From the NCBI GenBank assembly GCA_028279805.1, contig JANQMZ010000007.1:270001-302000 (forward strand): a DNA stretch of 32,000 nt, given 5' to 3'. A program made the translations under genes and the position numbers. Position 1 is the stretch's first letter. Every line of letters starts with the position of its first letter. A model generated the notes under the pieces. That model searched no databases. It was not told the DNA's origin and was given only the letters and a program-made list of their open reading frames with translations. Below are positions 1 through 32,000 of this stretch, piece by piece. The stretch is from an archaeon. Its GTDB lineage: Archaea; Iainarchaeota; Iainarchaeia; Iainarchaeales; JANQMZ01.

Positions 1-1
1 A

Positions 2-1927
2 ATACTCGCATTAATTTCAGCCGGAGTTCTGGCTTTTATTGTTGTTGGAAAAGACCATGGCAATGAAAAAATTCAGGAATTGTCAACAGCAATCAGGGAA
101 GGAGCATTTGCTTATTTGAAAAAACAGTATTCAATGCTCGCCGTTTTTGTTGTTTTGGTTGCAATAGTTTTATGGCAGGTTTTGGGCAATGAAGCTTTGG
201 CTGTAAATTTTGTTTTGGGAGCAATCGCTTCCACTCTTGCAGGTTTTGTGGGAATGAATATTGCCACACTGGCTAATGCTAGGACTACTCAGGCTGCAAC
301 AGTAAAACTTGAAGAAGCTTTAAGGGTTGCATTTTTTTCAGGAGCAGTACTGGGATTGTTTGCTGTTGGAATAGGATTACTGGGAATAAATTTATTGTAT
401 GATTTTTTTGGTTCAACTGAATTAATTTTTGGTTTTGCTTTCGGAGCAAGTTCAGTTGCATTGTTTGCAAGAGTCGGCGGAGGAATTTACACAAAAGCAG
501 CGGATGTTGGGGCAGACTTGGTTGGAAAAGTTGAAGCTGGAATTCCGGAAGATGATCCAAGGAACCCAGCGGTTATTGCTGACGCTGTAGGGGATAATGT
601 TGGTGATGTTGCCGGAATGGGAGCAGACTTGTTTGAAAGTTATGTCGGGAGTATTATTGCTGCAATGGCTTTAGGAGTTTTAGCTTTTGGTTCAGAGGGA
701 TTGTTTTTGCCGATGATTATTGCAAGCATCGGAATTGTCTCATCAGTTTTAGGAATTTTATATTTTAATTTTTTCAGAGGAAAAAACATTGGTTCTTCTT
801 TAAGAAACGGAACAATTGTTGCAGCTGCATTAGTTGCATTTTCAACTTATTATTTTATAACAGAGTTTACCGGAATTGACATTGGAGTATTTTATTCAAT
901 TATTTCAGGTTTGATTGCGGGTTTATTGATTGGTTTTATTACTGAGTATTATACTTCACATGATTTTAATCCGACAAGGTTTTTGTCAAAAAGTTCTGAA
1001 ACTGGTTCGGCTACAAACATTATTGCAGGATTAAGCTTGGGAAGCAAATCAACTGCTTTGCCAATACTTGTAATTGGTTTGGCTACTTGGACTGCTTTTC
1101 ATTTCGGAGGAGTTTATGGAATTGCTTTGGCAGGAGTTGGAATGCTGTCAACTCTGGGAATAACATTGGCTGTTGATGCTTATGGTCCGGTTGCGGATAA
1201 TGCAGGCGGATTATCTGAAATGGCAGGATTGGGTAAAAAGATTAGAAGCAGGACAGATGCTTTGGATGCAGCCGGTAATACTACTGCTGCTATTGGCAAA
1301 GGTTTTGCAATTGGTTCAGCTGCGTTAACTGCTTTGGCTTTATTTAATGCTTACGCTGCTACAACTGCAATTGAAGCAATTAATATTTTGAATCCGACTG
1401 TGATAATTGGCTTGTTAATCGGTGCAATGCTGCCTTATTTGTTTGCAAATTTTGCAATGTCGGCGGTTGGACAGGCAGCAGAGGAAATGATTTTAGAAGT
1501 TCGAAGACAATTTAAACAAATTAAAGGCTTAATGAAAGGCAAAGCAAAGCCTGATTATAAAAGATGTGTTGAAATTTCAACCAATGCAGCATTAAAAAGA
1601 ATGATTGCTCCGGGTTTGCTGGCAATATTTTCACCATTGGTGTTCGGTTTATTGTTAGGACCGGAAGCTGTTGGTGGCTTGCTGGCAGGAGCTCTTGCTT
1701 CAGGAGTAGTTCTTGCAATAATGATGGCTAATGCCGGCGGAGCATGGGATAATGCCAAGAAATATATTGAGTCAGGTAATTTCGGAGGCAAAGGTTCAGA
1801 TGCTCATAAAGCAGCTGTTGTTGGAGATACAGTTGGGGACCCTTTTAAAGATACTGCAGGGCCAAGCTTAAACATTCTCATTAAACTGATGAGTATTGTT
1901 TCAGTTGTTTTTGCAGTGTTATTTTAA
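2..1927 (+). CDS. hppA: Membrane-bound pyrophosphatase (K+-dependent type), 5' end outside window
   Basis: The frame is open to the window edge. In-frame residues upstream of the track's TTG at 80 ([27 protein letters not shown]) continue a typical N-terminus. Motifs seen: [57 protein letters not shown] (Ala at the K+-dependence position) and [10 protein letters not shown]. Confidence 0.95.
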
Positions 1928-1951
1928 AAAAAATTACAAGAGGTGACAATT

Positions 1952-2113
1952 TTGGCAGAAGACAGATTTGGCAGAGAAATGCATAAAACAACTTGTTCTG
2001 ACTGTGGTCAGGAAACAGAAGTTCCATTCAAACCAGATGGAGAAAGACCGGTTTATTGCAAAGACTGTTATGAAAAACACAAAAAACCATTTAAGAGAAA
2101 TGACAACTTTTAA
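1952..2113 (+). CDS. Small zinc-ribbon protein (CxxC-x20-CxxC), absent from the ORF track because it is under 60 aa
   Basis: Possible starts are TTG at 1952, 5 nt after an AGGTGA Shine-Dalgarno-like site (1941-1946), or ATG at 1979. Translation: (L)AEDRFGREMHKTTCSDCGQETEVPFKPDGERPVYCKDCYEKHKKPFKRNDNF. This resembles the CxxC_20_CxxC small-protein family common in CPR/DPANN genomes. Confidence 0.7.
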   Translation: MAEDRFGREMHKTTCSDCGQETEVPFKPDGERPVYCKDCYEKHKKPFKRNDNF

Positions 2114-2160
2114 TGCACATTAATCAGTTTATTATTTTCTTAAACTTAATTTTCTAATTC

Positions 2161-2175
2161 TTTTTTTTTATTTTT
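2161..2175 (+). terminator. Oligo-T tract, candidate archaeal terminator after hppA and the zinc-ribbon ORF
   Basis: T9-A-T5 run about 48 nt after the stop at 2113. Archaeal termination typically uses oligo-T stretches. AT-rich background lowers specificity. Confidence 0.3.
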
Positions 2176-2262
2176 AAAATGAAGCGGAAGCAAGAACATC
2201 TGTTTTTGACGAATTTTTTTGCAATTAATTAAATTTAATTAAAAGGTTTTCCGTTCCATTTT

Positions 2263-3240
2263 TTGCTAAAAACTGTTTTTTGGTGTGAGAGTTTGGGAAA
2301 CATTTTGGTAACAGGTTCGTCAGGGCAAATCGGAACAGATTTAACCGAAGCTTTGGCTAAAAAATTCGGAAAAGAAAAAATAATCGGAGCAGATAGAAAA
2401 GAACCCAAAAACAGGAATGATTTGGGAAAGTTTGAGAAAACAGATGTTACCCGTAAAGAAAATCTTGAAAAACTTGTAAAAGAAAATAATGTTGAAACAA
2501 TTTATGATCTGGCTTCATTGTTATCAGCAACCGGTGAAAAAAAACCGGATTTGGCATGGTTTGTTAACATTAGTGCTTTGAAAAATTCTCTTGATTTGGC
2601 AAGAGAAAATTCAATAAAAGTTTTCTGGCCAAGTTCAATTGCTGTTTTTGGCCCTTCAACTCCGAAACAAAATACGCCTCAGCAGACAATTCTGGAACCT
2701 AATACAATGTATGGCATTACAAAAGTTTCAGGCGAATTATTGTGCAATTATTATTTTAAAAAATATAATGTAGATGTTCGAAGCATAAGGTATCCTGGCT
2801 TGATTAGTTATAAAACTGAAGCAGGCGGGGGTACAACAGATTATGCTGTTGAAATTTTTTATGAAGCTTTAAAAAACAAAAAATATGAATGTTTTTTAAA
2901 AGAAGATTCAACGCTGCCAATGATGTATATGCCTGATGCAATCAACGGAACAATTAAGTTAATGGAAACAGATGAAAAAAATATTAAAACAAGATTGGGT
3001 TATAACATATCTTCACTGAGCTTTTCACCTGAAGAAATTGCAAATGAAATTAAAAAGCATATTCCTGAATTTGAATGCTCATATAAGCCGGATGAAAGGC
3101 AGAGAATAGCTGATTCCTGGCCGCAGTCAATTGATGATTCAAAAGCAAGAGAAGACTGGAACTGGAAACCGGAATATGATTTGGAGAAAATGACTGTTGA
3201 CATGCTTGAAAAGCTTAAAATAAAATTGGGTGTAAAATAG
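2263..3240 (+). CDS. tdh: L-threonine 3-dehydrogenase, extended-SDR / epimerase type
   Basis: N-terminal Rossmann motif ILVTGSSGQIGTDL and catalytic YGITK (YxxxK). It lies directly upstream of kbl with a 2-nt gap. There is no in-frame ATG. The true start is more likely TTG 2293, preceded by GGTGTGAGAG, than TTG 2263. Confidence 0.8.
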   Translation: MLKTVFWCESLGNILVTGSSGQIGTDLTEALAKKFGKEKIIGADRKEPKNRNDLGKFEKTDVTRKENLEKLVKENNVETIYDLASLLSATGEKKPDLAWFVNISALKNSLDLARENSIKVFWPSSIAVFGPSTPKQNTPQQTILEPNTMYGITKVSGELLCNYYFKKYNVDVRSIRYPGLISYKTEAGGGTTDYAVEIFYEALKNKKYECFLKEDSTLPMMYMPDAINGTIKLMETDEKNIKTRLGYNISSLSFSPEEIANEIKKHIPEFECSYKPDERQRIADSWPQSIDDSKAREDWNWKPEYDLEKMTVDMLEKLKIKLGVK

Positions 3241-3242
3241 TT

Positions 3243-4424
3243 ATGGCAAAAGCTGATGAATTTTTAGGAAAAGAAGTTTCAAGACTAAAAAAAGAACATT
3301 TAAACTGGACTTTGAGGGAATTACAGTCATCTTCAAAACCTCATGCAAAAGTTGATGGTAAAGATGTTCTGATGCTGTGCACTAACAATTACCTTGGTTT
3401 TAGTACTCACCCAAAAATAATTAAAGCAATGGTTGATGCAACGGAAAAATGGGGTGCGGGAGCGGGAGCTGTTCCGGTTTTATCTGGCAGAACCTCTTTA
3501 CAAATTGAATTTGAAGAAAAACTTGCAAAGTTTAAGGAAGTGGAAGCAACCTTGTTGTGCCAGACAGGTTTTGCTGTTAACTCAGGATTGATTCCACAAA
3601 TTGTTGGACAAGGTGATTTGGTTATATCGGATCAGTTAAATCACGGCAGCATTATTGACGGAGTAAGATTAACAAAAGCGGACAGAGGAATTTATGCTCA
3701 TAACGATATGAATGAATTGGAAAAAGTTTTAAAGGAAAATAAAGGCAAGCATAAAACAACTTTGATTATAACCGACGGAGTTTTTTCAATGGATGGGGAT
3801 ATTGCTCCTTTGGATGAAATTGTAAAACTGGCTGAAGAATTTAATGCAATGGTAATGGTTGACGATTGCCATGGAGAAGGGGTCATGGGGAAAGGCAAAG
3901 GAGTTGTTGCTCATTTTGGTTTGCAGGGAAAAGTTCACATTGAAGGCGGTTCTTTGGGAAAAGCTTTTGGAGTAATGGGTGGCACTATTGCAGGTTCAAA
4001 GGATTTGATTGAATTTGCTTATAATAAATCACGGACATGGTTGTTGAGCACCGCGCATCCACCCGGAATGGTTGCAGCTTGCATTGCAGCCGTTGATGTT
4101 TTGGAATCAGAGCCGGAGCATGTGGAAAATTTGTGGAACAACACTAATTATTTTAAAAAACAGCTTGACAGCCTTGGTTTTAATACCGGCAACAGCCAGA
4201 CACCAATTATTCCCATTATTACCGGTGACCCGGGTTCAGCACAGGAATTTGGAAAAATTTTAATGGAAAAAGAAAATATTTTTGTTACTCCAATTGTTTA
4301 TCCGATGGTTGCAAAAGAATTGTCAAGGTTAAGGGTTCAAATGCATGCTTTGCTGACAAGAGAAGATTTGGATAAAGCACTTGAAGCAATTGAAAGAATT
4401 GGCAAAAAATTAAAAGTCATTTAA
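3243..4424 (+). CDS. kbl: 2-amino-3-ketobutyrate CoA ligase (glycine C-acetyltransferase), PLP-dependent
   Basis: Alpha-oxoamine synthase motifs: NNYLGF, DQLNHGSIIDG, GVFSMDGDIAPL, DDCHG and the PLP-lysine motif SLGKAFG. It forms the classic pairing with tdh. Confidence 0.9.
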   Translation: MAKADEFLGKEVSRLKKEHLNWTLRELQSSSKPHAKVDGKDVLMLCTNNYLGFSTHPKIIKAMVDATEKWGAGAGAVPVLSGRTSLQIEFEEKLAKFKEVEATLLCQTGFAVNSGLIPQIVGQGDLVISDQLNHGSIIDGVRLTKADRGIYAHNDMNELEKVLKENKGKHKTTLIITDGVFSMDGDIAPLDEIVKLAEEFNAMVMVDDCHGEGVMGKGKGVVAHFGLQGKVHIEGGSLGKAFGVMGGTIAGSKDLIEFAYNKSRTWLLSTAHPPGMVAACIAAVDVLESEPEHVENLWNNTNYFKKQLDSLGFNTGNSQTPIIPIITGDPGSAQEFGKILMEKENIFVTPIVYPMVAKELSRLRVQMHALLTREDLDKALEAIERIGKKLKVI

Positions 4425-4525
4425 ATGCATTTCAAAGCTGTTTTAACCTAAAAAAAACCTTATTATTAACTTTTTAACGAGATTAAACAAAAATTTAATA
4501 AGTTATCAGAATACAATAATATATC

Positions 4526-4732
4526 ATGGTTTTCAAAAGCAATGTGTGGAGAGTTTTCACAGGAGTTACTTTAATTGTACTTGCAGTGTTTTTCCTGTTA
4601 AGCGGTTTAAGATGGTTAAAATTTCCTTTCATAAATGTTGAAACGGATACACTTATTTCATTTGTTTTGATTGTATTGGGAATGGCAGTACTTTATTCAG
4701 GAATTGCCGGAGAAAATGGGGAAGACCATTAA
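4526..4732 (+). CDS. Small two-helix membrane protein, unknown function
   Basis: The 68-aa ORF has two hydrophobic segments (VFTGVTLIVLAVFFLLSGL and LISFVLIVLGMAVLYSGIA). An AT-rich TATA-like region lies upstream. No family was recognised. Confidence 0.4.
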   Translation: MVFKSNVWRVFTGVTLIVLAVFFLLSGLRWLKFPFINVETDTLISFVLIVLGMAVLYSGIAGENGEDH

Positions 4733-5206
4733 CTATTTTTGTTTTAGTTCCCCGAAATAATCTAAAAATTTTTTAGTTGTTTTTAAAATATATGTTCTGC
4801 CATATTTTTGCCTTGAAATAAATCCTTTTTCAAGAAGTTCTTTTACATGGTCATAAGCTTTTGTGTTTCTATATTTTACAACTTTTGACTGAATTATGGG
4901 TTGCTTGTATGAAATTAAAGCAAGAGTTTTCTGAACTCCTTTGTTTAAATCTGATTCGGCCGCAAAATGATTAACTTTTCCCTGCAGTTCAGGTTTAACT
5001 CTCATTGAAAAAGAATCATTTTCCCTGTCAATAATTATTTCCAGGCCTGAATTTTTTTCAACATAATCATTTTTTAATTCTTTTAACAGTGAAATAATTT
5101 CAATTCTTTCCATAATGCCTGTTGTTTCCTTTAATTCTTTTAAAGTCAAAGAACCTGAAGCCATAAAAAGTGAAGCTTCCAAAACCTGTTTTTCATTTGA
5201 AGACAT
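4733..5206 (-). CDS. scpB: Segregation and condensation protein B
   Basis: The N-terminal EASLFMASGSLTLKELKETTG matches the ScpB ALLF..G.PLS..EL signature. Size and winged-helix pattern are consistent. Confidence 0.7.
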   Translation of the reverse strand: MSSNEKQVLEASLFMASGSLTLKELKETTGIMERIEIISLLKELKNDYVEKNSGLEIIIDRENDSFSMRVKPELQGKVNHFAAESDLNKGVQKTLALISYKQPIIQSKVVKYRNTKAYDHVKELLEKGFISRQKYGRTYILKTTKKFLDYFGELKQK

Positions 5207-5233
5207 GTAAACACTATTAAGGAAAAAAATTGT

Positions 5234-5464
5234 TTAAATTAGTTTCTTTCCCTTCTCATCCAGCACATGAATCACATTAACGGGGCAGTTTTTTGCCGCC
5301 TCCATGTTTGAATCAAAATCATTTTCATTAATTTCTTTTTTTTTAAACTGTGCCTGTCCGTCCTCTTCCATAAACCAGTTTTCAGGGCATAAAACAGGGC
5401 AGGTGCCGCATCCAATGCAACCCGGCCTGTCATATTCAATTTTGTGTTTTGACAAGAAAATCAC
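5234..5464 (-). CDS. Single-cluster 4Fe-4S ferredoxin
   Basis: CIGCGTCPVLCP plus a distal AAKNCPVNVI motif in a 76-aa acidic protein. Its start lies 3 nt after the stop of the upstream flavoprotein gene. Confidence 0.8.
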   Translation of the reverse strand: MIFLSKHKIEYDRPGCIGCGTCPVLCPENWFMEEDGQAQFKKKEINENDFDSNMEAAKNCPVNVIHVLDEKGKKLI

Positions 5465-5467
5465 GGT

Positions 5468-6208
5468 TTAATATTTTTCAACATGAATTTTTTCAGGTTT
5501 AAAGCCCAATTCTTTGAATAATTCAGATGTTTCTTCAACAGCTGCAGGAATTCCGCATGCATAACAATGTGCCTCGTTTCCTGCTTCAAATTTTGTTTTT
5601 TTAATAATGTGCTGAATGAATCCTTTTTCTCCCTGCCAGTCTGAATCGTTTTTGTCTCCGCAACAAGGATAAAAATGAAAATTTGGCCAAGATTTTTCTA
5701 AAGCGTTTAATTCTTCTCCGTATAAAAATTGTTTTGAATTTCTAAAACCAAAAAACAAATGAACCGGTTTTGAAAAATTTCCTTCTTTTAACAATCTTAA
5801 CATTGAAATAAATGGGGCAATGCCTGTTCCTGTTGCGGAAAAAATATATTCTTTTACTTCTTCTTCAGCCAAATTAAATCTGCCATATGGTCCTTTTACA
5901 ATTAATTCTGAACCCACTTTAACATTTTTGTTAACATAATCGCTTAAGCCGCCTGGTTTTTCAATTCTTAAGCATAATTCGATTATGTTTTTTTCTTTCG
6001 GGGAAGAACACATTGAATAAGCTGCAAATCTTAACTGGTCGGGCTTGTTTCTGTCCATAAAACCCGGCGGGGCAAGCATTATGAATTGCCCTGCTTTGAA
6101 TTCAAAGTCTTCATTGTGTTTCAATATTAAAATTTTTGCAATTCCTCCCTCGTCGTCTTTGTATTCTTTTATTTTTTCAACTGTGCAGGAAAATTCTTTA
6201 ATGTTCAT
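5468..6208 (-). CDS. FAD/NAD(P)-binding oxidoreductase of the ferredoxin-NADP reductase family
   Basis: Motifs: GQFIML, an RxYS-type motif (FAAYSMCS), GTGIAPFISM and a C-terminal YACGIPA. The start is taken at MNIKEF (6208) because the track's longer start (6253) overlaps the upstream gene. Confidence 0.75.
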   Translation of the reverse strand: MNIKEFSCTVEKIKEYKDDEGGIAKILILKHNEDFEFKAGQFIMLAPPGFMDRNKPDQLRFAAYSMCSSPKEKNIIELCLRIEKPGGLSDYVNKNVKVGSELIVKGPYGRFNLAEEEVKEYIFSATGTGIAPFISMLRLLKEGNFSKPVHLFFGFRNSKQFLYGEELNALEKSWPNFHFYPCCGDKNDSDWQGEKGFIQHIIKKTKFEAGNEAHCYACGIPAAVEETSELFKELGFKPEKIHVEKY

Positions 6209-6227
6209 TAAATCACAAAAAATAGAA

Positions 6228-6449
6228 TTATTTACTGTATTCTTCTTCAACAAAAGAGTTTAAGTCTTTTAATAATTTTTCAATTGTTTCATTGTCCATG
6301 CCGTGGCCTTTTGCTCCGCCTTCAATGGATTCGTGGAATCCAAAATGACAACCGAAACAATGCAAGCCATATTCTGCCATAACGTCAGCTGTTTTTGGAT
6401 ATTCTCCAACCATTTTGGCAACAATCGTATCCTTAGTTATTTCAGCCAT
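6228..6449 (-). CDS. DUF1858-domain protein (hybrid-cluster-protein-associated redox disulfide type)
   Basis: Contains YGLHCFGCHFGFHESIEGGAKGHGMDNETIEKLLKDLN. The start is taken at MAEITKD (6449). It is a paralogue of the N-domain of the 7768-8340 gene. Confidence 0.7.
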   Translation of the reverse strand: MAEITKDTIVAKMVGEYPKTADVMAEYGLHCFGCHFGFHESIEGGAKGHGMDNETIEKLLKDLNSFVEEEYSK

Positions 6450-6509
6450 ATAATCAATAATATTTGATGTTTTAAGCAATTAAAAACTTTTCCGTGCAAT
6501 CATTGAAGT

Positions 6510-7031
6510 ATGAAAATTTATACAAAAAAAGGAGATTCGGGAAAAACAAGTTTTGGAATAAAAAGAGTTCCAAAAAATTGCATTGAAGTTAAAGCTTTGG
6601 GAAACGTTGATGAACTGGATGCTTTAATTGGTTTGGCTGTTTCAAAAAAATTAAGTCAAAAAAATGAAGGTTTAGCATTGAAAATCCAAAATGACTTGCA
6701 TAGAATTACTGCTGAATTGGTTGGACTGGGAAAAAAAGGCTCAGAAATTCAGGAAAAAGACATTAAATTTCTTGAAGAAACAATTGATTCATTTGAATTG
6801 CCGGAATTAACAAAATTTATTTTGCCAGGCGGTTCAGAGCAGGGAGCATTATTGCATTTGTGCAGGGCTGTTTCAAGAAAAACAGAACGTTCAATTTTGG
6901 ATGCTGAAAAAAATATTAAAATTTCAAAAGAATTAAAGGCTTATGTTAACAGGTTAAGTGATTTGTTTTTTTCAATGGCCCGGTTTGAAAATTTAGAAAA
7001 TGGTTTTGAAGAAAAAAATCCCGATTATTAA
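6510..7031 (+). CDS. pduO: ATP:cob(I)alamin adenosyltransferase, PduO/MMAB type
   Basis: N-terminal MKIYTKKGDSGKTS matches the IYTKTGDKGETSL signature. Also seen: LPGGS..GALLHLCRAV.R..ER and a C-terminal NRLSDLFF. Confidence 0.85.
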   Translation: MKIYTKKGDSGKTSFGIKRVPKNCIEVKALGNVDELDALIGLAVSKKLSQKNEGLALKIQNDLHRITAELVGLGKKGSEIQEKDIKFLEETIDSFELPELTKFILPGGSEQGALLHLCRAVSRKTERSILDAEKNIKISKELKAYVNRLSDLFFSMARFENLENGFEEKNPDY

Positions 7032-7729
7032 ATTACAATAAAACCGGAGTTTTGCAGTAAGAAAATTATTGTAGCATACAAAAATGCTCCGCTTAAAAAG
7101 AAAGTCAGGCTGCCTTTTTGTTCTTTTGGCAGATAATCTTTTATTATAACGTAAAGCATTACTCCGACAACAAAAGCCAAAACCATGTCATAAAATTTTA
7201 AAAACTCAACAAAAATAGAAGCTAAAACCATTCCGATTAAAACATGTGAAGATAAAAGAATCTTCAAAGGAAAATGTCCCTTAACGCCCTCATCCAATGT
7301 TTCAAAAGACAAAGAACCAAAAGCAGTATTCAACCAGACCGGAAAAAACAATAACAAAACCATTGAATTGCTGATTAAAGAAAATTCAAACAAAACAATT
7401 CCCAAAGCAATATAATAAATAAAAAAAGCAATTGAATGAGCCTGTTTTAATTCTCTAAATAATCTTTCAGGCCGGGCGTGACTGTAAATATGCTTTTCAA
7501 TAACATGAAAAACAATAAAGCCAAACAATACAATAAAAAATAACTGGTTATGAAAAATTGAAGCAGTTGTACTGATAAGCAAAGGCAGCAATCCTAAAAA
7601 AATGTAGGAAATTGTTACGCCTGAAGCAAAAGAAATTAATTCATTCCTTAAAGGGTTCAATCTTGTTAAAACTATTTCTCCAAAAAAATGAGTTAAGCCT
7701 AAAACAAGCCCCAACCAGTATACAAACAT
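7028..7729 (-). CDS. Polytopic membrane protein, family not recognised (possible metal transporter)
   Basis: About 7-8 hydrophobic helices and a His-containing segment (FHVIEKHIYSH). ZIP motifs HNxPEG are absent. Its stop overlaps the pduO stop in a shared TTAA. Confidence 0.5.
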   Translation of the reverse strand: MFVYWLGLVLGLTHFFGEIVLTRLNPLRNELISFASGVTISYIFLGLLPLLISTTASIFHNQLFFIVLFGFIVFHVIEKHIYSHARPERLFRELKQAHSIAFFIYYIALGIVLFEFSLISNSMVLLLFFPVWLNTAFGSLSFETLDEGVKGHFPLKILLSSHVLIGMVLASIFVEFLKFYDMVLAFVVGVMLYVIIKDYLPKEQKGSLTFFLSGAFLYATIIFLLQNSGFIVI

Positions 7730-7767
7730 GGCAAATTATAGAATTTTTTTATTATTAAAAGTTTTGA

Positions 7768-8340
7768 TTATTTGAAAGATTTGCCGCAGCCACAGCTTGC
7801 GCTTGCATTTGGGTTGGAAATCTTAAAACCGGATTCGTTTAAAGTGTCCAAATAATCGATTCTTATTCCCTGCAATTGTTCCAATTTGTCTTTTGGAATG
7901 AAAACTTTTATTCCTTCAATCTCAAATTCCTTGTCTTCAGGTTCTTTTTTTTCTTTTAAATCCAGCAAATAATGCATTCCCGCACAGCCGCCCGGAGCAG
8001 CATCAATTCTTAATCCGGCGCCGTTCTCTGAATTTTTTTGAATTAAATCTTTTAATTTTTCAACCGCTCTCGGAGTCAAATCAATGTCTTTTTGTTCTGC
8101 CGGTTCTTCTTTTTGTTTTTTTGCAGCCAGATTATTCAAATCTTTTAACAAATCATTAATTGTTTTTTCATCCATTCCGTGAGCCATTGCCCCGGCCTCA
8201 ATTGATTCAAACGGATTGACATGGCATCCGACGCAATGCAATCCATAACTTAGCATTACTTCAACGCTGTCAGGATATTTTTGAACCAGGTCACCAATAA
8301 TCATGTCCCCTTTGATTAATTGTTTTTGTTCTGTTTCCAT
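7768..8340 (-). CDS. DUF1858 domain fused to an IscA/HesB-type Fe-S assembly domain
   Basis: The N-domain contains YGLHCVGCHVNPFESIEAGAMAHGMDEKTINDLLKDLN. After a Lys/Glu linker comes GLRIDAAPGGCAGMHY...NPNASASCGCGKSF, the IscA Cys triad. The start is taken at METEQ (8340). Confidence 0.75.
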   Translation of the reverse strand: METEQKQLIKGDMIIGDLVQKYPDSVEVMLSYGLHCVGCHVNPFESIEAGAMAHGMDEKTINDLLKDLNNLAAKKQKEEPAEQKDIDLTPRAVEKLKDLIQKNSENGAGLRIDAAPGGCAGMHYLLDLKEKKEPEDKEFEIEGIKVFIPKDKLEQLQGIRIDYLDTLNESGFKISNPNASASCGCGKSFK

Positions 8341-8370
8341 AAACTTACACAAGTATTGCTTCAAAACAAG

Positions 8371-8378
8371 TATTTAAA
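8371..8378 (-). promoter_or_regulatory. TATA-box candidate for the DUF1858-IscA gene
   Basis: The minus strand reads TTTAAATA 31-38 nt upstream of ATG 8340. This is the only sizeable gap (45 nt) in the minus-strand gene run. Confidence 0.35.
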
Positions 8379-8385
8379 CCTAATG

Positions 8386-9084
8386 TTAAGGATTTTTTCT
8401 TTCTACAATTTCAGGACCATGTTCTTCAATGAACCGCATAGCCTGATCACACAAAACATTAATAGTGCGGGCAATATTAATTTTTTCATTACTTTTTTCA
8501 GTTCTGTAAAATGCTTCAGTGAAAAGCTCAATTAAAGCTACATGTTTTTCAATTGAATTAAGGCTTAGGCTTATTGATATTGCTTCAAATCTTCTTGAAA
8601 CACCAGTATTATGTAAAGAGGGCACAACTTCCCAGAAAACTCTTTCAACAGTTTCAAGATCTTCTCTCAAAGCGTCATTCAAATAATCAAAGTCTCTTTG
8701 CCTGTCCGGCTTTGCTTCAGACGGTTTTTCGATTTCAACTCCAGAATGCCTTTTACTTTTTATACCCATTCCCAATTCTTTTTCAACATGCGCAGACAAC
8801 ATTTTAATTAACCTGAACAAATCAAAAATTTCATTATTTTCCCGGGCATGATACAAAGCTTCATTGCAAATTTTAATTAATCCCATATTTTCTTCCAGAA
8901 TAGACAAATGCTTGTTTTGCTCAAGTGCTTTTAATTTTCGAATTGTTTCAGAATTAACCAGTGATGGAAATTTTTCAGCATTTTCAAATTCTTTTCTGAG
9001 AAGAAATGCAGTAAATTTACCAAATCCGGTATATTCTGGATTATCGGATCTTCTTCGCTTAGGAGTTGTTCTTTTTTGACGCAT
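8386..9084 (-). CDS. Uncharacterised helical protein A (232 aa) with basic N-tail, member of a tandem paralogue trio
   Basis: The start is taken at MRQKRTTPKRRR (9084). The track's 9150 start would overlap the upstream gene. Contains KFPSL, then IKICNEAL 27 aa later, and ends VERKNP. Confidence 0.7.
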   Translation of the reverse strand: MRQKRTTPKRRRSDNPEYTGFGKFTAFLLRKEFENAEKFPSLVNSETIRKLKALEQNKHLSILEENMGLIKICNEALYHARENNEIFDLFRLIKMLSAHVEKELGMGIKSKRHSGVEIEKPSEAKPDRQRDFDYLNDALREDLETVERVFWEVVPSLHNTGVSRRFEAISISLSLNSIEKHVALIELFTEAFYRTEKSNEKINIARTINVLCDQAMRFIEEHGPEIVERKNP

Positions 9085-9094
9085 AACAAAAACC

Positions 9095-9442
9095 TTAAGG
9101 ATTATTTCTTCTGGCTGATTCGCCGGATTTTTCCAATTGCTGAGCCTCAATATACAAATCGCTTAGATACCATCTGATTTGTTTTTTTTCCTCTTCACTT
9201 TCAATATTTGCTTCAACTTCTTCTTCTAAAATTTTAATTTCCGCTCGAATTTTTTCAAGCTCTGGCAAATGAATATTTTCCTGAACAATTTGAAGTTTTT
9301 CAGCAACACTTTTTGCATCCCTAAGAGAAGGAAACCATTTCTGCAGATTAAGAGTTTGTGCAAGTATTTGCTCTTCCCTTTCAGGATTCACCGATTTTTT
9401 AATCCTGCCCGTTTTTCTTTCCGTTGGTCTTCGTTCATGCAT
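9095..9442 (-). CDS. Uncharacterised helical protein B (115 aa) with basic N-tail, trio member
   Basis: Begins MHERRPTERKTGRIKK, contains WFPSL, then IKILEEEV 28 aa later, and ends ARRNNP. Its stop lies 10 nt upstream of the start of protein A. Confidence 0.7.
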   Translation of the reverse strand: MHERRPTERKTGRIKKSVNPEREEQILAQTLNLQKWFPSLRDAKSVAEKLQIVQENIHLPELEKIRAEIKILEEEVEANIESEEEKKQIRWYLSDLYIEAQQLEKSGESARRNNP

Positions 9443-9457
9443 AAAATCACTTTTAAT

Positions 9458-9784
9458 TTATTTTTCCACACCCTTTAATATTTCTGCCATTAAAACGGAT
9501 CGTTCTATGATTGCGTTAACAAAAGATTTTTCGTAGCTTGTTACAGCCCAGGGAAGAACTTCTTCTCTCAAAATTTGAATAGTGCTTAAAACAACTTCAT
9601 GCCTGGAATTACTTCTTACCTCAGCTTCTAAAAGTTGTCGGGCAATTTCATGAGGATTTGGAAGAAAAGGAAAGTCTTTTCTTAATTCCTTAGTTGCTTT
9701 ATTCAAAGGTTTCTTAAAAGGAAAAAAACTATGCAATTCATCAAAAGTTATTTCCCGGTTTCTTCTTTTTTCATGTTTTGGCAT
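9458..9784 (-). CDS. Uncharacterised helical protein C (108 aa) with basic N-tail, trio member
   Basis: Begins MPKHEKRRNRE, contains DFPFL, then IQILREEV 27 aa later. It starts 34 nt after the nth stop, and its stop lies 15 nt upstream of the start of protein B. Confidence 0.7.
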   Translation of the reverse strand: MPKHEKRRNREITFDELHSFFPFKKPLNKATKELRKDFPFLPNPHEIARQLLEAEVRSNSRHEVVLSTIQILREEVLPWAVTSYEKSFVNAIIERSVLMAEILKGVEK

Positions 9785-9818
9785 AAAAGAATACTGTTTG
9801 CGTTGTTTATAAGTTTTT

Positions 9819-10484
9819 TTAAACCAGAGAACTTGGGCATAATTTGTTTATAACACAATTTTTACAATCCGGCTTGCGTGCCTGGCAAATTTTGCGCCCG
9901 TGCCAGATTAAAGTTGAATTGATTTTTGGCCAGTCTTTTTCGTCAATTAATTTTAACAAATCCTGTTCAATTTTGTCAGGATTTTTTTCTGTGCTAAAAA
10001 ACATGCGATTGCTTAAACGTTTTACATGAGTGTCAACTGCGATTCCGACCGTTTTGCCAAAACCATATGACAAAACAATGTTGGCGGTTTTTCTTGCAAC
10101 TCCCGGCAGAGTAATTAATTCTTCCATTGTTTTCGGAGTTTTTCCGTTAAATTCTTTTACAATTTTTTTTGAAGCATTTTTAATATTTTTAGCTTTTGCG
10201 TTAAAAAAACCGGTTGATTTGATTAAACGTTTTAATTCTGTCAAATTTGCAGAAGCAAAATCCTGCGGAGTTTTAAAGCGTTTAAAAAGTTCCGGTGTTA
10301 CTTTGTTCACGCGTTCATCAGTGCATTGAGCTGAAAGAATTGTTGCAACCATTAACTGAAAAGGGTTTTTATGGGTTAAAGCTGTGCCGGGAGCATATTT
10401 TTGTTTTTCAAGTTTTTTTAAAATTTTTTCAGCTCTTTTTTTGCGTTTTTGAAAAGATTCTTTTTTTGCATCTGAAAAATTCAT
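9819..10484 (-). CDS. nth: Endonuclease III (DNA glycosylase / AP lyase)
   Basis: Helix-hairpin-helix LPGVARKTANIVL, the catalytic-Asp region VDTHVKR, and the C-terminal 4Fe-4S loop CQARKPDCKNCVINKLC. Confidence 0.9.
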   Translation of the reverse strand: MNFSDAKKESFQKRKKRAEKILKKLEKQKYAPGTALTHKNPFQLMVATILSAQCTDERVNKVTPELFKRFKTPQDFASANLTELKRLIKSTGFFNAKAKNIKNASKKIVKEFNGKTPKTMEELITLPGVARKTANIVLSYGFGKTVGIAVDTHVKRLSNRMFFSTEKNPDKIEQDLLKLIDEKDWPKINSTLIWHGRKICQARKPDCKNCVINKLCPSSLV

Positions 10485-10993
10485 TGTTTTTCAACTTTTA
10501 TTAAAATTTTTTTACCGATAACAGGAATAAGTTTTTGCAATTCAATTTCAACATCTTTTTTTAACAAAATTTGGTCAGCTGATTTGTCAGGAAGTTTGCC
10601 GTTGACCTGAAAAACATAAAAGCCTTTTTTTCCGTCAACGGATGTGATATAAATTCCGTCAGGTTTTTTTTCAACACCCAGCCCTGAAACTTTTTTTAAT
10701 GCGTTTAACAGGGAATCCCCTTCCTTAACCTGAACAGTAAAAGGTTTTTCAACCAAATTCCAGACTTTTTCAATTGGTTTCATTGCATTTCTTTTAAGTT
10801 TTAAAACATGGGTGTTGCCAATTTGCTCTCTTTCAATCAAACCTGCTTTTTCCAAAACAAGAATATGTTTTAACGCAACAGGTGTTGAAATTCCGAGTTC
10901 TTTGGCTAAAGCGGAAATATGCATGTTTTTTTTAAGCAAAATTTTCAGAATATTTCTCCTGTTTGCATTTCCCAAAACTTTAAACAAATCCAT
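10481..10993 (-). CDS. ArsR-family winged-HTH fused to a DUF4430-like (transcobalamin beta-domain-like) C-terminal domain
   Basis: The N-domain is LGNANRRNILKILLKKNMHISALAKELGISTPVALKHILVLEKAGLIERE. The C-domain VQVKEGDSLLNALKK...GIYITSVDGKKGFYVFQVNGKLPDKSADQILLKKDVEIEL follows my recollection of the DUF4430 pattern. Its stop overlaps the nth start (ATGA). Confidence 0.6.
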   Translation of the reverse strand: MDLFKVLGNANRRNILKILLKKNMHISALAKELGISTPVALKHILVLEKAGLIEREQIGNTHVLKLKRNAMKPIEKVWNLVEKPFTVQVKEGDSLLNALKKVSGLGVEKKPDGIYITSVDGKKGFYVFQVNGKLPDKSADQILLKKDVEIELQKLIPVIGKKILIKVEKQ

Positions 10994-11084
10994 TCAAACA
11001 CAACCTTTTGGGTAACGATTGTTAGTATTCAGAAAAAAAGTTAATTAAAAGCTATTGGAATGTGCATGTGGGCTCTGGAATATG

Positions 11085-11984
11085 TCAGGCAGCTGATTCA
11101 ACCTGTTTTGTCATCGCCCAGTCCATTAAAGTTTCTGAAATGGCAATAAGACTCTGGTTTACACGCATTTTTGAATAAGATTTAATGTCTTCAGGTTCTT
11201 TTGAATCAAGGGATGTGCAAATTCTGATAAAATTTATTGCATCCTCAGGAGTCAGCCAGTTGTCATCCGAATCGTCTTTTTCAATCAAACTTTTTAAAGA
11301 ATCAACTGCGGGTAAAAGTTTTTCTAGAAAATTTAAATCCTTTTTTTCAAAAGTTATTATGTGGTCAGCCATTCTCTCAACAGACATTGAAATTCTTGAA
11401 ATGTAATACAAGTCAATTGGTTTTAATTTTGAAGAACGGTTCATTGTTAAAGCTGAAATTACTGCACGTTCAATCAAATTTTTTGACTTGTCTATCTCTT
11501 CTTCATATTTTTCAATGAGTTTTTTGTCAAAATCGTTAACCATTGAAAAAATTAAAGTTTTTAAACGCCTTATCATTGACCTTAAAGTTGCATGCGGGTT
11601 TTCAATTAAAATATTTGATTCTCCGAAAATTGTTTTGTTTCCGATTTCAATCAATTCAATGTTTAAAAGATTCGGATTCATTAAATCATGAAAAGACAAA
11701 TCTTTGTTCAGCAAAATTTTGAAAGATTTGGCAGGATTAATATAACAGGCAACTATTATTTTTTCCAAAACTTTTGGGTCACTTTCATTTACTTTTATTA
11801 CAATGTCTTTTCCTTTTTTTTCATTAATGCCCGAACTTATATTCAGGGAACCGTCAGCTGTTTCCGTCAGGGTGACAGGAACATTCTGATTTATTTTATA
11901 TTTTTTACACCAGCTTGTAGGCAGATAAACATAATGCATTTTGCCGGTTTTCTGAATTTTTCTGATATCGCCTGAGACAACCAT
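11085..11984 (-). CDS. AbrB/SpoVT-domain plus PhoU-like regulator (archaeal phosphate uptake regulator type)
   Basis: N-terminal RKIQKTGKMHYVYLPTSWCKKYKI is an AbrB-like swapped-hairpin signature. The helical remainder has the size and periodicity of tandem PhoU repeats (RSMIRRL...; VERMADHI). Confidence 0.6.
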   Translation of the reverse strand: MVVSGDIRKIQKTGKMHYVYLPTSWCKKYKINQNVPVTLTETADGSLNISSGINEKKGKDIVIKVNESDPKVLEKIIVACYINPAKSFKILLNKDLSFHDLMNPNLLNIELIEIGNKTIFGESNILIENPHATLRSMIRRLKTLIFSMVNDFDKKLIEKYEEEIDKSKNLIERAVISALTMNRSSKLKPIDLYYISRISMSVERMADHIITFEKKDLNFLEKLLPAVDSLKSLIEKDDSDDNWLTPEDAINFIRICTSLDSKEPEDIKSYSKMRVNQSLIAISETLMDWAMTKQVESAA

Positions 11985-12054
11985 ATATGAGTTATACTTA
12001 GCGACAAGTATATATTGTTTATTGCTTTAAAACAGCTTTTTTTAAGATATTGAA

Positions 12055-12189
12055 CTATTTTTTGGAATCCTTTAATTTTTGGGAAACTACGTGCATTTTT
12101 CCCATTTGTGCTGCAAGTGAAACCCTGCCAATAATAAGGCCTGCTATGAAAAAAGCAAAAGCGTAAATGTAAATCATTAAAGGACTCAT
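12055..12189 (-). CDS. Speculative 44-aa single-pass membrane peptide in the largest intergenic gap
   Basis: Translation: MSPLMIYIYAFAFFIAGLIIGRVSLAAQMGKMHVVSQKLKDSKK. It is below the track cutoff, has a hydrophobic N-half and basic C-half, and has no other support. Confidence 0.25.
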   Translation of the reverse strand: MSPLMIYIYAFAFFIAGLIIGRVSLAAQMGKMHVVSQKLKDSKK

Positions 12190-12316
12190 TTACACAAAAT
12201 GTTTTCTTTTAAATATAAACAAAATCCAAATAATAAATATACAATATAAAAAATAGATATTCAAAAATGTTAAAATTTTTATACTAGAATGTTATTATTT
12301 TTGCAAGTGACCTGAA

Positions 12317-12586
12317 ATGAGACCTGCTGAACACCACCAAAGAGCTCCGAGAGCTGCTGCAGAAAGAAAAGTTGCCGAGAGAGGCAGGCAATACAGAGAC
12401 CTTCATTCTCAAAGGCGCCGACTTATAAGGGAACTGGAAGCATCCAGAAATGAAATGAGAAGGCTTCAGGGAATGAGAGAAGACGGAATCGCGGTTCCAC
12501 AAAATCAGATTAGTGATGTTCAAAACAAAATTAAAAAACTTAAAAAGGATATTGACTCTGTTGAAAGCAAATTAAAAAACTTGTAA
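12317..12586 (+). CDS. Uncharacterised Arg-rich coiled-coil protein D (89 aa)
   Basis: Begins MRPAEHHQRAPRAAAERKVAERGRQYRDL, followed by a heptad-like C-half (VQNKIKKLKKDIDSVESKLKNL). It is preferred over the antisense ORF 12284-12523, which is Ser-rich and low-complexity. Confidence 0.55.
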   Translation: MRPAEHHQRAPRAAAERKVAERGRQYRDLHSQRRRLIRELEASRNEMRRLQGMREDGIAVPQNQISDVQNKIKKLKKDIDSVESKLKNL

Positions 12587-12592
12587 AAATAA

Positions 12593-13087
12593 TTATTTGT
12601 TTAGCCTTTCACCAATAAAAAAGTGAAGAGCTGCTTCGGATTCAGGGTTAAAAAAATTTTGCTGTTTAAGTTTTTCAACTGCTTTGGGAATGCTTGCAAG
12701 ATGAACCGCTTCCAATATTCCACGAGCCTGTTCCTCTGTTAATCCTTTTGCAGTCAAAGCGAATACTGCAGTTGGAGAGCCTGCAAGTTCTCTTGCAAAA
12801 GCTTCAAAAACTTTTAAACCAGCTCTTTCATAAAGTGGTGCCGCACGAGCAAAATCAGAACTTTTTGCAAGTTCATGTGCATAAACCGCATCTCTTTTTT
12901 TTTCAAGCCTTTTAACTATATCAGGTTTTGCACCGGATTCTCTTGCTATTGAAAGCTGATTTTCAGTTTCTCTTTTAGCTATTTGAAACTGCCTGTTTCT
13001 TTCACTCGGAGTTTTTGCAATTCTTAACCCTTCAATTGAAGGGAGGCCATATTGTCTCCGTATAGTTTTTTTGTTTGGAATAGGCAT
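12593..13087 (-). CDS. Uncharacterised Ala-rich helical protein E (164 aa) with basic N-tail
   Basis: The start is taken at MPIPNKKTIRRQ (13087). A TTTAAATAT TATA-like element lies about 37 nt upstream on the minus strand (13124-13132). No family was recognised. Confidence 0.6.
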   Translation of the reverse strand: MPIPNKKTIRRQYGLPSIEGLRIAKTPSERNRQFQIAKRETENQLSIARESGAKPDIVKRLEKKRDAVYAHELAKSSDFARAAPLYERAGLKVFEAFARELAGSPTAVFALTAKGLTEEQARGILEAVHLASIPKAVEKLKQQNFFNPESEAALHFFIGERLNK

Positions 13088-13150
13088 AAAAAAACACCAA
13101 TAATAAAATAATGTTAACAAGTTATATTTAAACCTGAAGTTGAAAGGGGC

Positions 13151-13184
13151 TTTGTACTTTTATTCGTTTTTGTACTTTTATTCG
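13151..13184. repeat. Tandem direct repeat, 2 x TTTGTACTTTTATTCG with an 18-bp period, in a divergent promoter region
   Basis: Exact 16-nt copies at 13151-13166 and 13169-13184, between the divergent starts at 13087 (-) and 13273 (+). Confidence 0.8.
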
Positions 13185-13244
13185 GATATTTTTGAATGCT
13201 TTTTTAAGGTTTTGAAAATTTGGCTGAAACCGTGAAACATAGTT

Positions 13245-13252
13245 ATTTATAT
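13245..13252 (+). promoter_or_regulatory. TATA-box candidate giving a near-leaderless transcript for protein F
   Basis: ATTTATAT ends 21 nt upstream of ATG 13273. This spacing fits archaeal TATA-to-TSS distances. Confidence 0.35.
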
Positions 13253-13272
13253 GATAAAAAGGCAATTAAGGT

Positions 13273-13659
13273 ATGGCTAGGGCTCCGAGGCAGATTGGGC
13301 ATAAACCTTTTGATAGAAAAAGATTGTCTATGTGGAACAGTATTTCATCTGAAGGGCTTTTAAAAAAAAGGGAAGAATATGCTTTTGAAATACTTCCGGA
13401 ACTGCTTTATGAAGCAAATAATGGAAATCGTGAGGCAAGAAGGCAGCTGGCTGAAAGTTCTCAGGATTTGATTGAAATTGAAAGGCTTTTAAGGGAAAGA
13501 AATGTTTCACCGGGAGGCGTTTCTGAAAAGGCTAAAAGGCAGAATGTTCTTCGAGCAATTGAAGAAGCTGAAACAAAATTATCAGAATCTGAAAACCAGA
13601 TTGAAAAAGAAATTCTTGAAAGCAGGTTAAAAGCTTTAAAAGAATTATTATCAGGATAA
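13273..13659 (+). CDS. Uncharacterised helical protein F (128 aa) with basic N-tail
   Basis: Begins MARAPRQIGHKPFDRKRL, followed by a charged helical body (IEIERLLRERN..., EKEILESRLKALKELL). The antisense ORFs are low-complexity. Confidence 0.6.
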   Translation: MARAPRQIGHKPFDRKRLSMWNSISSEGLLKKREEYAFEILPELLYEANNGNREARRQLAESSQDLIEIERLLRERNVSPGGVSEKAKRQNVLRAIEEAETKLSESENQIEKEILESRLKALKELLSG

Positions 13660-13673
13660 AATTTGAACAAATT

Positions 13674-13931
13674 CTAAGGCTTTCTTCTGCCTAAAAGAAT
13701 TTTTGCTTTTTCTTCATGTTGCTGTGCTTTTTCAACGTTTCCTTCTTTTCTTAGTCTTTGCGCTTCACTTTGATGTGCTCCGGCTGCAGATTCCCATAAT
13801 CCGAGTTGTTGATAACGTTCTGCCGCTCCTATAAAATTGCCCTGAGCCATTAAATTGTTTGCTTTTGTAAGCCCGCCCAAACGTTCCTGTAAATGTTCGC
13901 TTGTTTCCGTTCTTCTTCGTCTTAATGCCAT
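13674..13931 (-). CDS. Uncharacterised TPR-like helical protein G (85 aa) with Arg N-tail
   Basis: The start is taken at MALRRRRTE (13931). The TPR-like segment is ANNLMAQGNFIGAAERYQQLGLWESAAGAH. It ends LLGRRKP. Confidence 0.55.
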   Translation of the reverse strand: MALRRRRTETSEHLQERLGGLTKANNLMAQGNFIGAAERYQQLGLWESAAGAHQSEAQRLRKEGNVEKAQQHEEKAKILLGRRKP

Positions 13932-14010
13932 TTTAGAAATAAGATTAAAGTGATTAATAAACATGCCTTTTGCATTATTAATAAAAAGAATTGGTTTCAA
14001 ATAAAGTCAA

Positions 14011-14442
14011 ATGAAAAACAAAACTTTTATGGTAATAATTTTTGCACTGATTTTAATAGCGGGATGTACCAATGGAACAGATGTAAAAAAAGAGAAACAG
14101 GTAAAAGATGAAGATTTGCCTGACAAAACCATAAAACCTTACATTGTAATAAGCATTCAGGAATTAAATGAAGATGCGGTAAGTTATACCGGTGAAAAAG
14201 TTTTACTTGAAGGATTTTTCGGTCATAAAAATTTTTACGGAAACACCGGAATGTCTTATTTGATAACAGATTATGGTTTGTTTTTAGTTGACCAGCCATT
14301 GCCTGTGAAAAGTTTTGTAAGGCTTGACGGAGAAATCCCGGTTGAACATGATTCAAAACAAATAAAAGTTATTGGAATTGTTCAGCAAGCTGATGACAAA
14401 ATAACTGTTATTGTTGTTGAATCTTTTGAGGTGAAAGAATGA
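14011..14442 (+). CDS. Secreted protein with signal peptide and lipobox-like Cys (LIAGC)
   Basis: Begins MKNKTFMVIIFALILIAGCTNG. The beta-rich mature part may be OB-like, which is a guess. Its stop overlaps the next gene's start (ATGA). Confidence 0.6.
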   Translation: MKNKTFMVIIFALILIAGCTNGTDVKKEKQVKDEDLPDKTIKPYIVISIQELNEDAVSYTGEKVLLEGFFGHKNFYGNTGMSYLITDYGLFLVDQPLPVKSFVRLDGEIPVEHDSKQIKVIGIVQQADDKITVIVVESFEVKE

Positions 14443-15479
14443 AAAAAATTTTCACCGCATTATTGTTTTCAGTTTTTTTAATTGCAGGAGCTTTTTTTGC
14501 AAATGCAGATTTTGAATTAAACACAGCTGAAGATGACTGTAAACTTGCAATAATAATTAATGGCGCAGTAAAAGCGGATGATGACCATATTCGTTACTGG
14601 AATGCGGTTAAACAAAAATGGGCTTATCTCGAAGGAGAAAATTTTACTCCTTCAAATATTTATGTGCATTATACCAATGGAACCGGCAGAGATGATTCAG
14701 GAATTGTTGATGGCCCGGCTTCAGGTGAAAGCATTCTTGAAACATTTGAAGCAATAGCTCAAAAAATAAGAGACTGTGAATCAAGAGGAAAAAGAGCAGA
14801 GGTTCTAATTCTTGTAACAGACCATGGTTTAAGCGTTCAGGGAACAGCAGGAATTCCTCTTGAAGGAGGAGACATTTTGTATCCGGATGCTTTGGCTGAT
14901 TTAATAAGAACATTAAAGGATGCGGGAACAGTTGATGTTTGGGTTGAATTGGGACAATGTTTTAGCGGCGGTTTTATTGATGATTTGGAAAATGTTGCAA
15001 ACGGTGTTGCGGCTTCAACAGGAGCAGACCAGAATCATTACAGCACCAGGGATAGAATGAGGTTTGAATATTATTTTATGGCTGCATTGGATGGAAATTA
15101 TCCTGATGGAAACGTGGTTACAGGCGTTCCTTCAACCGGCAACCCATGGCAGGATGCATGGGAGTTTGCCAAAAGAAAATACCAGGAAGAACTGGGTTCC
15201 GGTGAAATTTCTGAACCGGTTTATGGCGGTTCAGGAATTCCAAATTATTGTGGCAATGGTGTTGTGGATGACGGAGAACAATGTGATATTGCTTTGGAAA
15301 CAAATTCTTGCAGTGAAAAACAGGAATGTTCAAATGAATGCCAGTGCCAGAATTTGTGCGGAAACGGACAAATAGATGAAAGTGAAGAATGTGACATATC
15401 AGATGATTCCGACCAGTTTCAATGTTATGATGAGGGTTATTGCAGTGAAACTTTGTGCAAATGCATTCCTTTTAACTAA
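14439..15479 (+). CDS. Secreted clan-CD cysteine peptidase-like protein (legumain/C13-like) with C-terminal cysteine-rich repeats
   Basis: Signal peptide MKKIFTALLFSVFLIAGAFFANA. A His-Cys dyad follows hydrophobic strands (VLILVTDHG ... about 45 aa ... VWVELGQCFSGGF; compare legumain FTDHG / EACESGS). Two CGNGxxDxxExCD repeats lie in 15249-15476. GAGGTGA sits 4 nt before the ATG. Confidence 0.55.
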   Translation: MKKIFTALLFSVFLIAGAFFANADFELNTAEDDCKLAIIINGAVKADDDHIRYWNAVKQKWAYLEGENFTPSNIYVHYTNGTGRDDSGIVDGPASGESILETFEAIAQKIRDCESRGKRAEVLILVTDHGLSVQGTAGIPLEGGDILYPDALADLIRTLKDAGTVDVWVELGQCFSGGFIDDLENVANGVAASTGADQNHYSTRDRMRFEYYFMAALDGNYPDGNVVTGVPSTGNPWQDAWEFAKRKYQEELGSGEISEPVYGGSGIPNYCGNGVVDDGEQCDIALETNSCSEKQECSNECQCQNLCGNGQIDESEECDISDDSDQFQCYDEGYCSETLCKCIPFN

Positions 15480-15504
15480 TTTTTTTTATTATTTAATGTT
15501 TTGT

Positions 15505-16869
15505 TTAGGCTGAAGAAACGCTTTTTTGATTCATGTTATTCATGGTTTTGTTAATCCAGAAATATCCTATTATTGATGATAAAATGTTTCCCAATGCAAT
15601 TGCTGTCCAAACGCCTGTGATTGAAAAATTAAAAATTTGTGTTGAAACGTATGCCAGTGGAATTGAAACAACTACAAACCGGATAAAAAATATCCAGAAA
15701 CCCGGCCACGATCTTCCGATGGCCTGAAAAGCACTTGCTTCAACCATTGCCATTGCAAGAAAACCATAGCTTAATGCAACAATCCAGATGTATGAAAGAG
15801 AATATTCCGTAACAATCGGATTGTCTGTAAATATGCTGATAATTGTGTTTGATAATAAAATTGCAACAATTCCCAAACCTGCCGCACCAACAAAACTATA
15901 CTTTAAGGCTTTTGAAAAAGATTCTTTCGCCCTTTGAATGTTTTTTGCCCCAATGTTTTGGCCGATCATTGCCAACGCTCCGAAGCCAAAGCCTATTGCG
16001 GGCAGGAATGCAAAAAATTCTATTCTGAAACCCAGACTGAAAGCAATCGCCCCTGGTTCCATAAAACCTAATGAAACAACAAGCATTAAAGCAATTAAGC
16101 CAATGGGATTAATTACTTGTGTTAATGATGCAGGAATTCCTATTCCTAAAACTTTTTTTACTGATTCCCATTGAAAACTTAAATTTTTGAAACGAAATGT
16201 TACTATTCTGTTTTCTCTTGATAACAAATATATTCCGATTATTATGAAAATTGATTGGGAAATAAGTGTTGCTATTGCTGCTCCTGAAATTCCTAAAGCC
16301 GGAAATCCAAACCATCCGAGTATTAATAACGGATCCAAAATTATGTTAACTAATGTTGATAAAGCAAAAAGTTTTGTTAAGGTTAAAGTGTCTCCCTCTG
16401 AATTAAATGCAAACATTATTGTCATTAAAATAAAAAGTAAAATTGAGCCACCGGCGGTTATTGTAAAATAATCCAATGCCGGCTGAAATATTAATCCGGT
16501 TGCACCTGAAAGCGTTAATAATTCATTTCTGAATAATAAGGAAAGTGCAGTGAAAAATATTGCCGCAATAGCTGATAATACAAAGGATTGTCCTAAAACC
16601 CGTTCAGCTTCTTTCATGTTTTTGGATCCTATGTGCATTGCCATTATTACTCCTGAGCCAATGGTTATTCCCATGCTTAAACCTACCATGGCAAACAATG
16701 CCAGTTGTGCAATGCTTACAGCTGCTATTGCTTCTGCTGACAACTTGCTTACCCAGAAAGCGTCTACAATGTTGTAAAGAGTGTAAAAAAATACTGAAAG
16801 CATTAAAGGCCAGGCTAATGACCATAATTGTTTTCTAATATTGCCTTTGGTTAAATCCTGCCCTTCCAA
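15505..16869 (-). CDS. MATE-family efflux transporter
   Basis: 454 aa with about 12 helices. The N-terminus IRKQLWSLAWPLMLS....LYNIVDAFWVSKL is typical of MATE/NorM proteins. Confidence 0.85.
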   Translation of the reverse strand: MEGQDLTKGNIRKQLWSLAWPLMLSVFFYTLYNIVDAFWVSKLSAEAIAAVSIAQLALFAMVGLSMGITIGSGVIMAMHIGSKNMKEAERVLGQSFVLSAIAAIFFTALSLLFRNELLTLSGATGLIFQPALDYFTITAGGSILLFILMTIMFAFNSEGDTLTLTKLFALSTLVNIILDPLLILGWFGFPALGISGAAIATLISQSIFIIIGIYLLSRENRIVTFRFKNLSFQWESVKKVLGIGIPASLTQVINPIGLIALMLVVSLGFMEPGAIAFSLGFRIEFFAFLPAIGFGFGALAMIGQNIGAKNIQRAKESFSKALKYSFVGAAGLGIVAILLSNTIISIFTDNPIVTEYSLSYIWIVALSYGFLAMAMVEASAFQAIGRSWPGFWIFFIRFVVVSIPLAYVSTQIFNFSITGVWTAIALGNILSSIIGYFWINKTMNNMNQKSVSSA

Positions 16870-16895
16870 AATTAATCACAGTAAAGAAAAGGCAG

Positions 16896-17606
16896 TTAAA
16901 TTTTTAAAGAGATGAATATTTCTCCGAAAAATTTTTCCTGCCACATGATTATTTTGTTTTCATTTGCCAGAAAAAGCAATGGTAAAAAAGTGTAAACAAT
17001 TTCCAAAACGGTGTGTTCATCCAGCAATTGTGAAAACAAAACCATTCCCTGTGAATCTTTTCTTTTTTGAATTTTTTCAAAAACTGTTTTCATTTTTTCA
17101 TCAATATCTTCTTCAATTAACTGAACATCAAAATCAGGTTTTTCGTTCCTTTCTCTTTCACGCTGGGCTTTTGTTTTTGTTTTTTCAATAATTGATTCAA
17201 TATTTTCAACCAGTTCATCCAGTGAAACTTTTCCTTCTCTGATGCGCGTAGTGGAAGCTAATTCGGGCAGCATTCCTTCCAATTCCAGTTTTTCCTGTTC
17301 TGATATTTCAGGTTCTTTTTCTTCTTCAATTGATGAAAATTTTAATGTTTTGGCTTTTGACCTCACTAAAATTGCGCAGCATAAAAAAGCATTTGCCGGC
17401 ACTTTTAAATTAATTGACTGCATTTGCTGAATTTTTTCCAAATATTTTGTTGCCAAAAGAGAAACATCAATGTTCCAGACATTCATTTTTTCTTTTTTAA
17501 CCAAGTCAAGCAGAATGGTTTTCCATTCAGGCTGGTCAACAAGTTTTACAAAATCCACATTTTCATGTTCTGTTTGTTCTTCCTGTTTTACCTGTTCTTT
17601 TTTCAT
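16896..17606 (-). CDS. scpA: Segregation and condensation protein A (kleisin)
   Basis: N-terminal winged-helix signature LLDLVKKEKMNVWNIDVSLLATKYLEKI, an acidic middle, and a C-terminal VLEIVYTFLPLLFL. Confidence 0.7.
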   Translation of the reverse strand: MKKEQVKQEEQTEHENVDFVKLVDQPEWKTILLDLVKKEKMNVWNIDVSLLATKYLEKIQQMQSINLKVPANAFLCCAILVRSKAKTLKFSSIEEEKEPEISEQEKLELEGMLPELASTTRIREGKVSLDELVENIESIIEKTKTKAQRERERNEKPDFDVQLIEEDIDEKMKTVFEKIQKRKDSQGMVLFSQLLDEHTVLEIVYTFLPLLFLANENKIIMWQEKFFGEIFISLKI

Positions 17607-17743
17607 GTCGGGAGCCTCTTAAAAAAAATTCATGAAAATTAGTGAAAAAGTAGTATTTAAAGCTATTTAACCAAAAAATATCAAAACAAAGCATTTTAAA
17701 TAAAAAAAGCCAATATAGTAAAAAGTGTTTTTTGGGTTTTCAA

Positions 17744-18457
17744 ATGGACAGAGTTAAAACAGGAATCGCAGGACTAGACGAATTAATGAACGGAGGAATT
17801 CCACAGGGTTCAACAGTGGTTGTATCCGGAGGAACAGGAACAGGTAAAACAATTTTCGGAATGCAGTACATTTACAACGGAGCAAAAGATTTCAAAGAAC
17901 CCGGAATCTTTGTCAGCCTTGAAACAAATTTGAAAAACATTGTCTGGAATATGACAAGCTTTAAATGGGATATTAAAAAAATGCAGGACGCAAAACTGAT
18001 GAAAACTTACAGGTTAAACCTGCACGAGCCTGATAATGAGGAAATGGTTGGAAGAAAATTAAAAGAAGAGCTTGAAGTGATTTTAAAAATGGTTAAAGAA
18101 CTGAAAGCAAAACGCCTTGTCATAGATTCAATTACCGCAATAGGAATATGGGTTGAAAAAAAATCAACACTAAGAAGCCTGTTATATGAATTTACAGACA
18201 AATTAAAAGAATTAAATTGTACGACTTTATTAACAACTGAAACAAGTTCACAAAAAGAAGATTTGTCAGCATTCGGAGTTGAAGAATTTGTATCAGACGG
18301 AGTTATTGCCTTATATTTTTCACCGCCAAACAGGTCATTGTTTGTAAGAAAAATGCGTGGAACAAACCATTCAAGAAACATTCATCCATTAGAAATTGGT
18401 GAAAAAGGTTTAAGCGTAAAACCACAGGACAGGGTCATGTGGGAATCAATCAAATAA
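17744..18457 (+). CDS. Single-domain KaiC-like RecA-superfamily ATPase
   Basis: Contains VKTGIAGLDELMNGGIPQGSTVVVSGGTGTGKT (Walker A) and RLVIDS (Walker B), in about 238 aa. The start is taken at ATG 17744. Confidence 0.8.
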   Translation: MDRVKTGIAGLDELMNGGIPQGSTVVVSGGTGTGKTIFGMQYIYNGAKDFKEPGIFVSLETNLKNIVWNMTSFKWDIKKMQDAKLMKTYRLNLHEPDNEEMVGRKLKEELEVILKMVKELKAKRLVIDSITAIGIWVEKKSTLRSLLYEFTDKLKELNCTTLLTTETSSQKEDLSAFGVEEFVSDGVIALYFSPPNRSLFVRKMRGTNHSRNIHPLEIGEKGLSVKPQDRVMWESIK

Positions 18458-18458
18458 T

Positions 18459-19709
18459 TTAAGTTCCTTCTTTCCAGGAACCCAAATATTTTGATTGTTC
18501 TTTTGTCAAAGAATCTTTTTTTATGTTCATTGTCTTCAGCTGTAACTTTGAAATGTGGTCATCAACGCTTTCAGGCAGCAAATGCACACCTGGGTTTAAA
18601 GAATTTTTTAAAACATATTCAGCTGCAAGAGTTTGCCCGCAAAAACTTAAAGACATAACTGTGGATGGATGTCCTTCAGCTGCTGACAAATTAACAAGGC
18701 GTCCGTCTGCCAGCATGAAAATTCTTTTGTTGTTACGCAAAGTATATTCTTTCATGCTTGGCCTTAATTGCCTTGAACTTTTTGATAATTTTTTTAAAGC
18801 AGGAATTTCAATTTCAGCATCAAAATGCCCTGAATTTGATAAAATTGCCCCGTCCTTCATTTTGGTAAAATGTTCTTTTCTGATAACATTTTTGTTGCCA
18901 GTAACCGTTGTAAATATGTCCCCTAATTTTGCTGCCTGAGCAATAGGCATTACCCTATAACCATCCATTACAGCTTGTAATGCTCTGAAAGCATCAACTT
19001 CACAGACAATTACATTTGCCAGCATTCCGGAAGCCCTGCCTGCAACGCCTTTACCGCAGTCACCATAACCGCATACAACAAAAGTTTTACCGGCAATCAA
19101 AGTGTTTGTAGCACGCAAAATGCCGTCAACAGTGCTTTGTCCTGTTCCGTAAACATTGTCAAACAAATGTTTTGTTTTATTGTCATTAACCGCAATAACC
19201 GGATACTGTAAAATGTTATCTTTTTCCATTGCTCTCAATCTTATAACGCCTGTAGTAGTTTCCTCTGTGCCCCCAATTATATTGTCAAGCAATTCTTTTC
19301 TGTGAGTATGAGCCAATGTAACCAAATCACATCCGTCATCAATTGTAATTTCAGGTTTATAATCTAAAACATGATTAATGTTTTCATAATATTCCTTATT
19401 GCTTTGACCTTTCCATCCGAAAACATGAAAACCTTGTTTTGCCAAAGCAGCTGCGACATCATCCTGTGTGCTTAAAGGATTGCATCCTGCAATTGCAACT
19501 TTTGCTCCCCCGGATTTTAAAGTTCTGACCAAAGCAGCTGTTTCTTTTGTAACATGCAAAGCCAATCCAATTGTTAATCCTTTGAAAGGCTTTTCTTTCT
19601 GCATTCTTTTTCTAACTTCCAACAAGGCACCCATCTGCATTTCAGCATATTCAATATTTTTCTGACCCTGTTTTGCCAAAGACAAATCCTTTACCGCGTG
19701 TTTTTTCAT
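18459..19709 (-). CDS. ahcY: Adenosylhomocysteinase (short archaeal form)
   Basis: Motifs: KVAIAGCNPLSTQDDVAAAL, IIGGTEETTTG, VIAVNDNKTKHLFDNVYGTGQS and VCGYGDCGKG. The start is taken at MKKHAVKD (19709). Confidence 0.9.
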   Translation of the reverse strand: MKKHAVKDLSLAKQGQKNIEYAEMQMGALLEVRKRMQKEKPFKGLTIGLALHVTKETAALVRTLKSGGAKVAIAGCNPLSTQDDVAAALAKQGFHVFGWKGQSNKEYYENINHVLDYKPEITIDDGCDLVTLAHTHRKELLDNIIGGTEETTTGVIRLRAMEKDNILQYPVIAVNDNKTKHLFDNVYGTGQSTVDGILRATNTLIAGKTFVVCGYGDCGKGVAGRASGMLANVIVCEVDAFRALQAVMDGYRVMPIAQAAKLGDIFTTVTGNKNVIRKEHFTKMKDGAILSNSGHFDAEIEIPALKKLSKSSRQLRPSMKEYTLRNNKRIFMLADGRLVNLSAAEGHPSTVMSLSFCGQTLAAEYVLKNSLNPGVHLLPESVDDHISKLQLKTMNIKKDSLTKEQSKYLGSWKEGT

Positions 19710-19757
19710 TTTATCACCAACCTCAAACAAAAGAAACAAAAAAAATAAAAACAAGAG

Positions 19758-20756
19758 TTAAAGAAATTCGGCATATTCTGATGCCAGATGCAAATATTTT
19801 TCCACTTTGTCAAGTTCCTCTTCTTTTGCTTTTTCATCTTTTAACTGTAAAAAAGCCAATCCGGCTACTTTTGAGCGTACATTGGCACGATAACTTTTAT
19901 ACAGGTTTAAAAGTTTTGAAAAGCCTTTTTTGTCACCTGAAAGTTCAATGTAATGGTTTACAAATTTTTTTGACAATTTTCTTTCATTAAAAGCATCTAA
20001 ATCCATAGACATGAAAGCAATTTCTGTAACAATATCTGTAAAATTAATATCGTTGTTAAATTCAATGCAGTCAAAAACTTTTATTTCATCTGTTAAAAAA
20101 ACATTTTTTGAATAAAAATCTCCATGGCATTCTTTAACAAAACCGTTTTTTTTTCTGTTCTTAATAAAAGAATTGTTTTTTTCAACAAAATTTTTGCATT
20201 TTTTTATTAATTTGTCCAGAGTTTCTTCCTGTGACAATTCTTTTTCAACCACGCTTCTAATGCTTGACAAATCTTTAATATGTTTAAAAACAAATTCAGG
20301 TGAACCGTAATTTTTTTCCTTAATTGTGGGAATGTTTTGATGAAAATTATTCATAATGCCGGCAAGTTCTAAAACTTGTTTTGTTGAAACTTTTTTTTGC
20401 TCCAGCAGCAAATCCATTCTTTTATTTTCAGGCAATTGTTTCATTTTAACCGCATAATCAACTGTTTTTCCTTTTCCTTCAAAGAATAATGCGTTATCAT
20501 CTGTCACATTTACAATATCCAGATAAACATCAGAGGATAGTCTTTTGTTTAAAAAAATTTCACGCTCGCAAAAAAATTTTCTTCTGCCCATGGTTGAATA
20601 ATCCAGAAAAGAAAATTTTACCGGTTTTTTTATTTTGTAAGCATAATTTCCGGTTAAAAAAACCCAGGAAGTGTGAGTCTGAATCATTTTAATTTCCTGA
20701 ACTTCAAAAGGATAAGCTTCAGGTTTTTTTAATTCTTCAAGCCTTTTTTCAATCAT
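19758..20756 (-). CDS. APH/choline-kinase-fold phosphotransferase, substrate unknown
   Basis: Catalytic loop HGDFYSKN (HxDxxxxN) and metal-binding VFDCIEF. It overlaps the upstream P-loop kinase gene by 8 nt. Confidence 0.7.
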   Translation of the reverse strand: MIEKRLEELKKPEAYPFEVQEIKMIQTHTSWVFLTGNYAYKIKKPVKFSFLDYSTMGRRKFFCEREIFLNKRLSSDVYLDIVNVTDDNALFFEGKGKTVDYAVKMKQLPENKRMDLLLEQKKVSTKQVLELAGIMNNFHQNIPTIKEKNYGSPEFVFKHIKDLSSIRSVVEKELSQEETLDKLIKKCKNFVEKNNSFIKNRKKNGFVKECHGDFYSKNVFLTDEIKVFDCIEFNNDINFTDIVTEIAFMSMDLDAFNERKLSKKFVNHYIELSGDKKGFSKLLNLYKSYRANVRSKVAGLAFLQLKDEKAKEEELDKVEKYLHLASEYAEFL

Positions 20757-21261
20757 TTAAAGCACCTTTAACATAATTTTGCACTTTTTCAATTTTTTCC
20801 TCCACAGGCATTAAAGCATTCAAAATAAGGTGTTTTTGGGTTATTGGCTCAAAATCTTTTTGAACAATTTTAAAAGCATTCAGGTCTGCCTCGCTTACAT
20901 TGGGATTTGTTTTGCGGTCAAGCATTCTTTTTTTCACTGTGTCAAAATCAATTGAGATAAAAACAAAAAAGAAAGGAACATTTGCATTTTTAGCTGTTTT
21001 TGTTGCTTTATCTCTTATATGTTTTTTATAAAAAGTTCCGTCAAGAATAACATTTTTTCCCTGTTTTGCAAATGCTTCAGCTTTTGAAAAAAGTTTATCG
21101 TAAACTTTTTGTTTTGCTTCATGAGAATATTCACTTTTCTCTGAAAACAGTTCTTTTCGCATGATGTCTGTGTTTAAATGAATCATGTTAAGATTTTCAG
21201 CTAAACGTTTTGCAAGATAACTTTTTCCGGAAGCCGGCAATCCGGCAACAACAATAATCAT
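20749..21261 (-). CDS. P-loop kinase (AAA_33 / gluconate-kinase-like), substrate unknown
   Basis: MIIVVAGLPASGKSYLAKRLA (Walker A) and a DGTF motif, in 170 aa. ATGA overlap with the adk stop. Confidence 0.65.
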   Translation of the reverse strand: MIIVVAGLPASGKSYLAKRLAENLNMIHLNTDIMRKELFSEKSEYSHEAKQKVYDKLFSKAEAFAKQGKNVILDGTFYKKHIRDKATKTAKNANVPFFFVFISIDFDTVKKRMLDRKTNPNVSEADLNAFKIVQKDFEPITQKHLILNALMPVEEKIEKVQNYVKGALND

Positions 21262-21923
21262 TTTTTATCAGCTGTTTCCAAAATTTTTGATTTTGTTCTG
21301 GCAGCAACTTGCTCAACTGGACCCTCACCATTCACAGTGATTAAAATATTTTTATCAGAATAAAATTTTAACAAAGGCTTTGTTTGCTTTTCATAAACTT
21401 TTAACCGGTCCAGAACAATTTCAGGCTTGTCATCATCCCTTTGAATCAATTTTTCTTTACATTCAGGGCAATGAGTTAAGCCTTTATGTTCTTGAATCGT
21501 ATTAACATTAAACAGGTTTCCGCATTTTTGGCATTTTCTTCTTCCTGAAATTCTTTTAACAAGTTCTTCTTCTGCAACATTTAAATTAACAACCGCATTA
21601 ATTTTTTTTCCTGTTTCTTTACTCATCTGTTCAAGTTTTTCAGCCTGAGGAATTGTTCTCGGATAACCATCCAGAATAAAACCGTTTTGACAGTCAGATT
21701 TTGAAATTCTGTGCTTTACAATTTGTGCAACAGTTTCATCATCAACTAACGCGCCGGAAGAAACAATTTTCTGAACCTTTTTTCCCAAATCAGTTTCTGA
21801 AGCAATTTCATCCCTGAAAATGTCACCGGTGGACAATGCGGGAATATTAAGCTCCCCGCTTAAAATTCTGGAAATAGTGCCTTTTCCGGCACCAGGTGGC
21901 CCCAAAAAAACAAGATTTAACAT
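21258..21923 (-). CDS. adk: Adenylate kinase, long bacterial type with zinc-binding lid
   Basis: Motifs: FLGPPGAGKGT, GFILDGYPRT, and the lid CQKCG...CPECKEKLIQRDDD. Confidence 0.9.
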   Translation of the reverse strand: MLNLVFLGPPGAGKGTISRILSGELNIPALSTGDIFRDEIASETDLGKKVQKIVSSGALVDDETVAQIVKHRISKSDCQNGFILDGYPRTIPQAEKLEQMSKETGKKINAVVNLNVAEEELVKRISGRRKCQKCGNLFNVNTIQEHKGLTHCPECKEKLIQRDDDKPEIVLDRLKVYEKQTKPLLKFYSDKNILITVNGEGPVEQVAARTKSKILETADKK

Positions 21924-21964
21924 TAAAAATACCTATTTTTTTAATGAAAGAAACAAATAAAAGT

Positions 21965-23005
21965 CTATTTTACCAGCACATCCAAAACAACCTGTACTTT
22001 TGCAGGTGAAAAAGATCTTACAACAGCTTTTCTTAAAATTTTTATTTTTTTATTAAATTTTTTTGCAGTTTCTTCAAGTTTTTCAATTGGTTTGTCATAC
22101 AACGATTCTTTTTCTTCAAACTGGTAAAAATGAATTGCGCCTCCCGATTTCAGTGAAAGAAAAGCTTCTTTTAAAAAATTTTCACCGCCTTTAGGCAAAG
22201 GCATTACAACCCTGTCAAGCTTATGCGTTAATTTTTCCGGAACAATTTTTTTAACATCTCCAAAAAAAGATTGAACCCTTTGTTCAACATTGTTCAGTTT
22301 GATGTTTTCATCCATTAAATCAAAAGCATCTTTGTTTAATTCAACTGTAAAAATTTTTTCCGCATCAGAATTTTTGGCAAAAATTATTGCAAAGGGGCCG
22401 ACTCCTGCAAAAAAAACTCCCACTTTTTCACCGGGTTCAATTAGTTGTGAAATTCTTTTTCTTTCGGTTGAAAGTCTTGGAGAGTAAAACACTTTTTCCA
22501 GATTCACTTTAAACTGGCATCCGTGCTCTTTGTGCAACGTGTTTAAAGATTTTTTTCCGGCAATGATTTTAACCGGCTGAACTCTGAATTCTCCGCGGTG
22601 TTCTCCCACAATTTTTGCAACGGTTTCAATGTTTTTGTTAACCTGCATTAAAGCTTCCGCAATAATTGTTTCTTTTCCTTTCAAAAATTCAGGAATTTCT
22701 ATTACTGCAACAGAACCAATAATGTCAAAAGATGAAATCAAATGCTCCATTCCTGAGCGTGAAATTTTTCCGTTTAAAGCCTGTTTCAAATTTCTTGGCT
22801 GGAATGATTTTTTTTTAAAAGTTTGTTTAACAACTTCAAAATCTTTTAAAGGCAGATTTTTTTGCAAAATTTTTTTGTTAATGGGAAAAATTATGAAATT
22901 TTTTGTTCTGAGAGGGACAAGGTAATTGTCAATCAGTTTTTTTTTGTTTAAAAATTCTTTAAGCTTCTGAGCCCTTTTCAGAGGCCCTTTAACCCCAAAA
23001 GACAT
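21965..23005 (-). CDS. trm5: tRNA (guanine37-N1)-methyltransferase, Trm5/Taw family
   Basis: Motifs: FYSPRLSTERKR, the SAM-binding VFFAGVGPFAI, and MPLP. Confidence 0.75.
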   Translation of the reverse strand: MSFGVKGPLKRAQKLKEFLNKKKLIDNYLVPLRTKNFIIFPINKKILQKNLPLKDFEVVKQTFKKKSFQPRNLKQALNGKISRSGMEHLISSFDIIGSVAVIEIPEFLKGKETIIAEALMQVNKNIETVAKIVGEHRGEFRVQPVKIIAGKKSLNTLHKEHGCQFKVNLEKVFYSPRLSTERKRISQLIEPGEKVGVFFAGVGPFAIIFAKNSDAEKIFTVELNKDAFDLMDENIKLNNVEQRVQSFFGDVKKIVPEKLTHKLDRVVMPLPKGGENFLKEAFLSLKSGGAIHFYQFEEKESLYDKPIEKLEETAKKFNKKIKILRKAVVRSFSPAKVQVVLDVLVK

Positions 23006-23045
23006 GTATTAGTATTAAAAGAATTAAGTGTTTTAATACTGTTTC

Positions 23046-23873
23046 ATGGTTCAGGAATTATTTTATGAATATTTTGTAAAGCCCATTGTTGACCCTTCCC
23101 TGCAGGGCTATAATCCTGTGAACACAATTGTTTATGGCCTGATTCTTTTGATAATGGCTTTTTATGTTATTTATCCCAATCTTAAAAAAATGGGAATTGG
23201 GTTTGATAAAAAATTTGCATTATCTTTAATTCCTTTCATTTTAATCGGAATAAGTTTAAGAGCAATAACATCTGCAAGACTGTTATATCCTTTGATTCAA
23301 AAAACTGCAAATCCTTTTGAATTAGGCTTCTGGACTTTTACTCCGGGAGTATGGATACTGGTTTTCATTTTAACAGTTTTGGGATTGTTAGTGGCTAAAA
23401 AAAGCAAAAATTTTCATAAAACTTTTGCCGGGTTCGGATTAATTTTTGCACTGCCCTTGTTGCTGTTTAACTTTTTTAATTTTACAGAATGGGCAGGGTT
23501 TCTTGTAATAATTTTGTTAACTGTTCTGGTGACCTATGCAACTTTTTGGGTTGTAAAATTTTTGTTAAAAAAAGATTTGCTTGACAGTTTGTTAAACAAG
23601 CTTGTTCTGGCGGGACAGGTTCTTGACGGAACTGCAACTTTTATGGCTGTAAGTTTTTATTCATTCGGGGAACAGCACTTTGTTTCAAATGCAATTTTGT
23701 CATTAAATCCGGCATTGTTTGTTTTTGTAAAAATTTTGTTAATAGTTTTAATTTTACATTATATTGACAAAGAAGTTGAAGATAAAAACCTGAAAGGATT
23801 TATTAAAATTTTTTTAATAATTCTGGGTTTTGCGACAGGCGGAGCTTCGCTGATAAAAGTGGGACTGATTTGA
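23046..23873 (+). CDS. DUF63-family archaeal membrane protein
   Basis: About 7 helices. The N-terminus FVKPIVDPSLQGYNPVNTIVYGLILL fits my memory of DUF63. No other support. Confidence 0.5.
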   Translation: MVQELFYEYFVKPIVDPSLQGYNPVNTIVYGLILLIMAFYVIYPNLKKMGIGFDKKFALSLIPFILIGISLRAITSARLLYPLIQKTANPFELGFWTFTPGVWILVFILTVLGLLVAKKSKNFHKTFAGFGLIFALPLLLFNFFNFTEWAGFLVIILLTVLVTYATFWVVKFLLKKDLLDSLLNKLVLAGQVLDGTATFMAVSFYSFGEQHFVSNAILSLNPALFVFVKILLIVLILHYIDKEVEDKNLKGFIKIFLIILGFATGGASLIKVGLI

Positions 23874-24617
23874 ATGCTTTACCTGGTTGGAACCGGTTTA
23901 AAGCCGGAACATGTCAGCATTGAAGGTCTGAATTTTTTAAAAAACTGTGATGAAGTTTTTGTTGAAAACTATACAAGCAGGTTTGCAGAGGGAAACTTTG
24001 AGGAAATGGAAAAACTTGTGGGAAAAAAAATTATTCCTCTGAACAGAAAACAGGTTGAAGAAGAATTTGATGAAATTCTGCAAAAAGCAAAAACAACTGA
24101 AATAGGCCTTTTGGTTCAGGGAAACGTGTTTTTTGCCACAACACATTCTCAGATTGTTTCAGATGCAAAAAAAGAAAATGTTAAAATTAAAATTGTTCCC
24201 GGAATGTCATTGTTTGATTTTATAGGAAAAACAGGTTTAAGTTTGTACAAATTTGGGGAAACTGTCAGCATTGTTTTTCATGAAAAAAATTTTAAACCGG
24301 ATTCATTTTATGACAAAATTGTCAAAAATAATGAAAATGGTTTGCATACTTTGTGTTTGCTTGATATTAAGGAAGAAAAATTGATGACAATAACAGAAGC
24401 TTTGAAATTACTGGAAAAAATTGAACAAAAAAAGAAAAATAATATTATTCAAAAAAGCCCGATTGTTGTTTTAAGTGTTCTGGGATCAGATAATGAAAAA
24501 ATTTCTGCAGGAAGCTTTGAAGAATTAAAAAAATTAAAATTTGAAAGCCCGGCTTCAATAATTGTATGCGGAGAATTAAATGAAAATGAAAAACAGGCAT
24601 TAAAAGAATTGAAATAA
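23874..24617 (+). CDS. dphB: Diphthine synthase
   Basis: MLYLVGTGL start, VENYTS, GNVFFATTH and VPGMS motifs of the tetrapyrrole-methylase-fold Dph5 family. The gene abuts the upstream stop with no gap. Confidence 0.85.
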   Translation: MLYLVGTGLKPEHVSIEGLNFLKNCDEVFVENYTSRFAEGNFEEMEKLVGKKIIPLNRKQVEEEFDEILQKAKTTEIGLLVQGNVFFATTHSQIVSDAKKENVKIKIVPGMSLFDFIGKTGLSLYKFGETVSIVFHEKNFKPDSFYDKIVKNNENGLHTLCLLDIKEEKLMTITEALKLLEKIEQKKKNNIIQKSPIVVLSVLGSDNEKISAGSFEELKKLKFESPASIIVCGELNENEKQALKELK

Positions 24618-24618
24618 T

Positions 24619-27600
24619 TCAGACCTGTATTGCTTTGATTCTTTCCCTTCTTTTGACAATAATATAATTAACAAGAAGCATTAAAGCTATTTCAAAAATT
24701 CCGACAACAATTGCAATAAAAGTATTTCCCATAAACCTGCTCACAATCATCGGAATTACAACCAAAATTAATGCAAATAAAATTCTCAACAGTTTTCTTT
24801 TTCTTTCAGTGGTTGTGGAAACAATTTCTTTTCCGAACCAATTCCTGCTTAACCTGTAAGCAATGAAAGCAAGAACCAATTCAATTATTATTAAAAACAA
24901 AAACAATTGAATTTCATCTAAAGCTGTCTCCCCAAATAACACTTTTGCAATTTCAATTACACTGCCCTGGAAAAATTCAAACACATTTACAACAATAAAT
25001 TTGTCTTCCGCGGTCAGATCACCACGAGTGGCTTTAACATTATAAACACCTAATTCATCAACAATAAATGAAACCTGCCCGTCTTCTTTGGTAAAAAACA
25101 GTTTAAATTTGCCTGAAGGGAAATCTGTTTTAACGGAAGAACCAACAACAGGCTTGCCGTCCTGGCTTTCAACCGTTACAATCTGCCTGGCGTTGAGCCA
25201 GGTTGTTTCAAACTGTACTTTAATGAAAATTTCCGAAACAATGGCTCCGCTTCCGCCACCACCTCCTCCGCCGCCTCCGGCTCCCCCGCCTCCGGCGCCA
25301 CCAGAACCAGGCGGGCCTGCATTGGAATCTGATTCTCCTATTGTAATGGTTTCTGAAAGCTGATTATTTGTTTCATCAGATTCTTCAATTATGTCAGAGG
25401 AGTCAACAATAAAATAATAAGTAAATGTTCCGTCACCGGGCAAATCTGTTGCAACAACATTTCTTTCCTCATCAGGTTCAAGTGAAAATGTTTCAGATTT
25501 AATCAAAGGACCTGTTGTTGAATCTCTTCTTATTTGTGTTGTAAAAGAACCTGAATCAAAAGAACTGTCATTAAAAACAACACCTAAAAGGTTTACAATT
25601 GAACCTGCCGGTGCAGCTGTAAAAGAATTTGCAATCAAATCTTTTGGTTCAGTGCACTGAACAGAACAACAATAATCCGTATTGCTTGCATCAAGCCAGC
25701 TTCCTGAACATTCTTTAGGCGGCTCACATATAAAGCCTCCTGCGTTTGAACAGGTTGGAGTTGGTGGTCCGCCTCCACCGCCACCACCTTCATCAGGACC
25801 AAAAGTAAAAGTGATTGAGCCTGTTGCAATGTTGTTTGCGGCATCATTTGTATCAATTCTCAAAGTGTTGCTTCCGTTTCCAATTTTGCTTTCAGTATAA
25901 GAGCAACGATAATGGTTTCCGTTATCAGTACAGGAACCCGGAAAAGAAAAACTTGTACTTGCAACAGTGTTAATTGTAACATTTGCATCATTGATTCCGG
26001 AATTTGAATCGTTTAAATCAAAAATAACTGTTTTGGATGAAAGATTGCTTGAACCGTTTGTAGGAGAAACAAATGTTATCAAAGGAACATTAGCATCAAT
26101 CATAAAGCTTGGATTGCTTGATTCGCTTCCCGACAAAAGAGTTGCATCAAAAACATTAATGTCAATAAAATAGTTTCCGTCCGTTACTCCCCTGTAACCC
26201 CATGTATAATTGCATGCAAATGTGTTGTCACCGGATGCTTTTGTACATGACAAATTTGAATCGGTTGGCGTTGTTAAATTGTCATTTGTTACAATGTTTG
26301 TGGTAAAAGCACCTGAATTGAATTCGCTGGAATAAGCTATGCGCACATTCAAATCTTCATTGTCAGGGTCGGATGCATTAAAATCAATTGTAAAAGTGTT
26401 GTTTCTGCCGTTCAGAAGCTGTCCTTCAGGGGCAAAAACGTTTACATCCGGCCTTAAGCTTCCCACTGTTGTTTTGGCATAATATAAGCGTCCGGATGTT
26501 CCTGCATTTGAATCATGATAAATTATGTCAAGCCTGTTGAAACTGTTAAGCCTTTTCATTGTAGTGTAGGGAACACCTGCACTTGCAAGGTTGTCATCAA
26601 CTGAAACAAAATTTGTCCAGTGATTGTTTGCATCATGCCTTTTTCTGTACCCAGGGTATTGTAATGAGGCGGAGCATGTTGATGTTGCACACCTGCCCAT
26701 AACCGCAAAATCATCACCATTTAAATCTGTTAACAAGCCATCACGGTAAATGTTAAACATTGTTTGCGGGTTTCTTGACTCGCTTGTAAAAATGTTTGCA
26801 TCAATGGACCAGTTTGAAGCATTAGAACAGCTTAAACCATCATCACACTGGACAAAAATAGTGTTAAAATCTGCTACGGGGTCTCTGAAAGTTCCTCTTA
26901 TTTCACCTGTTTTGCCGATTGTTACTCCGATTTGTCCATAAATTGTTGAGGGAACATCAAAACTTGTATCGCCCTGATAAGAATAATTTCCGCTTGCATC
27001 ATAAACAGTATAATTAATGTCCGAAACTGTTACACTTGGAAGAATAACAAGTGTTGTTCTTTTGTTTCGCATTATGTGCAAATCCTGATTGATGTCAAAA
27101 GCAAAACTTGGATCACCATGATTAAAATTTGAATCAATCTGCACAGAATACCAGTTGCCTGCAACACCACAGTTTAAATCCAGGTCACATGCAACAAGCC
27201 TTGCAAAATTATTAACTTGTGTGGATAAAAGAGGTCCTGTGAATTGATGAACAATTGTTACAACTGCATTATCCGAATTAACATCAAAACCTGCATCGGT
27301 TCTGACAGAAGTTCCCTGAATACTGTAAGCATTTATCGGGGCTGTCCAGCTTGTTGAATCAAAAATGTTTGAATCAGTTGAAGCTTCCCTGTAAAGTAAG
27401 TTTCCATCACCTGTTCTGTGGCTTAAAGCCATGAAAACAAAAATTTTGCTAAAAGTATCATCCGTTCCAATTTTAACGGAATCCAGAGGCAAAGCCGTTG
27501 TGTTTAAATCAAAACCGGCAGGAGTCCACGAATTTCCATTATCACCTGAAATGTAAAGTTTTACCGTGTTATTGTCATTTCCTTTTGCTACAACTGCAAG

Positions 27601-27750
27601 ATTCTGGTCAGACCATCTTACAATTGAACCTGGTCCAACCGGTGCTGTTGCAAGATTGGATTCAGAATCAATTAAAACAGCTGCAGAAGCAAATGCGGAA
27701 AAAAGAGTGAAAAAAATGAAAATTATGGCTATAATTATGTTTTTGTTCAT
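24619..27750 (-). CDS. Large (1043 aa) cell-surface protein with signal peptide, Asp-box, Ig-like/CARDB-like modules, two poly-Gly linkers and a three-helix C-terminal membrane anchor
   Basis: Signal peptide MNKNIIIAIIFIFFTLFSAFASA. Asp-box SGDNGNSW. Cys knot CSNAGGFICEPPKECSGSWLDASNTDYCCSVQC. CARDB-like ending EESDETNN. About 17 N-x-S/T sequons by manual count. Three hydrophobic helices lie in the last 120 aa. Confidence 0.8.
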   Translation of the reverse strand: MNKNIIIAIIFIFFTLFSAFASAAVLIDSESNLATAPVGPGSIVRWSDQNLAVVAKGNDNNTVKLYISGDNGNSWTPAGFDLNTTALPLDSVKIGTDDTFSKIFVFMALSHRTGDGNLLYREASTDSNIFDSTSWTAPINAYSIQGTSVRTDAGFDVNSDNAVVTIVHQFTGPLLSTQVNNFARLVACDLDLNCGVAGNWYSVQIDSNFNHGDPSFAFDINQDLHIMRNKRTTLVILPSVTVSDINYTVYDASGNYSYQGDTSFDVPSTIYGQIGVTIGKTGEIRGTFRDPVADFNTIFVQCDDGLSCSNASNWSIDANIFTSESRNPQTMFNIYRDGLLTDLNGDDFAVMGRCATSTCSASLQYPGYRKRHDANNHWTNFVSVDDNLASAGVPYTTMKRLNSFNRLDIIYHDSNAGTSGRLYYAKTTVGSLRPDVNVFAPEGQLLNGRNNTFTIDFNASDPDNEDLNVRIAYSSEFNSGAFTTNIVTNDNLTTPTDSNLSCTKASGDNTFACNYTWGYRGVTDGNYFIDINVFDATLLSGSESSNPSFMIDANVPLITFVSPTNGSSNLSSKTVIFDLNDSNSGINDANVTINTVASTSFSFPGSCTDNGNHYRCSYTESKIGNGSNTLRIDTNDAANNIATGSITFTFGPDEGGGGGGGPPTPTCSNAGGFICEPPKECSGSWLDASNTDYCCSVQCTEPKDLIANSFTAAPAGSIVNLLGVVFNDSSFDSGSFTTQIRRDSTTGPLIKSETFSLEPDEERNVVATDLPGDGTFTYYFIVDSSDIIEESDETNNQLSETITIGESDSNAGPPGSGGAGGGGAGGGGGGGGGSGAIVSEIFIKVQFETTWLNARQIVTVESQDGKPVVGSSVKTDFPSGKFKLFFTKEDGQVSFIVDELGVYNVKATRGDLTAEDKFIVVNVFEFFQGSVIEIAKVLFGETALDEIQLFLFLIIIELVLAFIAYRLSRNWFGKEIVSTTTERKRKLLRILFALILVVIPMIVSRFMGNTFIAIVVGIFEIALMLLVNYIIVKRRERIKAIQV
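25243..25317 (-). repeat. G+C-rich imperfect (GGN)n tract encoding GPPGSGGAGGGGAGGGGGGGGGSGA
   Basis: The plus strand reads ggctccgcttccgccaccacctcctccgccgcctccggctcccccgcctccggcgccaccagaaccaggcgggcc. This contrasts sharply with the AT-rich flanks. Confidence 0.9.
25762..25788 (-). repeat. Second short Gly7-Pro2 linker tract
   Basis: Encodes GGGGGGGPP in the sequence DEGGGGGGGPPTPTC, immediately before the Cys-rich module. Confidence 0.9.
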
Positions 27751-27847
27751 TTTCTCCCCAAAGTTTGTTTTGTTAGAAAAAGGGGTTTATAGCTTAAAAG
27801 AATTATGTTTTGGTTAAAAATGGCTTATTTTAAAGCTGTTTAAAAAG

Positions 27848-29773
27848 CTAAAAACTGGTTAAATTTTTGTTTTTTGAAAAAATTTCTTTTTTTATTGTTT
27901 TAACAAAATTTTCAATTTTAACAGGTTTTGAAAGTTTTCCGTTCCTGTTGCGTATTGTAACTGTGTTTGATTTTTCTTCTTTGTCTCCGACTGTTAACAT
28001 GTAAGGAATTTTTTGCAGTTGTGCGTCACGAACTTTTTTTCCGATTGATTCAGAACGCAAATCCAAATCAGCACGAATTCCTTCATTTAACAATTGTTGT
28101 TTTGCTTTTTTTGCAAATTTTTCATTACGCGAATTAACATTTAAAATAATTGCTTGGATCGGAGCCAACCACGTTGGAAATGCTCCTGCATAATGTTCTG
28201 TTAAAATTCCAATAAATCTTTCTAAACTGCCGAATATGGCCCGATGAATCATTACAGGAACATGTTTTTTGTCATCCTCTCCGATGTAGTATGCACCCAA
28301 TTTTTCAGGCATTGACATGTCAACCTGAATTGTTGATAACTGCCATGGCCTGCCCAAAGAATCAATTACATGAAAATCAATTTTTGGGCCATAAAATGCT
28401 CCGTCCCCTTCATTTATTTTATAATCAAGTTTTGATTTTTTTAAAGCGTTTTCCAAAGCTTTTGTGGAAATGTTCCAGATTTTTTCAGAGCCCATTGCTT
28501 TTTCCGGTTTTGTGCTTAACTCAACTGTGTATTTTTCAAATCCGACTGCTTTGAAAATAAAATCAACCAATTCAATTAAATCTAATACCTCTGATTCAAT
28601 TTGTTCTGGTGTGCAAAAAATATGGGCGTCGTCCTGGGTAAATTTTCTGACACGAAAAGTTCCGTGTAATACTCCTGAACGTTCATGCCTGTGCACCAGG
28701 CCAAGCTCAGCAATTCTTAAAGGCAATTCCCTGTAAGAACGTCTTTTTGTGTTGTAATATAAAACGCATCCGGGGCAGTTCATTGGCTTGACTGCAAATT
28801 CTTCTTCATCCAGTTTGGTAAAATACATGTTTTCTTTATAATGATCCCAGTGGCCTGATTTAACCCATAATTCTTTGTTTAAAATTAAAGGTGTTCTGAT
28901 AAACTTGTAATCTCTTTTCAGTAATTCATCCACAATAAATCTTTGCAGTGATTCCCATAAACCAAAACCGTTCGGATGAATAAAAGGGAAGCCCGGAGCC
29001 TCTTTTTGAACTGAAAACAAGTCTAATTCTTTTCCCAGTTTTACATGGTCTCGTTTTTTTGCTTCTTCAATTTGGGTTAAATAATTTTGTAATTGTTTTT
29101 TTTCAGGAAAAGATATTCCGTAAATTCTTTGAAGCATTTTGTTTTTTTCATTTCCCCGCCAATAAGCTCCAGCAGTTTTTAATAATTTTAAAGCTTTAAT
29201 TCTTCCGGTACTCGGAACATGAGGGCCAGCACATAAATCTGTGAATTTTCCGTCAGAATAAATTGTTATTTTTTCTTTATCGGGCAATTCTTTAATTAAT
29301 TCAACTTTGTATTTGTTGTCTTTGAACATTTTTAATGCTTCTTTTTTGGTTAATTCTTTTCTTGAAAATTTTTCATCTTTTTTAATCAATTCAAGCATTT
29401 TTTTTTCAAATTTTTTTAAATCTTCAGGCGTAAAAGGTTTTGAAACGTCAAAATCGTAATAAAATCCGTCTTTAATGCTTGGCCCAATTGCAAGTTTTGC
29501 TTTTGGATAAAAAGATAGAACAGCTTCTGCTAAGACATGCGATGTGGAATGCCTTAAAACTTCTAATGCCTCAGTATCATTGTCTTTTAATAATTTTATT
29601 TTGCCGCTTTTTTCTATCGGCGTTAATAAATCCATTAGTTTGCCATCCAATTGCATTGCAACAACAGCTTTTGCCAATCCTTCGCTTATGGATTTGGCTA
29701 TTTCCATTCCTGTTGTTCCGTTTGAAAATTGTTTTTTTGACTTGTCAGGAAACTCTATTGTTATTTGGCTCAT
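27848..29773 (-). CDS. thrS: Threonyl-tRNA synthetase with TGS and bacterial-type editing domain
   Basis: Editing motifs LRHSTSHVLAEA (HxxxH) and DLCAGPH. Class II core: HRHERSG, FTQDDAHIF and HRAIFGSLERFIGIL. A C-terminal anticodon-binding domain is present. Confidence 0.95.
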   Translation of the reverse strand: MSQITIEFPDKSKKQFSNGTTGMEIAKSISEGLAKAVVAMQLDGKLMDLLTPIEKSGKIKLLKDNDTEALEVLRHSTSHVLAEAVLSFYPKAKLAIGPSIKDGFYYDFDVSKPFTPEDLKKFEKKMLELIKKDEKFSRKELTKKEALKMFKDNKYKVELIKELPDKEKITIYSDGKFTDLCAGPHVPSTGRIKALKLLKTAGAYWRGNEKNKMLQRIYGISFPEKKQLQNYLTQIEEAKKRDHVKLGKELDLFSVQKEAPGFPFIHPNGFGLWESLQRFIVDELLKRDYKFIRTPLILNKELWVKSGHWDHYKENMYFTKLDEEEFAVKPMNCPGCVLYYNTKRRSYRELPLRIAELGLVHRHERSGVLHGTFRVRKFTQDDAHIFCTPEQIESEVLDLIELVDFIFKAVGFEKYTVELSTKPEKAMGSEKIWNISTKALENALKKSKLDYKINEGDGAFYGPKIDFHVIDSLGRPWQLSTIQVDMSMPEKLGAYYIGEDDKKHVPVMIHRAIFGSLERFIGILTEHYAGAFPTWLAPIQAIILNVNSRNEKFAKKAKQQLLNEGIRADLDLRSESIGKKVRDAQLQKIPYMLTVGDKEEKSNTVTIRNRNGKLSKPVKIENFVKTIKKEIFSKNKNLTSF

Positions 29774-29858
29774 ATTCTAAACACAACGCAATAAATACTT
29801 AAAAAACATTGCAAAAACTTAAATTTGAGCTTTTTTATAATATTTAAAGTGGATTTAA

Positions 29859-30362
29859 ATGGATGCAGTCAGAGAAGAAATTGTGTGGAACGCATTTTTG
29901 AAAAAAGGCAGGTTTCCTGAAACACAGGAAGAAATTCTGGTTGTTTTTAAAAACATTTTACAGGGATTTGAAGGAAACAACAGGCTAATTCAAAACCATG
30001 ATGAAATGGATATTGTTGCAAGAGTACTTGAATCGGAATTAAAAAAATATGAAGAACAACAGGCTTTAAGAGATGACAAATTCAAAAAAGTTGTTCATGA
30101 ATCAATTGTGGAAGACATCAGAAGAATAACAAATCTTGTGAGTAAAAGTTTAACAAAAAAACCGGAACTTTTAAGCGCTTTCAAGCCCCATAAAACGGCA
30201 AAAAGATGGGTTGATGCCACTCACGGGACAGAAATTGTAGCAGGAAAAAAAGTTTTGGAAATTATTGGAAGAAAATGGGTGCCACTGCTTTTTGAAGTAA
30301 AACACGGAATAAAAACAGAAAAAAGCGAGAGAAGAACAAGAGTAAGGCATATGAGAAAATAA
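29859..30362 (+). CDS. Uncharacterised 167-aa protein with basic C-terminal tail
   Basis: Clean ORF with TTTTATAA about 20 nt upstream of the ATG. Ends KTEKSERRTRVRHMRK. No family was recognised. Confidence 0.55.
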   Translation: MDAVREEIVWNAFLKKGRFPETQEEILVVFKNILQGFEGNNRLIQNHDEMDIVARVLESELKKYEEQQALRDDKFKKVVHESIVEDIRRITNLVSKSLTKKPELLSAFKPHKTAKRWVDATHGTEIVAGKKVLEIIGRKWVPLLFEVKHGIKTEKSERRTRVRHMRK

Positions 30363-30419
30363 TTTCTGCGGAAATCCACTCACAAAAGCTTATTACCCTG
30401 AAAAGATTATTGTAATCGG

Positions 30420-31601
30420 ATGGCTATTCCGGAAGAACTGAAAAAAAATTATTACAGGACAATTGCTGTTAAAAGAATTAAAAACAAAGAATTTGTTGGT
30501 TCCAGCCCGCCAAGTGTTTTTGTTTCACATTACGGTTATCCAAAAGTGGAAATCAGCCCTGTTTCTCCCACTGAACTGATTCACAATGCAGGAATTTATG
30601 ATACGCCTGAAGAATGGTTTGGCGTGCCGGAAGAAAAAATTTTAACAATGAGACATTCACTTGTTCACGCTGTTAAAAAAATTCAGATAAGTGAAGCAAA
30701 AAATCCTTCATATGAATTAACATCATTGCAGGAAATTGCAATGAGCAAAAACGCTGTTGATGTTGATGTAAAATTATTAAAAAATCCGACACCTGAAATC
30801 AGGTTTTCAGATGTACTGGCTCCAATCGGGCCGAAAGCTTTGCTGAAAAAATTTCAATTTGAAAAAAATCCAAAAATTTCAAAAAAAGTTGACTACATTT
30901 CGTCTGATACTGATTTGAAATCTTCCAATGCAATGCTTGAATTATATGATTCAGGCTTAAATGTTTCAAATATTTATAAAATTTTGTCAACCGGTGCTTT
31001 GGGAATTAAAAAAAACAGAAAACTTGTTCCGACAAGATGGTCAATTACAGCAACGGATGATACGTTAAGCAAAAATTTGGTTAATGAAAAAATAAAATTT
31101 TATTCACAAATAGATGAAATTCAGTTGTTTCAGAGTAATTATCTGGATAACAGGTTTTTTGTCATACTTTTTCCGGATGCATGGCAGTATGAAATGCTGG
31201 AATGCTGGCTTGCTTTTGATGCTGTTGACAAATCAAAACCGCCAAAAATAATTCAGGATTTTGAAGGTTATGGAGGCAGAAAAAATTATGCTTCAAATAT
31301 TACTGGAGCATATTATTCTGCAAGGCTCGGAGTAGCCGAATATCTGGAAGAACAAAAAAAACAGGCGGCTGTGCTTGTTTTGAGGGAAATTGGTTCTGAT
31401 TATAAAGTGCCGATGGGCGTCTGGCAAATCAGGGAAAATGTCAGGAATGCAATGCAGGAAAAACCAATGACTTTTTTTGACTCAAAATTGTTATGGAAAT
31501 TTTTATCACAAAAACTTGAAGTGAACATAAAGTATTATAAAAAACTTTCAAAAGTTGTTGATTCAATTGTAAATCAAAAAAAATTATCAGACTGGAATTA
31601 A
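30420..31601 (+). CDS. nreA: Nre-family archaeal DNA repair protein (DUF650/DUF651)
   Basis: N-terminal FVGSSPPSVFVSHYGYPKV signature and VPTRWSITA. The C-terminus QKKLSDWN fits a PCNA-interacting Qxx[LIM]xx[FWY] box. Confidence 0.7.
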   Translation: MAIPEELKKNYYRTIAVKRIKNKEFVGSSPPSVFVSHYGYPKVEISPVSPTELIHNAGIYDTPEEWFGVPEEKILTMRHSLVHAVKKIQISEAKNPSYELTSLQEIAMSKNAVDVDVKLLKNPTPEIRFSDVLAPIGPKALLKKFQFEKNPKISKKVDYISSDTDLKSSNAMLELYDSGLNVSNIYKILSTGALGIKKNRKLVPTRWSITATDDTLSKNLVNEKIKFYSQIDEIQLFQSNYLDNRFFVILFPDAWQYEMLECWLAFDAVDKSKPPKIIQDFEGYGGRKNYASNITGAYYSARLGVAEYLEEQKKQAAVLVLREIGSDYKVPMGVWQIRENVRNAMQEKPMTFFDSKLLWKFLSQKLEVNIKYYKKLSKVVDSIVNQKKLSDWN

Positions 31602-32000
31602 TTATTTCATAAATTGTGCCAGCAAAGCTTCAAGCTGAACTCTTTCATTTGCGCCCTCAACCAATCTGAAATTGTATTCTGCAACTGTGTCAATTAATTC
31701 AATTTTTTTCTTATTATTCAAAACTTTTTCATCAAAATCAAGCAACTCACGATATAACTGAATTAACACATCTTCGCCGCCCATTCCATATTCGTACATT
31801 AGTTTGTCTAACAGGTTTCGGGCTTCAATAAACTTTGATTTTAAAGCAAGAGAAATCATTTCCTTTATTTCTTCAGGGCGGGCCTGAGAAGAAACACTGT
31901 AAACATTTTTTTCCGAGATTTTCTGGGAAACAAAAGCAGAGCCCTGTAAAATGTTTATTGCTTTTCTCAAATCTCCCTGTGCAACATAAATAATTGCATC
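31602..32000 (-). CDS. rfcS: Replication factor C small subunit, C-terminal part (gene continues past the window end)
   Basis: The frame is open to nt 32000. Upstream of the track start it reads DAIIYVAQGDLRKAINILQ, the conserved GD(L/M)RKAIN motif, followed by the helical C-terminal collar domain. Confidence 0.85.
   Translation of the reverse strand, partial: DAIIYVAQGDLRKAINILQGSAFVSQKISEKNVYSVSSQARPEEIKEMISLALKSKFIEARNLLDKLMYEYGMGGEDVLIQLYRELLDFDEKVLNNKKKIELIDTVAEYNFRLVEGANERVQLEALLAQFMK

What the first reader, a model, noticed from the sequence alone, without database searches (positions are those of the whole stretch)
8386..9784. Tandem trio of unassignable paralogues (basic N-tail, FP[SF]L motif) directly behind endonuclease III
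Three consecutive minus-strand genes start 34 nt after the nth stop and are separated by only 15 and 10 nt. I cannot place their products in any known family. All three begin with an Arg/Lys-rich tail (MPKHEKRRNRE, MHERRPTERKTGRIKK, MRQKRTTPKRRR). They then share DFPFL / WFPSL / KFPSL, and 27-28 residues later IQILREEV / IKILEEEV / IKICNEAL. The conserved spacing points to real paralogy rather than compositional similarity. The 232-aa member may be a fusion, because its C-half (VERVFWEVVPSL) resembles the C-half of the 108-aa member (REEVLPWAVTSY). The tight spacing suggests an nth-linked operon. The basic tails suggest nucleic-acid binding, so a repair or chromatin accessory role is only a hypothesis.
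Basis: partly seen in the sequence, partly recalled or inferred. Interest (0 to 1): 0.7.

Follow-up and report, generated by a model that had tools for sequence, protein, structure and literature searches.

The report
Orphan DPANN helical proteins, basic tails
The three genes behind endonuclease III are real members of a very rare, uncharacterised archaeal family of small helical proteins with basic tails, but the link to the repair gene is not conserved and their function, probably nucleic-acid binding, is untested.

Summary
The coordinates, gaps (34/15/10 nt), basic N-tails, FP[SF]L motif and motif spacing are all as described. B (115 aa) and C (232 aa) are clear paralogues. A (108 aa) is a very divergent, probable member (p about 4-8e-4 against shuffles).

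C is a head-to-tail internal duplication of the whole module (z = 12.8), so the locus holds four module copies. It is not a fusion resembling A's C-half.

An exhaustive profile search of 1.84 billion representatives found only six outside relatives. Where a source names the organism they are archaeal (one Ca. Diapherotrites). They occur as about 120-aa singlets, tandem singlets or about 240-aa doublets. They share a basic disordered N-tail, [FL]PSLKN[ST], hLSxxE...AFY, EK and a C-terminal RRxxP.

Pfam, NCBIfam, PHROGs, PADLOC, PDB sequences and Foldseek (PDB, BFVD) give no family or fold assignment. None of the five independent outside loci has nth or any other window neighbour nearby. Every first family gene has a TATA-like box about 26 nt upstream of its ATG.

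Best reading: a lineage-specific, non-enzymatic two-module helical protein that binds nucleic acid through its tails (inferred). The nth adjacency looks incidental.

The parts
9458..9784 (-). Gene A (108 aa): most divergent, probable family member. Basic N-tail MPKHEKRRNRE; FPFL at nt 9662-9673. It lacks the C-terminal RRxxP end.
   Evidence: ORF. Profiles that exclude A score it 9.3-12.3 bits, rank 4 and 2 of 5001 shuffles. hhalign P = 0.0098 over 61 columns. It keeps the invariant P, E, E columns.
9095..9442 (-). Gene B (115 aa): single-module family member. N-tail MHERRPTERKTGRIKK; FPSL at nt 9323-9334; C-terminal ARRNNP. Its core is acidic (net -8).
   Evidence: BLASTP vs C gives E = 2e-4. 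It scores 28.4 bits against the outside-only profile, rank 1 of 5001. Charge.
8725..9084 (-). Gene C, module 1 (residues 1-120). N-tail MRQKRTTPKRRR; FPSL at nt 8959-8970. Helices 21-34, 46-56, 62-77 and 83-106. The disordered linker begins at about residue 108.
   Evidence: 52.8 bits against the outside-only profile. AF2 model with MSA: pLDDT 76.6, pTM 0.74. The ATG at 9084 aligns with the family N-terminus. The longer TTG ORF to 9150 would overlap B.
8386..8724 (-). Gene C, module 2 (residues 121-232, plus the stop codon). VPSL at nt 8614-8625; C-terminal ERKNP. Helices 127-153, 161-170, 177-194 and 198-222.
   Evidence: Cn vs Cc gives SW 94, z = 12.8. 63.8 bits against the outside-only profile. 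Secondary structure.
9785..9818 (-). The 34-nt gap between nth and A. It holds a TATA-like TTATAAA at 9806-9812, centred about 25 nt upstream of A's ATG. This is a candidate archaeal promoter for a leaderless or near-leaderless A-B-C transcript.
   Evidence: Sequence. TATA-like boxes lie 22-40 nt upstream of 11 of 31 gene starts in the window, against a 12% background. An A/T box sits at -33 to -21 upstream of the first family gene at all five outside loci.
9443..9457 (-). The 15-nt A-B gap. It has no TATA-like box and contains GTGAT (Shine-Dalgarno-like), consistent with an internal operon junction.
   Evidence: Sequence. The Shine-Dalgarno reading is inference.
9085..9094 (-). The 10-nt B-C gap, with no TATA-like box. 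An SD-like AAGGT straddles B's stop codon (about 9093-9097). This is consistent with an internal operon junction.
   Evidence: Sequence. The Shine-Dalgarno reading is inference.
9819..10484 (-). nth (endonuclease III). It is a neighbour, not part of the unit. Its ATG overlaps the stop of the upstream ArsR-DUF4430 gene by 4 nt.
   Evidence: HhH-GPD 1e-30. It is absent from all family loci elsewhere.

Best explanation
Shown:
- A, B and C belong to a tiny protein family absent from every family library searched. The outside members whose organism a source names are archaeal (one Ca. Diapherotrites).
- One module is about 110-125 residues. It has a disordered Arg/Lys-rich N-tail of about 15-30 aa, often with a PK[RK] motif and ending in RRx[ST]D.
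- An all-helical core of four main helices follows. H1 ends in [FL]PSLKN[ST], and H3 starts at hLSxxE and carries A.IG.L..AFY. H4 starts after an EK.
- The module ends in a short basic tail with R-R-x-[NTKR]-P.
- Modules come in twos. They occur as a fused doublet (C, P0004, P0005), as adjacent singlets (P0006 and P0008), or, in this window, as four copies (A, B, Cn, Cc).
- The two copies within a genome are each other's closest relatives.
- AF2 packs the two modules of C into one body.

Inferred:
- The working unit is a dimer or pseudo-dimer of the helical module.
- It is not an enzyme. Only one Pro and two Glu are invariant, and the conserved polar residues sit where helices begin.
- It acts by clamping a polyanion, most likely DNA, with its basic tails. 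That would make it a lineage-specific nucleoid-associated or architectural protein.
- In this genome the copies have diverged. B and Cc have acidic cores, and only the N-tails of A, B and Cn remain basic. This suggests a hetero-oligomer in which some modules are purely structural.
- A-B-C are probably transcribed from their own promoter in the nth-A gap. The position behind nth is incidental.
For: - Family and architecture: the profile search of 1.84 billion representatives returned the three window proteins plus six others at E <= 3.4e-5, with one or two matched stretches. Sequences and alignments show the shared motifs and termini.
- An independent profile built from outside relatives recognises Cc, Cn and B.
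- Duplication pattern: P5n-P5c 227, P6-P8 208, P4n-P4c 131 and Cn-Cc 94 are each module's best score, or its best among the window's own modules. P0006 and P0008 are adjacent genes.
- Structure: the MSA-based AF2 model has pLDDT 76.6 and pTM 0.74, and five models agree (74.0-76.6). The tails (7-22) and the linker (108-130) have pLDDT below 50. The cores score 87-95.
- Charge: outside modules have pI 9.8-11.3 and net +8 to +18. The window's N-tails of B and Cn are +5 each.
- Not an enzyme or known family: only P, E and E are invariant across 12 modules. There are no consistent hits in Pfam, NCBIfam, PHROGs or PADLOC.
- Own promoter.
- No nth linkage.
Against: - No direct evidence of nucleic-acid binding. 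Basic tails also occur in ribosomal proteins, capsid proteins and protein-docking peptides.
- The window's own copies are only weakly basic or are acidic overall (A +3, B -2, C +1). That fits a DNA-coating role poorly.
- The family is extremely rare and patchy, so it cannot be a general chromatin component.
- Dimerisation rests on the pTM value and on the gene-pair pattern. P0007 and P0009 are single at their loci.
- Model coordinates could not be inspected.
- Read-through from nth is not excluded.
Confidence: 0.4

Rival explanations
1. Lineage-specific ribosome- or RNA-associated proteins. The basic N- and C-terminal extensions thread into rRNA or another structured RNA, as ribosomal-protein tails do.
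For: The outside relatives are small and very basic, with disordered basic ends. One locus lies about 4-7 kb from the L1/L10/L11/Spt5 cluster, and another lies next to S8e and TFB.
Against: The family evolves fast (about 20-30% identity between genomes) and is very patchy. It has been duplicated or fused repeatedly, and this genome has acidic copies. All of this is unusual for ribosomal proteins. No ribosomal family matched in Pfam or the PDB. The ribosomal neighbours are kilobases away and appear at single loci only.
Confidence: 0.15
2. Protein-protein adaptor or scaffold. The helical module oligomerises, and the conserved RRx[ST]D and C-terminal RRxxP peptides dock onto an acidic partner or are modification sites, with no nucleic acid involved.
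For: The short linear motifs at both ends are conserved even inside the doublets' linkers (PRRSNP|...KERRRTDS in P0004). The window copies have acidic cores that could pair with basic tails.
Against: No conserved partner gene was found. Flanking small ORFs at the different loci are unrelated to each other and to A, and the neighbourhoods differ completely. A net charge of +13 to +18 on a 120-aa protein is more typical of polyanion binding.
Confidence: 0.15
3. One reading: an nth-linked operon that encodes base-excision-repair or chromatin accessory factors acting with endonuclease III.
For: All genes are on the same strand, with a 34-nt gap after nth. DNA-repair or recombination genes lie within a few kb at two other loci: Hjc, NurA and a HerA-like gene in L032, and Hef in L037.
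Against: No nth or other window neighbour occurs at any of the five outside loci. No family member occurs in the 30 nth loci from other genomes. A TATA-like box lies in the nth-A gap at the same distance as at the other loci. nth is coupled to the upstream ArsR-like gene by a 4-nt overlap. The repair genes elsewhere are not adjacent and differ between loci.
Confidence: 0.06
4. A domesticated or integrated mobile-element protein, for example a nucleocapsid-like genome-coating protein in the manner of archaeal filamentous-virus capsid proteins.
For: The layout matches: a helical-bundle core plus a basic N-terminal arm, with homo- or heterodimers from tandem paralogues. The family is patchy and fast-evolving.
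Against: No relatives were found in IMG/VR viral contigs, PHROGs or BFVD structures (best E = 0.39). The neighbours are housekeeping genes. GC is even across the locus (0.339 against 0.32-0.35 nearby). There is no tRNA gene in the window, and none of the window ORFs scanned against Pfam matched an integrase.
Confidence: 0.05
5. Chance similarity or non-genes. The three ORFs are unrelated orphan ORFs in an AT-rich genome.
For: A vs B and A vs C are not significant by BLASTP.
Against: B and C are recognised by a profile built solely from proteins of other genomes, at 28-64 bits. Six outside relatives share the same size classes and motifs.
Confidence: 0.02

Closest known systems
Histone-fold proteins (archaeal and eukaryotic histones, including single-chain histone doublets)
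   Same: The logic is similar: a small helical dimerising core, disordered basic N-terminal tails, and both singlet and fused-doublet forms. The PK[RK] or [ST]PK[RK] motifs in the tails recall SPKK-type minor-groove motifs. The histone side of this comparison rests on my own knowledge.
   Different: The family is not a histone fold. It has four main helices of 11-24 residues, not alpha1-long alpha2-alpha3. No histone Pfam family matched. No histone appears among the listed Foldseek PDB matches, and none of the matches is significant (best E = 0.27). The family also has a conserved basic C-terminal RRxxP end.
Major capsid proteins of archaeal filamentous viruses (SIRV2-type four-helix bundle with a basic N-terminal arm)
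   Same: About 120-135 aa, with a helical-bundle core and a basic N-terminal arm. They form homodimers or heterodimers of tandem-encoded paralogues that coat DNA. This comparison rests on my own knowledge.
   Different: There is no structural match in the PDB or BFVD and no relative in viral contigs or PHROGs. The gene context is cellular housekeeping at every locus.
Dps (ferritin-like four-helix bundle with a Lys-rich DNA-binding N-tail)
   Same: A helical bundle plus a basic N-terminal tail used for DNA binding. This comparison rests on my own knowledge.
   Different: No ferritin-like Pfam family matched. The helices are too short for a ferritin-type bundle. There is no conserved set of metal ligands, since only P, E and E are invariant.
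AF1432 (PDB 1ynb/1yoy). I recall it as an HD-domain protein; the depositors' name is only 'hypothetical protein AF1432'.
   Same: It was the best PDB sequence hit for one family profile. The match covers 69 C-terminal residues and ends in ...ERKNP, like protein C (E = 0.034).
   Different: The hit fades to E = 0.89 with the cleaner 12-module alignment. The aspartates of AF1432's SDADKLE stretch align to non-conserved columns of the family. I judge it a chance match.

Membership tests
The new family itself (basic-tail FPSL helical module) | Recognised by a profile built only from members in other genomes | tested here: met
   Cc 63.8, Cn 52.8 and B 28.4 bits, each rank 1 of 5001 shuffles. A scores 9.3 bits, rank 4 of 5001, which is weak.
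The new family itself (basic-tail FPSL helical module) | Motif set in register: basic N-tail, [FLV]P[SFT][LI], the E of LSxxE, the E of EK, and a C-terminal RRxxP | tested here: met
   P, E and E are invariant in all 12 modules, A included. B and Cc end in RRNNP and ERKNP. A lacks the C-terminal motif, and it is degenerate in Cn.
   tblastn of nth and four other window neighbours against all family loci gave no hits. No family member occurs in the 30 nth loci.
Histone fold | Match to a histone-fold profile (Pfam Histone or CBFD_NFYB_HMF) | tested here: not met
   No such hit for any of the 10 members, even at E <= 1.
Histone fold | Three-helix alpha1-L1-long alpha2-L2-alpha3 geometry and structural similarity to solved histones | tested here: not met
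   The AF2 model has four main helices of 11-24 residues per module. No histone appears among the listed Foldseek PDB matches, and none of the matches is significant (best E = 0.27).
SIRV2-type filamentous-virus capsid protein | Structural similarity to solved or predicted viral capsid proteins | tested here: not met
SIRV2-type filamentous-virus capsid protein | Encoded in a virus genome or provirus | tested here: not met
   No relatives in viral contigs. The neighbours at every locus are cellular genes.
HD-domain phosphohydrolase (AF1432-like) | Significant profile match | tested here: not met
   E = 0.034 with alignment A3, but E = 0.89 with alignment A5. No HD family appears in the Pfam scans.
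HD-domain phosphohydrolase (AF1432-like) | Conserved H...HD...D metal ligands | tested here: not met
   The only invariant residues are one Pro and two Glu.
Nucleoid-associated or architectural DNA-binding proteins (a functional class, not a homology family) | Direct, largely sequence-independent DNA binding and high cellular abundance | not testable with these tools
   Only indirect support: pI 9.8-11.3 for the outside relatives, disordered basic tails, and TATA-like boxes at canonical distance.

The most novel reading that the evidence does not exclude
This may be a previously unrecognised class of archaeal chromatin protein, so far seen only in archaeal (probably DPANN) genomes. It would be built on a helical module unrelated to the histone fold, yet follow the same design: a dimeric core, basic disordered tails with SPKK-like and RRx[S/T] motifs, and repeated independent singlet-to-doublet transitions. 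In this genome it would have expanded to four diverged modules that assemble into a hetero-oligomer.
Probability: 0.2. Interest if true: 0.7.

Novelty: new variant of a known kind. Interest (0 to 1): 0.42.

Why it matters
DPANN archaea have tiny genomes full of unassigned genes, and their chromatin and RNA biology has hardly been studied experimentally. This work turns three anonymous ORFs into a defined family with a module definition, diagnostic motifs, nine member clusters and a confident core model. It also yields a testable design rule: two modules per unit, with basic tails at both ends.

If the proteins bind DNA, they would be a new nucleoid-protein family that evolved histone-like features independently. 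If not, the conserved terminal peptides still point to a specific docking function.

The work also removes a misleading lead. The endonuclease III adjacency is not conserved, so it should not be used to annotate these genes as repair factors.

Tried and rejected
- Word-indexed homologue searches with A, B and C found only the query proteins themselves.
- Pfam, NCBIfam, PHROGs and PADLOC scans of the window proteins and of all 10 members gave only single-member, sub-threshold hits (Cas5fv_helical 0.0041, DUF5995 0.021, a PADLOC HerA model 6e-4, MutS2 0.023). None recurred across members, so I rejected them as noise.
- AF1432 (recalled as an HD-domain protein) scored E = 0.034 with alignment A3 but 0.89 with the cleaner module alignment. 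I rejected it. Sub-family profiles against the PDB found nothing.
- Foldseek vs PDB and vs BFVD found no match at E <= 0.001.
- Viral contig scans with A4, P0004 and C found no relatives.
- Both metagenome scans (A4, A7) found no relatives.
It returned mostly bacterial nth loci and no syntenic archaeal genome.
- I tested whether A might belong to a separate conserved partner family by comparing it with small ORFs flanking family genes elsewhere. No pair reached z > 4.
- Literature searches for the accession numbers, assemblies and run ID found nothing. A DPANN/nucleoid/histone search returned only general reviews.
Full report
**1. What is in the sequence**

Four co-directional minus-strand genes are relevant:
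- nth (9819-10484): HhH-GPD 1e-30, HhH, and a C-terminal Cys cluster.
- A (9458-9784, 108 aa).
- B (9095-9442, 115 aa).
- C (8386-9084, 232 aa from its ATG).

The gaps are 34, 15 and 10 nt. A longer TTG-initiated ORF for C (to 9150) would overlap B. Its extra residues have no counterpart in relatives, whose N-termini align with MRQKRTTPKRRR. The 232-aa form is therefore the right one, as independent gene calls also have it.

The window is archaeal, with Nre, TYW2/Trm5, DUF63, a KTI12-like kinase and KaiC-like ATPase. It comes from an 853-kb contig.

**2. Is the paralogy real?**

- B vs C: BLASTP E = 2e-4. Smith-Waterman z = 6.2 for B vs the N-half of C.
- A is not significant pairwise (z = 2.7 vs B).
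- The strongest signal is inside C. Residues 1-120 vs 121-232 score 94, with z = 12.8.

C is thus a head-to-tail duplication of the whole module. A vs the C-half of C gives z = -0.5. The locus therefore carries four module copies.

**3. Relatives elsewhere**

Word-indexed searches found only the query proteins themselves. An exhaustive hmmsearch used the four-module profile over 1.84 billion cluster representatives. It returned the three window proteins plus six others at E from 5e-8 to 3.4e-5:
- P0004 (254 aa, two modules): Ca. Diapherotrites, PIU21624.1.
- P0005 (230 aa, two modules).
- P0006 and P0008 (129 and 124 aa): adjacent genes Q7S21_00490 and Q7S21_00485 in one archaeal MAG.
- P0007 (121 aa) and P0009 (122 aa).

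All share five features:
- A basic N-tail that often contains PK[RK] and ends in RRx[ST]D.
- [FL]PSLKN[ST].
- hLSxxE...A.IG.L..AFY.
- EK.
- A very C-terminal R-R-x-[NTKR]-P.

In the doublets the linker keeps both the C-tail of module 1 and the N-tail of module 2 (for example ...PRRSNP ERNYP...KERRRTDS...). The doublets are therefore fusions of complete singlets.

A profile built only from the outside sequences scores Cc 63.8, Cn 52.8 and B 28.4 bits. Each ranks first of 5001 against shuffles. A scores 9.3 bits and ranks 4th. A profile of everything except A scores A at 12.3 bits, ranking 2nd. hhalign of A against the other 11 modules gives P = 0.0098 over 61 columns spanning FPSL to EK. A keeps all three invariant residues. 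I rate A as a probable (about 75-80%) but very divergent member.

**4. Duplication pattern**

Across the 12 modules, the two halves of P0004 and of P0005, and the two tandem singlets P0006 and P0008, are each other's best match. The scores are P5n-P5c 227, P6-P8 208 and P4n-P4c 131. Cn-Cc scores 94, which is the best score among the window's own four modules.

Either duplication and fusion happened independently several times, or the copies evolve in concert. Both readings imply that having two modules matters. No further copies occur in the window or in the flanks of the other loci.

**5. Structure**

AF2 on C alone gave pLDDT 67.8 and pTM 0.67. With the 10-sequence family alignment it gave pLDDT 76.6 and pTM 0.74, and all five models scored 74.0-76.6.

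Each module has four main helices: 21-34, 46-56, 62-77 and 83-106 in the first; 127-153, 161-170, 177-194 and 198-222 in the second. Core pLDDT is 87-95. The N-tail (7-22) and the linker (108-130) are below 50.

A pTM of 0.74 with roughly a fifth of the chain disordered implies that the two modules are placed against each other with confidence.

**6. Known families**

No consistent hit appeared in Pfam, NCBIfam, PHROGs or PADLOC for any member. One PDB profile hit was to AF1432, which I recall as an HD-domain protein. It scored E = 0.034 and ended in ERKNP like C. It dropped to E = 0.89 with the cleaner module alignment, and the aspartates of its SDADKLE stretch align to non-conserved columns. 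I rejected it.

**7. Neighbourhood**

The five independent outside loci have entirely different neighbours:
- Hjc, primase, NurA and a HerA-like gene (L032).
- Lon, IMPDH and, at a distance, the L1/L10/L11 cluster (L036).
- TFB, S8e, CGI-121 and Hef (L037).
- A NYN-domain gene (L038).
- NUDIX and GcpE (L039).

tblastn of nth and four other window neighbours against these loci finds nothing. Two of these loci sit on short contigs (3.5 and 2.7 kb), so less DNA was examined there. The 30 nth loci retrieved from other genomes contain no family member. Small ORFs flanking family genes elsewhere are unrelated to A and to each other.

The nth-A gap holds TTATAAA centred about 25 nt upstream of A's ATG. 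The first family gene at each outside locus has an A/T box at -33 to -21. In the window, such boxes lie 22-40 nt upstream of 11 of 31 gene starts, against a 12% background. From established knowledge of archaeal promoters (TATA box about 26 nt upstream of the start site), this suggests leaderless or near-leaderless transcripts with their own promoter.

The A-B and B-C gaps lack such boxes and have SD-like GTGAT and AAGGT nearby. A-B-C is therefore probably one operon.

nth itself overlaps the stop of the upstream ArsR-DUF4430 gene by 4 nt. I conclude that the nth adjacency is incidental. Read-through is not excluded.

**8. Mechanism**

Shown: a two-module helical protein family with disordered basic ends, few invariant residues (P, E, E) and no catalytic-looking motif. 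The conserved polar residues (S/T after PSLKN, S-x-x-E, P-x-E-K) sit at helix starts. I read these as helix caps, meaning fold determinants (inference).

The outside relatives are strongly basic, with pI 9.8-11.3 and net +8 to +18 per module. The most economical reading is a dimeric or pseudo-dimeric architectural protein that grips a polyanion, probably DNA, with its tails. I give the functional part a confidence of 0.4.

The window's copies are atypical: A +3, B -2, Cn +7, Cc -6. This fits sub-functionalisation within a hetero-oligomer, but it also weakens a simple DNA-coating model.

The rivals, scored in the rivals section, are:
- Ribosome or RNA association.
- A protein-docking scaffold.
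- The nth-accessory idea.
- Mobile-element origin: no viral relatives, even GC, and no tRNA gene.
- Chance.

**9. Comparison and novelty**

The family works like small basic architectural proteins with tails, such as histones, Dps and filamentous-virus capsid proteins. It fails every membership test I could run for those families. At the family level it is unassigned. As a kind of thing it is most likely a new variant of the small basic nucleic-acid-binding protein theme.

Interest is moderate. The family is real, well delimited and has a neat architecture. However, it is very rare, its function is untested, and the feature that made it look special (the nth linkage) does not hold.

Noticed in passing
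window 9819-10484 (-): The nearest relatives of this archaeal nth in the species-representative genome collection are bacterial (Planctomycetota, Gracilibacteria, Obscuribacter-type cyanobacteria; 46-56% identity). The only hit whose record title names an archaeon was 37%. This hints at a bacterial origin for the gene. The search is pattern-based and therefore biased.
   Followed up: no
window 10481-10993 (-) and 10481-10484: An ArsR-type wHTH fused to DUF4430. Its stop overlaps the nth ATG by 4 nt, so nth looks translationally coupled to this regulator and not to the trio.
   Followed up: partly
window 7768-8364 (-): A DUF1858 plus HesB/IscA-type Fe-S biogenesis fusion lies directly after C. 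A second small DUF1858 protein, an FNR-like flavoprotein and a ferredoxin follow further downstream. Together they form a small Fe-S/redox cluster next to the Fe-S enzyme nth.
   Followed up: no
window 12593-15479: Five consecutive ORFs (175, 128, 108, 143 and 346 aa) have no Pfam match at E <= 0.01. This is another block of unassigned genes.
   Followed up: no
L032 15041-16765; L036 2432-5236; L037 9066-12346: Three of the loci that carry family relatives have an intein-containing gene nearby: a HerA-like DUF87 ATPase, IMPDH and a Hef-type helicase-nuclease.
   Followed up: no
L037 2247-2651 (+) and 2824-3060 (-): Two other very basic small ORFs lie 0.9-1.7 kb upstream of P0009: 134 aa starting MPTRPKTKRTTRRMP..., and 78 aa ending ...KRIKRKVRRK. 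They show no sequence relation to the family.
   Followed up: partly
window 24619-27750 (-): A 1043-aa protein with CARDB and Big_7 domains, probably a surface protein. GC rises to 0.42 at 25-26 kb inside it, against about 0.33 elsewhere.
   Followed up: no
window 19758-20756 (-): A 332-aa ORF whose only Pfam signal is a weak, sub-threshold RelA_SpoT match (E = 0.0023, 18.6 bits against a cut-off of 27).
   Followed up: no
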